Assembly: GCA_030650275.1 (NCBI GenBank)
Contig: JAUSEK010000015.1
Location: 67,834-131,833, forward strand
Origin: Candidatus Omnitrophota bacterium
Lineage (GTDB): Bacteria; Omnitrophota; Gorgyraeia; Zapsychrales; Fredricksoniimonadaceae
Reading direction: 5' to 3'
DNA length: 64,000 nucleotides
Shown here: one piece after another, positions 1 to 64,000 of the stretch
Position numbering within the stretch: the first letter of the stretch is position 1
Layout: each line of letters starts with the position of its first letter
Notes under the pieces: model-generated
The model's input: only the letters and a program-made list of their open reading frames with translations
What the model was told of the DNA's origin: nothing
Databases searched by the model: none
Translations under genes and position numbers: made by a program

Positions 1-1634
1 GGGGCGCCGCCATGACTATAGACAATGGGGATCGTCACAACCAGGTCATTTCCGGCCATATCCGGCGGGAACGCGGCGAACGGGGCCGCTATTTTGGCGG
101 TATTCAAAGCGTCCTGGTCAAATACGTCGTGTCCGGAGGGCTCCACGACCACGGCTTCAGACAAAGACCCGTCCTTGGCGATGCGCAATCTCAACTTCAC
201 TGTTCCCTGCCAGTTTTTCTGCAGGGCCTCATAGGGATAAGCGATCGACTGGGAGATCTTCATCTGCACCAAACGGACATACGCGGCCATTCCTGTGACG
301 GGAACGACCACCACCGGCGCTTTGGCCGGGGGGGTTGCCCCAAAATTCAACGGTCTCTTGTCAAAACGCGCGTTGGTCTCGCTTTGAAAGTTATGCAGGG
401 CTTTGGAAGGATAGACGGTCTCCTGGGCCGCGTACTTCTTGTCTTTAAGGATGGTCGGTGTCAGCGTGATCACCAGCTCCGTATCGGTATTGACGGTCGG
501 AGTGCTGCGGTTGCGGAACAGCATCCCCACGATCGGAATGCTGCTGAAGAACGGCACCCTCTTGACGCTGTCCCCGTCATTGTGCTTGATCAATCCCGCC
601 AGGACAATGGTCTGGCCGTTATCCAAATATAACTGTGTCTGGGCCTCGCGGGTCAAAAACGCCACGTCATTGCCGACCTTGTTGGCTTTATCAATGTCCC
701 TGATCTCGACTTTCAGCAAAACATCCACCTTTCCGTCGCGCACCGCCGGAGTGATGGTCAGATTGACCCCGTATTGCTTGAATTGGATATTTTCCTGTGT
801 GCTGCCGCCGCTGGCGCTGGTCGTGGTGGTGCGGATGGGGATCTCACCGCCGACGAGGAAGCTGGCTTCCTTGCCGCTGACAACGACTAATCGCGGATTG
901 GAAAGCACGCGGCCTTTGCCTTCTTCCACCAAAGCGTTGACCACCGACATGATGGCGCTGGTGCGGTTGAAATCACCGATCTTGAAGAAATCTTTCACGC
1001 TTCCGTTGGTGGTCGGCAAAGATTCATTATACTTCAATGCGACCGCGCGGCTGCTGTCCGAAGCATCCGCGTTGGTCCATTCAAAACCGATGTTCTTATT
1101 GAGCGTGGTGTTCAATTCCGTGATCTGCATGTCCACCTGCACCAGATCGTCGCTGGTCTCTTCCATGGTGAGGTTGATGACATTGGCGGCATAGGGATCG
1201 GTGAATTTTTCCAGCACCGCCTTATCTGCTTTGGTGACGGCGCCGGAAAGGACGATCTTGCCTTCCATCAGATTTTCTTCAACGGTCACGCCCTTAATGC
1301 CCGCCTTGGCCATGACGTTCGAAATGCGCTCTTTCAGGGCCTTGAGGTCCTCGCCGGCCACCCGCACGGTGATCGCGCGCTTGCCGTCATCATCCCACAC
1401 AAAGATCGCGGTCTGGCCCGATTTTTTGGCCAGGATCAGGACCTTGTCCGGTTTCGCGTCGCTGACATCCGCCACCGAGGGGTCGGTGACTGACAGGCGG
1501 GTGAGATTCTTGACCTCAATGGTCTCCAGGTCCCCGGTGATCATATCAATATTTTGCGTCTGCTCATCCCCGGCAAAAACGGGCATCACCACACAAGCGA
1601 TCACCAAACCGGCGTATAAAAAATTCTTTTTCAT
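1..1634 (-). CDS. Flp/Tad pilus secretin (CpaC/RcpA-like), partial at window edge, with a C-terminal TonB_C-like domain
   Basis: Manual minus-strand translation from the ATG at 1634 gives an open frame with no stop down to position 1. It starts with a signal peptide (MKKNFLYAGLVIACVVMPVFA). It has a secretin core (LSNPRLVVVSGKEASFLVGGEIPI...TELVITLTPTIL). The C-terminus is YPYEALQKNWQGTVKLRLRIAKDGSLSEAVVVEPSGHDVFDQDALNTAKIAAPFAAFP, typical of TonB C-terminal domains. It is not in the ORF track because it runs off the window. Confidence 0.7.
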   Translation of the reverse strand, partial: MKKNFLYAGLVIACVVMPVFAGDEQTQNIDMITGDLETIEVKNLTRLSVTDPSVADVSDAKPDKVLILAKKSGQTAIFVWDDDGKRAITVRVAGEDLKALKERISNVMAKAGIKGVTVEENLMEGKIVLSGAVTKADKAVLEKFTDPYAANVINLTMEETSDDLVQVDMQITELNTTLNKNIGFEWTNADASDSSRAVALKYNESLPTTNGSVKDFFKIGDFNRTSAIMSVVNALVEEGKGRVLSNPRLVVVSGKEASFLVGGEIPIRTTTTSASGGSTQENIQFKQYGVNLTITPAVRDGKVDVLLKVEIRDIDKANKVGNDVAFLTREAQTQLYLDNGQTIVLAGLIKHNDGDSVKRVPFFSSIPIVGMLFRNRSTPTVNTDTELVITLTPTILKDKKYAAQETVYPSKALHNFQSETNARFDKRPLNFGATPPAKAPVVVVPVTGMAAYVRLVQMKISQSIAYPYEALQKNWQGTVKLRLRIAKDGSLSEAVVVEPSGHDVFDQDALNTAKIAAPFAAFPPDMAGNDLVVTIPIVYSHGGA

Positions 1635-1637
1635 GGG

Positions 1638-2492
1638 TTAAAGCTCCTTGCCGCCCTTGAAGATCTGAATGTACGGCTTTTCGATCGACTCCTTGGTCCT
1701 GCTCTCACCGGGGTCATCCGGAACGCGGATATTAGCACCCTGATTTTGCAAAACATAATCCGCCAGCGTCTTCCACGTGGACGCCTTGACCATCTGGTGT
1801 TCGCGCTCGTTGGGAGAGCGCAAGGCGAGTTCCAATTTACCGTTGATGTCCGCGAACGCCAACAGCCCGGCTTCCTGGGGGTCCACGGCAAACGTCACTT
1901 TCAAAGACGGCGCGGTCTGCTGTTCATCATAATAACCCGGCTCATCCAAATTGGTATTGACAGCCAGAACCTGCAGGTCCTGAAAGATCATGGCGGTCAC
2001 TGTATTGCTGTTCTTTTTGGCCTCGGGGCCGCTGGCATAGCTGGACACCGGAACGCTCAAATGGGCGATGATGTCCACAAAATCCCCGGCATTGAGAAGC
2101 CCGCCGACCGCGGACAGGGAATCGATCATGACCGTGACCGCGCGCTTGCCCTCCGGCGTTTTGATCGCCAAAGAGGTCTTGCTGCGCCTTCTCTCCCCCG
2201 CCGGACCCTTCTGGCCCGTTTGCTGCAAGGCGGCCATCTGTTTTTTGATCACTTCCGTCTGCTCGGTCTTGACGCGCTCAAGCTCCTGGCCCAACGCGGC
2301 CATTTTCTGGTCGCTGTCCTGCTTGATCTGGGTGACGACCTCTTTTTGCTTGGCCTCATATTCCTCGGCCAATTGCGTGGTACGCGCCTCAATGCTGTTT
2401 TTAACGTAACTGCTGGTCATGACGGTCGCCATGATGCCCGCCGCGACCGCGAAGACAATGAGCAGGATTTGCCTGCGGTTTTCAATAGCCAT
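1638..2492 (-). CDS. cpaB: Flp pilus assembly protein CpaB/RcpC (SAF domain)
   Basis: 284 aa. N-terminal TM segment, then a coiled-coil region. C-terminal AVTVMIDSLSAVGGLLNAGDFVDIIAHL resembles the CpaB SAF/PGDRVD motif region. It lies immediately upstream of the secretin. Confidence 0.6.
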   Translation of the reverse strand: MAIENRRQILLIVFAVAAGIMATVMTSSYVKNSIEARTTQLAEEYEAKQKEVVTQIKQDSDQKMAALGQELERVKTEQTEVIKKQMAALQQTGQKGPAGERRRSKTSLAIKTPEGKRAVTVMIDSLSAVGGLLNAGDFVDIIAHLSVPVSSYASGPEAKKNSNTVTAMIFQDLQVLAVNTNLDEPGYYDEQQTAPSLKVTFAVDPQEAGLLAFADINGKLELALRSPNEREHQMVKASTWKTLADYVLQNQGANIRVPDDPGESRTKESIEKPYIQIFKGGKEL

Positions 2493-2524
2493 GCTATTTC
2501 CTCCGCGCTTTTGAACGCCCGTGT

Positions 2525-3427
2525 TTATTTCGCCGGGGCCAAAAGCTCTTGATTGATCTCGACCTTGGTTTTCTCGGCCAATTGATTGATGTGGTCCAAA
2601 ATGGCCTTTTGCTGTTTGCGCAGCGTTAAACCGGCGATCAAATCCTGTTTGACCCCGGCAAAGGGCTTCATCGCCCCGCCTTTTTTACTGTCCACCTTAA
2701 CGATATAAAAGCCCTCGGGCCCTTTGAACACGGAGCTGACGCCGCCGGCATCCAAATTGGCAATGGCACTTTGCATGGCTTCAAAAGGAGCTTTGGTGAA
2801 TGCCGGTAACGCTCCACCGCCGGAAGCGGTCTTGGCCTTGGACTGGGCCTTGGCCGTTTCAGCAAAATCCGCGCCCTGCAGGAGTTGGACTAAAATGTTC
2901 TTGGCCGCGGTTTCGTCGGCAACCATGATTTCGCGTACGGTATACTGCACTGGCTCAACAAAAAGGTCTTTGTTCTGGTCATAATATTCCTGGGCCTCTT
3001 TCTCGTCGGCAACAATGTCCTTGGTCAATTGATTGGCTAATTTTTGCACCAAAAGCGTGCGGCGGAAATCCTCCACCGCCTCGGTGATGTCGCTTTCCCG
3101 GGCGAGGCCGGAATTTTCGGCGTCCTTGACCAACAGCTGCTGGCGAATGAGTTCATTGAGAAGCGCTTCTTTGGACCCGGGCTTGGTGGCGTCAAAATCA
3201 GGCAGGCCTTCTTTAAGGAGTTTAAGGCGTTCTTCAAATTGCGACCCGGTCAACGTCCATCCGCCCACGCGGACAAGGACGTCTTTAGGGATAGGGGAAG
3301 ATGTTTCAGCCGCGCTTGGGGCCGGAGCCGGGGCTTTCTTGGGAGGACTAAAAAGATCACACCCTGTAAAAATAATTGTGAATAAAAAAACTGCGGCCAT
3401 CCGTGTCCAGCAAAATGCTCTCTTCAT
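2525..3427 (-). CDS. Parvulin-type peptidyl-prolyl cis-trans isomerase lipoprotein (SurA/PrsA-like)
   Basis: 300 aa. Lipoprotein-like N-terminus (FTGCDLFS). PpiC-like C-terminal region (FAETAKAQSKAKTASGGGALPAFTKAPFEAMQSA...GFYIVKVDSK). Confidence 0.6.
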   Translation of the reverse strand: MKRAFCWTRMAAVFLFTIIFTGCDLFSPPKKAPAPAPSAAETSSPIPKDVLVRVGGWTLTGSQFEERLKLLKEGLPDFDATKPGSKEALLNELIRQQLLVKDAENSGLARESDITEAVEDFRRTLLVQKLANQLTKDIVADEKEAQEYYDQNKDLFVEPVQYTVREIMVADETAAKNILVQLLQGADFAETAKAQSKAKTASGGGALPAFTKAPFEAMQSAIANLDAGGVSSVFKGPEGFYIVKVDSKKGGAMKPFAGVKQDLIAGLTLRKQQKAILDHINQLAEKTKVEINQELLAPAK

Positions 3428-3596
3428 CCAGTCCTCCCGGTATCCTTAATAATATAAGGGTAAGTATATCCGTTAAATGTCAAAAATGCAAGTTTTGCGG
3501 CCATTTTTACCACGATTTTTTAACACTTTTTCAGCAACCCTAATTCTACCAACACTTAATATAATATATTAAATTTTTACTGTGTCAACAAGCCGC

Positions 3597-4577
3597 TCAT
3601 AAAATCGCATCAACCGCCTGTTTTTCACTTAAAAGCTCATCCAGGGTGATCTTGATCCTGGCTTTAGCAAAATCGTTGTGGTTGAGGCCCTGAACGATCT
3701 CCCAGTCCTGTCCGTTGGAACGCAAAGGAAAACCGAACATGATGCCTTGCGGGATGCCGTAACTGCCGTCCGAAGCGACCGCGGCTGAAAAGAACGCGCC
3801 GGCAGGTGTTGGGGTCATGATATTGCGCAGCGTGTCCACCGCCGCGTTGGCCGCGGAAGCCGCGGAAGAAAGCCCCCTGGCCTTGATGATGGCGGCCCCG
3901 CGCTTTTGCACGGTCTCAATGAACGCGCCTTCCAGCCACGCCTTGTCAGTAATGACTTCCGTCACCGGACGGCCGTTAATGACGGCATTATAAAAATCGG
4001 GGTATTGCGTCGCCGAATGATTGCCCCAGATGGCCACCCTGCCGACGGAGGCGATGGCAACAGAGGCCTTTTGGGCCAATTGCGCCGCGGCGCGGTTCTG
4101 GTCCAGCATGGTCATGGCGAAAAAATTCTTCGCCGGGATGCTGGTGCAAACGGTCTTGGCGATATAGGCATTGGTGTTGCAGGGATTGCCGACGACCAGG
4201 ATCCTGCACGTCGGCTTGGCCGCCTGGGAAAGCGCCTTGCCCTGTTCTATAAAAACCCCGCCGTTGATCTTCAACAGATCGCCACGCTCCATGCCTTCCT
4301 TGCGCACAACGCTGCCAACGAGAAGTACAAAGTCAGCTCCTTTGAAAGCGGTCTTGGGGTCCGACGTGATGGTCACGGAATTCAATAAAGGAAAAGCGCA
4401 ATCGTCAAGTTCCATGACAACGCCCCGCAAAGCCGGCAGGGCGCCCTCCAATTCCAGCAAACGCAAATCAATGCGGGTGTCTTTGCCGAACATTTCCCCG
4501 GCGGCAATGCGGAACAAAAGCGCGTAGCCGATATGCCCGGCGGCTCCGGTAACGGCAACTGTTATTTGCTTGGACAT
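3597..4577 (-). CDS. mdh: NAD-dependent malate dehydrogenase
   Basis: 326 aa. N-terminal Rossmann motif [25 protein letters not shown] and conserved MDH core ([15 protein letters not shown]). Confidence 0.85.
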
Positions 4578-4578
4578 A

Positions 4579-5379
4579 TCACTTCCTTTTAATAATTCCC
4601 GGCAAGACCGCTCTTGCCTTTTTTATTTCTTCCATCTTAATTTGCGCGTAAACAATTTCTTCCTTGTTGTCAGATCCGCGCGCGATCACGTTGCCCCACG
4701 GGCCCACCACCATGCTGTTGCCGTACGCCGCAATACCGCGCGCGTCCATGCCGACCTGGTTGGAGGCCAGAACATAGCACAAATTCTCAATGGCGCGCGC
4801 CCTCAATAAAATTTCCCAGTGGGCCTGTCCCGTCTTTTTAGTAAAACACGACGGAACGGTGATGATATCAACCCCCGAAGCGCCGTAACCCAGATAAAGA
4901 TCGGGAAAGCGCAGGTCATAGCACACCGATAGCCCGACGGTAAATTTGCCGACCCGCGCTTTGATGCCAATACGGCCCGGACAAAAGCAGTCGGATTCAC
5001 GGATCGCCTGACCGCCCAGCCGGGCGTCGAATAAATGGATCTTGCGGTACTTCGCCGCCACCCTGCCGCGATCATCGATCAAAACAGACGTATTGTAGGC
5101 CTTACCCCCCGGGGCCTTTTCAAAAACCGAGCCGGCAAGGATAAAAACGCCTTTGGCGCGAGCCAATTTCATGAATGGCTCGACGGAAGCCCCCGGGACC
5201 TTTTCGCTGACGCAAGCGACCAGGGGCTGATCGCGCACGTCCCCGCGGAAATTATAGATCTCGGGAAGCAAAACGAACTGCGCCCCGTTCTCAACGGCGC
5301 GGCGGACAAAAACGAAAGCGCGGGCAATATTGTCATTTTTATCCAACCCGGCATTGAATTGAATTAATGCAATTTTCAT
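4579..5379 (-). CDS. Carbon-nitrogen hydrolase family protein (nitrilase/amidase superfamily)
   Basis: 266 aa. MKIALIQFN...[12 protein letters not shown]...[10 protein letters not shown] matches the CN-hydrolase E-K-C catalytic triad region. Confidence 0.7.
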
Positions 5380-5401
5380 CGTTGTCCGCTTCTGTCATTC
5401 C

Positions 5402-5492
5402 CGAATGCTTCTGTCGGGAATCCAGAACATGCCCTCCCTGGACCCCCGACAAAAACATTCGGGGGTGACACCTTCGGTGTCATTTTTTCAAC
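5402..5492 (+). repeat. Copy A of a ~90-bp multi-hairpin interspersed repeat (MITE/REP-like family)
   Basis: TGTCATTCCCGAATGCTTCTGTCGGGAATCCAG...GACCCCCGACAAAAACATTCGGGGGTGACACCTTCGGTGTCAT. It has three short inverted repeats. Related copies are at 34619-34701 (reverse orientation), 47801-47890 and 52133-52177. Confidence 0.85.
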
Positions 5493-6115
5493 ATTTCCCC
5501 GTATTCCTTATAACATTTGGTATAAAACGGCTGTTCTTTCAATTCCTGACGCCATGCGCCCAGGTGCGGATACGGACTTAAACTGAAATTCGCCATTTCC
5601 ACGGGCTCAAGCATCGCGAACAGAACAATGTCGGCGAGGGTAAGGCTCTCACCGACAACATGTTTATGCACCGACAATTGTTTTTCAATGACAGGGAGCT
5701 GCGCGTCCAGAAATTTGAGCGCGTCTGCCAGAGATTGTTCATTCACGGGCCGGCCGAAACGTGGGGCAAAGACCCGGCTATAGACGACCGTGGCCAGGTG
5801 GGCATTGATATGGAATGAAATAAAATCAACCCACTGATCAATGACCGCCCTTTGTTTGAGGTCTTGTGGGTACAGGGGGGAGTTGTGTTTTGAGGCCAGA
5901 TATTTGCAAATGGCATTGCTTTCAAAAAGATGAAATCCGTCGTCGTCAATGGCCGGCACCTTGCCGACGGGGTTTATTTTCAGGAACCATTCGTTTTTTT
6001 GCTCGCCCTCGCGCAAATTGACGAGTTGCCATTTGTGCTCGATGCCCATCCAGCTGGCGGCCAGGCGCACCTTAATGGCCGGGCCTGAAAGGTCGGAGCC
6101 GTAAATCGTTAACAT
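5480..6115 (-). CDS. Glutathione S-transferase family protein
   Basis: ORF 5480-6238. The true start is likely MLTIYGSDLSGPAIKV... (6115). GST N-terminal thioredoxin-like fold and GST C-terminal region. The longer ORF would overlap tRNA-Glu. Confidence 0.65.
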   Translation of the reverse strand: MLTIYGSDLSGPAIKVRLAASWMGIEHKWQLVNLREGEQKNEWFLKINPVGKVPAIDDDGFHLFESNAICKYLASKHNSPLYPQDLKQRAVIDQWVDFISFHINAHLATVVYSRVFAPRFGRPVNEQSLADALKFLDAQLPVIEKQLSVHKHVVGESLTLADIVLFAMLEPVEMANFSLSPYPHLGAWRQELKEQPFYTKCYKEYGEMLKK

Positions 6116-6198
6116 GGGGTTTCCTCGATTTTTCTTCTTGACGAAGAGGTGAGGGTTACTATAATTAGGGCAATCATTTTTGCCCTTCTTGTTTTTTC

Positions 6199-6272
6199 GA
6201 CCCCATCGTCTAGCCTGGTCAGGACACAAGCTTTTCAAGCTTGCAGCACGGGTTCAAATCCCGTTGGGGTCG
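6199..6272 (+). tRNA. tRNA-Glu (anticodon TTC)
   Basis: GACCCCATCGTCTAGCCTGGTCAGGACACAAGCTTTTCAAGCTTGCAGCACGGGTTCAAATCCCGTTGGGGTCG. 7-bp acceptor stem, anticodon loop CTTTTCAAG, TPsiC GGTTCAAATCC. Confidence 0.85.
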
Positions 6273-6276
6273 TTCT

Positions 6277-8736
6277 TTATTCGTCCTCTTTACCGACGAC
6301 GACGTGGGCGATGGAACTGACCATGTCCTTGGCCTGCAAACTGATGAGCCGGACCCCCTGCGCGCTGCGGCCGGTCTCCCGGATCTCCGAGGGGGAAGAG
6401 CGCACGACCATGCCCTTCTTGGTCACCGCCATGATCTGGTCCTCGTCCATGACGGACAAAACAGCGACCACGGGGCCGTTTTTCTCGGTCACCTTCACGT
6501 TGATGATCCCTTTGCCGGCACGCGATTGGGTGCGGTAGTCGGCAAAGTCCGATCTTTTGGCATACCCCAATTCGCACACCGTCAAGAGTTTCGCGCCCGT
6601 CTTATCCACGTCCGGCGCAAAGACCAGCATCGCCACGCAAAAATCGCCCTTGTCAAGATGGATGCCGTGCACGCCCTTGGCCGAACGGCCCATGTCGCGC
6701 AATTGCTTCTCGGGAAAACGCAGGGAGATGCCCTGGCGCGTGGCCAGAAGAACGTCCTCTTTGCCGTTGCTTAAAGCCACACCGATCAGCTCATCCTCCT
6801 TTTCCAGGCCGATGCCGACGATGCCTCCTTTGCGCGGATTGCCGAACGCGGACAAGGCGGTTTTTTTGACCAGGCCGAATTTGGTGGCAAAAACCAGGTG
6901 CTGGTCTTCGCGGAATTCCTTGACCGCCACAATGGCGCTGATCTTTTCTTCGGGCTTGAACGAAAGCAAATTGACAATGGCCTTGCCCTTGGCCGCGCGT
7001 GAGGCGACGGGGATCTCATACACCTTGAGCCAGCGCACGGTCCCGGCATTGGAAAAAATGAGCAGGTGGTCCTTGGACGACGCGACGAACATGCGCTCGA
7101 CAAAATCCTCTTCCGCGGTCGTCATGGCCGTGACGCCCTTGCCCCCGCGTTTCTGCGAATGGTAGGCATCCACGGACAGGCGCTTGATATAGCCCTTGTT
7201 GGTGATGGTGATGGCCATGTCCTCGTCGGCGATCATGTCCTCGATGGCGATGTCCTCGGCCCTGCCGGCGATCGCGGTGCGCCGCTCATCCGCGTACTTT
7301 TTCTTCAATTGCGCCAGCTCGTCCTTGATGAGCGCGTCCACTTTCTCGTCGGAAGCCAGGATGGCGCGGTAATCGTCGATGTCTTTGAGCAGCTGCTGGT
7401 ACTCGGCCTCGATCTTGTCCCTCTCGAGCGCGGCCAAACGCTGCAATTGCATTTCCAGGATCGCCTGCGCCTGCGCGTCGGAAAGGTCAAATTTCTTGAT
7501 CAGCGCTTCCTTGGCGTCGGCCGTGGTCTTGGACGCGCGGATGGTCTTAATGATCTCGTCGAGATGCTTGAACGCGGTCTTTAAACCTTCCAGAATATGG
7601 GCACGGCGTACCGCTTTGTCCAGGTCGAACTGCGTGCGCCGGCGGATGACGACGCGGCGGTGCCCGATATAATGGCCCATCAATTGTTTGAGGTTGAGGA
7701 CCTTAGGCGACCGGTTGACCAGCGCCAGATTGATGATGCCGAAGGTCACCTCCATCTGCGTGTGCTTATAAAGGTAGTTCAGGACGATGTCGGGGTTAAC
7801 GTCCCGGCGCAGTTCAATGACAACACGGATGCCATCCTTGTCGCTTTCGTCGCGGATATCGGTGATGCCGTCGATCTGTTTGTTCTGCACCAGGTCCGCG
7901 ATGGCCGTGATCAGGTTGGCCTTGTTGACCTGATAAGGCACCTCATCAATGATGATCGTTTCCTTGTTGCCTTTCTGCTGTTCAATGGAGACCTTGGCGC
8001 GGATGAGCACCTTGCCCCGGCCCGTGTTGTACGCGCCGGCAATGCCCTCGCGGCCGCAAATGATGCCTCCCGTCGGAAAATCAGGCCCCTTGACGAATTT
8101 CATCAGGTCCTTGACCACCGCGTCCGGGTTATCAAGCAGATGGACGATGCCGTCGATGACCTCACCCAGATTGTGCGGCGCCATATTGGTGGCCATGCCC
8201 ACCGCGATGCCCGAAGAGCCGTTGACCAGCAGGTTGGGGACCATGCCCGGCAAAATGTCCGGCTCCTCGAGCGACCCATCAAAATTCGGCGAAAAATCAA
8301 CGGTCTGCTTGTCAATGTCCCCCATCATGTCCTCGGCAACGGACGCCATGCGGGCCTCGGTGTAACGCATCGCCGCGGCCGCGTCCCCGTCAATGGACCC
8401 GAAATTGCCCTGCCCGTCGATCAAAGGATAACGCAGGGAAAAGTCCTGCACCATGCGCACCATGGTGTCATAGACCGCGGAATCACCGTGGGGGTGGTAC
8501 TTGCCTAAGACCTCACCGACGATGCGCGCGCTTTTCTTGTAGGGCTTGTTGTGTTCAAGGTTCAAATCCTTCATCGCGTACAGGATGCGCCGGTGAACGG
8601 GCTTTAAGCCATCGCGCACGTCCGGCAGGGCCCGGCCCACGATGACGGACATCGAATAGGCCAGATAGGACTTCTTCATTTCCTCTTCGATGTAAACAGG
8701 AACGATCTTTTCTTTTTTGTTCAAATCGCGCGACAT
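6277..8736 (-). CDS. gyrA: DNA gyrase subunit A
   Basis: ORF 6277-8772. The true start is probably [53 protein letters not shown] (canonical GyrA N-terminus). Active-site region [12 protein letters not shown]-terminal beta-pinwheel repeats. Confidence 0.95.
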
Positions 8737-8762
8737 AACAACCCTTTCAATTGCAGAATTAT

Positions 8763-8818
8763 GGGGACACAATACTTAATTCAGTCGTAGAACCGCAGGA
8801 ATTAAGTATTGTGTCCCC
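8763..8818. repeat. 58-bp perfect palindrome (20-bp arms GGGGACACAATACTTAATTC, 16-nt loop), copy 1 of 2
   Basis: Seen directly. It lies between the gyrB stop and the gyrA start. An identical-arm copy is at 63368-63425. Confidence 0.9.
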
Positions 8819-8837
8819 ATAATTCCATAATTCTGCA

Positions 8838-11565
<2,728 letters not shown>

Positions 11566-11592
11566 GGCGCAACAGAAAAATCAAAAATGACA

Positions 11593-12687
11593 TTATAGCC
11601 GCATCGGCAAAGCCAGATACAAATAATCCCGCAGGCGTATCACACACGGCTTGTCCGGCCCCAAAAATTCCATTTCAATGCGCTCGTCGGCGATGTTTTT
11701 AAGGACGTCAATGAAAAACTGAGGGTTGAACCCGGCCATGATCTCATTGTGCCCGTATTCCACCGCCACTTCTTCGCGGCTTTCCCCGACGTCCGGCGTG
11801 GATTTGGAGATCACAAGCTTTTCCTTGAACAACTCAAATTTGATGGCCTGAAAATCCCGGGTGGATAAAAGGTTGGCCCGCCGGATGGCGGCCAAAAGGT
11901 CCTGTGTCTTGACCTTGACTTTCGCGGCGATCTCTTTGGGAACGACCTGCTTATAGTTGGGGAATTCCCCTTCAATGATGCGGGTGGCGATCAAAACGCC
12001 GTCGATATTAAAAAGGACCTGGTTTGTACCGACCGTAATCGAACAATTCCCGCTATCTTTCAAGTTGCGGTTGATCTCTCCGACCGCTTTGATCGGTAGA
12101 ATGATATTAATGTCTTTGCCGTACGGCGCCACGAGTTTCTTTTCGATCTTCGCCAAACGCCGCCCGTCGGTCGCCACCATGCGCGCCGTGTCCCCGGAGA
12201 CCTCCAATAAAATACCGTTGAGCACATACCTGGATTCTTCATAAGAAACAGCGAATGACGTCAGCCGTATCATTTCTTTCAGATCGCTTTGTTTGATCAG
12301 GACCGTATCCTTTTCCTTAAATTCAGGGAATTTTGGGAATTCGTCTTTAGCCAATCCGTTGAGTTTAAACTGGCAGTTGACCCCTTCAATTTCGATCTGG
12401 TTGTTCTTGCGGGTGTAGATCACAACTTCCCCACTGGGTAACTCACGGATAATATCGCTGAATTTCTTGGCCGGGACCGTGATCGCCCCTTGTTCAAGGA
12501 TGTGGACAGGCAATTCACAGGAAATCCCGATATCCAGATCTGTTGTGTTCATCTTTAAAATATCGTCCTGGACCTCTAAAAGCATGTTGGATAATATAGG
12601 AAGGGTTGTTTTTTGAGAAACAATATTACCCACCACCCCGATACCGGCCAGCAGTTCTTCCTTATTCACCTTGATTTTCATATTCAC
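11593..12687 (-). CDS. dnaN: DNA polymerase III beta sliding clamp
   Basis: 364 aa. Three-domain clamp. Conserved N-terminus MKIKVNKEELLAGIGVV and C-terminal LGPDKPCVI...YLYLALPMRL. Confidence 0.95.
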   Translation of the reverse strand: MNMKIKVNKEELLAGIGVVGNIVSQKTTLPILSNMLLEVQDDILKMNTTDLDIGISCELPVHILEQGAITVPAKKFSDIIRELPSGEVVIYTRKNNQIEIEGVNCQFKLNGLAKDEFPKFPEFKEKDTVLIKQSDLKEMIRLTSFAVSYEESRYVLNGILLEVSGDTARMVATDGRRLAKIEKKLVAPYGKDINIILPIKAVGEINRNLKDSGNCSITVGTNQVLFNIDGVLIATRIIEGEFPNYKQVVPKEIAAKVKVKTQDLLAAIRRANLLSTRDFQAIKFELFKEKLVISKSTPDVGESREEVAVEYGHNEIMAGFNPQFFIDVLKNIADERIEMEFLGPDKPCVIRLRDYLYLALPMRL

Positions 12688-12748
12688 ATCCTCATGCTGT
12701 TTTTATTAAATTGGGCTAAATTCAAATAGCAGTCGTATTAGTAAGGGT

Positions 12749-12831
12749 TGTGGATAAATTGAATTAGAGATAAAAACTGTTGGTAATGATATGGTTATGT
12801 TATTCACAGCTGTGTATAACCCTGTGGACAA
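12749..12831. promoter_or_regulatory. DnaA-box cluster in dnaN|dnaA spacer (candidate oriC / dnaA autoregulatory region)
   Basis: TGTGGATAA (12749-12757, perfect box on the opposite strand). TTATTCACA (12800-12808). TGTGTATAA (12811-12819). TGTGGACAA (12823-12831). The surrounding spacer is AT-rich. Confidence 0.6.
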
Positions 12832-12835
12832 CCCC

Positions 12836-14170
12836 CTACTCTAATAATACCAAACTTAATCGCTCAACGATCTTTTTGGTTTCCGCGTTCGTTGTCAGGT
12901 CGTTTTCGATCTTTTTGAACGCGTGCAGGATCGTGGTGTGGTCTTTGCCGCCAAAAGCGCCCCCGATCTCAGGAAGCGAATGCGTTGTCAGTTTGCGCGC
13001 CAGGTACATGGCGATCTGCCGCGGGATGATGATGCTCTTGTGCCGTTTTTTGGTTTTCAGGTCCTGCACGGCGATGTTAAAAAACGAGGCCACCTCTTTT
13101 TGCACCATTTCCACACTGATGGTTTTGATGGTTTCTTTGACCATATCTTTGAGCACCTGCTTGGCCGTGCTTAAGATGATGGGTTTTTCTTCCAAAAGCG
13201 CGTAGGCCACAACACGGATCAGAGCCCCCTCCAGTTCCCGGATATTGGTTTTGATCTCCTGGGCAATGAACAGCACAACTTCGTCGGGGACCTGGACGGA
13301 CTCCAGGTCCAGCTTTTTCCTTAAAATAGCGACCCGCGTTTCAAAATCCGGCGGCTGGATGTCGGTGATCAGTCCCCACGCGAAACGCGACACCAGGCGC
13401 TCCTCGAGATTGGCGATCTCCTTGGGCGGCCTGTCCGAGCAAATGACGATCTGCTTGCGATGGTCGTGCAGGGTGTTGAACGTGTGAAAGAATTCCTCCT
13501 GCGTGCTTTCCTTGCCGGCGATGAAATGGATGTCATCGATCAAAAGCACGTCAATGTTGCGGTATTTTTGCCGGAAACTTTCCGTGTTGCGGTGGCGGAT
13601 GGCATTGATGAGCTCATTGGTGAATTGCTCGGACGACAAATAGCAGATCTTAAGCGATGGGTGGAGCTTTTGCACCTGGTGCGTGATGGCCTGCATCAAA
13701 TGGGTCTTGCCCAAACCCACGGGCCCGTAGATGAAAAACGGATTATAGGCCTTGGCCGGCGATTCGGCGACGGCCTGGGCCGCCGCGAAGGCAAAACGGT
13801 TGGAGGGGCCTACGACAAAATGGTCAAAGACAAGCCGGGGGTTGAGGTTTGAGCTCTGGCCGTCCCTCTGGAAATTGCGTTCAAAGCTTCCCAATTTTTC
13901 CTGGGTGGGCTTGTTCAGGAGCCCGGGATTGACCTCAAATTCAACGGCAATGGCCCTTCCCTCTCCTTTGAGGGAGCGTTCAATGACCCCGGCGTAATGT
14001 TCAACGATCCATCCTTTGAAAAATTCGTCCGGCGCTTGCAGCACGAGCGTGCCGGGCGCTTTTTCAAGGGCCTTGAGGTTGGCCAGCCAGGTATCGTAGG
14101 AGGTTTCGCCGACGGCGGTTTTAATGTCCGCCTGGGCCTTGTTCCAAATGTCGAGGAGGGTCATAGCCAA
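12836..14170 (-). CDS. dnaA: Chromosomal replication initiator DnaA
   Basis: 444 aa. AAA+ Walker A (GPVGLGKTHLMQA), Walker B (LLIDDIHF), sensor motifs. C-terminal DNA-binding domain (IAMYLARKLTTHSLPEIGGAFGGKDHTTILHAFKKI). Confidence 0.95.
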   Translation of the reverse strand: MAMTLLDIWNKAQADIKTAVGETSYDTWLANLKALEKAPGTLVLQAPDEFFKGWIVEHYAGVIERSLKGEGRAIAVEFEVNPGLLNKPTQEKLGSFERNFQRDGQSSNLNPRLVFDHFVVGPSNRFAFAAAQAVAESPAKAYNPFFIYGPVGLGKTHLMQAITHQVQKLHPSLKICYLSSEQFTNELINAIRHRNTESFRQKYRNIDVLLIDDIHFIAGKESTQEEFFHTFNTLHDHRKQIVICSDRPPKEIANLEERLVSRFAWGLITDIQPPDFETRVAILRKKLDLESVQVPDEVVLFIAQEIKTNIRELEGALIRVVAYALLEEKPIILSTAKQVLKDMVKETIKTISVEMVQKEVASFFNIAVQDLKTKKRHKSIIIPRQIAMYLARKLTTHSLPEIGGAFGGKDHTTILHAFKKIENDLTTNAETKKIVERLSLVLLE

Positions 14171-14190
14171 TGGTCTGAATCAATCACAAG

Positions 14191-14199
14191 TTATCCACA
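14191..14199 (+). promoter_or_regulatory. Perfect consensus DnaA box TTATCCACA upstream of dnaA
   Basis: Exact 9-mer match. It lies 21 bp upstream of the dnaA start in the dnaA|rpmH divergent spacer. Confidence 0.6.
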
Positions 14200-14286
14200 G
14201 CTGGGGACACGGCCCCTTCTTTATGGGACGCATTATAACAGAGCACTTTTTCATTGCAACGTCTTTTTTGGACCGAGCCAAAAACC

Positions 14287-14316
14287 TTGACTTCAACATG
14301 CCCCATGTTATAATTG
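14287..14316 (+). promoter_or_regulatory. Sigma-70-type promoter for rpmH
   Basis: TTGACT, then a 16-nt spacer, then TATAAT. It ends 8 nt before the rpmH ATG region. Confidence 0.6.
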
Positions 14317-14323
14317 CCGAACT

Positions 14324-14461
14324 ATGAAAAAACATTTAAAGACCCCGACCAACATTGTCGGGAAAAAAAGACACGGATTCCGCAAACGCATGGCCACCTC
14401 CGACGGGCGTAACGTCCTCAAGCGCCGCCGCGCCAAGGGCCGCAACAAGCTGATCCCCTAG
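14324..14461 (+). CDS. rpmH: 50S ribosomal protein L34
   Basis: [45 protein letters not shown] (45 aa), found by manual translation. It is too short for the ORF track. Confidence 0.9.
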
Positions 14462-14680
14462 ATGGTTGCCCAGGGCCTTATTTTTATCATTCAAGCGTAC
14501 CGGTTCTTCAGCCGTTTTTGGGTCCCCGCCTTCGGCGGGGCATGCCGTTTTTGTCCCTCATGTTCCTGCTATGGCGAAGAAGCCATCCGCAAACACGGGG
14601 CCTTTAAAGGAAGCCTTCAGGCGCTCGGACGTATTTTACGCTGCTCCCCTCTTTCTACGGGCGGCTATGATCCTGTGTAG
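14462..14680 (+). CDS. yidD: Membrane protein insertion efficiency factor YidD
   Basis: 72 aa. Conserved CRFCPSCSCYGEEAIRKHG...RILRCSP...GGYDPV signature. It starts right after the rpmH stop. Confidence 0.8.
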   Translation: MVAQGLIFIIQAYRFFSRFWVPAFGGACRFCPSCSCYGEEAIRKHGAFKGSLQALGRILRCSPLSTGGYDPV

Positions 14681-14715
14681 GGGCACGGCATGCCGTGCCC
14701 GTACGGAGAATTAAT

Positions 14716-16299
14716 ATGGAACAAAGAACATTTTTAGCCATTGTTTTGTCTATAGTGGTCTTATTTGGGTACGAAGCCATTTTTATCGCCCCCAACAGGA
14801 CAAAGCCTGTAAACAACACACAAAGTATTGATGTAAAAGAAGTTAGCACAGATTCTCCCTTATTGTCGAACATTCCGACAAATAATCAAGAAGCCCCCAC
14901 GAATCAACAAATAAAACCAGAAATCTACAAGATTGAAACCCCCATTGTTCATGCAGAATTATCAAATGTGGGCGGGATACTCCACAATATAAAATTCTCT
15001 GGATCAAAAGCCATGCCCCTGACTGATCTTGTTGCGGTCAAGGGCTTCTCCTCCCTGGCCTTTGCTGAATCCGGACGCAGTAAAGACGGGATCGCCTATG
15101 AACTCACAACCAACAACGTCCGTATTTCAAAAACGTTTAAGAAGCTTGATGACCATACGTTTTTGGCCTTTATTGAAATTTCCAATCTGAATAAAATCTC
15201 CAATCTGGAAAACATCGCTTTCAATGCCTTCACGATTGACGCGTCCATCATTGCTCATGATAATCGGGAAACCATGCTGGACGAATATTCTGTGTTGTCC
15301 GCCAGCAAAGCGTTCCGCAAATCCAGCGCGTTTCAATTTAATGCCAAAGAGGATAAAAACGTATCCGGCATGGTGAAATGGGCGGGATTTCGTGATCACT
15401 ATTCTGCCGTATTGGTCAGACCGGAATTTGAAACAAAAGGATATGAAATTAAAGCGGTTAGCAAGGACCGTCTTGATATGGTTCTTGTGCCGAAGGTCTC
15501 CTTTCTGGCCCCCGGAGCAAAGGCCTCCTACACATTCACAATATTCGCCGGCCCCCAGGATATTGTCTTGATGAAAAAGTACAACAAAGATTTTGAGAAG
15601 ATCGTGGCTTTCTTTAATCTTGGGGCCATGGATGCCGTTGCCAAGGGGGTATACTGGTCAGGCGTCTTTATTCAAAAGATCGTCAAGAGCTGGGGCATGA
15701 CCATTATTCTGATCAGCGTCCTTTTTTACGGCCTGACCTATCCGCTGACCCTTAAAAGCATGATGTCCATGCGCAAGATGCAGGCGGCCCAGCCGAAGAT
15801 CAATGCCCTGAGAGAGAAATATAAGAGCGACCCGAAGAAACTAAACGCGGAAGTCATAGAGATTTACCGTCGAGAAAAGATCAATCCGCTGGGCGGATGC
15901 CTGCCGATGCTGCTGCAGATGCCGGTCTTCATGGCCATGTATCAGGTGCTGTGGCGGGCGTATTATTTTCAAGGCAAGGGGTTTTTGTGGATCAAAGACC
16001 TTTCCCAGCCGGACCGCCTCTTTATTCTTCCTTTTCAATTGCCATTTTTGGGTAATGAGCTTAATATATTACCCATATTGATGGGCGGCGTGATGTTCGT
16101 TCAGCAGAAATTATCCGCCAAGAGCATGGTGGCCACCGATCAAACACAGGCCATGCAGCAAAAGATGATGACGGTGTTTTTCCCGGTCTTTATCGGGTTT
16201 ATATTCTATAAATTCGCCAGCGGGCTGTCTTTATACTTTACGATGTTCTATCTCTTTTCCGCCATAACCCAGTGGAAAATGACCAAGGTTAAGGTGTAA
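14716..16299 (+). CDS. yidC: Membrane protein insertase YidC
   Basis: ORF from 14695. The likely start is MEQRTF at 14716, after a GGAG. Large periplasmic domain then the conserved C-terminal 5-TM core (GGCLPMLLQMPVFMAMYQVL). Confidence 0.9.
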   Translation: MEQRTFLAIVLSIVVLFGYEAIFIAPNRTKPVNNTQSIDVKEVSTDSPLLSNIPTNNQEAPTNQQIKPEIYKIETPIVHAELSNVGGILHNIKFSGSKAMPLTDLVAVKGFSSLAFAESGRSKDGIAYELTTNNVRISKTFKKLDDHTFLAFIEISNLNKISNLENIAFNAFTIDASIIAHDNRETMLDEYSVLSASKAFRKSSAFQFNAKEDKNVSGMVKWAGFRDHYSAVLVRPEFETKGYEIKAVSKDRLDMVLVPKVSFLAPGAKASYTFTIFAGPQDIVLMKKYNKDFEKIVAFFNLGAMDAVAKGVYWSGVFIQKIVKSWGMTIILISVLFYGLTYPLTLKSMMSMRKMQAAQPKINALREKYKSDPKKLNAEVIEIYRREKINPLGGCLPMLLQMPVFMAMYQVLWRAYYFQGKGFLWIKDLSQPDRLFILPFQLPFLGNELNILPILMGGVMFVQQKLSAKSMVATDQTQAMQQKMMTVFFPVFIGFIFYKFASGLSLYFTMFYLFSAITQWKMTKVKV

Positions 16300-16300
16300 T

Positions 16301-16489
16301 ATGGTTATCAATGGCAATGCCAAAGAATTTGAGGGAACTACGGTAGAAGAAGCCATCCAGAAAGCTGTGGCCGAATTGCATGTCCCTAAGGAAAAAATGG
16401 ACGTTAAGGTGGTTTGTGAGGAAGAAAAGGGTCTTTTTGGAATGCGTGGGGCAAAATTAGCTAAGATCAAGGTTGCTCTGAAGAAATAG
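16301..16489 (+). CDS. Jag N-terminal-domain protein (truncated Jag/KhpB-like)
   Basis: 62 aa, MVINGNAKEFEGTTVEEAIQKAVAELHVPKEKMDVKVVCEEEKGLFGMRGAKLAKI. It sits in the conserved position after yidC. The KH/R3H domains are absent. Confidence 0.5.
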   Translation: MVINGNAKEFEGTTVEEAIQKAVAELHVPKEKMDVKVVCEEEKGLFGMRGAKLAKIKVALKK

Positions 16490-16502
16490 ACGAACGTTTC
16501 AC

Positions 16503-17279
16503 GTGAAACCCATGGCTAAAACCATAGCGATCTGCAATCAAAAGGGCGGCACGGGCAAGACCACAACATCGGTTAACCTTTCGGCCGCCCTTGCTGTTTT
16601 GGGCAAGAGGATCCTTTTGGTGGATATGGACCCCCAGGGCAACACCACGAGCGGGTCCGGGGTCAATAAGAATGACATCAAGGCCTCTATTTATGATGTT
16701 CTACTCCACAAAGCCGGCATTAAGGACATTGTTCAGAAGACCAAATTTTCCAATCTGGATATTGCCCCCTGTAATATCAACTTAACCGGCGCGGAGATTG
16801 AATTGGTTGGCGCCCTCTCCAGGGAAACCAGGCTGAAAAAAGCCCTGGACAGCGTAAGATCCGATTACGACTTCATTTTTATTGATTCTCCGCCATCTTT
16901 GGGGCTTTTGACCCTTAATGCCTTGGTGGCCGCGGACTCGATCCTGATCCCTATTCAATGTGAATTCTATGCCCTTGAAGGGGTTTCCCAGCTCCTGAAT
17001 ACGATCGGCCTGATCAAGGACGGGCTTAATGCCGATCTGGCTGTGGAGGGGGTTTTGATGACCATGGCGGATTTCCGCACGAACTTGACCAACGAGGTCA
17101 TTAATGAGGTCAAAAATTATTTTAAGGACAAGGTCTACAAAACCATTATCCCGCGCAATGTCCGTTTAAGCGAGGCACCCAGCTTTGGCAAGCCGATCAA
17201 CTATTATGACGAGACATCGGTCGGAGCGGTAAAATATAAAGAATTAGCGCAAGAATTTTTGTCATGGAATAATATATAA
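16503..17279 (+). CDS. parA: Chromosome partitioning ATPase ParA/Soj
   Basis: 258 aa. Deviant Walker A KGGTGKTTTSVNLSAAL. ParA family. Confidence 0.9.
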   Translation: MKPMAKTIAICNQKGGTGKTTTSVNLSAALAVLGKRILLVDMDPQGNTTSGSGVNKNDIKASIYDVLLHKAGIKDIVQKTKFSNLDIAPCNINLTGAEIELVGALSRETRLKKALDSVRSDYDFIFIDSPPSLGLLTLNALVAADSILIPIQCEFYALEGVSQLLNTIGLIKDGLNADLAVEGVLMTMADFRTNLTNEVINEVKNYFKDKVYKTIIPRNVRLSEAPSFGKPINYYDETSVGAVKYKELAQEFLSWNNI

Positions 17280-17385
17280 TATATGTGTTTGTAGGGGCGG
17301 GCCCTGTGCCCGCCCGGAAATGGATAATGTTGGGCCGGCACGGGGGCCGGCCCCTACAGAGATAAAAAACGTATGGAGAACCAGA

Positions 17386-18246
17386 ATGGAAAATAAAGCG
17401 TTGGGTAAAGGGTTAGCCGCTCTTATCCCGCAGAAGAAAGAAATGTCCAGTCTGGAAGATTCAGGCGGAGAAGGGGTGTTATATCTTAAAACCTCCATTA
17501 TTAAAGACAATCGCTTACAGCCACGGCAGAACTATGATGAAGGTAAACTGGCAGAGCTGATCGCTTCTATTAAGGAAAAAGGACTGCTTCAGCCCATCCT
17601 GGTCCGCAAAGCGGGTTCCGGGTATGAAGTGATCGCGGGTGAGCGGCGGTTAAGGGCGGCACGCAAACTCAATTTTGACCAGGTCCCGGTCATCGTTAAA
17701 AACGTCACCGATCGCGAAGCCCTGGTCCTGGCCCTGGTGGAGAACATCCAGCGCGAGGAGCTGAATCCCATTGAGGAAGCGCAGGGGTTCAAGCGTTTGG
17801 TGGACGAATTCCAGTTCACCCAGGAAACCGTGGCCGGGTCCATCGGCAAAGACCGCAGCACGGTGACCAACCTGCTGCGTTTGCTGCGCCTGCCTTTGGA
17901 GATCCAGGAACAGGTCGCGGCCGGCAAGATCTCCGTCGGACATGCCCGCGCGCTGTTGAGCATTGAAGACCCGAGGACCCAGAAGGCATTGGCCCAAAAA
18001 ATTATTGCTAAAAATCTTTCCGTGCGCCAGACCGAGGCCCTGGTCAAATCTCATGGCGCGCCAGCGTCGGGAAAGAAGAAAGCGGGCCGGTCCAAAGACC
18101 GCGACATCCAGATCCTTGAGGAGGAAATGAGCCGCATTTTGGGGACCAGGGTCATGGTCGAGGACCGCAAGAACAAGGGCAGGGTGGTTATCGAATATTA
18201 TTCCCTCGACGACCTGGACCGTATTTTGGGGGTTCTTCGTAAATAA
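17386..18246 (+). CDS. parB: Chromosome partitioning protein ParB/Spo0J
   Basis: ORF from 17320. The likely start is MENKALGKGLAALIP (canonical ParB N-terminus). ParB box GERRLRAAR and HTH. The N-terminal extension in the track overlaps a GC-rich hairpin in the parA|parB spacer. Confidence 0.9.
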   Translation: MENKALGKGLAALIPQKKEMSSLEDSGGEGVLYLKTSIIKDNRLQPRQNYDEGKLAELIASIKEKGLLQPILVRKAGSGYEVIAGERRLRAARKLNFDQVPVIVKNVTDREALVLALVENIQREELNPIEEAQGFKRLVDEFQFTQETVAGSIGKDRSTVTNLLRLLRLPLEIQEQVAAGKISVGHARALLSIEDPRTQKALAQKIIAKNLSVRQTEALVKSHGAPASGKKKAGRSKDRDIQILEEEMSRILGTRVMVEDRKNKGRVVIEYYSLDDLDRILGVLRK

Positions 18247-18262
18247 AAGAATAGGAAAATCT

Positions 18263-19084
18263 ATGATCACAGGCATGACAGGTTTTGGGGCAAGCGAAGC
18301 GGCGGCGGGCAAGGTGAAGGCCTCCGTCGAGGTCAAGACCGTCAATCACCGGTATCTGGACGTGGCGTTTTATTTGCCGTCGGGATTTTCGTCGTTCGAG
18401 GAGAAGATCCACAAGATGGTGGCCAAGGGCATCCGCCGGGGGCGGGTGACCGTGACGGTCAAGATCACCGACAAGCCGCACATGATCATCCGGCTGAACC
18501 ACGACGCGGTGACCCGCTACCGCGGTTTCGCCCGCCAGATCGCCAGGGAATTCAAGGTCAGCGACGGGCTGTCGGCCGCGGACATCCTGCGCCTGCCCGG
18601 GGTGGTGGAGACCAAGGAGATGTTCGTCGAGGCCCACACGCTTTGGCCGGCCGTTGAGAAGGGGCTTGCCAAAGCCGTGGCCGGGGTGGTGGCCATGCGC
18701 CGCCGCGAAGGCAAGGCCCTGTGCGCGGACATCAGCGGCCAACTCAAACGCATGCTCAAGCAGATCGTATTGATCAAGGCGCGCTCGAACGCGCTTTTAA
18801 AAGAAAAGAAAAAGACCTCAAGCCGGGAAGAATTCACCTCTTATCAAAAGAGCAATGACATCAACGAAGAACTGGCCCGGCTGACCCACTACATCGACGA
18901 GGCCAGGGTCCTTTTAAGGCAAAGCGAGGGTGCCGGCAAGAAGATGGATTTTATTGCCCAGGAAATGCAAAGGGAAACCAACACCATCGGCTCGAAAGTG
19001 CAGGACAAGGACGTCGCGGGGGCGGTGATCGCCCTGAAGAGCAAGGTGGAAAAGATCCGCGAGCAAGCTAATAATGTCGAATAA
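18263..19084 (+). CDS. yicC: YicC family stress-induced protein (DUF1732)
   Basis: 273 aa. MITGMTGFG...VNHRYLDV N-terminal signature of the YicC family. It sits in the conserved position upstream of gmk. Confidence 0.75.
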   Translation: MITGMTGFGASEAAAGKVKASVEVKTVNHRYLDVAFYLPSGFSSFEEKIHKMVAKGIRRGRVTVTVKITDKPHMIIRLNHDAVTRYRGFARQIAREFKVSDGLSAADILRLPGVVETKEMFVEAHTLWPAVEKGLAKAVAGVVAMRRREGKALCADISGQLKRMLKQIVLIKARSNALLKEKKKTSSREEFTSYQKSNDINEELARLTHYIDEARVLLRQSEGAGKKMDFIAQEMQRETNTIGSKVQDKDVAGAVIALKSKVEKIREQANNVE

Positions 19085-19688
19085 CAGAGCTCGAAGGTCG
19101 AAGGTCGAAGGTCGAAGGCAAGGAAGAATTGTTATTATATCCGGTCCGTCGGGTTCAGGAAAAACCACGCTCCATAACCGCCTGCTGGACAGCCCCCGCC
19201 TGAAAGGCGCCTTGGTCAAGTCCATTTCCGCGACCACAAGGTCCCGTCGTCCCGGCGAGAAACACGGCCGCGATTATCTGTTTTTAACCCCAGCTCTGTT
19301 CCAGCATAAAATACGCCGGGGACACTTTTTGGAGTGGCAGAAGGTTTTCGGCAATTATTACGGGACGCCCAGACGCCAGGTGCGGACGCTTTTGAACAAG
19401 GGGGCGCACGTGCTTTTGTGCATTGACGTCAAAGGCGCGGCCGTGGTGCGAAAAGAATTTCCCGACGCGCTCAATATTTTTATCAAGACCCCGTCGATGA
19501 AAGCGCTGCGTGATCGGCTGACCAAGCGCGCTTCCGAAAACCGTGCGACCCTGGATGTTCGTCTCAAGGTGGCCGGACGGGAACTCAAAGAAGCCAGGCA
19601 TTATGATCATGTGGTGGTCAATGGACGATTGGACCGTGCGGTCCGTCAATTGGAGCGCATTGTCCGCGGCGAGCTTTGCGGGCATTGA
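19074..19688 (+). CDS. gmk: Guanylate kinase
   Basis: 204 aa. P-loop ISGPSGSGKTT. Guanylate kinase core. The N-terminal 20 codons contain a perfect 4 x 7-bp tandem repeat. Confidence 0.9.
   Translation: MSNNRARRSKVEGRRQGRIVIISGPSGSGKTTLHNRLLDSPRLKGALVKSISATTRSRRPGEKHGRDYLFLTPALFQHKIRRGHFLEWQKVFGNYYGTPRRQVRTLLNKGAHVLLCIDVKGAAVVRKEFPDALNIFIKTPSMKALRDRLTKRASENRATLDVRLKVAGRELKEARHYDHVVVNGRLDRAVRQLERIVRGELCGH
19091..19118. repeat. Perfect heptanucleotide tandem repeat (TCGAAGG)x4 inside the gmk 5' coding region
   Basis: Seen directly, 19091-19118. It encodes SKVEGRRQG. Confidence 0.9.
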
Positions 19689-19803
19689 TTGACAATACCC
19701 AAGGGCATAGTATACACTAAGGGTTCAAAAATTCAGATCTCTCGGCCTTTGGCCTCGAGATAAATTCGCCCCGCATAAGCAGGGCTCATTTAGGGGAGTA
19801 CAC

Positions 19804-20043
19804 ATGGCGTATCAACCGTTGGAAGAATTGTTGCCCAGAGCCAAATGGGGGGTTTATCGTTTGGTGCGTCTCGCGTCCAAGCGGGCGCTGGAACTTTCCG
19901 AAACAGGCGCGGCCCTGATCAAAACATCCAGCAACCAGAAATTGGCCACCATTGCCCTGGAAGAGATCCTTGCCGGCAAGGTCATGGATAAAGAGTCCGC
20001 CGAGGAAATGGAAAAGGCCGCCAAGTCCAAGAAAAGGTTCTGA
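19804..20043 (+). CDS. rpoZ: DNA-directed RNA polymerase omega subunit
   Basis: 79 aa. RpoZ core (YRLVRLASKRALEL) and its conserved position after gmk. Confidence 0.8.
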   Translation: MAYQPLEELLPRAKWGVYRLVRLASKRALELSETGAALIKTSSNQKLATIALEEILAGKVMDKESAEEMEKAAKSKKRF

Positions 20044-20579
20044 TGGTCCAGAAACCAAAAAGAATTGTTTTGGGGGTTTGCGGCAGCATTGCCGCGTATA
20101 AAGCAGGGGACATCATCCGCCGTTTGCGGGAAAAAGGCCGCGACGTCACGGTGGTCATGACCGCAGAGGCCAACCAATTCATCACGCCTCTGACCCTGTC
20201 AGTCCTTTCCGGCAAAGAAATTTATGGGAGCATGTTCGACGCTGATGGATGGCGGATGGGGCACATTGAATTGTCCCGCCAAGCCGATGTTTTGGTCATT
20301 GCGCCGGCCACGGCGAACATCATGGCCAAGATCGCGCATGGTTTCGCGGACGACCTTTTGTCCGCTTTGGCCATGACCGTGCGGGCACCCATTCTGCTCG
20401 CGCCGGCCATGAACGATGAGATGTATGCCAACGCCATTGTTCAGGAAAACCGCGCTCAATTGAAGAAACACGGCGTCCGGTTCATTGAGCCGGTCAAAGG
20501 CAAACTCGCCTGCGGCAGCGAAGGGGTGGGTCACCTGGCCGACGTGGACGATATCGTCAAAGCGGTTTTGAAGATCTAA
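20043..20579 (+). CDS. coaC: Phosphopantothenoylcysteine decarboxylase (stand-alone CoaC flavoprotein domain; CoaB half absent)
   Basis: 178 aa. Flavoprotein fold (IVLGVCGSIAAYKAGDIIRRL...PAMNDEMY). It stops 2 bp before tRNA-Cys. No CoaB (ligase) domain follows. Confidence 0.75.
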   Translation: MVQKPKRIVLGVCGSIAAYKAGDIIRRLREKGRDVTVVMTAEANQFITPLTLSVLSGKEIYGSMFDADGWRMGHIELSRQADVLVIAPATANIMAKIAHGFADDLLSALAMTVRAPILLAPAMNDEMYANAIVQENRAQLKKHGVRFIEPVKGKLACGSEGVGHLADVDDIVKAVLKI

Positions 20580-20581
20580 AC

Positions 20582-20656
20582 GGCGACGTAGCCAAGTGGT
20601 AAGGCAGTGGTCTGCAAAACCACTATTCAGCGGTTCGATTCCGCTCGTCGCCTCCA
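20582..20656 (+). tRNA. tRNA-Cys (GCA)
   Basis: GGCGACGTAGCCAAGTGGTAAGGCAGTGGTCTGCAAAACCACTATTCAGCGGTTCGATTCCGCTCGTCGCCTCCA. Anticodon loop CTGCAAA. Encoded CCA. Confidence 0.85.
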
Positions 20657-20662
20657 AAGATT

Positions 20663-20746
20663 GGGCGGGTGGCGGAACTGGAATACGCGCAGGACTTAAA
20701 ATCCTGTGGCCGTAAGGTCATGAGGGTTCAAGTCCCTCCCCGCCCA
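20663..20746 (+). tRNA. tRNA-Leu (TAA), long variable arm
   Basis: GGGCGGGTGGCGGAACTGGAATACGCGCAGGACTTAAAATCCTGTGGCCGTAAGGTCATGAGGGTTCAAGTCCCTCCCCGCCCA. Anticodon loop CTTAAAA. Confidence 0.8.
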
Positions 20747-20756
20747 TAAATGATCC

Positions 20757-20830
20757 GGACTCGTAGCTCAGTTGGTTAGAGCGTCACGTTGACATCGTGA
20801 AGGTCACAAGTTCGAGCCTTGTCGAGTCCA
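20757..20830 (+). tRNA. tRNA-Val (GAC)
   Basis: GGACTCGTAGCTCAGTTGGTTAGAGCGTCACGTTGACATCGTGAAGGTCACAAGTTCGAGCCTTGTCGAGTCCA. Anticodon loop TTGACAT. Confidence 0.8.
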
Positions 20831-20839
20831 TTTTATTTT

Positions 20840-21445
20840 ATGCAAGAACAAAAGCTTAAAGAGTTGTATTGTGAACGCCGCCTGTCCATGATGGAGGTGG
20901 CCGACGAATTAAATGTTACGCACGCAAAAGTTTTTTATTGGCTTAAGAAATTTGATATTGCCCGACGCTCCTGGAGAGATAGTGCTTACATTAAGCAAAA
21001 TCGTCAAGGCGACCCGTTTATTATTCCCGATAGATTTTCTTCCAGAGAGAAAGAACTCTTGGCCGCCGGATTGCTTCTATATTGGGCTGAGGGTAATAAA
21101 GGGAAAGATGCTATTCGGATAGCCAACTTAGACCACCGTATGTTGAAGGTTTTTTTGAATTTCCTGAGAGAAGTTTGCAAGGTTGATGATAAACGATTAT
21201 TTTTATACGTTCGTGTTTATAAAGAATTTTCTTTAGAGGAAGCTCGGAAATATTGGTCCGATTTCTTGAATATTGCTCCCCAAAAGGTCTCCGTATACCC
21301 TCATACAGACACCAGAAGCAAAGGAAATAACCAGCGGTCCCAACATGGCATTGCAACGCTAGAATTTCATAATACGAAGTTTAAGCAATGGTTGGATTCT
21401 TCCACTGAAGATTTGATTCAAAAATTATTGGTCATTCCCGGCTGA
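20840..21445 (+). CDS. HTH + LAGLIDADG-like (homing-endonuclease-like) protein
   Basis: Likely start MQEQKL at 20840, 10 bp after tRNA-Val. The track ORF starts at 20819 inside the tRNA. N-terminal HTH (LSMMEVADELNVTHAKVFYWLKKF). A single LAGLIDADG-like motif, LLAAGLLLYWAEGNKG. About 200 aa, consistent with a single-motif dimeric type. Confidence 0.45.
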   Translation: MQEQKLKELYCERRLSMMEVADELNVTHAKVFYWLKKFDIARRSWRDSAYIKQNRQGDPFIIPDRFSSREKELLAAGLLLYWAEGNKGKDAIRIANLDHRMLKVFLNFLREVCKVDDKRLFLYVRVYKEFSLEEARKYWSDFLNIAPQKVSVYPHTDTRSKGNNQRSQHGIATLEFHNTKFKQWLDSSTEDLIQKLLVIPG

Positions 21446-21451
21446 GGAGCC

Positions 21452-22861
21452 TTGTCGGGTCCATTTATTTTTATGAGAAATATTTTTCACTCTTTTGCCT
21501 TTCGCACCACGGCCGCCATCGTCCTGTCGATGACGGCCCTTGTTTTTTTAAGCGGCATCCTCATTTATCAGTTCACGTTCCGGTCCCAGTTTGAAGGCAT
21601 CCGCGAGCGGCTCAAGGTCATTGCCCAGACCGCGGCTTTGATCGTGGACGCCAACGAGGTCCGCAACATCCCCCTCAACATGGAGGGGGTCAAGACCCCG
21701 GAATACCAGCACATCATCGACCAGTTAAGTCGCATCAAGGCCGCCAACGAACAGGTCAAATTTGTTTATATCCTGACAAAAACCGACGCGTCCGATATCT
21801 GGCATTTTGTGGCGGACCCGGATTTTGGCCGGCATGAGCGCTCCTCCAGCCCCGGCGAACCGTATAACGCCGGACGTTTTCCGGAATTGCTGAGCGGCCT
21901 TGACAGGCCTTCCGCCGACAAGAAGCTGGAGGTCGACGAGTGGGGCAAGACCCTTTCCGGTTACGCGCCCATCCGTGACGCCCTGGGCCGGCCCATCGCT
22001 GTTTTGGGCGTGGACATTGAGGCCAGCGACATTTATGCCATGGAAAAAGAGGTCATGGTCAGGGTGCTGATCACCCTGGCCGCGGGCATTATTTTTGCCC
22101 TGGCGCTGGGGTTTTTGATCTCTTCGCGCGTCGTGGCCCCCATCCGCCAGCTCATTGCCGGCACCCGCACGATCGCCGAGGGCAATTTGCATCATCAGGT
22201 GCGGATCACGCGCGGGGATGAGATCGGCGAATTAGCGGACTCTTTTAATGCCATGGCCAAAAGCCTGGATGTTTCCCGCAAGAAGCTGGTCAGTTATTTT
22301 TTTGACACCGTCAAGTCCTTGGTCACCGTCCTGGAAGTGCGCGACCAGTACACGCTGGGACATTCCGAATCCGTGGCGTATTTTTCCCAAAAGATCGCTT
22401 CAAAAATGGGCATAGACCCCCAGATCATGGAAGTGTTCAGCAACATTACGCTTCTGCATGATATCGGCAAGGTCGGGGTGCGCGACAGCGTTTTGAACAA
22501 GCCCGGGAAGCTCGATGAGGAAGAGTGGAAGGCCATTAAACTGCACCCGGTGCTGGGCGAGCAGATCCTTAAGCCCATTCTGCAGGACAAGACCATGCTG
22601 GCCGTCATCCGCAATCATCACGAACGTTTTGATGGCCAGGGTTATCCCGACGGCTTGGCGGGCGAGCAGATCCCGCTTTTGGTCGCCATCGTCACCGTTG
22701 CCGATAGTTACGATGCCATGACGTCCACCCGCTCTTACCGCAAGGCCCTGCCCCGCGAAGCGGCCGTTGAGCAATTGGTCAAGAACCGCGGCACACAGTT
22801 CCGCCCCGATGTGGTGGACGCTTTCCTGAAAGTTCTGGCCGAAGAGCCCGAGGTCCTTTGA
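21452..22861 (+). CDS. Membrane sensor HAMP/HD-GYP domain protein (c-di-GMP phosphodiesterase family)
   Basis: 469 aa. N-terminal TM, a periplasmic domain of about 170 aa, second TM, HAMP (PIRQLIAGTRTIAEGNLHHQVRI...FNAMAKSL). HD-GYP motifs (HSESVA...LLHDIGKVGV...HHERFDGQGYPDGL). Confidence 0.8.
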   Translation: MSGPFIFMRNIFHSFAFRTTAAIVLSMTALVFLSGILIYQFTFRSQFEGIRERLKVIAQTAALIVDANEVRNIPLNMEGVKTPEYQHIIDQLSRIKAANEQVKFVYILTKTDASDIWHFVADPDFGRHERSSSPGEPYNAGRFPELLSGLDRPSADKKLEVDEWGKTLSGYAPIRDALGRPIAVLGVDIEASDIYAMEKEVMVRVLITLAAGIIFALALGFLISSRVVAPIRQLIAGTRTIAEGNLHHQVRITRGDEIGELADSFNAMAKSLDVSRKKLVSYFFDTVKSLVTVLEVRDQYTLGHSESVAYFSQKIASKMGIDPQIMEVFSNITLLHDIGKVGVRDSVLNKPGKLDEEEWKAIKLHPVLGEQILKPILQDKTMLAVIRNHHERFDGQGYPDGLAGEQIPLLVAIVTVADSYDAMTSTRSYRKALPREAAVEQLVKNRGTQFRPDVVDAFLKVLAEEPEVL

Positions 22862-22862
22862 C

Positions 22863-23687
22863 ATGTTCGCCATTGCCCTGATCATTTTCCGGGAAGTTTT
22901 AGAAATTGCGCTGATCCTCGGCATCCTGATGGCCGCCACCCGTGGGCTTGCCAAGCGCACCCAATGGGTATGGGTGGGGTTTTTCGGCGGGGTCGGAGGG
23001 TCGGCGCTCGTCGCATTTTTTGCCGACCGCATCTCTCAGGCCTTCCAGGGCATGGGGCAGGAAGTGATGAACGCCGCCATTCTTCTGACAGCGGCCGCCT
23101 TGATCGGCTGGACAGTCATCTGGATGGCCCGTCACGCCCACGAGTTGACCAGGGAGTTCAAGGAGATCGGACAGGCGGTCACCAAAAAGGAAAAGCCCAT
23201 CTATACGCTGGCCGTGGTCGTCGGGCTCTCCGTTTTAAGGGAGGGTTCAGAGATCGTCATGTTCATCTACAGCGCTTTGGTCACGGGCGGCAAGGTGTTC
23301 GATCTTGGCGTCGGATTTTTCATCGGGGGCTGTGCCGGCGCGATCCTCGGCCTCATCATTTATTATGGGCTCATGAAAGTTCCGACGAGGCAGATCTTCG
23401 GGGTGACCAGCTGGATGCTGATCCTGCTGACGGCGGGCATGGTGTCCCACGCTTTTGGTTATCTGACGGCGGCGGGCAAGGTGCCTGAGATCATTCCGGT
23501 CATCTGGGACACCACACGGATCATGTCCCAGGAGAGCATGGCAGGACGGGTGTTGGGCGTGCTGACGGGCTATACCGCGCGCCCGTCGGGGATGCAAATT
23601 TTGATGTACGGCCTGACCCTGTTGACGTTGGGGACTTTTTTAAATATCTGCGGCCGCCATCGCTCGCCTCAACCCCTCGTTCGGTGA
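22863..23687 (+). CDS. FTR1/EfeU-family high-affinity iron permease
   Basis: 274 aa, polytopic. Two REXXE motifs (FREVLEIALI and LREGSEIVMF) diagnostic of the FTR1 family. Confidence 0.7.
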   Translation: MFAIALIIFREVLEIALILGILMAATRGLAKRTQWVWVGFFGGVGGSALVAFFADRISQAFQGMGQEVMNAAILLTAAALIGWTVIWMARHAHELTREFKEIGQAVTKKEKPIYTLAVVVGLSVLREGSEIVMFIYSALVTGGKVFDLGVGFFIGGCAGAILGLIIYYGLMKVPTRQIFGVTSWMLILLTAGMVSHAFGYLTAAGKVPEIIPVIWDTTRIMSQESMAGRVLGVLTGYTARPSGMQILMYGLTLLTLGTFLNICGRHRSPQPLVR

Positions 23688-24343
23688 TTGATATATTCCC
23701 AGATTGCGGGGATCATGGAGATCACGACGATGCCCAGGACGACCCAAGAAAAGTTTTTCGCGACAAAGGCAAGGCCCCCGAACAGATAGCCGGCGCCCAA
23801 TCCGACGCTGACCCATAGGATGCCGCCCGTGATGTTGTAAAGGGCAAAGCGGCGGTAGGGCATGGCCCCGACGCCGGCCAAAAACGGGGCAAAGGTGCGG
23901 ATGATGGGCAAAAAACGCGCCAGGATGATCGTTTTATTGCCGTATTTCGCGTAGAATTTCTTGGTTTTTTCCAGATGTTCCGTTTTAAGGAAACGGACGT
24001 GGCGATCACTGAATATTTTTGTGGCGCACCAGGCGCCGATATAATAGTTGACGGCATCGCCCAAAACCGCGGCAACAGCCAACAGCACCCAGAGAATGTC
24101 CATGCGTAGAACGCCCTTGGCGGCCAGGGCCCCCAGCACGAACAACAGGGAATCGCCCGGCAATAACGGCAGGACCACCAGCCCTGTTTCGCAAAAGATG
24201 ATCAAAAAAAGCAGGGCGTAGGTCCAGATCCCCCAAGCAGCGGCGATGGCACCGATGTAGGCGTCCAGATGGATGAAAAAATCCAGGCATTGTTTGATGA
24301 TGTCCACAAATTCTCCTATAATGACCAAGAGAATCATAACCAA
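23669..24343 (-). CDS. DedA/SNARE-associated family membrane protein
   Basis: 224 aa. DedA signature (LVVLPLLPGDSLLFVLGALAA, NKTIILARFLPIIRTFAPFLAG). Confidence 0.75.
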   Translation of the reverse strand: MVMILLVIIGEFVDIIKQCLDFFIHLDAYIGAIAAAWGIWTYALLFLIIFCETGLVVLPLLPGDSLLFVLGALAAKGVLRMDILWVLLAVAAVLGDAVNYYIGAWCATKIFSDRHVRFLKTEHLEKTKKFYAKYGNKTIILARFLPIIRTFAPFLAGVGAMPYRRFALYNITGGILWVSVGLGAGYLFGGLAFVAKNFSWVVLGIVVISMIPAIWEYINHRTRG

Positions 24344-24360
24344 AGCCAGGGGCCTGTGCC

Positions 24361-25020
24361 ATGAAAAAATTTAAATACATTGTCATCATTCTTATTGTGG
24401 TCACGGCGGGCGCCTGGCTGGCCCAGCATTTTTACGAGCAGAAGGTCCTGCGGGAGATCATTGCCCGCCTTGAGGCGGATTCGCGCGCGGCCGAAGTCCT
24501 GGTGGTCGGGGTCAACTATAACGAGGAGCTGAAAAAGAATTTTACGACGATCAAGTTTTTAGAATACGACACCCGCGGCCGTCCGCTCGCGTCCAAATAT
24601 TTCACCTTCCCCGGCAATGTCATCCAATTCCAGTCGCTGGTGGTGCGTTTTGATGACCGTTTCGTGGCCGCGGGCAACGCCCTAAAAGGAAAAAGCGTGT
24701 ATCTTTTCTGGAAGGCCTTCATGCTCGACGGCGAAAAGACCAAAGAATACCCGATCACGTATTTGAATGAGGTCCCCGGCGGATATAAAATTACGGACAA
24801 GAGCGATGCGGCCGAACAAGGGTTTTGGCGGCGTTTTTGGGATTACGCGTTTGACAAAGAAGCCGCGGACAAGGCGGGCATCAAGAACGTGCAGATCGAG
24901 GCGCCGGGGGCTGTTTTTATCCCGGGATATTTTTATACCATCAGGATCGAACACGACGGCGGCCTGCGCATTGACACAAAACCCCTGCCGGACATTGTCA
25001 GGGGAGAGCGCGTGCTTTAG
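24361..25020 (+). CDS. Hypothetical membrane-anchored/secreted protein
   Basis: 219 aa. N-terminal signal anchor (IVIILIVVTAGAWLA). No recognisable domain. Confidence 0.4.
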   Translation: MKKFKYIVIILIVVTAGAWLAQHFYEQKVLREIIARLEADSRAAEVLVVGVNYNEELKKNFTTIKFLEYDTRGRPLASKYFTFPGNVIQFQSLVVRFDDRFVAAGNALKGKSVYLFWKAFMLDGEKTKEYPITYLNEVPGGYKITDKSDAAEQGFWRRFWDYAFDKEAADKAGIKNVQIEAPGAVFIPGYFYTIRIEHDGGLRIDTKPLPDIVRGERVL

Positions 25021-26647
25021 CCCGCAGCGCTTCATTGATCATCCGCAGGGCCTGCTGGACGCTTTGGTCCTCGGGGTCGGAGCGCGCCACGACTTCAAGA
25101 TATTTTTTTGCCTCTTCCCAATTCCCCAATTGAAAATACAATTGTGCCAGCGACCGGTAGGAAAAGATAAATCTTGGATCCAGGGCAATGGCCTTTTTGA
25201 AATTTTCAAGGGCCAGCGCCGTGCGCCCGGTGTCGCGGTACGTTCCGGCGATATTGTGATAGGCCACGGGATTTTCCGGGTTCAGGGCAATGGCTTTGAG
25301 GTAGATCGTCTCGGCCTTGTCATGAATGCCTTTGTTGGCGTATTCCATCCCCAGATTATTAATGACACGGTAGCTGTCCGGCGCCGTCTTGACCAGTTTT
25401 TCATAAAATATGATGGACGTGCGCCAGTCCAGGTTACGGCGTACATTAATGCCGATAAAAATGATGAGCACAAGGACTAGGACCTTCAGGAGGGTCGGCC
25501 CCAAATTTTTCCGGCGCCCCCATTCCATGGCCGCGTCCACGACGATCAACACCACGCCGATCATGGGCAGGTATAAAAAATGTTCATACAAGACGGCGTT
25601 GATGGGCACAAGCACGTTGGATGCGGGGGCGATGGCGATGAAAAACCAACCGATGCCGTAACTGACCAGGGGCTTTTTTTGCCAGCATCGTAACCCCGCC
25701 CAAAGCATTCCAGCAACCAAAGCTCCGCCGAAAAGAACGTCGGGCTCGAAGAAGGACTGGGCCCAGGGCAGCTGGCGTTCCACGCGCAGGTCGTGGGGGA
25801 AAAATAAAAATCCGGCGTATTGGCTCATGGCTTTAAAGAAGGTCAACAGCCGCAAGCCCATGTCCGTCGTGAACGCGTTGTCCGCGTTGTAAAAGTTAAA
25901 ACTGTTTGAGAAGTTCAGGACCGTGGCGCGCAAGATGACGTAGACAACAGCGAGGACTAAAAAAGGCCAGCACGTCGTCAAGGTCCGCGACAAGCGTTTG
26001 AAAAAAGAGCCGCTGTTTAAAAGCAGGAAGTCGGTGAAAGGAATAAGCGCGGCCAGGACAAAACCGGTTTCCTTGGACATGATGCCCAGAGGGAGCATCA
26101 GGAGGCCCAGGTAATAGGGGGGGCTTAAAAACGCGCTGACCTTTGACTGGCGGAACCGGACGTAAAGGATGAGGCCGCTGAAAATGAAGACCGAAGCCAG
26201 GGAATCGCCCAGACTGTTGACGTAGACAACGGCTTCGTTATGGACCGGATGGGCGACAAAAAGCACGGCCGTGATCAGTGAAAGCGCCCGGCGGCCGAAA
26301 AGCCGGTTTAACAAAAAATACAGCGTGATGCCAGCGCCAATATGCGCCCCGACACTGATGGCGTGCCATCCGTACACCCAATTCTGCCACCAATGCCATT
26401 CGGCCGCAAAGACGGTCAATAACAGCGGACGCCAGTAATTGCTGACCAGATAAGAGCCGGCCACCAGGTTTTGGGTGAAGAATTCAGGGAAATGGCGCCA
26501 CTCCTTGATGAACCTGTTCTTGAGGATGAAATCGTCGTCATCCCAGAACATGGCATTGGGCAGGCAGTTGATGTAGGCGCACGCGCCGACGATGACCAGA
26601 AGGGTCACGGCAAGGAGGGTGAACGTGCGGGGGTTGTTGATCTTCAT
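24998..26647 (-). CDS. Polytopic membrane protein with C-terminal TPR repeats
   Basis: 549 aa. About 11 TM helices then TPR repeats (AIALNPENPVAYHNIAGTYRDTGRTALALENFKKAIALDP...). The architecture is like PMT/TMTC-type TPR glycosyltransferase-like proteins. Confidence 0.5.
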   Translation of the reverse strand: MKINNPRTFTLLAVTLLVIVGACAYINCLPNAMFWDDDDFILKNRFIKEWRHFPEFFTQNLVAGSYLVSNYWRPLLLTVFAAEWHWWQNWVYGWHAISVGAHIGAGITLYFLLNRLFGRRALSLITAVLFVAHPVHNEAVVYVNSLGDSLASVFIFSGLILYVRFRQSKVSAFLSPPYYLGLLMLPLGIMSKETGFVLAALIPFTDFLLLNSGSFFKRLSRTLTTCWPFLVLAVVYVILRATVLNFSNSFNFYNADNAFTTDMGLRLLTFFKAMSQYAGFLFFPHDLRVERQLPWAQSFFEPDVLFGGALVAGMLWAGLRCWQKKPLVSYGIGWFFIAIAPASNVLVPINAVLYEHFLYLPMIGVVLIVVDAAMEWGRRKNLGPTLLKVLVLVLIIFIGINVRRNLDWRTSIIFYEKLVKTAPDSYRVINNLGMEYANKGIHDKAETIYLKAIALNPENPVAYHNIAGTYRDTGRTALALENFKKAIALDPRFIFSYRSLAQLYFQLGNWEEAKKYLEVVARSDPEDQSVQQALRMINEALRAKARALP

Positions 26648-26722
26648 CGGTCATTTATTTTACTGCAAAACGGTAATTTTTATACCGTAAAATGGGCAAA
26701 TCGTGATATATTTAAAAATCTC

Positions 26723-26815
26723 ATGAAGATCCACGAATATCAAGCCAGAGATTTATTCGCTGAATACGGCATTCCCAATATTCCCTGTTCCTTCGATGGC
26801 GGAGGGGTTGTATGA
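26723..26815 (+). CDS. 30-codon upstream ORF duplicating the SucC N-terminus ([30 protein letters not shown])
   Basis: Manual translation. The first 18 aa are near-identical to the SucC N-terminus ([18 protein letters not shown]) with different codons. Its TGA overlaps the sucC ATG (ATGA). Confidence 0.45.
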   Translation: MKIHEYQARDLFAEYGIPNIPCSFDGGGVV

Positions 26816-27942
26816 AAATTCATGAATACCAAGCAAGAAGCTTATTTACCGAGTATGGTATTCCGACTGCGACTGGGGACGTTGCCGCCACATCGCAGGA
26901 GGCCGTGGCCATTGCCCGCAAGACCGGGTTTCCCGTCGTGGTCAAGGCCCAGGTCTTGGTCGGCGGCCGGGGCAAGGCCGGCGGGGTGAAGGTCGTTGCC
27001 GATGAAGCGTCCCTGATCTTAGAATTCAACCGCATTAAAAATTTGACCATCAAGGGCTATAGCGTTGACCGTCTGCTGGTGGCCAAAGCCATTGACATCA
27101 AAAAAGAGTATTATGTCGCGGTGACCATTGACAATGTCAGGGGTGACGCGGTCATCATTGCCTCGGCTGACGGCGGGGTGGACATTGAAGAGACCGCCAG
27201 GACCAGTCCTGAGAAAATATTGAAGTTTTATACGCAGGGGCAAAAGACCCTGGATGAATCCCGCTGGGCCCTGGTCGCGGCGCAATTGTTTTCCGACGTC
27301 CGCCTGCAGCAAAGCGCCACGGTGATCATTGCCCGGCTCCTGAAACTTTTTTTTGAAAAGGACTGCTCGCTGGCGGAGATCAACCCGTTTGTCATCAACA
27401 GAGAGGGCAATTGGATGGCCGCGGACGCCAAGATCATCATTGACGACAACGCGCTTTTCCGTCAGGAAAAGATCCGCGGCCTGCGCGATCTCCAATACGA
27501 CGACGCGGACGAGATGGAGGCCAAGGAAAAGGGCTTGAGCTTCGTCAAACTGGAAGGCAATGTGGGGTGCATCGTCAACGGCGCGGGCCTGGCCATGGGC
27601 ACCATGGATGCCATCAAACTTTTGGGCGGACAGCCGGCCAATTTTCTGGACGTCGGCGGCAGTTCCAATCCCGAAAAGGTCTTGAGCGCGTTCAAGATCA
27701 TTTTGCGCAACAAAGACGTCAAGGTCGTCCTGATGAATATTTTCGGCGGCATCACCCGCTGCGACGACATCGCCAACGGCATTTTGGCCGCGCGCAAGCA
27801 GATCAAAATTCCCGTGCCTTTGGTCGTGCGCCTGACCGGCACCAATGAGCGCGAGGCCAGGGAGATATTGAGCAAGTCAGGGCTGAACCCGTTCACGTCC
27901 ATGCGTCAGGCGGTCATGGAAGCGGTAAAATTAGCAAAGTAG
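26812..27942 (+). CDS. sucC: Succinyl-CoA synthetase beta subunit
   Basis: 376 aa. ATP-grasp. Canonical MKIHEYQA start. CoA-ligase C-terminal ([18 protein letters not shown]). Confidence 0.9.
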
Positions 27943-28000
27943 GGGCGATCCTTGTGATCGCCCTAAAAGGGCGAATACAAGATTCGCCCGTACAAATAAT

Positions 28001-28870
28001 ATGTCCATTTTAATCGATCAAAACACGCGTGTCATTGTCCAAGGCATCACCGGCCGTGACGGCTCTTTTCACGCCAAACAAATGCTGGAATACGGGACCA
28101 AGGTCGTCGGCGGCGTGACCCCGGGCAAAGGCGGCCAGGACGTGCAGGGCATTCCGGTCTTTAATTCCGTCAAAGAGGCCAAGGACAAGACCGGCTGTGA
28201 TGCCGCGGTCATTTATGTGCCGGCCAAATTTGCCAAAGACGCCATGCTTGAGGACATTGCCGCGGGCATTGATCTGATCGTCTGCATCACCGAAGGGATC
28301 CCGGTCTTAGACATGGTGGAGGTCAAAAAGGCCTTAGTCGGCAGTCATTCGCGGCTGATCGGCCCCAACTGCCCGGGGCTTATCTCGCCGGGAAAATGCA
28401 AGATCGGCATTATGCCCGGACACATCCACAAGCCGGGTAATGTCGGGGTCGTGTCGCGCAGCGGCACGCTGACCTATGAGGTTGTTTTCAACCTTTCCGC
28501 CAATGACATGGGCCAGAGCACCTGCGTTGGCCTGGGGGGAGACCCCATCATCGGCACGCGTTTCGTAGAGGCGCTCAAGATGTTCCAGGAAGACCCGGAC
28601 ACCGGCGCCATCGTCATGGTCGGCGAGATCGGCGGCGACGACGAACAAACGGCCGCGCAGTTCATCAAAGACCATGTTACTAAACCGGTGGTGGCCTTTA
28701 TCGTCGGGCGCACCGCGCCCGCGGGCAAGCGCATGGGCCATGCCGGCGCCATCATTTCCTCGGGCGACAGCACGGCCGAGGCCAAGATGCAGATGCTCAA
28801 AGACGCCGGCGTCACCGTCATTGATTTCCCCGACGAAATTCCCCAAGCCCTCCTGGCGAAGATCAAATAA
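28001..28870 (+). CDS. sucD: Succinyl-CoA synthetase alpha subunit
   Basis: 289 aa. [18 protein letters not shown]. Active His region ([10 protein letters not shown]). Confidence 0.9.
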
Positions 28871-28921
28871 CCCACTGATATTTTGCTTGATTTTTGATGA
28901 TGGTAACACTATAATTCAAGT

Positions 28922-30205
28922 ATGAAATATCGCCACAGGATCATTGAATCCAAGCTTAAAAAATTAAAAGAACATTTCCCTGTGATCGTTGTTACCGGCG
29001 CCCGCCAGGTTGGCAAGAGCACTCTTCTGGCTTACCTTTTCGGGAAAAATGCCCGGCATATCGTTTTTGATCCGGTGACCGATGACCTTGGCGCGCGCCG
29101 GGATCCGGAATTTTTCCTTCAGCAAAACAAAACCCCGCTGATCCTCGATGAGATCCAATATTCGCCGGAATTGCTGCCCATTATCAAAAAGAAGATCGAT
29201 CAAGATCGCACGCCGGGGCAGTTTTTCTTGACCGGATCGCAAAATCTCTCTGTGATTAAGTCCATCAGCGAGAGCATGGCCGGCCGCGTGGCCATTGTTG
29301 ATATGGATGCCATGAGCGTCCCGGAACGCCTTGGGAAATTCAGTCCCGCATTGTGTTTTTGGTTTGAGGAAATACTGCGCGCGGGCAAGGGGGCGGTTTC
29401 ATTGGATCAATTGAGACGTTCCGGCGCCGTGCAAGCGCGTGGGAATCTTTTTAAAATGCTTTGGAGAGGCGGTTATCCGGGGACTTTAGACCTGCCGGAT
29501 GATCTATTGGCGGATTATTTTCAGTCATATATCCGCACCTATGTGGAGCGGGACATCCGCGTTATCGCGGAGGTCTCCGATCAGCAAACATTCAGCCGAT
29601 TCTTTGGCCTTGCTGCCGCGTTGACAGCGCAGGAAGTCAATTATAGCCATCTGGGCAGGGAGTTGGGGATCACCCCGCAAACCGCTTCGCGGTGGCTGAA
29701 CATCTTAAAAGCGACTTATCAATGGTTCGAACTTCCGCCTTATCACGGAAATTTGGTTAAGCGTTTGAGCAATAAAGGCAAAGGCTACCTCACCGACACG
29801 GGATTAGCTTGTTATCTCACCCGTGTTTCATCCCCGGAGGCGCTCGCTACACAGCCATTCTTGGGGGCTATATTTGAGACACACGTTGTCTTAGAGATCA
29901 AGAGGATGTTTTCCGCTGTTGTTTCGCCGGTCAATTTTTTTCATTGGCGCGCGCACAGCGGCGCTGAAGTGGATTTAGTGATAGAGCGGGATGGGATTCT
30001 CTGGCCGGTTGAGATCAAATGTAAAGCAAAGATCACTTCCGCAGACATCCGCGGTCTTACGGCTTTTCGTGAAGCCTACCCAAAACAATGCGGCATTGGT
30101 GTCCTGGTTGCTTCCGTTGAAGAGCCGTATTTTTATTCTAAGGATGTTCTTGTCCTTCCGTATTCACTTTGTGGGAACGCGGAAAAGGGGACGATCAGGG
30201 CATGA
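28922..30205 (+). CDS. AAA family ATPase with DUF4143-like C-terminus
   Basis: 427 aa. Walker A VTGARQVGKSTLL. Walker B LILDEIQ. C-terminal region typical of the AAA_14/DUF4143 family. Confidence 0.6.
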   Translation: MKYRHRIIESKLKKLKEHFPVIVVTGARQVGKSTLLAYLFGKNARHIVFDPVTDDLGARRDPEFFLQQNKTPLILDEIQYSPELLPIIKKKIDQDRTPGQFFLTGSQNLSVIKSISESMAGRVAIVDMDAMSVPERLGKFSPALCFWFEEILRAGKGAVSLDQLRRSGAVQARGNLFKMLWRGGYPGTLDLPDDLLADYFQSYIRTYVERDIRVIAEVSDQQTFSRFFGLAAALTAQEVNYSHLGRELGITPQTASRWLNILKATYQWFELPPYHGNLVKRLSNKGKGYLTDTGLACYLTRVSSPEALATQPFLGAIFETHVVLEIKRMFSAVVSPVNFFHWRAHSGAEVDLVIERDGILWPVEIKCKAKITSADIRGLTAFREAYPKQCGIGVLVASVEEPYFYSKDVLVLPYSLCGNAEKGTIRA

Positions 30206-31299
30206 AAAAACTTAAAAATATTTTTATTTCCGCCATCCATCAGAACGCGGGCAAGACCACCCTGGCGCTGGGGCTGTATAAAAATTTTCAGGAACGCAAG
30301 ATCCGCACCGCGTTCATGAAGCCCGTCGGCCAGGAAACCGTTTCCATCGGCGGCGCGCCGGTGGACAAGGATTCCTACCTCATCGGCGAGGTCTATCACT
30401 GCGCCAAACGCATCAATGACATGAGCCCCATCACCGTGGGCCGCGGCTACACCGAGAAATACATCCTCAATCCCCAAAAGGAAGTCCTCCAGGAAAAGAT
30501 CTTAAAGTCGTTCCACACTCTGACCAAAGGCAAAGACGCCATCATCGTTGAGGGCACCGGCCACGCGGGCGTGGGGGCGGTCATTGACTGTTCCAACGCG
30601 GACGTGGCCGCGCTTTTGGGTTCCAACGTCATCATCGTGTCCCAGGGCGGCATCGGCCGCAGCATTGACGAGATCATGCTCAACAAGGCCCTCTTTGACC
30701 TGCGCGGGGTCCCGGTTTTGGGCGTTATCGTCAACAAGGTCATCCCGGAAAAACTGGAAAAGATCAAGAACATCGTCGGCAGGGGGCTGGCCAATAAGGG
30801 CATACGGCTTTTGGGCGTTATTCCGGAAACGGAACTGTTGAGCGCGCCCACGGTTGAGCAGATCAAGGAGCGTCTGGACCTGAAAGTGTTTTCCGGCGTG
30901 GAAAATTTGCAGGCCCGCGTTTATGACGTCATTGTCGCGGCCATGGAGCCCCATAATATGATGGGCCATTTGCGCGAGGGGGCCCTGGTCATCACCTCCG
31001 GCGACCGCGTGGACAATATTTTGGTGGCGGTCAGTTCCTACCTTTTACAGGAAGGCCGCAATATTAAGGTCGCGGGGCTTATCCTGACCGGAGGGCTTAT
31101 CCCGGATGACAAGATCGCGGGCCTCCTTAAGGACAGCCATATCCCCGTGCTTTGCTGTGAAGCCGACACCTACACCATTGCCGCGGCCATTGAAAACCTC
31201 ACCTGCAAGATCCAGAAGACCGACAAAGACAAGATCCATGAAGCCCACCGCTTGATCAAAGGCCATGTCAATGTGGACATGATCCTCGAGAACCTGTAA
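30202..31299 (+). CDS. AAA/DRTGG domain protein (phosphotransacetylase N-terminal-like)
   Basis: Likely start MKKLKNIFIS at 30202. P-loop HQNAGKTT. DRTGG-like LVITSGDRVDNILVA. CobQ/Pta-N-like family. Confidence 0.5.
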   Translation: MKKLKNIFISAIHQNAGKTTLALGLYKNFQERKIRTAFMKPVGQETVSIGGAPVDKDSYLIGEVYHCAKRINDMSPITVGRGYTEKYILNPQKEVLQEKILKSFHTLTKGKDAIIVEGTGHAGVGAVIDCSNADVAALLGSNVIIVSQGGIGRSIDEIMLNKALFDLRGVPVLGVIVNKVIPEKLEKIKNIVGRGLANKGIRLLGVIPETELLSAPTVEQIKERLDLKVFSGVENLQARVYDVIVAAMEPHNMMGHLREGALVITSGDRVDNILVAVSSYLLQEGRNIKVAGLILTGGLIPDDKIAGLLKDSHIPVLCCEADTYTIAAAIENLTCKIQKTDKDKIHEAHRLIKGHVNVDMILENL

Positions 31300-31376
31300 A
31301 CCCTGCCCCGCCATAGGCGGGGCCTCTTTATGAGTAAATTCTTGACTATTCGTTCGTTATTATTTAAATTAATCAA

Positions 31377-31730
31377 ATGATAGAGTATATTGCAATTATA
31401 TTCGCTTTCCTATCTGCATTGGCCATTGCCGCGCTTTTACTGACCTTACCGAAGTTCCTTAGTCCCAAAGTCCCCAGTGAAGCGAAATCAAAGCCCTTTG
31501 AATGCGGCATGGAGCCCTTTGCTTTGCCAGGAGGGAACATGCCGGTGCATTTCTATATTGTGGCGATGCTTTTTATCGTGTTTGACGTTGAGCTGGTCTT
31601 TCTTTTTCCCTGGGCTGTCCTGTTTAGGGAATTGGGTGTTTTCGGGCTGGCGGAGATGGCTGTTTTCCTGGGGTTTGTGGCCCTGGGTTTCTGGTATGTT
31701 TGGAAAAAAAGAGCATTAGAGTGGGGGTGA
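31377..31730 (+). CDS. nuoA: NADH-quinone oxidoreductase subunit A
   Basis: 117 aa. 3 TM. KPFECGMEPF motif. Confidence 0.85.
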   Translation: MIEYIAIIFAFLSALAIAALLLTLPKFLSPKVPSEAKSKPFECGMEPFALPGGNMPVHFYIVAMLFIVFDVELVFLFPWAVLFRELGVFGLAEMAVFLGFVALGFWYVWKKRALEWG

Positions 31731-31734
31731 GCAC

Positions 31735-32301
31735 ATGTCTTTCTTAAGTTCCCCGACCGGTTTCTTGACTTCGACGATCAAAGATGCTCTGGGTTGGGCG
31801 CGCAAGTATTCCATTTTCCAATACCCGTTCGTTACGGCCTGCTGCGGCATGGAGTATATGTCCACCGCCGCCTCCCACTATGATGTGGACCGTTTCGGCG
31901 CGGGTTTTCCGCGTTTTTCCCCCCGGCAATCGGACGTCCTTTTTGTCGTCGGGACGATCAGCCACAAAATGGCCCCGGTCTTAAAGACCATTCATGACCA
32001 GATGTGCGAACCGAAATGGGTGGTGGCCTTCGGGGTTTGCACCTGCACCGGAGGGTTTTACGACAATTATTCAACCGTCATGGGCATTGACACCATCATT
32101 CCCGTGGACATTTATATCCCCGGCTGTCCTCCTCGTCCGGAGAACGTCATTGATGGCTTGATGAAACTCCAGGAGAAGATCCAAAAAGGGGAGCAGTCAA
32201 GGACCTTATATGACCCGCGCACCAAAACAGGCCGGCCTGCCGAATTAAGCCAGGGATATTCCATTGAGCAACATATCAAACACATAGAATCCTCGCCATG
32301 A
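31735..32301 (+). CDS. nuoB: NADH-quinone oxidoreductase subunit B
   Basis: 188 aa. CCGMEYM and GCPPRPE Fe-S ligand motifs. Confidence 0.9.
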   Translation: MSFLSSPTGFLTSTIKDALGWARKYSIFQYPFVTACCGMEYMSTAASHYDVDRFGAGFPRFSPRQSDVLFVVGTISHKMAPVLKTIHDQMCEPKWVVAFGVCTCTGGFYDNYSTVMGIDTIIPVDIYIPGCPPRPENVIDGLMKLQEKIQKGEQSRTLYDPRTKTGRPAELSQGYSIEQHIKHIESSP

Positions 32302-32831
32302 CACCCAACCTTACGACATCCAAGGAACAGGGAATATTGACGCCCTTGCAAAGAGTCCAGGAACAATTTTCACAGGAGGTCGTGGAGACCCATGCTTTCA
32401 GGGGGGACGAAACGCTTGTCATCCGCCCCGGCGCCTTGTTGGCCGTTGCCAAATTTTTGAAAACAGCGCCGGAACTGGATTTCAATTTCCTGATGGACCT
32501 GACGGCAGTGGATTATCTGTTTTTCGCCGGCGGAAGGGTCCAAAAAGAATTCCGTTTTGAAGTTGTTTATCATTTTTATTCCCTCAAACATAACCATCGG
32601 CTTCGCATCAAGGTCCCTGTGGACGAGAAGGACCCCGAGGTGGATACGCTGACAGGCCTTTGGCCGAGCGCTGATTGGTATGAACGGGAAGCGTGGGACA
32701 TGTTCGGCATTCAATTCAAAGGCCACCCGAATTTGAAACGGATCCTGATGTATGAAGAATTCCAGGGGCATGCCCTGCGCAAGGATTATCCGTTCAATAA
32801 ACGTCAACCGCTGATCGGACCACAGAACTGA
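32298..32831 (+). CDS. nuoC: NADH-quinone oxidoreductase subunit C
   Basis: 177 aa. 30-kDa subunit fold (WYEREAWDMFGI). Confidence 0.85.
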   Translation: MTPNLTTSKEQGILTPLQRVQEQFSQEVVETHAFRGDETLVIRPGALLAVAKFLKTAPELDFNFLMDLTAVDYLFFAGGRVQKEFRFEVVYHFYSLKHNHRLRIKVPVDEKDPEVDTLTGLWPSADWYEREAWDMFGIQFKGHPNLKRILMYEEFQGHALRKDYPFNKRQPLIGPQN

Positions 32832-34156
32832 TGGTAACCCAGACGCGCAACATGCTGTTGAACGTAGGCCCTTCGCACCCGGCGATGCACGGGGTCATCC
32901 GCTTGATCATGGAATTGGAAGGCGAGAAGATCAAAGGCGTGGACGTTGAGATCGGGTATCTGCACCGGGCCTTTGAGAAAATGTGCGAAACGGTCATGTA
33001 CGCCCAGTGCTTTCCCTACACCGACCGGCTGAATTACGTTTCTCCGCTTATCAATAACGTCGGTTTCGCGATGACCGTTGAGAAATTGCTGGGCATTGAT
33101 GTCCCGGAACGCGCGAAATACATCCGCGTCATCATGAGCGAGATCTCGCGCGTCACCGACCATCTGACCTGCATCGGCGCTTCCGCCATGGAGCTGGGGG
33201 CCATGTCGGTGTTTTTGTATATGATCAAGGCCCGCGAATATTTGTATGAACTGGTGGAAGAGATCACCGGCGCCCGTCTGACCATTTCTTATGTCCGTAT
33301 CGGCGGGGTCAAGGCCGATCTGACCGCGGGCTTCGTTGACAAGGCCTTCCAGAAGATCGCGGACGTCCGCAAAGTCCTCATTGAGGTGGATGAGCTATTG
33401 ACCCGCAACCGCATTTTTTTTGACCGCATGAAGGGCATCGGCACGATCTCTGCCGACGACGCGATCGCCTACGGGATCACGGGTCCATTCTTAAGGTCCA
33501 CAGGCGTTGCCTATGATGTCCGCAAGGCCAATCCGTATCTCATCTATGACCGCCTGGATTTTGAAGTCCCCACCGGGACCACGGGGGACAATCTGGACCG
33601 TTATTTTGTCCGCATGGCAGAGATGGAGCAAAGCTTGCGGATGATCGAGCAATGCTTCCAGCAGATCCCCGATGGGGCCGTTTCCGGCGAGTTAACGGGC
33701 TGTTTGGTCCCTGCCGCCCAGATGGTTGACCGCGCCAAGATGGGACAAACCGAAGATCTCATTGAAGATGAGGTTGATCTGGATCCCACGTTGCAGGGAG
33801 GGACAAAGAGATATCACGATGCCATCAACGCGGATCAAAAAGACGTTGTCCTGCCCGCCAAAGAAAATACCTACGGCAATATTGAGGGTTTGATGAACCA
33901 CTTTAAGCTGGTCATGTATGGCCACGGGATCCGTCCTCCCGTCGGAGAGGTTTATTTCCCCGTGGAAGGGGCCAATGGAGAATTGGGATTTTATATTGTC
34001 AGTGACGGCAGGGACCTTCCCTGGAGGGTGCGCGTCCATCCGCCGTGTTTCCCGATCATGGCCGCGCTGCCCAAATGTCTGGTCGGCGGCATGATGGCAG
34101 ACATGGTCTCCACATTCGGGTCCGTCAACATGATCGCGGGCGAGCTGGATAGATAA
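32831..34156 (+). CDS. nuoD: NADH-quinone oxidoreductase subunit D
   Basis: 441 aa. 49-kDa subunit (LNVGPSHPAMHGVIRL; C-terminal RVHPPCFP). Confidence 0.9.
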   Translation: MVTQTRNMLLNVGPSHPAMHGVIRLIMELEGEKIKGVDVEIGYLHRAFEKMCETVMYAQCFPYTDRLNYVSPLINNVGFAMTVEKLLGIDVPERAKYIRVIMSEISRVTDHLTCIGASAMELGAMSVFLYMIKAREYLYELVEEITGARLTISYVRIGGVKADLTAGFVDKAFQKIADVRKVLIEVDELLTRNRIFFDRMKGIGTISADDAIAYGITGPFLRSTGVAYDVRKANPYLIYDRLDFEVPTGTTGDNLDRYFVRMAEMEQSLRMIEQCFQQIPDGAVSGELTGCLVPAAQMVDRAKMGQTEDLIEDEVDLDPTLQGGTKRYHDAINADQKDVVLPAKENTYGNIEGLMNHFKLVMYGHGIRPPVGEVYFPVEGANGELGFYIVSDGRDLPWRVRVHPPCFPIMAALPKCLVGGMMADMVSTFGSVNMIAGELDR

Positions 34157-34157
34157 A

Positions 34158-34622
34158 ATGTTCACCACAGATCTGTTACGACAATTGGACAAGATCGCAG
34201 GTCAGTATGAGCAAAAACAGGCCGCGCTTTTGCCTGTTCTGCACGCGATCCAGGAGAAGGAGGGGTTGATCTCCCCGGAGTCGGAACAGGACGTTTCCCG
34301 GTATTTGGGCATTCCCGTGGTCCACGTCCATGAAGCGGTTTCTTTTTACCATTTGTTCCATCAAACAAAAAAAGGCAAATGCCATTTTTCGGTCTGTCAG
34401 ACCACGTCCTGCGCCTTGCTCGGAGGCGAGGACATCATTGAACATCTTAAAACGCGCCTGGGGATCAAGTCCGGGGAAACAACTCCCGACGGAAAGTTCA
34501 GTTTGAGCGTGGTGGAGTGCCTGGGGGCGTGCGAGTTAGCGCCCATGATGCAGTACAACAAGGAATACAGGGGTTTCTTGAACAAAAAGAAGATCGATGA
34601 GTTGATCGATAAGAATAAATGA
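34158..34622 (+). CDS. nuoE: NADH-quinone oxidoreductase subunit E
   Basis: 154 aa. 2Fe-2S thioredoxin-like (CQTTSCALLGGE...CLGACELAP). Confidence 0.9.
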   Translation: MFTTDLLRQLDKIAGQYEQKQAALLPVLHAIQEKEGLISPESEQDVSRYLGIPVVHVHEAVSFYHLFHQTKKGKCHFSVCQTTSCALLGGEDIIEHLKTRLGIKSGETTPDGKFSLSVVECLGACELAPMMQYNKEYRGFLNKKKIDELIDKNK

Positions 34623-34701
34623 CACCGAAGGTGTCACCCCCGAATGTTTTAGTCGGGGGTCCAGTGCACTGGATTCCCGATAAAAGCATTCGGGAATGAC
34701 A
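34619..34701 (-). repeat. Copy B of the ~90-bp multi-hairpin repeat, reverse orientation, in the nuoE|nuoF spacer
   Basis: Its reverse complement aligns base-for-base with copy A except for a 13-bp indel. Confidence 0.85.
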
Positions 34702-34710
34702 AGGATTGTT

Positions 34711-35970
34711 ATGGAAAAAGTCCTCACCAGAAATTTCGGCCTGGAAAATTCGCACCGCCTTGAGACCTATCTTAAAAACAAGGGTTATCAGGCGGCCCGC
34801 AAGGCCTTGACCAAAATGACGGGGCCCCAAGTCATTGATGAGATCAAAAAGTCCAATCTGCGGGGGCTCGGAGGGGCAGGTTTCCCGACGGGGATGAAGT
34901 GGGGCTTTATCCCGCAGGCCAACCCGAAACCGAAATATTTGGTCGTCAACGGGGATGAAGGCGAGCCGGGCACGTTCAAGGATAAATACATTTTTGAAAA
35001 AGATCCCCACGCCCTGCTTGAAGGGATCATCATCACCTGCTATGCCATCGCAAGTCACAAGGCCTATGTGTATGTCCGCGGCGAATACGTCAAATCCATG
35101 CAGACCCTGCAAGCCGCGATCGACGAGGCAAATTCATCGGGGTATTTGGGCAAGGGGATCATGGGAACGACGTTTGATCTTGATGTGGTCGTGCATCCGG
35201 GGGCCGGGGCATACATTTGCGGGGAGGAAACAGCGCTTTTGGAATCGCTGGAAGGCAAAAAAGGATTTCCCCGCCTTAAGCCGCCGTTTCCCGCGGTGGT
35301 GGGATTATTTGGATGCCCGACGGTGATCAACAATGTTGAGACCCTCTCCTGCGTGGGGCCCATCATTGCCAACGGCGGTGAATGGTTCGCCAAATTGGGC
35401 TCTCCCAAAAATGGCGGGAACCGGCTTTTTTGCGTGAGCGGGCATGTGAATAAACCCGGGGTTTATGAACTGCCCAACGGCATCACCCTGCGCGCAATCA
35501 TCTATGAGCATGCCGGAGGGATCCCCAACGGCAGGAAACTCAAAGCCGTTATCCCCGGGGGAATATCAGCTCCGGTCCTGACCGCGGATGAAATTGATGT
35601 GAAAATGGATTTTGATTCCTTAAAAGCGATCGGCTCCATGGCCGGCTCCGGCGGGATCATCGTCATGGATGACACCACGGACATGGTCTGGGCAGCCATG
35701 GTCGCGGCGCGGTTTTTCGCGCATGAATCCTGCGGCCAGTGTTCGCCCTGCCGCGAGGGCAGCGGATGGGTCTACAACAATTTGAAAAAACTTTATCAAG
35801 GGGGAGCGCGGCCGCATGATCTGGCCAATCTTCCGGGGATCATCGGCAATATCGGCGGCAACACGATCTGCGCTTTTGGCGACGCGGTGACCATGTCCGT
35901 CGGCAGTTATGTCTCCAAATTCCGCGAAGAGTTTGAAAACAAGATCAAAGAGAGAGTATGCCGAATCTGA
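34711..35970 (+). CDS. nuoF: NADH-quinone oxidoreductase subunit F
   Basis: ORF from 34696. The likely start is MEKVLT at 34711, just after the repeat. NADH/FMN motifs (GLGGAGFPTG). 4Fe-4S (ESCGQCSPCREG). Confidence 0.9.
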   Translation: MEKVLTRNFGLENSHRLETYLKNKGYQAARKALTKMTGPQVIDEIKKSNLRGLGGAGFPTGMKWGFIPQANPKPKYLVVNGDEGEPGTFKDKYIFEKDPHALLEGIIITCYAIASHKAYVYVRGEYVKSMQTLQAAIDEANSSGYLGKGIMGTTFDLDVVVHPGAGAYICGEETALLESLEGKKGFPRLKPPFPAVVGLFGCPTVINNVETLSCVGPIIANGGEWFAKLGSPKNGGNRLFCVSGHVNKPGVYELPNGITLRAIIYEHAGGIPNGRKLKAVIPGGISAPVLTADEIDVKMDFDSLKAIGSMAGSGGIIVMDDTTDMVWAAMVAARFFAHESCGQCSPCREGSGWVYNNLKKLYQGGARPHDLANLPGIIGNIGGNTICAFGDAVTMSVGSYVSKFREEFENKIKERVCRI

Positions 35971-37529
35971 CCATTGACGGACAAAAGATAGAGGTCCCGG
36001 CCGGGACAACAATTATCCAGGCCGCGGAGAAATTGGGAATTGAAATTCCCCGTTACTGTTATCATCCGGCCCTGCCTGTGGCCGGCAATTGCCGCATCTG
36101 CATGGTGGAAGTTGAAAAACAGCCCAAACTGCAGATCGCCTGCTATACGCCGGTGGCCGCGGGCATGGTTGTTAAGACGACTTCCCCCAAAGTTCTTGAA
36201 GCCCGTAAAAACGTATTGGAATTTTTGCTCGTCAATCATCCGCTGGACTGCCCGGTGTGTGACCAGGCCGGGGAGTGCAAGCTCCAGGATTACTATATGG
36301 AACATGGCCAGTACGATAGCCGTCTGGCGTCTGTGAAGGTCAAAAAAGAAAAAAAGGCCTTTTCCATCGGCCCGACGGTGATGCTGGACCAGGAACGCTG
36401 CATCCTCTGCACCCGCTGTGTGCGTTTTACGGATACGATCACCAAGACCAGCGAATTCGGGGTTTTTGACCGCGGTGATCATTCACAGCTGGATGTTTAT
36501 CCCGGCAAAGAGCTGGACAACAAATATTCCGGGAACGTCGTTGATATTTGCCCGGTCGGTGCTTTGACCGACAAGGACTTCCGCTTCAAATGCCGTGTTT
36601 GGTATCTGGACCACACCAAATCCGTGTGTCCGGGCTGCAGCATGGGGTGCAATATTGACATTGATTGGGACAAGTCGCGGCCGCACACAGAGAAAAAAGA
36701 GCGCGTGATGCGCTTAAAGCCGCGGCACAACCCCGACGTCAACAATTACTGGATCTGCGACAGCGGACGGTACAATTACCATTTTATTGACGAGAACCGT
36801 ATCCTGTCCCCGCAATACTTGGACAAGATCGTTGAATGGGGCGAGGCGATGGAACGGGTCGCCGAAACGATCCAATCCACCAAGGCGGAGCGCATTGGGG
36901 TTTTGGCCTCGGCCCAACTGACCAATGAAGACCTGTTCGTTATCCGCAAATTGTTCAAAGACACCCTTAAAGCGCACGTGGATTTCAGGGTGCCTGAAAA
37001 ACCGGGTGATAGTGATGATTTCCTTATCAAAGCGGACAAGAATCCCAACACGGCCGGCGCAGCGTCCATCCTTGGGGCCCAGGCAGACGCGCAGACCATC
37101 GTGCAAAAAGCAAAGCAGGGAGAACTTGACCTTCTTTATGTGTTCGGCCATGACCTGGTCAAGCTATTCGGCAAAGAGACCGTCGCGCAAATCGCCAAGA
37201 AGACCAAACTTTTTGTTTTTCAGGGCAGCAATATCAACGACACCTGCGGCTATGCCCATTTGAACCTGCCCAGCAGTGTTTACGCGGAAAAAGACGGGAC
37301 ATTCACCAATTGCCAGCAGAGGGTGCAGCGCATCCGGCCGGCATTCTTTCCGTTGGGCGAATCCAAAGGTGATTGGGAGATCGTGTCCTTTGTCGCCGGA
37401 CAATTGGGGGCCCCGCTTTCTTACAAAGGTCCCCAGGACGTATTTGATGACATCGTCAAAACCGTTGCCGGGTTTGCGGGGATGTCTTATGAGAAGATCG
37501 GCGATCAAGGAATGATCTTAAAAAAATAA
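35958..37529 (+). CDS. nuoG: NADH-quinone oxidoreductase subunit G (short form)
   Basis: 523 aa. 2Fe-2S and 4Fe-4S N-terminal cysteine clusters (CYHPALPVAGNCRIC; CPVCDQAGEC; CILCTRC). Confidence 0.85.
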   Translation: MPNLTIDGQKIEVPAGTTIIQAAEKLGIEIPRYCYHPALPVAGNCRICMVEVEKQPKLQIACYTPVAAGMVVKTTSPKVLEARKNVLEFLLVNHPLDCPVCDQAGECKLQDYYMEHGQYDSRLASVKVKKEKKAFSIGPTVMLDQERCILCTRCVRFTDTITKTSEFGVFDRGDHSQLDVYPGKELDNKYSGNVVDICPVGALTDKDFRFKCRVWYLDHTKSVCPGCSMGCNIDIDWDKSRPHTEKKERVMRLKPRHNPDVNNYWICDSGRYNYHFIDENRILSPQYLDKIVEWGEAMERVAETIQSTKAERIGVLASAQLTNEDLFVIRKLFKDTLKAHVDFRVPEKPGDSDDFLIKADKNPNTAGAASILGAQADAQTIVQKAKQGELDLLYVFGHDLVKLFGKETVAQIAKKTKLFVFQGSNINDTCGYAHLNLPSSVYAEKDGTFTNCQQRVQRIRPAFFPLGESKGDWEIVSFVAGQLGAPLSYKGPQDVFDDIVKTVAGFAGMSYEKIGDQGMILKK

Positions 37530-37532
37530 ACC

Positions 37533-38621
37533 ATGCAAGACATTTGGATCAAACTGATATTGGCCTGCGGTACGATATCAATGATGTTCGGCATCGCCGG
37601 GCTGTTGACCTGGGTTGAGCGCAAGCAAAGCGCGGTGATGCAGGACCGCATCGGCGCTAACCGCGCGTCCATTTTCGGCTTCAAGGCTCTGGGCCTTTTT
37701 CACGCCATCGCCGACGTGCTCAAAATGCTTAGCAAAGAGGAATTCATCCCACAGGGCGCCAACAAGTTCCTGTTCAATATTGCCCCTTATTTATCCATCA
37801 CGTTCGCTCTGGTCGGTTTTGCGGCCATCCCCATCGGCGATCAGCTGATCGTGGGGACCAAGGTCATTGAACTTCAGGCCGCGAATATCAACATTGCCCT
37901 TCTTTTTATTTTTGCCATGATGTCCATGAGCGTTTATGGCGTGGTGCTGGCCGGGTTTTCTTCCAATAATAATTATGCTTTTTTGGGCGGGATGCGCGGC
38001 GCCGCCCAGATGATCGCGTATGAGATCACCATGGGGGCGGCCATCATGGGCGTCATCATGGTCTATAACACGCTGGACCTTCAAGCGCTGGTCCGCGCTC
38101 AAGGGGAATATCTGATGGGTGGCTGGCTTCCCAAATGGGGGGTCTTTGTCCAGCCGCTGGCCTTTATTTTATTTTTGACCGCGGCCACGGCCGAGACCAA
38201 ACGCACCCCGTTTGACCTTCCCGAGGGGGAGTCGGAGATCGTCGGCTATTTCGTGGAATACAGCGGCATGAAATTCGGCATGTTCTTTATGGCCGATTTG
38301 GTGGAAACAGTCCTGGTTTCCGCCCTCATGACGACCTTGTTTTTGGGCGGATGGCAGGTGCCTTATCTGCATCCGGATGGATTTCACTTCCCGTGGGGGA
38401 GCTTTGCCGCGCTGCCGCATCTGGCTGTCGCGGGCTTAGGGGTTTTGGCGTTCTTTGCCAAACTGACTTTCTTTATCGGGATGTTAATGGCTGTGCGCTG
38501 GACCCTGCCGAGATTCCGTTATGACCAACTGATGCGTTTAGGATGGCAGATATTGCTTCCGGCATCCCTGGTTAACATCGCGGTCACGGCAATTGTGCTT
38601 ATAGTATTTAAAATTTTATAA
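37533..38621 (+). CDS. nuoH: NADH-quinone oxidoreductase subunit H
   Basis: 362 aa. 8-TM NuoH/ND1 core. Confidence 0.9.
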   Translation: MQDIWIKLILACGTISMMFGIAGLLTWVERKQSAVMQDRIGANRASIFGFKALGLFHAIADVLKMLSKEEFIPQGANKFLFNIAPYLSITFALVGFAAIPIGDQLIVGTKVIELQAANINIALLFIFAMMSMSVYGVVLAGFSSNNNYAFLGGMRGAAQMIAYEITMGAAIMGVIMVYNTLDLQALVRAQGEYLMGGWLPKWGVFVQPLAFILFLTAATAETKRTPFDLPEGESEIVGYFVEYSGMKFGMFFMADLVETVLVSALMTTLFLGGWQVPYLHPDGFHFPWGSFAALPHLAVAGLGVLAFFAKLTFFIGMLMAVRWTLPRFRYDQLMRLGWQILLPASLVNIAVTAIVLIVFKIL

Positions 38622-38675
38622 GAGTATGATTTTTTCCGCCAGAGGCGGATCCGCCTTTGGCGGAAAGGTGAATTC

Positions 38676-39260
38676 ATGGAACACCCGGAACTTGAGAAAT
38701 ATTTTGATGTCAAAGGGCCTTTTGCTTTTTTGCGCTTGGCCCAGATGAAGCGGGCGTGGAAGAACAAGAACCGCCGTGAATTGACATGGTGGGAGAATAC
38801 CTATATCCCGTCGGTGGTCAGCGGCATCTATCTGACCTCCAAACATTTCTTCCGCAACTTCACCCTGCACGTTTTTCATGCCGTCGGCCTTTTTAAGGAA
38901 ATTCCCGCCGCGGTCACGTGTCAATATCCCGAACAGACCCGGCCTTTGGCCAGCCGGACAAGGACGCGCCACCGGCTGACGAAACGCGAGGACGGTTCTC
39001 CCCGGTGTGTGGCCTGCATGATGTGCGAGACCGTCTGCCCCGCCCGCTGCATTGAGATCACGGCGGCCGAACACCCGGACCCCAACATTGAGAAATACCC
39101 AGCCGAATTCATCCTGGATCTGGGCAAATGCGTCTACTGCGGTTTTTGCGTGGAGGTCTGCCCGGAAGATGCCATCCGCATGGACACCGGCCGGCTCGAT
39201 ATCGCTGAATATTCCCGCGAAAGCATGATTTACGACAAAAAGCGGCTGATGGAAGAGTAA
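38676..39260 (+). CDS. nuoI: NADH-quinone oxidoreductase subunit I
   Basis: 194 aa. Two 4Fe-4S ferredoxin motifs (CVACMMCETVCP; CVYCGFCVEVCP). Confidence 0.85.
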   Translation: MEHPELEKYFDVKGPFAFLRLAQMKRAWKNKNRRELTWWENTYIPSVVSGIYLTSKHFFRNFTLHVFHAVGLFKEIPAAVTCQYPEQTRPLASRTRTRHRLTKREDGSPRCVACMMCETVCPARCIEITAAEHPDPNIEKYPAEFILDLGKCVYCGFCVEVCPEDAIRMDTGRLDIAEYSRESMIYDKKRLMEE

Positions 39261-39269
39261 AGGAGGGTA

Positions 39270-41528
39270 ATGAGAATAACGTTGAGACTTGTGTGTTTCT
39301 TGGTCGGTATTGTGGCCCTGGTCGCGCTCGTGTTCTCATTCTGGCAGGTCAGGCAGGAAGAAGACCGTCTCAAGGGAGAATTGGAAAAAAGGGCCGGTGT
39401 TTTTGCCGACAGCCTCAAGATCGCGGTTGAGCCGTTATTATCGGCTGATAATGTTCAGGCCCTTCAGAGCATGGTGGACAGGTTTTCTAATCGTGAACGG
39501 CTGGTTGGCATCGCCATTCATGATGTCCGGGAAAATTTGATCGTCGCATCCACGGAGATCCGTCCGCGGCTGGAAAAAGACCCGGGCTTCTGGGCGCAGG
39601 GGGTCCAGGACGTTGAGCGTTCAGGCGGGGAGCACGGCAGTTTTATGGGCTTCGGGAACGAGGCATTATATGTGTATGCCATTCCGATCCTGGCGGACAA
39701 CGAGGTCACGCGCGTTCTGTCGATCTTTTATGATGCCGGTTATATCCAGGAACGCATCCACCGCCTCTGGATCAACAGTTTTTGGCGGGCCTCTATCCAG
39801 GCATTCCTGATCACATTAGCGACGTTTCTTCTTATTTATCTCAACGTGATGGCCCCCATCAAGAAAACCACCGAATGGATCAGGAGGATCCGCAAAGGTG
39901 AATCTGTTCCCAGGCTGGATGCCAAGGGAGAATTGCTGCTGGGCCCTTTGGCCCAGGAGATCACACAAATGGCCAAAAGTTTGGAGATGGCCAGATTTGC
40001 CGCCGAGGAAGAGGCCCGTTTGCGGTATTCTTCGGAATCCCGATGGACGCCGGAGCGTTTGAAGGAGGTGGTACGGCTCAAGCTTAAGGACAAGCCGCTG
40101 TTCGTGGTCTCCAACAGGGAGCCGTACATGCATATTCATAACGGCAATCGGATCGAGTGCATTGTCCCGGCCAGCGGCTTGGTCACGGCCCTTGAGCCGG
40201 TGCTCAATGCCTGCGGAGGCACATGGATCGCGCAGGGCTCGGGTGACGCGGACAGGGAAACGGTCGACAAGAACGATAAGGTCAGGGTCCCTGTGCAGGA
40301 GCCGAAATACACCCTGCGGCGCGTATGGGTGGACAAGGACGTGGAAGAAGGATTTTATTCCGGATTTTCTAATGAAGGACTATGGCCTTTGTGCCATATC
40401 GCGCATACCCGGCCCATTTTCAGGAGCAAGGACTGGGCCGATTACAAGGCCGTCAACAAGAAGTTTGCCGACGCGGTCCTGCAAGAGATCGACGGGGTGG
40501 AGGGGCCTTATATTTTGATACAGGATTATCATTTTGCGTTGCTGCCGCGTTTGATCAAAACGGCAAGGCCGGATGCGCGGGTGGCGATCTTCTGGCACAT
40601 TCCGTGGCCGAATCCGGAATCGTTCGGCATTTGTCCATGGCGCAAAGACCTTTTGCAGGGCATGCTCGGCGCGGACCTTATCGGTTTCCATACGCAATTC
40701 CATTGCAATAACTTTATCGAATCCGTGGACCGGTTCCTCGAATGCCGCATTGATTATGAGCATTTTACCGTCAATCGTGAGGGCCACACCACATGGATCA
40801 AGCCGTTTGCCATCAGCATCGATTTCAATCCCGCCGACGGGGCCCAGCCCCAGACCCCATCCACAAAAGAGGGCCTGCTGAAACCCCACGGCATCCAGGC
40901 CCAATGGCTTGGTGTGGGAGTGGACCGGCTGGATTATACCAAGGGCATCGTGGAAAGGTTTCGGGCCATCGAGAACCTGCTGGACAATCATTCGGCCTTC
41001 AAGGGAAAACTCACCTTTGTCGAATTGGGGGCCCCGAGCCGCATCATGATCCCCAAGTATAAGGAATTCATCGATGAGATCGTCAAGGAGACCGAGCGCA
41101 TCAACGCGAAGTTCAAAACAAAGAACTGGCAGCCCATCCTGCTGTTGATGAAACACCACAGCCACAAGGACATCATCCCGTTTTATAAGGCCGCGGACGT
41201 GTGCATGGTGACGTCCTTGCACGACGGGATGAACCTGGTCGCCAAGGAATTCATTGCGGCGCGCGATGATGAGCAAGGAGTGCTGGTCCTAAGCCAGTTC
41301 ACCGGGGCTTCCAGGGAATTGAAGGACGCGCTGATCGTCAATCCTTATGATGTCGGTCAGATGTCGGAGGCACTCAAGCAGGCCCTGGAAATGCCGGACA
41401 AGGAACAGGCCGAGCGCATGAAGCGCATGCGCGATATCATCAAAGACAACAATATTTACCGCTGGGCCGGCGAACTGGTGGGACAATTGACCCAGGTCCG
41501 GATCGAGGGCGAGGAACCTTCCGCATGA
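39270..41528 (+). CDS. otsA: Membrane sensor-domain/HAMP-like::trehalose-6-phosphate synthase (GT20, OtsA) fusion
   Basis: 752 aa. TM1 (residues ~5-25). About 150 aa predicted periplasmic. TM2 (~aa 170-190). Amphipathic HAMP-like linker. Complete GT20 OtsA catalytic region from ~aa 270 ([12 protein letters not shown]..., [21 protein letters not shown]). Confidence 0.8.
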
Positions 41529-42319
41529 CGCAAATTTTCGACGCTCTGGATGCGTTAAAGGGCCGCGTCGCCGGCAGAGAGCTGGTCCTTTTTTTGGATT
41601 ATGACGGCACGCTGGCGCCGATCGCACAGAGGCCGGAGAAGGCCGTACTCGCCTCCGCGATGCGGTCGCTCTTGCAGGACCTGGCTGCGGCCCCCGCGTG
41701 CAAGGTCTGCGTTGTCAGCGGCAGGGCGCTCGCGGACATCAAGGAGCTCACCGGTGTCAGCAATATTAGTTATGTCGGCAATCACGGCCTTGAAATGGAC
41801 GTTCCCGATTTCGTTTTCGGGAATTTCGATCTTGCGCGGACCGGGGAAGTTCTGGGTCTCTTGAAGGAAGAGATCGGCAAGGCCATCTCTTCTTTCGAAG
41901 GTGCGTTCGTTGAGGACAAGGGTATCACGTTGAGCGTGCACTACCGCCTTGTCAGTCCCCGGTCGGAAGACCCCATCAAACGTTTGCTGGAGGACATCAC
42001 GAAACCCTTCGTGGCCAGGGGGGAAGTGCGCGTCAGTTCGGGCAAGAAGGTTTTTGAAATAAAGCCGCTCATTGATTGGGACAAGGGCCGGGCCGTTGCA
42101 TGGCTCTTGGGCGAGCATCAAAAGGCCTGCGGGACGATGCCAGCTGTCGTTTATATCGGGGATGACCGGACGGACGAGGATGCGTTCAAAGCCCTTACAG
42201 GCAGGGGCATCACCATCAAGGTCGGCGAAGGCGCAACGGCCGCGGAGTATCATGTGAAAGACCAGAACGAGGTCATTGTCCTGTTGAAGGCGATCTTGGG
42301 CTTAAGGAGGAAGGAATGA
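41525..42319 (+). CDS. otsB: Trehalose-6-phosphate phosphatase
   Basis: 264 aa. HAD motif I LFLDYDGTLAPI. Motif IV GDDRTDEDAF. Start overlaps the otsA stop. Confidence 0.85.
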   Translation: MTQIFDALDALKGRVAGRELVLFLDYDGTLAPIAQRPEKAVLASAMRSLLQDLAAAPACKVCVVSGRALADIKELTGVSNISYVGNHGLEMDVPDFVFGNFDLARTGEVLGLLKEEIGKAISSFEGAFVEDKGITLSVHYRLVSPRSEDPIKRLLEDITKPFVARGEVRVSSGKKVFEIKPLIDWDKGRAVAWLLGEHQKACGTMPAVVYIGDDRTDEDAFKALTGRGITIKVGEGATAAEYHVKDQNEVIVLLKAILGLRRKE

Positions 42320-44136
42320 CCGCGGGGTCCCCCAAAAACTTGAATTATGGCATCATCGGCAACTGCACCAGCGCGGCATTGGTCAATGAGGACTGTTCCA
42401 TTGATTGGCTATGCCTGCCTTTTTTTGACTCTTCTTCCGTGTTCGCGCGTATTCTCGATGAACAAAAAGGGGGACATTTTAAAATTTGGGCAAAAGACAT
42501 TTTAAATGTTGAGCAGTCCTATCTGTATCACACTCCTATCATCAAAACAGTTTTTACGACCAAGGACGGGGTATTTGAGGTGAGGGATTATATGCCCCGT
42601 TTCAGTCCTCATATTGGACAGGTTTATTGTCCGGCCGAGATCCACCGGGATGTTCATCTGGTCCGGGGAAACCCCAAGATCATTGTTGAATTTAAACCCA
42701 GACCTAATTACGGCTTGAGCGAGGCCCAATTGACCCCGCATCCTGAATATTTAAAAGTAACGTCCGTTCAGGGCGAATACAACAGTTATTATCTTTATAC
42801 AAATTTCAACATGAATGACATCATGCAGGACAGGGAAATTGAGCTTAAAGGACCGGCTTATTTTCTTTTGTCCTATCACGAGAAAATGGACCCGGTGACC
42901 CAGGATAAAATATTGATGGAATACGAACGGACAAAAAGTTATTGGCTGGATTGGGTTTATCGGACAAAAGTTCCCGGGAAATACCAGGAGATGCTCCTGC
43001 GTTCGATCATCACGCTCAAACTGTCCATGTTCCAACGCACCGGCGCGGTCATTGCCGCGCCGACAACGTCCCTACCGGAGATCATCGGGAAAGACCGCAA
43101 CTGGGATTACCGTTATTGCTGGGTGAGGGACGCGTCCATGATCATTGATCTGTATTCCCGCATCGGACATGCCAGGACCTCGTTGAGGTATATCAATTTC
43201 ATCCTGAACCGGATGCTCGTTAAAGATTACAACATTTTAGTGGTGTACGGCATTAACGGGGAAGAGAAGCTTGAGGAAAGGACCCTGGACCATTTGAGCG
43301 GGTATGAGGGATCGCGTCCGGTGCGCGTCGGCAATGCCGCCTATAAACAGAAACAAAATGACGTGTACGGGGAGCTGATCGAGACGATCTACACTTCATT
43401 TGTCGTTGATTCCCGCAGTGACCTGTTATTGAATGAAGAAACCTGGACGGTGGTGCGTTCTTTGGTCAAAAATGTGGAAAAAATATGGAAAGAGCCGGAC
43501 AGCGGCATATGGGAACGCAGGGGATCCCTGCGGCATTTTGTCCATTCCAAGCTCATGAGCTGGGTCGCGATGGACAGGGCGGCAAAGATCGCCCAATTCA
43601 TCGGCAAGACGCGTTATGTCGCGGGATTCTTAAAGGTGGCGGAGGAGATCAAGGAGGATATTTTAAAGAATGGATGGGATGATGAGTTAAAAAGTTTTGT
43701 GATGTATTATGGCGGCAAGGAATTGGACGCTTCCAACCTCTTGATGCTTCACTATGGCTTCCTGAACAAGGACGATCCCCGCATGGTGAGCACGGTGCTT
43801 AATACGCATCAAGTGTTGACCAAGGACGGTTTTGTCCTGCGTTACAAAGCCCCTGATGAATTCGGCAAGCCGCAAAACGCCTTTATCGTGTGTACGTTTT
43901 GGATGATCAACGCGCTGTACCTGATCGGGCATGAACAGGAGGCGCGCGATATGCTGGAGAAGATCATGTCTCATGCCAACAGATTCGGGCTTTTTTCTGA
44001 AGACATAGAGACAGACACCGGACGTTTGACGGGCAATTTCCCCCAGGGGTATTCCCACCTGGCCTTTATCCAGACCATTTTTGTTCTGGAAACGCAATAT
44101 GACTGGAGCGACGCGTCCAGGAAACGGATAAAATAA
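42316..44136 (+). CDS. Glycoside hydrolase family 15 protein (glucoamylase/trehalase-like)
   Basis: 606 aa. GH15 N-terminal beta-sandwich plus (alpha/alpha)6 barrel (AAPTTSLPE...WDYRYCWVRDAS...). Coupled to otsAB. Confidence 0.75.
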   Translation: MTAGSPKNLNYGIIGNCTSAALVNEDCSIDWLCLPFFDSSSVFARILDEQKGGHFKIWAKDILNVEQSYLYHTPIIKTVFTTKDGVFEVRDYMPRFSPHIGQVYCPAEIHRDVHLVRGNPKIIVEFKPRPNYGLSEAQLTPHPEYLKVTSVQGEYNSYYLYTNFNMNDIMQDREIELKGPAYFLLSYHEKMDPVTQDKILMEYERTKSYWLDWVYRTKVPGKYQEMLLRSIITLKLSMFQRTGAVIAAPTTSLPEIIGKDRNWDYRYCWVRDASMIIDLYSRIGHARTSLRYINFILNRMLVKDYNILVVYGINGEEKLEERTLDHLSGYEGSRPVRVGNAAYKQKQNDVYGELIETIYTSFVVDSRSDLLLNEETWTVVRSLVKNVEKIWKEPDSGIWERRGSLRHFVHSKLMSWVAMDRAAKIAQFIGKTRYVAGFLKVAEEIKEDILKNGWDDELKSFVMYYGGKELDASNLLMLHYGFLNKDDPRMVSTVLNTHQVLTKDGFVLRYKAPDEFGKPQNAFIVCTFWMINALYLIGHEQEARDMLEKIMSHANRFGLFSEDIETDTGRLTGNFPQGYSHLAFIQTIFVLETQYDWSDASRKRIK

Positions 44137-44145
44137 TACCCAGAC

Positions 44146-45219
44146 ATGGTCCTCATTTTTTCCTCCCTCTTAATTCTCGGAATCATTTCAGGCCAATTTG
44201 TTGATTTTTTTCAGGTCCGCGGGATCTTGACCTTCAGCGCGTCCGTATGCCTGGCTTATATCATGATGGATGTGGGGCGAGAATTTTCCGTTGAGAAGAG
44301 AAGTGTGGGGAGCTATGGACGGGATTCTCTGATCGCCACGGCGGCCGCGGTGCTCCCGGCGGTCCTGTGGTTTGGATATTTTGTGGTCTTTGTCAATAGC
44401 CATTGGAAGCCGGCGTTATTGTCAGGGCTTTCTTCGGCGCCCACGTCCGCCGGCGTTCTTTTCGCGATGATGACGGCGGCGGGTCTTTCCGCCGGCTGGG
44501 TCTTTAAGAAAGCGCGGGTCCTGGCTGTCCTGGATGATCTGGCGACCATCCTGTTATTAACGCCGCTTGCGATCATCATGTACGGGTTTGAATGGAAGGC
44601 GATCGCGGCGCTTATCCTGGTCGGTGTATTGTTATTCGCGTCATTCCGTTGGCAGGGCGCCATTCCATGGCCGGTCAGAACAATTTGGCTTTCTGTTTAC
44701 GCGTTTGTCTTAACGGGCATGGTTTTTCTGGTTGAGCAGGCAACGCACATTCATTTGGGAGTGCTGGTTCCGGCCTTCGTGTGGGGATGTTTACTGCGCC
44801 TGCCCGCGGATCAGAATCTTGAAGGACCGTCCCCCAGGATATCTTTGGACGCTGTCATCAAGGGAGCGTTCATGCTGTTAGTCGGGCTGACCTTTCCAAA
44901 GATCGTTGCCGGATCGGCTTCCCTGGCGCAAACGGCAGGGCATGTGCTGATCCTGACAATATTGGCGAACGTCGGGAAATTATTCCTGGTTTTTTGCTAC
45001 AAGACAGAGGCCTCTTTGAAAGAACGGATGGCTTTGGGTGTTGCGATGTTCCCCCGCGGGGAAGTGGGGGCCGCGATTTTGCTCATCGCCATCGGCTATG
45101 GCCTGGGCGGCTACGAAAACACCCTGGCCATCTTAAGCTTGGCGCTTAACCTAGTCCTGACCGGGGCGTTTATCTGGATCGTGATCCGTTTATTGAAACC
45201 TACTCGTTCTCTTTCCTGA
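44146..45219 (+). CDS. Polytopic membrane transporter (cation:proton antiporter-like)
   Basis: 357 aa. About 11 TM. No soluble domain. Family assignment is tentative. Confidence 0.4.
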   Translation: MVLIFSSLLILGIISGQFVDFFQVRGILTFSASVCLAYIMMDVGREFSVEKRSVGSYGRDSLIATAAAVLPAVLWFGYFVVFVNSHWKPALLSGLSSAPTSAGVLFAMMTAAGLSAGWVFKKARVLAVLDDLATILLLTPLAIIMYGFEWKAIAALILVGVLLFASFRWQGAIPWPVRTIWLSVYAFVLTGMVFLVEQATHIHLGVLVPAFVWGCLLRLPADQNLEGPSPRISLDAVIKGAFMLLVGLTFPKIVAGSASLAQTAGHVLILTILANVGKLFLVFCYKTEASLKERMALGVAMFPRGEVGAAILLIAIGYGLGGYENTLAILSLALNLVLTGAFIWIVIRLLKPTRSLS

Positions 45220-45394
45220 CGTCGATCCCCATGATCTCCCCGCCGCGGACCTTGACCTTCACCACGATGGGCGCACAGCAGACCTCGCAATCCACCACCA
45301 GCCGTTGTTCGGACCCACCGGTCGTGTCCACCATAAGCGTGTTGTCCTGGCCGCAGTAAGGACACACAAAGTTTTCGTCATGTTCCAGAGGCAT
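45200..45394 (-). CDS. CPXCG-motif zinc-ribbon protein
   Basis: 64 aa. CPYCG...CEVCC. Small cysteine-rich protein. Confidence 0.6.
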   Translation of the reverse strand: MPLEHDENFVCPYCGQDNTLMVDTTGGSEQRLVVDCEVCCAPIVVKVKVRGGEIMGIDVRKENE

Positions 45395-45427
45395 AATTTA
45401 ATAATACTCCCGTGGCCATGGCCGCGT

Positions 45428-45450
45428 CAAGGAAAGGGCCCCAGATTTTA
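45428..45450. repeat. Direct repeat 1 (ATGGCCGCGTCAAGGAAAGGGCC) flanking the TA cassette
   Basis: 22/23 identical to 46361-46383, which lies in the nuoN 3' end. Confidence 0.85.
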
Positions 45451-45622
45451 TAGCTTGATTTTATACAATAAATGTGCAGAATTAATAAAAGAAGCTACCA
45501 CATACGTTTCATCCCCGCCGCTTCTGTTTAATAATCCCCGTTTTTGATAGAATTGCCACGGAAGTTAAAATAATGAACTTGCAAATACAACCATATAGTT
45601 GTATACTTTAGTAGGTAGCAGA

Positions 45623-45976
45623 ATGAGTAAATTTACATGTATTTATTATCAAACCGATGCAGGGAGAAGGCCCGTTGAGGAGTTTATTGATTCTTTGCAT
45701 GAAAGAACGCAGCAAAAGTATTTTGAGGTGGTGGGGTTATTAGAGGATTATGGGAAGAGTTTACCAAAGCCGCACGCGGATTTTTTAGGCGGTGAGATTT
45801 ATGAGCTTCGGTTTGTAGGGATTGAAGGGAAAGTAAGAATTTTATATTTCTTTTATCATGGCAACAAGATCATTTTTACAAATGGTTTTGTAAAGAAACG
45901 GCAAAAGGCCCCTAAGATAGAGGTTGAATTAGCCAAAGAGAGAAGAATTCTTTATATCGGGAAGCACAATGGGTGA
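45623..45976 (+). CDS. Type II toxin, RelE/ParE superfamily (HigB/Gp49-like)
   Basis: Likely start MSKFTCIYYQTDAGRRPVEEFI. About 117 aa. ...LRFVGIEGKVRILYFFYHGNKIIFTNGFVKKRQKAP typical of the Gp49-like HigB family. The toxin gene comes first. Confidence 0.7.
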   Translation: MSKFTCIYYQTDAGRRPVEEFIDSLHERTQQKYFEVVGLLEDYGKSLPKPHADFLGGEIYELRFVGIEGKVRILYFFYHGNKIIFTNGFVKKRQKAPKIEVELAKERRILYIGKHNG

Positions 45977-45979
45977 CAT

Positions 45980-46309
45980 ATGAAAGAAATGACCGTTAGA
46001 GAACATCTTCAGGAGAAATTGAAGAATCCTTATTTCAAGGAACTGCACGAACTTGAGCAGCAGAAGTATGCCATTGTTAAGAAAATCATTGATTATCGTA
46101 TTAAGCAGAATCTCACCCAAGCGGATCTAGCTGAGCAGATCAAAGTATCTCAACAGCATATTTCTAAGATCGAGAGCGGCGAGTTCAGCAGTGTGGCTAC
46201 GTTAGAGAAAGTGTTATTGGGGATCGGCATGACCGTCAGGATCGGGGTTGTTAAATTAAATCCCCAGATCCATAAGAAAATAACCCGGGCAATGACCCAT
46301 TCTGTTTAA
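45980..46309 (+). CDS. XRE-family HTH antitoxin (HigA-like)
   Basis: 109 aa. LTQADLAEQIKVSQQHISKIESGE HTH_3 motif. 3-bp spacing after the toxin gene. Confidence 0.75.
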   Translation: MKEMTVREHLQEKLKNPYFKELHELEQQKYAIVKKIIDYRIKQNLTQADLAEQIKVSQQHISKIESGEFSSVATLEKVLLGIGMTVRIGVVKLNPQIHKKITRAMTHSV

Positions 46310-46323
46310 GGCGGTTTTTTGCG

Positions 46324-47772
46324 TTATGGATGGATGAGGGACATTCCTTTGACGGCGGTGATGGCCGCGTCAAGGAAGGGGCCTTGGAAGATCCCGATGC
46401 CGACGATGCCGACGATGGCAACTCCGAGGACCAGGCGCATGGGCAAGGATACGGGGATGGGGGAAGTTGTGCGAGGCGCGTCAACATAAACGCGTTTGAC
46501 GACCATCAGGTAGTAGTAGGTTGAGATTACGATATTGACCACCGCAATGAGCGCCAGCCATACCAATCCGCTGTTGACCGCCGCCATCAGTAAGGTGAAT
46601 TTCCCGAAGAATCCGGCCAATGGCGGCACGCCTGCCAACGAGACCAGCGCCAAAAGCATGGTGCAGGCCAAAATGCCTGAACGCTTGGAAAGCCCCGCGT
46701 AATCTTCAATGTCATCGCCTTTTGCGGCAATGGAAAACAGGACAATGACCAGGAACGCCGCAAGATTCGTGAACAAATACCCCAACAGATAGAAATTGAT
46801 CGCCGACGCTCCAAGGATCGTTCCCGTGGCAGCACCCATGAGAAGATAACCGGCATGGCTGATGCTGGAATAGCCCAGCAATCTTTTGATATTCGTCTGG
46901 AACATGGCCACCAGATTGCCGTAGGTCATGGTGATGGCGGAAAGAACAGCCAGCATCAAACTCAACTCCATGTGCCAGGGAGCAAAGACGCCGAAGAAAA
47001 GGCGGATGAGGACCACGAATCCTGCGGCTTTGGACCCGACGGACAACAGGGCCGTCACCGGCGTCGGGGCGCCCTGATAGACATCCGGGACCCACATATG
47101 AAAAGGAACAGCCGCGATCTTGAAACCCACAGCCGCAAAAACGAGGACCAGGCCAAACGCCATCATGGGGGTCATGGCATGGGTGGCGGCAAACACCTGG
47201 ATGGCATCAAAGCGCGTGGAGTGGGTGACGCCATAGAGAAAACTCATGCCGTAGAGGAAGAAGCCCGACGACAAAGCGCCCAGGATCAAATATTTCATGC
47301 CCGCTTCAATGGAAAGTTTATCGCTTTTCAGATAAGCGGTCATGACGTACAGGGAAATGGTGAGTATTTCGATCGCAATAAAGAGCAAAAGGAAATCCGC
47401 GGAAGACGCAACAAGGCACATTCCGATCAACGTCAGCCACAATAATAAATAGAATTCGTTGCGCCGTCCCCCTAAGGACTTGAAGTATTGCTGGGTCATG
47501 ACAAAAACGAAGACCATGGCCAGCAGGAAGAACATTTTAAAAAACCAGGCCAGGGAATCCATCACAAACATCCCGCCGAACGTTGTTCCGGCGAGATCGT
47601 GCTGGGTGAGCCAGAAGGCAATGAGGCCGGAGAGGGCGATGAAACTTGAAATGCCGAGCCAGTCCTTTTGTGTATTTTTCGGCAACAAGATGTCCATCAC
47701 CATCAGGGCCGCGATGATCAGGGCGATGAGCAACTCCAATGAAATTAAGTTCCAGTCAATGACGGGGAACAT
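46324..47772 (-). CDS. nuoN: NADH-quinone oxidoreductase subunit N
   Basis: 482 aa. 14-TM antiporter-like. MFPVIDWNL start. Confidence 0.9.
   Translation of the reverse strand: MFPVIDWNLISLELLIALIIAALMVMDILLPKNTQKDWLGISSFIALSGLIAFWLTQHDLAGTTFGGMFVMDSLAWFFKMFFLLAMVFVFVMTQQYFKSLGGRRNEFYLLLWLTLIGMCLVASSADFLLLFIAIEILTISLYVMTAYLKSDKLSIEAGMKYLILGALSSGFFLYGMSFLYGVTHSTRFDAIQVFAATHAMTPMMAFGLVLVFAAVGFKIAAVPFHMWVPDVYQGAPTPVTALLSVGSKAAGFVVLIRLFFGVFAPWHMELSLMLAVLSAITMTYGNLVAMFQTNIKRLLGYSSISHAGYLLMGAATGTILGASAINFYLLGYLFTNLAAFLVIVLFSIAAKGDDIEDYAGLSKRSGILACTMLLALVSLAGVPPLAGFFGKFTLLMAAVNSGLVWLALIAVVNIVISTYYYLMVVKRVYVDAPRTTSPIPVSLPMRLVLGVAIVGIVGIGIFQGPFLDAAITAVKGMSLIHP
46361..46383. repeat. Direct repeat 2 (ATGGCCGCGTCAAGGAAGGGGCC), inside the nuoN 3' coding end
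   Basis: Partner of 45428-45450. 933 bp apart. Brackets higBA. Confidence 0.85.
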
Positions 47773-47800
47773 AGCGTTCTTTCATATTTTGTCACCCTTT

Positions 47801-47890
47801 TGTCATGCCCGAATGCTTCTGTCGGGCATCCAGTGCATTAGTGTCTGGACCCCCGACTAAAACATTCGGGGGTGACAAGCGGAATGACAT
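47801..47890 (+). repeat. Copy C of the multi-hairpin repeat, in the nuoM|nuoN spacer
   Basis: TGTCATGCCCGAATGCTTCTGTCGGGCATCCAG...GACCCCCGACTAAAACATTCGGGGGTGACA. Stem 1 carries paired T>G/A>C changes relative to copy A that preserve base-pairing. Confidence 0.85.
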
Positions 47891-49375
47891 TCAATATTTA
47901 ATACGACTACTCTCGACAATCGCTTTTGTGCTTGAGTCAATGTGATTCAAGATCAGCGACGGAAAACATCCGGCGAGGATCAATACGGCCAATAACAGCG
48001 CAAAGGGCAATTTTGCCAGAGGTGTTTGGGCATCCAACAGTTTGGAACAACGGGGATTCAGCGGCCCTTGGAAACCGAGGCGGATGGCTTTGAGCATATA
48101 AATGGCCGTGAGCACGACGCCCAGGACAGCCAGGACGGTATATAAACGGTATTGGTCCCACGCGCCTAAGAGGATCATGATCTCCGAGACAAAATTCGCG
48201 AATCCGGGTACGCCCGCGGAGGCGAGGGCTGCCATGGCAAAACACGTGGCCACAAACGGCATCTGTTTGGCCAGGCCGCCCCATTCATCCAAATTGCGGG
48301 TCCTGGTTTGATCGGCGATAAATCCGGTCAACGCGAAGGCGAGCGCCGCCATGATGCCGTGGGCGAACATCAAAAACACCACACCGTTAATGCCGATCAC
48401 ATTAAAACAGGCCAGGCCCAGCAGGATGTAGCCCATGTGGCTGCAGCTGGAATACCCCAAAATATATTTGAGGTCCCGCTGGGTCAGGGCGACTAATCCG
48501 CAGAAAAGGATATTGACGACGGCCAGGGCGGCGATGACGGGCATCCAGGTATGGGCGGCCTCGGGCATCAATTGAATGGCGAAGCGGATAATGGCATAAG
48601 CGCCCATTTTTTTGAGCACACCGGCGTGCAGCATGCTGATGGCTGTGGGCGCTTCCGCATACCCCACCGGAGCCCAGGTATAAAAAGGCCAGAGGGTCAG
48701 CGTTACGCCAAATCCGACGACGATCAGAGGGAAGACCCAGTTTTGAACGCTGATCGGCAAAGGATTGGCTGCTAAATACTGCTGGATTTGGACCAGATCA
48801 AATGTCTGCAAGCCGGTCGCAAGATATAAGGCAATGAGCCCGATCAGGGCCAGGGTCGCGCCGGCGATCAGATAAAGGGTCAATTTCATGGCGGCGTATT
48901 CACGACGCTCGGACCCCCAAATGGCGATCATTAAAAAGACCGGGATGGCCGCGACTTCGTGGAAGAAATAGAAAAAGAAAATATCCAGGGAGAGGAAGGC
49001 GCCGTAGGTGCCGATGACTGTGATCAATAAAAGGATGTAATATTCTTTGACCCGCTCCTTGATGGAGCCGCTGACGAGGAGGGCGGCGAAAGAAACGACC
49101 CCTAAGAGCAGCAAGAGCAGGGAATTGATCCCGTCGACCCCGACATGGTATGAGATGCCGAGCGGGGCGACCCAGGGGATTTTCTGAACGAATTGAAAAC
49201 CGCCTGCCGCGTGATCGTAAGCAGCCAACACCCAAACAGATAAAAGGAAAGGCAGAAGCACGGCAGCCGTAGAGATCCTGCGGATCGAAGAGGTCTTGTC
49301 AGACCCGACCATGAAAAGCAGGCCTAAGCCCGCCAAGGGCAGTAAAAGGATCCAGGAAAGATCAGGAACCATCAT
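47891..49375 (-). CDS. nuoM: NADH-quinone oxidoreductase subunit M
   Basis: 494 aa. Antiporter-like subunit. Confidence 0.9.
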   Translation of the reverse strand: MMVPDLSWILLLPLAGLGLLFMVGSDKTSSIRRISTAAVLLPFLLSVWVLAAYDHAAGGFQFVQKIPWVAPLGISYHVGVDGINSLLLLLLGVVSFAALLVSGSIKERVKEYYILLLITVIGTYGAFLSLDIFFFYFFHEVAAIPVFLMIAIWGSERREYAAMKLTLYLIAGATLALIGLIALYLATGLQTFDLVQIQQYLAANPLPISVQNWVFPLIVVGFGVTLTLWPFYTWAPVGYAEAPTAISMLHAGVLKKMGAYAIIRFAIQLMPEAAHTWMPVIAALAVVNILFCGLVALTQRDLKYILGYSSCSHMGYILLGLACFNVIGINGVVFLMFAHGIMAALAFALTGFIADQTRTRNLDEWGGLAKQMPFVATCFAMAALASAGVPGFANFVSEIMILLGAWDQYRLYTVLAVLGVVLTAIYMLKAIRLGFQGPLNPRCSKLLDAQTPLAKLPFALLLAVLILAGCFPSLILNHIDSSTKAIVESSRIKY

Positions 49376-51237
49376 AATTGTATGACCAGCGCAAAAAACA
49401 GGGCAATGACGCCCAGAACAAAAATCAAAGCATAGAATTGGACCAGACCGGTTTGCAGATAGCGAAGGGTCCTGCCGCCGGCTTTTGCCGCAGCTGTCAG
49501 GCCATGAACTCCGAAGCCCACAATGAAAGTTTTTTCAAACCACGATAAAAGGACGGCAAAGCTTTGCTGGACGCGGTCCACATACCACCCGTAGACAACG
49601 TCAAAATAGTATTTATTTTTTAAAACAGAATAGAAGGATCCGAGTTTTGTTTCCAGCGGGTCGCGGCTGGGGTGCTTGCTGTAGATCATATACGAGAGCC
49701 CTAACCCTAACACGGCAACCAAGGAAGAGATTAAAGCGACCCTCATATTAAGTCCTTCGTGCGCTTCCTGCGGATACAGGAAGTTGGGAATACCGATAAA
49801 ACCTCCGACGACCGAAAGAATGGCTAAAAAGATCAAAGGGTAGGTCATCACCGCCGGGGACTCATGGGCGTGATCAGACGCGGCGGGCTTGCCCTGAGCA
49901 ACGTCGAAGGGCTTGCTCCAAAAGGCGGTCCAGAACAGGCGGCCCATGTAAAAAGCAGTCAACAGCGACGTGACCGTCGCCATCCAATAGAGCAGGACAT
50001 TGTGTTGTGATGCCAGGGCCAGGATCTCGTCCTTGCTCCAAAAACCGCTTAAAGGAAAGATACCGCACAAAGCGAGCGTTCCGATCATGAAGGTGACGCC
50101 GGTGATGGGCATTTTTGCCAAAAGCCCGCGCATGTTCCAGATATTCTGCTCGTGATGAAGAGCACAGAGCACGCTACCGGCACCCAAAAAGAGCAGGGCC
50201 TTGAAAAAGGCATGGGTCGTTAAATGATACATGCCTTGCATGGGGCCGGACAAGCCCAAAGCCATGACCATCAGACCCAATTGGCTAAGCGTTGAATAGG
50301 CGAGGATGCGCTTAATATCATTTTCAACAATGGCGAGGGTCGCGGCCAACAGCGCCGTGATCCCGCCGACATAGGCAATGACGGTGAGCGCCGCGGTCAA
50401 GGGCTCAAAAATAAAGAACGTGCGCGCCAACAGATAAATACCTGCCGCCACCATCGTTGCCGCGTGAATGAGCGCGCTGACGGGCGTGGGGCCCTCCATA
50501 GCATCCGGCAGCCACACGTGCAAGGGGACCTGGGCGGATTTACCGACGACACCGCAGAACAGCAGCAATGCGGCCACCATCAGCAGATGAGGGTCTAAAT
50601 GAGGAACAGCCCGGGCCAGGTCCGTAAAAACAAAACTGCGGCCGTGGCCGATATCGGAGATGCTCCACAACAAAAGGATCCCGCAGAGAAATCCAAAATC
50701 CGCAAAGCGATTGACCATGAACGCCTTGACCCCGGCATCCGCGGCAGAGGGCTTGTGATACCAGAAACCGATGAGCAGATAGGAGCTTAAGCCCACCAGT
50801 TCCCAGGAGATGAACAGTTGAATCAAGTTGTTGGCCAGGACAATGCCTGTCATGGAGAAGGCGAACAAACTCAAGAACGCGAAGAACCTGGGGCTGCCCG
50901 GGTCCTCGGCCATATAGCCCCTGGAATAGATAAAAATGGCGCTGCCCACACCGGTGACGACCAAAAGCATCATGACCGCCAGCGGATTGACGAGAAATCC
51001 GAAGTCAATGGTCAGCGTGTCAAGCCGTATCCATGTCAGGGACTGCTGGAATTCAACGGGGGGATGGGATTGGAATATTTGTGCCGCGACTAAAATCGTA
51101 CAAACAAAAGAAATGAGGATGCCGGCAATGGCTAATAATGAACTCCATGTTTTAGAACGCAGGAAAAAAAGGGTAATGAGGACACAGGCGGTTAGCGGCG
51201 CAAAATACGCTATCCAAACCAAGGACGGGTCTACCAT
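49372..51237 (-). CDS. nuoL: NADH-quinone oxidoreductase subunit L
   Basis: 621 aa. Antiporter-like with C-terminal long helix extension. Confidence 0.9.
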   Translation of the reverse strand: MVDPSLVWIAYFAPLTACVLITLFFLRSKTWSSLLAIAGILISFVCTILVAAQIFQSHPPVEFQQSLTWIRLDTLTIDFGFLVNPLAVMMLLVVTGVGSAIFIYSRGYMAEDPGSPRFFAFLSLFAFSMTGIVLANNLIQLFISWELVGLSSYLLIGFWYHKPSAADAGVKAFMVNRFADFGFLCGILLLWSISDIGHGRSFVFTDLARAVPHLDPHLLMVAALLLFCGVVGKSAQVPLHVWLPDAMEGPTPVSALIHAATMVAAGIYLLARTFFIFEPLTAALTVIAYVGGITALLAATLAIVENDIKRILAYSTLSQLGLMVMALGLSGPMQGMYHLTTHAFFKALLFLGAGSVLCALHHEQNIWNMRGLLAKMPITGVTFMIGTLALCGIFPLSGFWSKDEILALASQHNVLLYWMATVTSLLTAFYMGRLFWTAFWSKPFDVAQGKPAASDHAHESPAVMTYPLIFLAILSVVGGFIGIPNFLYPQEAHEGLNMRVALISSLVAVLGLGLSYMIYSKHPSRDPLETKLGSFYSVLKNKYYFDVVYGWYVDRVQQSFAVLLSWFEKTFIVGFGVHGLTAAAKAGGRTLRYLQTGLVQFYALIFVLGVIALFFALVIQL

Positions 51238-51533
51238 TTCATTTCCTTCAATTCATCGGCCTGGATCGTGGCAAGGCGGCGGTACATCAGGACAATGATG
51301 GCAAGCCCTATGGCGACTTCCGCGGCGGCGACAAGAATGACAAAAAAGACGATCAATTGTCCGGCATAATCCCCGTTGAATTTGGAAAAGGCGACAAAAA
51401 CAAGGTTTGAAGCGGCCAAAAGAAGTTCCAGGGACAAGAGGACCTTGAGCACGTTGCGGCTTGTGATGACGCCCACAATACCGACGGAGAAGACAATGCC
51501 GCTCAAGAGGAGATAGTGTCCAAGCCCGATCAT
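51231..51533 (-). CDS. nuoK: NADH-quinone oxidoreductase subunit K
   Basis: 100 aa. 3 TM. Confidence 0.85.
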   Translation of the reverse strand: MIGLGHYLLLSGIVFSVGIVGVITSRNVLKVLLSLELLLAASNLVFVAFSKFNGDYAGQLIVFFVILVAAAEVAIGLAIIVLMYRRLATIQADELKEMKW

Positions 51534-52051
51534 TGGTTCCCCGCTTCCTTGCCCGTATTGAATGCTCCCTGGGCCAATGAAACGATCCCGAAGATCGCGA
51601 TCAGCAGAAGAAGCGATGTCAATTCAAAGGGAAGCAGATAATCCGTAAAGAGGACCCTGCCGATGGTTTCAATGGTCCCGCGGACCGAAGAAGGGCCCAT
51701 GGTCTGGGCCGCGATGAAACTTTTGACGGCCAAAAAGAATGAGGAGGCGAACATGAGCCCGACAACCCCTCCAAGCAACCGAAAACGGCTTTGTTGGACC
51801 GATGTGATCGTGGCCGCGTTAAGGTTCAGGCACATGACCACAAACAGGAAGAAAACGAGGACCGCCCCCGCGTAGACCAATATCAGGATGATCCCGACAA
51901 AAAAGGCCTCTAAAAGGACAAAAAGAGAAGACAGGGCAAAGATGGCGACGACCAGGGCCAGGACATTGTAGAGGGGGTTTCGCGCCAGAATGACGGCAAG
52001 GCTTGCCAGGACCAAAACAGCCGCAAAGAGATAAAAGAAAAGGGCAGGCAT
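51530..52051 (-). CDS. nuoJ: NADH-quinone oxidoreductase subunit J
   Basis: 173 aa. 5 TM. Confidence 0.8.
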   Translation of the reverse strand: MPALFFYLFAAVLVLASLAVILARNPLYNVLALVVAIFALSSLFVLLEAFFVGIILILVYAGAVLVFFLFVVMCLNLNAATITSVQQSRFRLLGGVVGLMFASSFFLAVKSFIAAQTMGPSSVRGTIETIGRVLFTDYLLPFELTSLLLLIAIFGIVSLAQGAFNTGKEAGNQ

Positions 52052-52132
52052 ATGCTCAATATAGAAATAACCGTCATATTGTCAAGAATATTGTGCTATT
52101 GTTGTATTTTTTCAGCGGATAGAGAGAAAATT

Positions 52133-52177
52133 TGTCATTCCCGAAAGTTTCTGTCGGGAATCCAGACAAGGAACCCC
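52133..52177 (+). repeat. Partial copy D (first hairpin only) of the multi-hairpin repeat, upstream of nuoJ at the island boundary
   Basis: TGTCATTCCCGAAAGTTTCTGTCGGGAATCCAGACAAGGAACCCC. Confidence 0.75.
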
Positions 52178-52245
52178 ATGTATTGGATCCCTGACACAAT
52201 TACAATTGCCATCAAAGGATCAGATGTTATAATGTGTGACAAAAT

Positions 52246-52449
52246 GTGAGGAATATTATGACCAAAATTCCAGAAGTTTACACCGTCGCAGAAGTAGCGC
52301 GGGCTTTAAAACTTAATCCGTATACTATACGGCGTCTTGTGCGTGAAAAGAAAATCCCAGCCATCAAAATCGGCGGGCATTGGCGGTTTAGGAAGGGTGA
52401 CATCAACCGTTTGCTGGCTAACCCCAGAAAAAGAAAGATGAAGCAATGA
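52246..52449 (+). CDS. Excisionase/AlpA-type helix-turn-helix DNA-binding protein
   Basis: 67 aa. YTVAEVARALKLNPYTIRRLVREKKIPAIKIGGHWRFRKGDI is the classic HTH_17/Xis signature. Stop overlaps the start of the next gene (ATGA). Confidence 0.75.
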   Translation: MRNIMTKIPEVYTVAEVARALKLNPYTIRRLVREKKIPAIKIGGHWRFRKGDINRLLANPRKRKMKQ

Positions 52450-55400
52450 GTACAGATTTAACATTTTTTACTAATGAAAAGGGACGTACCCTTCTTGATC
52501 GATTTAAAATTACTTTGGCGAATAACACTAAGTTTTTTGATGTGTTGGTTGGATACTTCAGAACTAGCGGTTTTTATCACTTGTACCAGTCGCTTGAGAA
52601 AGTCGAAAAGATTCGGATTTTAGTCGGGATCAACGTAAATAAACAGACACACGATCTATTGATTGAGGCGAAAGAGCAGCAGTTGGCGCTCGCGTTTTCC
52701 CATAAAGAAACAAAGGACGCGTTTGCGGATGAAGTCGCCCGGGAAATGGAGGAGTCGGAAGATAATGCGGAAACAGAGATTGGCGTCCAGAAGTTCATTG
52801 AATTCATAAAAAATGGCAAGCTTGAAATTCGCGCGTATCCTTCGCAGGATATTCACGCCAAGGTTTATATCATTCGTAAAGATCAATCTAAGAGTGAAGA
52901 TTTTGGTCGGGTGATCACTGGTTCAAGCAATTTTTCGTATGCAGGCCTCCATGAAAATCTTGAGTTTAACGTTGAGTTGAAGGATAGCAGGGATGTAAAG
53001 TTTGCTTTGGAGAAGTTTGAGGATCTCTGGAAGGATTCAGTTGATATTTCAGAGAAATATATTGAGACGGTTAACACAAGAACATGGCTCAATGATGCGA
53101 TTTCCCCACATGATCTGTACTTGAAATTTTTATACGAGTACTTTAAGGATGAATTAAATCAGTCCGACGAAGTTTTCTATCGCTATCTACCCATCGAATT
53201 CAAAAAATTTGAATATCAAGAGCAGGCAGTTCTTAACGCCAAAAAGATCCTTGAAGAGTATGGTGGTGTCTTCATCTCAGACGTAGTTGGCCTTGGGAAA
53301 ACATATATTTCAGCAATGCTTGCCAGCCAGCTTGATGGCAGAACCTTGGTCATAGCACCGCCTATTTTGCTTGAGAAAAATAATCCCGGCTCTTGGCCTA
53401 ATGTTTTTGATGACTTCCGGGTTCACGCGCACTTTGAGTCGATTGGTAAATTGGACGCCCTTGTCGAAGCTGGGACTGATAAATTTACGAATATTATTAT
53501 TGATGAAGCCCACCGGTTCCGTACTGAGAGCAACATGACCTATGAAAAATTGGCTGAGGTATGCCGTGGCAAGCGGGTTATTCTCGTTACAGCCACACCT
53601 TACAATAACTCACCCAAGGATATTTTAAGTCAAATTAAGTTGTTCCAAAAAGCGAGAAAAAGCACAATTCCAAACCTCCCCGATTTGGAGAAGTTTTTTA
53701 ACGGCCTTGATAGGCGATTAAAGGTTTTGGATCGTCAGCGAGATTATTCGGAATATATTAAGACCGTTAAGGAAAACGCCAGAGAGATCCGGGAAAAGGT
53801 GTTGAAGTATTTAATGGTTCGTCGCACCCGTTCAGAGATTATAAAATACTTTGGTGAGGATTTGGCAAAGCATAAACTCAAATTTCCCGATGTCGAGAAA
53901 CCAGAGCCACTTTTTTATGAACTTAATGATGAGGAAGATTTGGTATTCAGTCGAACTATTGAGTTGATCGCTCATAAATTTAAATACGCCCGCTACACTC
54001 CGATGCTTTATTACAAAGGGGAAGTGTCTCAACCAGAGAAATTATCCCAAAGAAACATGGGAAAATTTATGAAGATTCTGATGGTCAAACGGTTGGAGAG
54101 TAGTTTTTTTGCTTTTAGAAATACCCTTGATCGTTTTATTTATTCCTATGAGCAATTCATTAAAGAATTTGACGGTGGCAACGTCTATGTGAGCAAAAAA
54201 CACAGCAACAAAGTATTTGAGTTTTTGGAAAACGATGATGACGCGGCTGTTCAGCGCCTTATTGATGAAGGTAAGGCGGAGAAGTTTAAGAGTGGTGATT
54301 TCAAAGAAGGGTTGCTAAAAGATTTAAAGAGTGATCTGGATATATTAAAAGAAATTCATAAAATTTGGAGCACGGTTAAACGAGATCCGAAGCTATTGGC
54401 TTTTCTTGACCGGCTTGCCAGCAATCAAATCCTAAAGAAAAATAAACTCATCATTTTTACGGAATCCAAAGAAACGGCTGAATATTTAGCAAAAAATATT
54501 GAGATTAAATTTCCCAATACCACGCTTTGTTTTACTGGGGCATCAGGCGAGGTTATCCGCGAGAAGGTGATTGATAACTTTGATGCGAAAGTTAAACATC
54601 CAAAGGACGATTACCGGATTTTAGTATCAACAGAGGTTCTCTCCGAAGGTGTTAACTTGCATCGATCCAATGTGGTTATCAATTATGATATTCCATGGAA
54701 TCCTACCCGGATGATGCAAAGAGTTGGCCGCGTCAATCGAGTTGATACTAAATTTGACGTAATTTATACGTTCACCTTTTTCCCCACCAAACAAGCTAAC
54801 GATCAGATTAAGCTCAGAGAAGCGGCCGAGGCCAAGATTAATGCGTTTATCTCCATGCTTGGATCCGATGCTCGTCTTCTAACCGAAGGAGAGCCCATAG
54901 AACAGCATGAGCTATTTAATCGGTTAACTTCTAAGAGGACTATTACCGGTGAAGATGACGGCGAAGAGAGCGAATTGAAGTATCTGTATGTTATTAAGAC
55001 TATTCGGGATCAAGATCCGGAGATGTTTGAGAAAATCAAGCGGCTCCCCAGAAAATCAAGAACCGCGCGAGCCAACGGTGAAAAAGTTAATTCACTACTG
55101 ACATATTTTAGACGTGGAAAGATCGAGAAATTTTTTATTGCGGGGGGTAACGAGAAATCGCAGGAACTTGACTTTATGTCAGCAGCTAAAACTTTAGAGA
55201 GTGGGAAAGATGCCCCTAAAGGCAAGATTGATAACAAGAATTTTTATGAGCTTTTAGCTCAGAATAAACAGGCGTTTATTTATGCCACCACCGAGGAGTT
55301 GCCCGAGGTTAAATTGCGGGGCGGCCGGGATAGCGCGACGCAAGTCCTTAGGATTATAAAGGCCACCTTAAAAGACAGTAGGCAATTTACTGATGACCAG

Positions 55401-55643
55401 GAGTATTACCTTAAAAAAGTTCGCACACAATTGGAAGAGGGCGCTCTACCTAAGCAGACAACCAAGAAAACACTTCAGGCCTTAAATGATGAGCTTAAAA
55501 AGGGAGTTAATCCCCTGCGAATCCTCGCCCGTTTACAGGCAAATATACCGGCGAAGCTTCTCGAGGGACATTTTGTTGAAGATCATGCGCAAGTATTTGG
55601 AAAAAGAGAAGTCATATTATCGGAATATTTAATCGCCGGATAA
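52446..55643 (+). CDS. PLD-family nuclease domain fused to SNF2-family helicase
   Basis: 1065 aa. N-terminal single HKD motif (IHAKVYIIRKD...VITGSSNFSYAGLHENLEFNVEL). Walker A VVGLGKTY. DEAH (IIIDEAHRFR). Helicase-C motifs (LVSTEVLSEGVNLH, QRVGRVNRV). The frame is intact. Confidence 0.8.
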   Translation: MSTDLTFFTNEKGRTLLDRFKITLANNTKFFDVLVGYFRTSGFYHLYQSLEKVEKIRILVGINVNKQTHDLLIEAKEQQLALAFSHKETKDAFADEVAREMEESEDNAETEIGVQKFIEFIKNGKLEIRAYPSQDIHAKVYIIRKDQSKSEDFGRVITGSSNFSYAGLHENLEFNVELKDSRDVKFALEKFEDLWKDSVDISEKYIETVNTRTWLNDAISPHDLYLKFLYEYFKDELNQSDEVFYRYLPIEFKKFEYQEQAVLNAKKILEEYGGVFISDVVGLGKTYISAMLASQLDGRTLVIAPPILLEKNNPGSWPNVFDDFRVHAHFESIGKLDALVEAGTDKFTNIIIDEAHRFRTESNMTYEKLAEVCRGKRVILVTATPYNNSPKDILSQIKLFQKARKSTIPNLPDLEKFFNGLDRRLKVLDRQRDYSEYIKTVKENAREIREKVLKYLMVRRTRSEIIKYFGEDLAKHKLKFPDVEKPEPLFYELNDEEDLVFSRTIELIAHKFKYARYTPMLYYKGEVSQPEKLSQRNMGKFMKILMVKRLESSFFAFRNTLDRFIYSYEQFIKEFDGGNVYVSKKHSNKVFEFLENDDDAAVQRLIDEGKAEKFKSGDFKEGLLKDLKSDLDILKEIHKIWSTVKRDPKLLAFLDRLASNQILKKNKLIIFTESKETAEYLAKNIEIKFPNTTLCFTGASGEVIREKVIDNFDAKVKHPKDDYRILVSTEVLSEGVNLHRSNVVINYDIPWNPTRMMQRVGRVNRVDTKFDVIYTFTFFPTKQANDQIKLREAAEAKINAFISMLGSDARLLTEGEPIEQHELFNRLTSKRTITGEDDGEESELKYLYVIKTIRDQDPEMFEKIKRLPRKSRTARANGEKVNSLLTYFRRGKIEKFFIAGGNEKSQELDFMSAAKTLESGKDAPKGKIDNKNFYELLAQNKQAFIYATTEELPEVKLRGGRDSATQVLRIIKATLKDSRQFTDDQEYYLKKVRTQLEEGALPKQTTKKTLQALNDELKKGVNPLRILARLQANIPAKLLEGHFVEDHAQVFGKREVILSEYLIAG

Positions 55644-55646
55644 TGT

Positions 55647-58600
55647 ATGGATAAAAATACAAGCCACAAAATTATTAAGGATACTTTGGAAAGAGCATTT
55701 GATAAAAATAAATTTTTTCTATTTGCAAAGAATCTCTGCAATCAGATTGATGAATCAAAGGCATTTCAGTTAAGTGGGGCTTATATCCCAGATGCATTTC
55801 GCGGATACGTTAAGTCATATGAACGGCTTGGAACTTTTACCGACCCGGAAGATAAGAAGATAGATGTCTTGATTGTCTATCTTCAAAAGAAAACTTCTTT
55901 GGAGAGGGCCCGCACCGCACAGCGCAATTTCGTTGCTCGCTATCTCAAAGATCGTGATCAAAAAGATGCTGGTCTGGTTGCTTTCGTTTCCCCAAACTCG
56001 GAGGATTGGCGGTTTTCCCTGATCAAAATGGAGTACAAGTTTACCGAGGGGAAATCCGGGAAGGTAAAGGTCAAAGAAGAATTCACCCCGGCGCGTAGAT
56101 GGTCTTTCCTTGTCGGGGCTAATGAAAACAGCCACACAGCCAAGAGTCGTTTGGCCCCGATCGTTCAGGATGATGAGCATAACCCTACCCTGAATTTTTT
56201 TGAAGAAGCATTCAATATTGAAAAAGTCACAAAAGAGTTCTTTGAGAAATATCGTGACCTGTTTTTGCGGGTTAAAGAAACTCTCGATGATGTGGTTAAA
56301 CAAGACCCGAAGATCAAGAAAGATTTTATTGCTAAGGGCGTGGATACTGTTGACTTTGCAAAGAAGCTACTCGGGCAGATTGTTTTTCTTTATTTTTTAC
56401 AAAAAAAAGGTTGGTTCGGTGTCGAACGCGATGCAGATTGGGGTTCCGGGCCTAAAAATTTTTTACGTCAACTCTTTGATAAAAAACACAGCGATTATAG
56501 GAACTTTTTTAACGATATTTTAGAACCGTTATTTTATGAAGCCCTTGCCCGTGAACGAGATCATGATTTTTACAGTCGCTTCAACTGTAAAATTCCTTTT
56601 TTAAACGGCGGTCTATTTGATCCAATCAATAATTATGACTGGGTTCATACTGATGTTCTTTTACCCGACGATTTATTCTCGAATGAAAGGAAAACTAAAG
56701 AAGGCGATATTGGTGACGGTATTTTAGATATTTTTGACCGGTATAATTTTACAGTTAAAGAAGATGAGCCACTTGAAAAGGAAGTGGCCATTGATCCTGA
56801 AGTGTTAGGAAAAATATTTGAAAAGCTTGGAGCGATAACGCCAAGTAGATTTAATGAATGGGCAGAAGCAGTCCGTTCCGGGGAAAAGAGCAAGGAGCAG
56901 GAGGCTAATAAAAAATTGGGAGTTTATTATACTCCTCGTGAAATTGTTCACTACATGTGTGTGCAAAGTTTAGTTAATTATTTAGATATGGAACTTCATG
57001 GGAAGGTTTTACAAGAAGATCTGGAAAAATTTATTAAGTATGGAGAGATGGCCGTTGAGCACGAAGCGCTATATGCTGAAAAGATTGAACAGAATCCGGA
57101 TTATAAAGGGAGATACGCCAAACCCAAATTGCCAGTTAGCATTGAACAAAACGCAGAAATAATTGATAGATCTTTAGCCAACATTAAAGTTTGCGACCCT
57201 GCTATTGGTTCGGGTGCTTTCCCAGTAGGCATGATGACAGAGATTGTTCGCAATCGGAATACGCTTTCAAGTTATCTTAAGGATCCAAGTCGTACGATTT
57301 ATAATTTCAAACGTGATTGTATTCAAAATTCGCTTTATGGTGTGGACATTGACCGGGTGCTGTTGAAATCGCCAAGCTTCGTTTGTGGCTGTCGCTTGTT
57401 GTGGATGAGGACGACATTAAGCAGATTAAGCCGTTACCAAATTTGGACTACAAGATAATGCAGGGCAATAGCTTGTCGGAAGAGTTTGAGGGTGTAAAGC
57501 TGTTTGATGACAAGCTAATTTTTGCTGTTAATTTCGATAAGGAAAAACAGGTTGAAGATCTCAAGGAAAAACAGAACACTCTATCGAGTGAGTATATTAA
57601 ACTTCATCAGGATAATAAACTGACCAATATAAGGAAAGAGGAGATAAAAGTAGAACTAAAGAAAATAAATAATCAGATTAAGAGCCTCAACCAGTCTGGG
57701 AAGAAGGCTCATGACGATACTGGGTTGTTTGATGTTTTCAGCAATGCAAAGAAGAAAGCGGACGAGTTAAAGCGCCTGCATAAAGAATTCTTTGAGACGA
57801 CCCAAAAGAAGGATGATCTTAAGAAACAGATTGAAAAGCTCGAATGGGATCTTATTGAGGCTACCCTTAAGGAACAAGGGAAAAATTCAGAGCTTAAAAA
57901 ACTTGAGGAGTTTAAGAAGACAAATACAAAACCTTTTTTTCTTTGGAAGCTCCACTTTGCCGATGTATTTGAAGAGAAGGGCGGTTTCGATGTTGTAATT
58001 GCGAATCCACCGTATATTAAAGAAGATGTGAATAGACATGCCTTTGACGGGCTGAGAAAGTCGGATTGTTATCAGGGTAAAATGGACATATGGTATTTGT
58101 TTGGTTCTGAAGGGTTGGATATTTTGAGAAATCATGGGGTAATGACATTTATTGCTACAAATAATTGGGTTACGAACGATGGTGCATCTAAGTTTAGAAA
58201 TAAAATAATTAAGTATGGCCGTATTATTGATTTTATTGATTTTGGAGATTATAAAATTTTTTCTGCGGGAATCCAAACAATGGTTTTTGTAGTTCTTAAG
58301 GATAACGAATCACCAGAATATGATTTGAAGTATGCCAAGCTACTTGATAATAATGCCGACGGAACGTTGTTAACAAGTTTTTTAAATGAACCCCATGAAT
58401 TATTAAATCATCGATTTGAGAAATTTAAAGTTTCAATTAGAAGATCCTCCTATTTAGAAGGTTATATTAAATTTATCCACCCCACCATTGGCAGGATATT
58501 AGATAGGATAAAGAGTGCAGGTTGTTTTAATTTAATGGATCACGAAATATTTAGTGGGATTGATGTAATGCAGGATTTTGTCGCCAAATCACATTTGGAA

Positions 58601-59329
58601 AAGCTGAATGGAAAAATTGGTGTTGGTGATGGTGTTTTTGTCTTAAGTGAAATAGAAAAAACACGAATCAAATGGAGCAACAAGGAATTAAATTTAATAA
58701 AACCATATTATACGACTCGGGAAATCGCAAGATATTATGCCAATAAATCCAATAGGCATTGGATTGTTTATACCGGGGCTGACGCTAACGATAAAATTAG
58801 CCTTTATCCAAATATAAAAAAACACTTAGATAAATTTAAAAAAATAATTACATCTGTAAATAAACCATATGGTTTACACAGAACCCGTGATGAAGAAAAT
58901 TTTCTTGGTCAAAAAATATTTTCTATTCGTAAATGTGCAATACCATCCTTTTCCTTGGTAAATTTTCCGTGCTATGTGTCTAGGGCATTCTTGATTATTA
59001 AGACAAACAGAATTGATTTTAAATATCTCCTGGCGATCTTGAATTCTAAAGTCACTGTTTTTTGGTTACTGCATAAGGGGAAGCTCCAAGGAAATCAATT
59101 TCAGGTAGATAAGGTACCATTGATGGATATCCCAATAGTATGCGGTCAACCTTCTAATCAAAAGCCCATAATTGATCTTGCGGATAAGATTTTATCATTG
59201 GCTCAGGATAACAAACAGACGCAAGATAAAATAAAAGAATACGAGCGTCAAATTGATCAAATGGTCTATGCGCTTTATGGCCTGACGGACGAGGAGATTA
59301 AGATCGTTGAGGAAAGTGTGGGTAAATGA
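55647..59329 (+). pseudogene. Gamma-class N6-adenine DNA methyltransferase (PglX/DrmMI/type IIG-like, ~1230 aa) disrupted by a -1 frameshift at ~57353
   Basis: ORF 55647-57458 carries the conserved N-terminal region (KIPFLNGGLFDP) and motif I (VCDPAIGSGAFPV...YGVDIDR). ORF 57383-59329 continues with AVEIAKLRLWLSLVVDE...NLDYKIMQGNSL, motif IV VVIANPPYIKE, and the C-terminal target-recognition region ending QMVYALYGLTDEEIKIVEES. The frames join if GACCGGG is read as GACCCGGG. Confidence 0.8.
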
Positions 59330-59946
59330 TAATAAAGATGGAAGAAGATACAAGATACCAGAAAGCGATACAAAGAAATATTGATTCGATTTTTCATGCT
59401 TTGTGGGAGTGGAAAACGATAGAAGCCTTTGAGCAATATGTAGAAGGAAAAAGGATCTATGTTTTAGGCCAAAATTTTTTTAAAATAATGCCGGTTGCCT
59501 TTTTTGGTGACATGTTAAGAAACGCCATTAATGTGCTTGATAAACACAGTGATGTCGCTTCATTTTGGTATATTCTAGAAGTAGGCGAAATTAAATCGTT
59601 AGAGATATATTCAGAACAAAAAATTGATTCTTTGAAAGATTTGGCTGGGAAATTAAAACACATTCGTGATAAAGTTTTTTTTCATCATGATAAGAATGGT
59701 GTTTTAGATACAAAGAAAATTTGGAAAGAAGCCGACATTGTAGGGAAAGATGTTGGCGAGGCCATTCAATATTTATTTTCTATATTGAAAGAGTTATATG
59801 AAAAGGTCATGAAAAAACAATATCACTCCGATCCTGATAATAGCATTGGGGAAGATTTCGTTAAACTATTAAATTTTGCAGCAGAAAATGGTTTTATTGA
59901 GGTTCGTTCGGAGAATTTTCGGGGACGTCTTCGAGTCTGTGGGTAG
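59326..59946 (+). CDS. Hypothetical protein, translationally coupled to the methyltransferase
   Basis: 206 aa. No recognisable motif. ATGA overlap with the upstream stop. Confidence 0.45.
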   Translation: MIIKMEEDTRYQKAIQRNIDSIFHALWEWKTIEAFEQYVEGKRIYVLGQNFFKIMPVAFFGDMLRNAINVLDKHSDVASFWYILEVGEIKSLEIYSEQKIDSLKDLAGKLKHIRDKVFFHHDKNGVLDTKKIWKEADIVGKDVGEAIQYLFSILKELYEKVMKKQYHSDPDNSIGEDFVKLLNFAAENGFIEVRSENFRGRLRVCG

Positions 59947-59983
59947 GATTAATCGTTAAATCTAGAGAGAAGAAAAAAACGTC

Positions 59984-60817
59984 ATGGCACAAAAATTCTA
60001 TGAAAAAGCATCAGTTCAAGTAGCAATAGTTGCGGGTATTTTTTCGTTGCTTTACTGCGGAATAACTATCTGGAACGATCGATCACAATTAAAACAAGAC
60101 AATCAAAATTATGTTCGAGAATTGATTCAAAAAGACAGTCGCATTGCAAGCTTAGAGCGAGAGATCCAACGATTAGAAATTCAACTCGTACCTTTAAAAA
60201 TAGTCTCGCTGGAAGGGCAATCTTTTATATTTAATGTTGCTAAGATTTCACAGTTAGGAGATTTGTCATCTTGGCATAATAAGTATGGCGGCCAACGACA
60301 AAGCTATGAGGAATTATTATCTTGGGGAAAAAAAGAAAATAGTTCCGAAATAAAGAAAAAGATTTCTGTCGAGACAGAAAGACTAGAAGAAATTTATGAC
60401 CCACGTATTATGATACCAACCATAGAACAGCCTATTTCTATATGTAAATTTATAACTCAGCCAAATATTCCTGCTTGTGCTTGGGGGCTCGAACCGCCTA
60501 CAGGTTACGATGCAAAAAATGTATTTCATCATCTGACTGAAAGGATATGGACTGAACGCGCCAGAGCCGCCTGTCTATTAAGGAATATAAGGACATCGCA
60601 GTATAAAGATCAAATAGACAAAGAAAAGCTTTTTGACACTCTCGTATCTCTCATGAAAGAAGAAAATGAAAAGAGCTTATTTGTTAGCAAAATGGCTCTA
60701 AATACCTATAGCGAATTGACGGGATTTTCACCTTCTGGCGTGTTTGATTTTGATGGCGCGATTAATGATTGGAAAAGCATGGAAAGAAAAAAAGAAATTT
60801 TAAAAATAAACTTCTGA
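59984..60817 (+). CDS. Hypothetical membrane-anchored coiled-coil protein
   Basis: 277 aa. One N-terminal TM (VAIVAGIFSLLYCGITIW) then coiled-coil (ELIQKDSRIASLEREIQRLEIQL). No known domain. Confidence 0.4.
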   Translation: MAQKFYEKASVQVAIVAGIFSLLYCGITIWNDRSQLKQDNQNYVRELIQKDSRIASLEREIQRLEIQLVPLKIVSLEGQSFIFNVAKISQLGDLSSWHNKYGGQRQSYEELLSWGKKENSSEIKKKISVETERLEEIYDPRIMIPTIEQPISICKFITQPNIPACAWGLEPPTGYDAKNVFHHLTERIWTERARAACLLRNIRTSQYKDQIDKEKLFDTLVSLMKEENEKSLFVSKMALNTYSELTGFSPSGVFDFDGAINDWKSMERKKEILKINF

Positions 60818-60947
60818 AAGTTGGGACGTCCCCTTAATCAGATGGTTGGAATAGGAAATTTTGATGACGCATAAAGAATCCGAAACAATCGAATTCAAAA
60901 AATCCACCGCCGAGGTTAAAGTGGGGGATGGCCGGGGAGAGGAGTAA

Positions 60948-62201
60948 GTGAAAACAATGTCATTGAAATCAATCGGTTTTGGTGAATCGACGACTGTCGA
61001 ATGGAAGCCATCGCTGTCGCAGATCCATGAGATCATCGAAAGCATAACAGCTTTTGCTAATACCGAGGGTGGACGATTGTTTGTAGGCATATCGAAGACT
61101 GGAGAGGGCATAGGTGTTCAGATTGGTAAAGGTACGGTAGAAGGTCTGGTTAATCGTATCGCTCAACATACTGATCCGAAAATCCAGCCGAAGATCACGG
61201 TCAAAAAGATTAAAGGCAAACAGGTTATTGTTATTGAAGTCAAACAGTCCAAGGATAGATTGGTCCTGGCCGATGGCCGGCCATATAAGCGTGTGGGGCC
61301 TTCGACCCGGCAAATGGGCAAGGATGAATACGAAGGGCTGATCCTGGAGAAACATAAGGGTAAACACTATTTTGATGAGCAGATCTGTGATGGCGCAAAG
61401 ATCTCGGATGTCAGCAGAGAAAAGCTTTTGGCATTTATTAAAGAAGCTAAACGGGAAAGGGGCTTAAGCATTGCTGAGGGTTTGTCGGTGACGGATATTT
61501 TGCGAAAGCTTAAACTCGTAAAGAATGACAAGCTAACCAATGGAGCTATTTTGTTGTTTGGTAAAGACACACAGAATTTCTTTTTACAATCTGAGCTAAA
61601 AGCGGTTCGATTTAAGGGCTTAGATGAAACCAGACCCATGCTTGATTTTAAAACGATTGGCGGGGATGCGATCACGCTTCTTAAAAAGGCTGAAGGTTTT
61701 ATTTATGACCATATCCCGATGAGGGCATGGATACAACCTGGGAAACTACAACGTCAGGAAAAATGGCTGTATCCGGAGGAAGCTATAAGAGAGGCTTTGG
61801 CCAATGCTTTGGCGCATAGAGACTACAGTAGTCCGGGCAAGGTTCAGGTGAGGATCTTTGATGATCGCTTGGAGATATGGAATCCGGGGCTTTTACCGCC
61901 ACCATTAACACTGGAGAAGTTAAAAGGAAAACATGATTCAGTTCCGCGCAATCCGCTTATTGCCAAGGCGTTTTTCTGGATCAAATATGCTGAAGATGTT
62001 GGATCGGGGACAAGCAAGATCATTCAGTGGTGTAAGGAGTGGGGATTGCCCGAGCCGACATATGAGGAAGCCGGGGCCAGTTTTGTGACGGTATTTCATA
62101 ATCCTAAGCCGGAGGATGGTGGTCAGCAAGGGGGCCAGAAACAGGGGCCAGAAACAGGGGCCAGAAAATTACCCCCAAACAAGCTATGGTTTTGGATTTG
62201 A
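60948..62201 (+). CDS. AlbA_2 (Schlafen-like) + HATPase_c_4 putative DNA-binding ATPase; C-terminal wHTH out of frame (62186-62362)
   Basis: 417 aa. N-terminal ESTTVEWKPSL...AFANTEGGRLFVGI (AlbA_2/divergent AAA). C-terminal HATPase_c_4-like (IREALANALAHRDY). The winged-helix segment expected for this family (MVLDLIRRNPLISRHDIASKLEINDSVVRKHLDALKAKGVLKRVG) is encoded immediately downstream in another frame. Confidence 0.6.
   Translation: MKTMSLKSIGFGESTTVEWKPSLSQIHEIIESITAFANTEGGRLFVGISKTGEGIGVQIGKGTVEGLVNRIAQHTDPKIQPKITVKKIKGKQVIVIEVKQSKDRLVLADGRPYKRVGPSTRQMGKDEYEGLILEKHKGKHYFDEQICDGAKISDVSREKLLAFIKEAKRERGLSIAEGLSVTDILRKLKLVKNDKLTNGAILLFGKDTQNFFLQSELKAVRFKGLDETRPMLDFKTIGGDAITLLKKAEGFIYDHIPMRAWIQPGKLQRQEKWLYPEEAIREALANALAHRDYSSPGKVQVRIFDDRLEIWNPGLLPPPLTLEKLKGKHDSVPRNPLIAKAFFWIKYAEDVGSGTSKIIQWCKEWGLPEPTYEEAGASFVTVFHNPKPEDGGQQGGQKQGPETGARKLPPNKLWFWI
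62130..62168. repeat. 13-bp tandem repeat (GGGGCCAGAAACA x ~3) at the frame break of the AlbA_2 gene
   Basis: Seen directly: gggggccagaaacaggggccagaaacaggggccagaaaa. Confidence 0.85.
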
Positions 62202-62337
62202 TCAGGCGGAACCCATTGATATCCCGCCATGATATTGCGAGTAAGCTTGAGATCAATGATTCCGTGGTTCGGAAGCATTTGGACGCATTGAAGGCCAAAG
62301 GCGTGCTTAAGAGGGTTGGCCCTGATAAAGGCGGACA

Positions 62338-63384
62338 TTGGGAGGTTGTGGCTTGGAAATAAAGAACTCATTCGGCCTGACCAAGGTCAAGCATGTCATC
62401 GCCGTCTCTTCCTGCAAAGGCGGGGTGGGCAAATCCACTGTTGCCGCGGGATTTGCGCGTTCTTTATGCCAACAGGGCTTTAAAACAGGACTTTTGGATG
62501 CCGACATCCACGGACCATCCCTTCCAACGCTGTTTAACCTGACCTCCGGCGTTAAGGTCCTTTCCAATGAATTCCGGATGATCGTTCCTGTTGAATCCCA
62601 GGGGCTCAAATTGATGTCCTTTGGTTTTTTGCTGGGGGACGCGCCGGCTGTGATGCGCGGGCCCATCGTCACCCGGTATATCCAGCAGATGATGCTTCAG
62701 ACCGACTGGGGCGAACTGGATTATCTGATCGTTGACATGCCGCCCGGGACAGGGGACGTGCAGTTGACCATCACCCAGTCCGCGCGCCTGACGGGCGCTG
62801 TGATCGTCACCACCCGCCAGACCTTGTCGCTGGTGGACGTGGCGCGCGGGATCCTGATGTTTGAGAAGGTGAGCGTTCCCATTTTAGGCATCGTTGATAA
62901 CATGGCCTATTTTGTCTGCGGATCCTGCCAGACAAAGCATTATCTGTTTGGCGGCGAGCATGCGCTGGAAAAACGTTTCGGCGTCAAGACGCTGGTGGAG
63001 ATCCCGTTGATCGCGGACCTTGCTCTGGAGTCCTATATGGACCAGGGCGCGCAAGCGATGTTGGACGCGGTCAAGGCACAGGCACAGGCCAAAGAGCAGC
63101 TTCCCGAGGTCAGTTTTGACGCAGAGCATATCCATTTGAAATTTGCCGACGGCAGGCAGGTGCAGGTGAAAAATCGCGACCTGCGTTTGAATTGCATGTG
63201 CGCTTTATGCGTGAGTGAATTGACCGGACAGAAATTGATCGCCCCTGCGAAAATACGCCCTGACATTGCTCCCAAAGAAATCGTGCCGCTGGGCAATTAT
63301 GCCTTGAGCATCACATGGAACGACGGCCATTCTTCAGGTATCTATCCCTATTCCATGTTTGAATTATGGGGACACAATACTTAA
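62338..63384 (+). CDS. Mrp/NBP35 (ApbC-like) Fe-S cluster carrier ATPase with C-terminal DUF971-like domain
   Basis: About 345 aa. The start is uncertain; an alternative TTG lies near 62353. P-loop SCKGGVGKST. CxxC (FVCGSC). C-terminal ...NYALSITWNDGHSSGIYPYSMFELW. Confidence 0.8.
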   Translation: MGGCGLEIKNSFGLTKVKHVIAVSSCKGGVGKSTVAAGFARSLCQQGFKTGLLDADIHGPSLPTLFNLTSGVKVLSNEFRMIVPVESQGLKLMSFGFLLGDAPAVMRGPIVTRYIQQMMLQTDWGELDYLIVDMPPGTGDVQLTITQSARLTGAVIVTTRQTLSLVDVARGILMFEKVSVPILGIVDNMAYFVCGSCQTKHYLFGGEHALEKRFGVKTLVEIPLIADLALESYMDQGAQAMLDAVKAQAQAKEQLPEVSFDAEHIHLKFADGRQVQVKNRDLRLNCMCALCVSELTGQKLIAPAKIRPDIAPKEIVPLGNYALSITWNDGHSSGIYPYSMFELWGHNT

Positions 63385-63425
63385 TTCCTGATACTTTAAA
63401 CGGTTGAATTAAGTATTGTGTCCCC
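63368..63425. repeat. 58-bp perfect palindrome (arms GGGGACACAATACTTAATTC), copy 2 of 2, overlapping the mrp stop
   Basis: Arms identical to the element at 8763-8818. The loop differs (CTGATACTTTAAACGGTT). Flanking TTATGGGG...CCCCWTAATTC is also shared. Confidence 0.9.
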
Positions 63426-63453
63426 TTAATTCTGTCTGTGATATACTTTCGAC

Positions 63454-64000
63454 ATGGCTAAAAATAAAAAATTAAATATCGCCGCCGCTGAAGAGCTGAA
63501 GATCCTGCGCACTGTGGCGGACATCGCCTCGTCCGAGCTGGACCTGGCCATCACCCTGCACGAGGTCGTCAAGATCGTTACCGCGATGACCGGGGCGGAC
63601 TCTGTTTTCATTTATCTTTTTGACGGAAAAAAAGAGAATTTGGTGCTGATGGCTTCCAAGACCGCGCACCAGAAAGAACTGGGCAAGGTCATTTTGAAGA
63701 TCGGGGAAGGCATCACCGGCTGGGTTGCCCGCGAGAACAAGCCTGTGGCCATCAAAACACACGCTTATAAGGACCCGCGCTTTAAAAGTTTTGACGTTTT
63801 GCCTGAAGACCGCTACGAGGCCTTTTTGTCCGTGCCCATCATCTATAAGGGAAAGGCCATCGGCGTTGTCAATGTCCAGCATAAGCGCCAACAGGATTAT
63901 GCCAGGGCCACGCTCGATCTCATTAAGACCATCGCCAAACAGGTCGGAGGCGTCATTGAACACGCGCGGCTGTATGAAGAGACCAAACAAAAGGCCCTGC
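63454..64000 (+). CDS. GAF domain protein (partial, continues past the window end)
   Basis: Manual translation: MAKNKKLNIAAAEELKILRTVADIASSELDLAITLHEVVKIVTAMTGADSVFIYLFDGKKENLVLMAS...GEGITGWVARENKPVAIK...VPIIYKGKAIGVVNVQHK, a typical GAF fold signature. No stop before position 64000. Confidence 0.65.
   Translation, partial: MAKNKKLNIAAAEELKILRTVADIASSELDLAITLHEVVKIVTAMTGADSVFIYLFDGKKENLVLMASKTAHQKELGKVILKIGEGITGWVARENKPVAIKTHAYKDPRFKSFDVLPEDRYEAFLSVPIIYKGKAIGVVNVQHKRQQDYARATLDLIKTIAKQVGGVIEHARLYEETKQKAL

Follow-up and report, generated by a model that had tools for sequence, protein, structure and literature searches.

A putative Schlafen gene in the window (the whole 64,000-nucleotide stretch of DNA analysed here) probably carries a slippage-prone contingency repeat, caught here in an unfused state within a low-GC defence island; from sequence comparison, we put the probability of this reading at roughly 0.6. 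The tandem repeat would encode a disordered tether between the GHKL ATPase domain and a winged helix (wHTH), and replication slippage would add or remove whole 13-nt units. Alleles with 1 or 4 cores would have the wHTH fused to the body of the protein; in those with 2 or 3 cores, translation would stop just past the repeat and the wHTH would be cut off. The window allele, with two 13-nt steps, would yield a 414-417-aa Schlafen-GHKL product without the DNA-binding tail, and one unit more or two fewer would restore fusion. The mechanism is a known one, although in this gene family it is apparently undescribed. The features that bear on this reading are as follows.

52000..62370, no strand: low-GC defence island (GC 32-45% inside vs 50-55% outside; Pfam, PADLOC)
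52446-55643: HKD+Snf2 helicase, defence island member
55647-57458 plus 57383-59329: Type IIG restriction-methylase, split by a 1-nt frameshift
59326-59946: HEPN/AbiU2 protein, defence island member
59984-60817: unknown ORF, island member, preceding the Schlafen gene
60948..62201, + strand: body ORF, 417 aa from GTG; the NCBI call is 414 aa from ATG 60957
62118..62167, + strand: linker repeat tract, GGTGGTCAGCAA (GGQQ), then GGGGGCCAGAAA (GGQK), followed by a further pair of cores spaced at 13 nt
62168..62362, + strand: winged-helix (wHTH) module in the -1 frame, ITPKQAMVLDLIRRNPLISRHDIASKLEINDSVVRKHLDALKAKGVLKRVGPDKGGHWEVVAWK followed by a stop; Pfam HTH_24/MarR_2
62174..62180, + strand: C CCA AAC heptamer in the body frame, in principle a site for -1 slippage to the wHTH frame, taken as coincidental
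62199..62201, + strand: TGA stop of the body frame, 32 nt 3′ of the repeat and within the wHTH coding sequence

By its sequence, the gene is a prokaryotic Schlafen of the 'Schlatpase + HTH' (pSlfn-HisKinase-HTH) type, with nuclease and ATPase roles predicted by family. In Pfam, SLFN_AlbA_2 (PF04326) covers residues 13-123 of the body ORF (nt 60984-61316; E = 5.2e-23, 82 bits vs a cutoff of 25) and GHKL HATPase_c_4 (PF13749) covers residues 298-382 (nt 61839-62093; E = 3.9e-23); we take the stretch REALANALAHRD to be the E-x3-N-x5-D motif of the GHKL domain. A PDB sequence search with the body (phmmer) returned only 3lmm and, weakly, human SLFN12 structures, on which E263 is not placeable relative to the ATPase site. 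The body product is identical to P0001, 'MAG: ATP-binding protein [Candidatus Omnitrophota bacterium]'. The island is flanked by nuo genes and mrp/NUBPL, and the remnant of another AlbA_2 gene lies just upstream of the Schlafen gene. The Schlafen gene also has a weak PADLOC match to the pAgo model PDLC02394, consistent with the SLFN-pAgo fusions of bioRxiv 10.64898/2026.05.29.728809. Prokaryotic Schlafens are anti-phage tRNA nucleases, and 19.2% of them are of the pSlfn-HisKinase-HTH type (PMC13056530); Schlatpase is defined as PF04326 + PF13749, mostly with a C-terminal HTH (bioRxiv 10.64898/2026.05.29.728809); neither source mentions frameshifts, repeats or phase variation. The window gene resembles these proteins in its order of AlbA_2, HATPase_c_4 and C-terminal HTH and in its defence-island context, but differs in that the HTH of the window allele is out of frame. 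'ATPase' and 'defence' are putative labels for the window protein, drawn from family literature and gene context.

The body ORF ends in GGQKQGPETGARKLPPNKLWFWI followed by a stop, and its last 24 residues are an out-of-frame tail. Relative to the body, the wHTH is read in the -1 (+2) frame, which is open from 62108 and has ATG 62186 as its sole start codon. A reading of the sequence alone (the sequence-only reading) had described a 13-bp tandem repeat at a frame break between body and wHTH, a 417-aa ORF stopping at 62201 and a wHTH in another frame at 62186-62362. The repeat, the ORF (which is in the ORF list) and the quoted sequence of the 58-aa ORF at 62186..62362 (HTH_24, 4e-7, and MarR_2 in Pfam) were all as described, although the domain itself starts further upstream. 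The MarR_2 match starts 7 residues earlier in the fused protein than in the 58-aa ORF, and in the AlphaFold model of a relative, P0002, helix 1 runs from the equivalent of ..KQ, which places ATG 62186 inside helix 1; the wHTH of this model is three helices plus a wing, with a pLDDT of about 90. In silico, unit counts of 0, 3 and 6 give fused proteins of 462, 475 and 488 aa, and counts of 1, 2, 4 and 5 leave the frames unfused. The window allele has no C-terminal HTH in the same polypeptide; as the sequence-only reading had calculated, gaining one unit (475 aa) or losing two (462 aa) fuses the frames. Because removal of two units restores the family-typical single polypeptide, its proposal of a repeat-mediated frameshift holds as well.

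Tandem Repeats Finder (TRF) places the period-13 array at 62131..62167, with 2.8 copies, 100% matches and the consensus GGGGCCAGAAACA. This array is the highest-scoring tandem repeat of the 64-kb window, and a perfect 37-nt period-13 array, with its 24 self-matching positions, is beyond chance for 64 kb. The first core, GGTGGTCAGCAA at 62118-29, is in frame with the body and is followed by GGGGGCCAGAAA at 62130-41; the two 13-nt steps in the tract shift the downstream sequence 2 nt out of frame. Thus a tandem repeat whose unit is not a multiple of 3 lies inside the reading frame in identical copies (13 nt x2.8), as in simple sequence repeat (SSR) contingency loci. The window unit GGGGCCAGAAACA is a variant without the GTG present in the canonical unit GGTGGYCAGAAAA. 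Elsewhere in the window the 13-mer has one further match with up to 2 mismatches allowed, which is within chance expectation, and the viral contigs scanned for the canonical double unit gave 0 hits. We rejected a dispersed element, binding-site array or RNA as the nature of the 13-mer, since there were no other copies, no Rfam match and no notable inverted repeats.

That the wHTH is normally part of the same polypeptide, as the sequence-only reading had supposed, is borne out by the nearest full-length homologues among the 120 best matches (65-81% identity, 457-491 aa), which are fused. At ∼55 loci with readable DNA 3′ of the body, the body frame continues for 189-288 nt through the wHTH, with three exceptions: the window, L058/L059 and L064. 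Although L064 resembles a third linker break, it was set aside: its contig carries three frameshifts within 450 nt, including one in an A-run. L058/L059 was rejected as an independent intact example because the gene is 5′-truncated at residue 257. Among the 50%-identity representatives searched with HMMER, partial proteins stand alongside multi-wHTH ones, which makes length uninformative there, and a plasmid tblastn gave distant matches only. Orphan wHTH modules were also seen after unrelated genes, as were proteins with 2-13 tandem wHTH copies.

Linker repeats are a family-wide feature. Perfect 12-nt units in 3-4.7 copies are present in L001, L002, L015, L020, L022, L023, L026, L036 and L056; 13-nt units were found in the first set only in the window, L033, L067, L058/59 and L016, and subsequently in L068-L076. 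In-frame 12-nt units thus occur in most clades, and 13-nt units wherever the wHTH type of the window occurs. The 12-nt repeats of sister clades (GSEKSSEK, TVEKTVEK, TSQKTSQK) occupy the same position between GHKL and wHTH, share the purine-rich ...GAGAAA/CAGAAA motif and consist of perfect copies that indicate ongoing slippage; however, the 12-nt unit alters only the length of the tether, whereas the 13-nt unit (12 + 1) alters the frame. The 13-nt unit is stop-free in every frame, and fused alleles translate it in all three (GGQK/RWSEK/VVRK), as exemplified by GGQKRWSEKVVRKGGQK in L033, P0002/L067, P0130, P0131, P0155 and P0168. We infer from this three-frame reading that those lineages passed through out-of-frame states. 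Moreover, the repeat-encoded segment of P0002 is disordered in the model (residues 389-405, pLDDT <50) between two well-folded parts, so any reading frame of the unit would be tolerable.

Copy number also varies between close relatives, which supports the slipped-strand interpretation of the sequence-only reading and shows that the repeat is not invariant among them. Over 1,739 flanking bases (924 + 815 nt) L033 matches L071 without a difference, and a single 13-nt unit sets the two apart: with 4 cores L033 is fused, and L071 has 3 cores, a body ending VVRK followed by a stop, and a separate wHTH. A change in unit number therefore toggles the downstream frame both in silico and in this natural pair of a fused and a broken allele. 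Two further relatives, L076 (3 cores) and L075 (2 cores), share 91-94% identity with L033/L071. The contig ends of L033 and L071 are nearly alike, and the two may come from the same or sibling samples, so that one state may be the choice of the assembler and not a strain difference. Copy number was constant in two other near-identical pairs, L058/L059 and L072/L073, despite 6 and 3 point changes, respectively. L074, from a Ca. Scalindua rubra MAG, has a 414-aa AlbA_2+HATPase_c_4 gene, 3 cores and a 71-aa wHTH ORF, with GmrSD/HsdR/RhuM as island neighbours; as judged from sequence, it is the state of the window in another phylum. Exact-protein look-up found no second copy of the proteins of the window (the 414-aa product, the 58-aa ORF and the downstream Mrp protein), and scans of genome contigs and metagenome contigs did not return its own species, so the copy-number variation described here is that of relatives. 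Out-of-frame alleles came mostly from a word-indexed wHTH search that returns short proteins (≤121 aa among the best 120 matches, with P0002 absent), and the numbers of fused and out-of-frame alleles are therefore not a measure of their relative frequency.

One explanation for the separation of body and wHTH is a stable two-gene arrangement in which the wHTH is translated from its own start (the repeat GTG in relatives, ATG 62186 in the window), perhaps by translational coupling; if seen in orthologues, such a separate gene would, by the sequence-only reading, count against its own proposal. As far as annotation goes, this is what relatives show: at least 33 distinct ∼70-aa proteins starting M[VA]RKGGQK are called as separate, with P0154 and P0194 labelled wHTH regulators by NCBI. 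The called start, however, is the GTG within the repeat unit, an automatic by-product of GGTGG and not independent evidence, and all of the separate-wHTH relatives whose DNA was read (8 proteins, 9 loci) have 2 or 3 cores, with the wHTH out of frame or the body lost, so that the separately called wHTHs read as the same out-of-frame state. Although orphan modules persist without a body (L068, L072/73, L016) and ATG 62186 overlaps the body stop by 16 nt, that ATG lies within the first helix and has no Shine-Dalgarno-like sequence before it, the GTG is gone from the window unit, fusion is the state of the nearest full-length homologues, and a flank-identical allele is known both fused and split (L033/L071). 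We consider two stable genes unlikely.

An assembly or sequencing artefact, with a true unit number that is in frame, might be suspected because the source is a MAG, because another frameshift lies nearby and because the family includes the poor contig L064. However, at 37 nt the perfect array fits within one read and within typical final k-mers, an assembly error would need to involve a whole 13-nt unit rather than a homopolymer slip, and the out-of-frame state recurs in independent NCBI, ENA, JGI and Logan assemblies. Long ORFs also tile the rest of the window without obvious split pairs, as seen in an overview and not gene by gene. An artefact is therefore very unlikely.

The two frames might instead be joined by programmed ribosomal frameshifting, as in dnaX (-1) and prfB (+1), where a short and a long product likewise come from two overlapping frames of one locus. 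The heptamer C CCA AAC (62174-62180) matches X XXY YYZ and is suitably placed, in frame as well as position, for a -1 slip, and the canonical unit of relatives contains CAG AAA AGG, at which a +1 slip on AAA-AGG would give GGQKGGQK, resembling the 4-residue repeats found in sister clades. Nevertheless, the heptamer merely encodes TPKQ, is absent from the relatives whose linkers were read and has no downstream stimulatory structure (z = -1.18), and chance alone would put an X XXY YYZ site in ∼1/8 of ∼30-codon overlaps. The +1 slip was rejected as a general explanation, since 3-core alleles need two shifts and the window unit lacks AAA-AGG. Furthermore, 2-core and 3-core states both occur and a single programmed shift cannot serve both; unlike in dnaX and prfB, no conserved shift site or stimulator was found here, and the frame relation varies with repeat number. 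We regard programmed frameshifting as extremely unlikely.

A serious rival is plain decay: the linker repeat could be a mere mutational weak point at which slippage truncated the gene, leaving a young pseudogene in an eroding island with no reversible role. We take this possibility seriously, while thinking it less probable than a contingency repeat, because a second island gene is frameshifted (the Type IIG restriction-methylase, split by 1 nt) and truncated remnants of the family are common. Decay is indeed frequent in this gene family, as judged from 5′-truncated remnants and orphan modules (L058/59, L069, L068, L016, L072/73), and frameshifts lie elsewhere in the relatives L007, L014, L034, L053 and L061. 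The stump of another AlbA_2 gene upstream and the low copy number of the repeat also fit decay, as does E263Q, a substitution at a body position that is invariant in 72 homologues; together with the Type IIG frameshift, it fits relaxed selection and speaks against a contingency repeat. On the other hand, the repeat is the only disabling lesion in the window gene, whose body retains 112 of the 114 columns conserved at ≥95% among 72 full-length homologues and whose wHTH has all 21 invariant columns of a 14-sequence wHTH alignment (the window being one of the 14). Across fused, broken and orphan loci the wHTH has pN 0.06-0.27 vs pS 0.51-0.95, and the window wHTH has pN 0.13-0.26 vs pS 0.58-0.85 against relatives. 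Strong purifying selection on the wHTH across out-of-frame lineages is thus indicated by these substitution ratios, and the sequence downstream of the repeat appears intact and under selection in OFF alleles, as it is in contingency loci. Also difficult to reconcile with decay are the maintenance of the 13-nt unit across phyla, though sister clades have 12-nt units, and the use of all three frames of the unit by in-frame alleles, which implies that frame loss was reversed in evolution.

A slippage-prone contingency repeat is the reading that we favour, and it has precedents among defence genes. Among them are the phase-variable mod genes of Type III and hsd genes of Type I systems ('phasevarions') and a Type IIG enzyme of Campylobacter that is fused or unfused under the control of a poly-G tract. 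SSR phase variation in defence genes has been reviewed (PMC11868660, PMC7383803). The window locus resembles SSR contingency loci in its non-3n unit within a coding sequence, in the toggling of frame by slippage, in a copy number that, among its relatives, differs between near-identical strains and in its defence island. It differs in that the unit is 13 nt in 2-4 copies rather than 1-7 nt in many, so that switching is probably slower; in that the interdomain repeat removes one domain rather than silencing the gene; in that several environmental phyla have conserved the unit, which goes with a single wHTH type; and in that all three frames of the unit are translated in the ON state. With only three copies present, the switching rate is probably modest, and ∼3 copies of a 13-nt unit predict slippage far below that of classical contingency tracts. 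Switching may nonetheless be frequent and useful enough in a population to amount to a phase-variable defence function, and loss of the wHTH could mean lost sensing or targeting, or deregulation.

A broader idea, which we offer tentatively and regard as doubtful, is that linker plus wHTH forms a mobile, switchable DNA-binding cassette that Schlafen-GHKL defence proteins of several phyla diversify by frame toggling (the 13-nt unit attaching or detaching the tail), cassette replacement and cassette storage or duplication. Replacement would be seen in L007/L029 and L028, whose wHTH modules are unrelated although their bodies are the same and their flanks almost so; stored or duplicated cassettes would be the orphan modules and tandem-wHTH proteins noted above. 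If the idea were true, the cassette would make for a specificity-varying Schlafen nuclease system, akin to hsdS shuffling and phasevarions, and would account in part for why published censuses separate 'HisKinase' from 'HisKinase-HTH'. Some published 'HisKinase only' architectures could be out-of-frame alleles. Domain-architecture censuses and automatic annotation miscount the family, recording an 'ATP-binding protein' plus a 70-aa 'wHTH regulator' that starts at the GTG of the repeat.

Bacterial Schlafens have been recognised as anti-phage tRNA nucleases only very recently. A conserved repeat that switches their tail, if that is what it is, would provide a natural allele pair with which to test whether the HTH serves sensing, targeting or autoregulation. 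With it, repeat-driven bet-hedging would reach beyond host-adapted pathogens into environmental phyla that are uncultured, among them Omnitrophota and Planctomycetota.

The repeat lies where two reading frames meet. The stretch 62100-62200 reads ...GAGGAT GGTGGTCAGCAA GGGGGCCAGAAA CA GGGGCCAGAAA CA GGGGCCAGAAA ATTACCCCCAAACAAGCTATG..., and the elements of the gene are as follows.

60948-62201: 417-aa ORF (the body), with SLFN_AlbA_2 (residues 13-123, 5e-23) and HATPase_c_4 (298-382, 4e-23)
62131-62167: single array of period 13, 2.8 copies, 100% identical (TRF)
62168-62362: winged-helix (wHTH) module, in the -1 frame relative to the body; frame open from 62108
62186-62362: 58-aa ORF matching HTH_24 and MarR_2

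This array is the top-scoring tandem repeat of the 64-kb window, and no further dispersed copies of the unit were found elsewhere in the window. The TRF array and the ORF/Pfam layout agree with the sequence-only reading, which had placed a 13-bp repeat at a frame break between body and wHTH. Its expectation that gaining one unit or losing two would fuse the frames was borne out when the region was rebuilt in silico: tracts with 0, 3 or 6 full units read through to give 462, 475 or 488 aa, and any other number terminated early. Once fused, the protein matches MarR_2 from 7 residues ahead of the small ORF's ATG, so the 58-aa ORF is a clipped domain. Another coding-sequence repeat of the window also has a unit length not divisible by three. 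It is a perfect TCGAAGG x4.0 (19091-19118) that begins 7 nt past the end of the preceding ORF (18263-19084); a guanylate-kinase-like ORF (19074-19688) carries it in its N-terminal extension (..RRSKVEGRRQG..).

The window product is identical to P0001, a 414-aa NCBI entry from a Candidatus Omnitrophota MAG. As had been supposed, the wHTH is normally part of one polypeptide: it is fused in the nearest full-length homologues (65-81% identity, 457-491 aa), and one frame runs through the linker in nearly all of 66 fetched loci (tblastn). The pSlfn-HisKinase-HTH architecture accounts for 19.2% of pSlfns, the prokaryotic Schlafen anti-phage nucleases (PMC13056530), and the 'Schlatpase' supradomain (PF04326 + PF13749) mostly carries a short C-terminal HTH (bioRxiv 10.64898/2026.05.29.728809). 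The gene forms the right edge of a low-GC island (GC 32-45% vs 50-55%) with nuo genes on one side and mrp/NUBPL on the other, and its island neighbours are an HKD+Snf2 helicase, a Type IIG restriction-methylase and a HEPN/AbiU2 protein. The earlier label 'defence-associated' appears justified because of this context and family membership.

Intact homologues carry a perfect or near-perfect 12-nt repeat (x3-4.7 copies) between ...FVTVFHNP and the wHTH, encoding GSEKSSEK, TVEKTVEK, TSQKTSQK, SREKSREK and the like; in one clade the unit is instead 11 nt long, degenerate and translated in three frames (GENAEKMRRKYGENAEK). AlphaFold modelling of P0002, an intact relative (mean pLDDT 86), leaves a single internal stretch disordered, linker residues 389-405 (pLDDT <50), which joins a well-folded body to a winged helix of three helices. 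This argues that the repeat encodes a tether whose sequence matters little.

The wHTH type of the window (xTxKQ..VLDLI..NP.ISR...KL.INxS..KHLDAL.K....RVGPDKGGHWEV) recurs at the homologous loci L033, L067, L016 and L068-L076, and 13-nt units (canonical unit GGTGGYCAGAAAA) precede it at every one. Counting each GGNGGNCAGAAA as a core, the frame is kept with 1 or 4 cores and broken with 2 or 3.

Core number and state of the wHTH at loci (L) and in proteins (P) with 13-nt units
4 cores, fused: L033, L067 (= P0002); from protein sequence only, P0130, P0131, P0155, P0168
3 cores, broken: window, L071, L076, L074
3 cores, orphan without body: L072/L073
2 cores, broken: L075, L070
2 cores, remnant or orphan: L058/L059, L069, L068, L016

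The linker of fused 4-core alleles, GGQK(R/G)WSEKVVRKGGQK, is the unit translated in all three frames. L074, from a Ca. Scalindua rubra MAG, has the layout of the window, with a 414-aa AlbA_2+HATPase_c_4 gene plus a 71-aa wHTH ORF. Exactly one unit separates L033 (JGI) from L071 (ENA), whose flanks match base for base (924 nt upstream, 815 nt downstream); L075 and L076 are 91-94% identical to both of these loci. Copy number varies among these relatives (4, 3, 3 and 2 cores in L033, L071, L076 and L075). The pace of tract mutation would be roughly that of a few substitutions per 3 kb, because the near-identical pairs L058/59 and L072/73 keep their core number despite 6 and 3 substitutions. The tract is hypermutable, yet probably slower than classical contingency tracts.

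Whether the wHTH is instead a separate small gene was addressed with a wHTH profile search, which listed short proteins only and so gives no frequency of in-frame and out-of-frame alleles. It returned many ~70-aa proteins, 33 of the 128 retrieved beginning M[VA]RKGGQK. Small-gene calls therefore exist, but an own start does not follow, the start being the GTG of GGTGG inside the penultimate core (GTG GYC AGA AAA GGT GGT CAG AAA). Every small-gene locus whose DNA was read has 2 or 3 cores, with the wHTH out of frame or bodiless. We read these genes as out-of-frame alleles split by gene callers, and not as a sign that the wHTH has a start of its own. The window's variant unit (GGGGCC) lacks the GTG; ATG 62186, within helix 1, is the small ORF's only start there, and no Shine-Dalgarno-like sequence was found upstream of it in the window sequence.

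Programmed frameshifting that joins the two frames is unlikely, since no downstream structure accompanies the C CCA AAC heptamer (62174-80; z = -1.18), whose bases simply code for TPKQ, and since the canonical unit's AAA-AGG motif is missing from the window's repeat and would not suit 2-core and 3-core alleles alike. An out-of-frame state created by assembly is also unlikely: the array is just 37 nt, the change is a whole unit, and the state recurs in assemblies from four sources.

The main rival to a switchable repeat is plain decay of the gene in the window lineage. In its favour, the Type IIG gene of the same island is broken by a 1-nt frameshift (about 57350-57358), another AlbA_2 gene has left a stump at 60866-60946, and relatives often show frameshifts at other positions and truncated remnants. 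The Type IIG gene (55647-59329), the second frameshifted defence gene of the island, comprises two overlapping ORFs (603 + 648 aa; junction about 57350-57458); the frame changes at ..GVDID|RVLL.., the family motif DIDPGAVEIAKLRLWL goes on in the +2 frame, and the split apparently arose when one nucleotide was lost in GACC(C)GGGTG. The putative stump is a 26-codon ORF (MTHKESETIEFKKSTAEVKVGDGRGEE, stop) in frame with the main ORF, TAA (60944-46) intervening; over the first ~19 residues it resembles another AlbA_2 protein's N-terminus. As for constraint, wHTH modules, whether fused, broken or orphan, have pS near saturation (0.51-0.95) and low pN (0.06-0.27). The window wHTH has 21/21 columns invariant in a 14-sequence alignment, and in the body 112/114 columns with >=95% conservation across 72 full-length homologues are retained, I155V and E263Q being the two that differ. 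Residue 263 (61734-61736) is Gln (CAA) vs Glu in 72/72 homologues (AWIExGKLQRQEKW) and lies upstream of the REALANALAHRD motif, which we take to be the GHKL ATP-binding N-box. The gene does not look like an old pseudogene, and the constraint fits recent loss or an allele in frame for part of its history.

Linker and wHTH may also move as a cassette. L007 (2611-2963)/L029 and L028 (3665-3942), from sibling JGI samples, have bodies 100% and 99.96% identical up to ...FVTVFYNPK and a downstream flank 98.2% identical, whereas their linker+wHTH are unrelated (11-nt-repeat vs 12-nt-repeat module), a cassette swap. Orphan linker+wHTH modules with intact ORFs and no Schlafen-GHKL body upstream occur in L068 (590-820), L072 (3380-3720; = L073) and L016 (4330-4589), preceded by an unrelated ORF, an RMMBL fragment or a rearranged mosaic gene; the L072 module follows a long, degenerate tract of repeats, and the one in L016 has the tail of another wHTH (..GGHWEVHD, stop) directly upstream. 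Some proteins (P0249-P0256, P0263, P0264 and P0285) have 2 to 13 tandem wHTH copies (for example P0252 two, P0251 three, P0249 eleven), each after its own repeat linker, so cassettes multiply in tandem too. Some full-length family genes are followed downstream by extra partial copies (L003 3263-3592, L050 3908-4138, L018 4642-4872), made up of GHKL-domain end + linker + wHTH or of just the wHTH. In L058 a GC-rich repeat encoding ..GGFIAWCACPASGGASPP.. on the minus strand (843-1028 and 2814-3080) flanks a truncated Schlafen remnant plus neighbour on both sides; it is possibly a small mobile element or repeat that had a part in the truncation.

SSR-mediated frame switching is already well known as a mechanism. 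Our literature search found no description of it in this Schlafen-GHKL family, of such a repeat in this interdomain tether, of a 13-nt unit that is shared between phyla and linked to a single wHTH type, or of three-frame read-through in fused alleles. From these comparisons we conclude that the window's allele of the linker repeat, a slippage-prone tract of 13-nt units, is out of frame, with true phase variation in its organism a candidate reading; in this state the repeat separates a Schlafen-GHKL defence protein from its DNA-binding tail.
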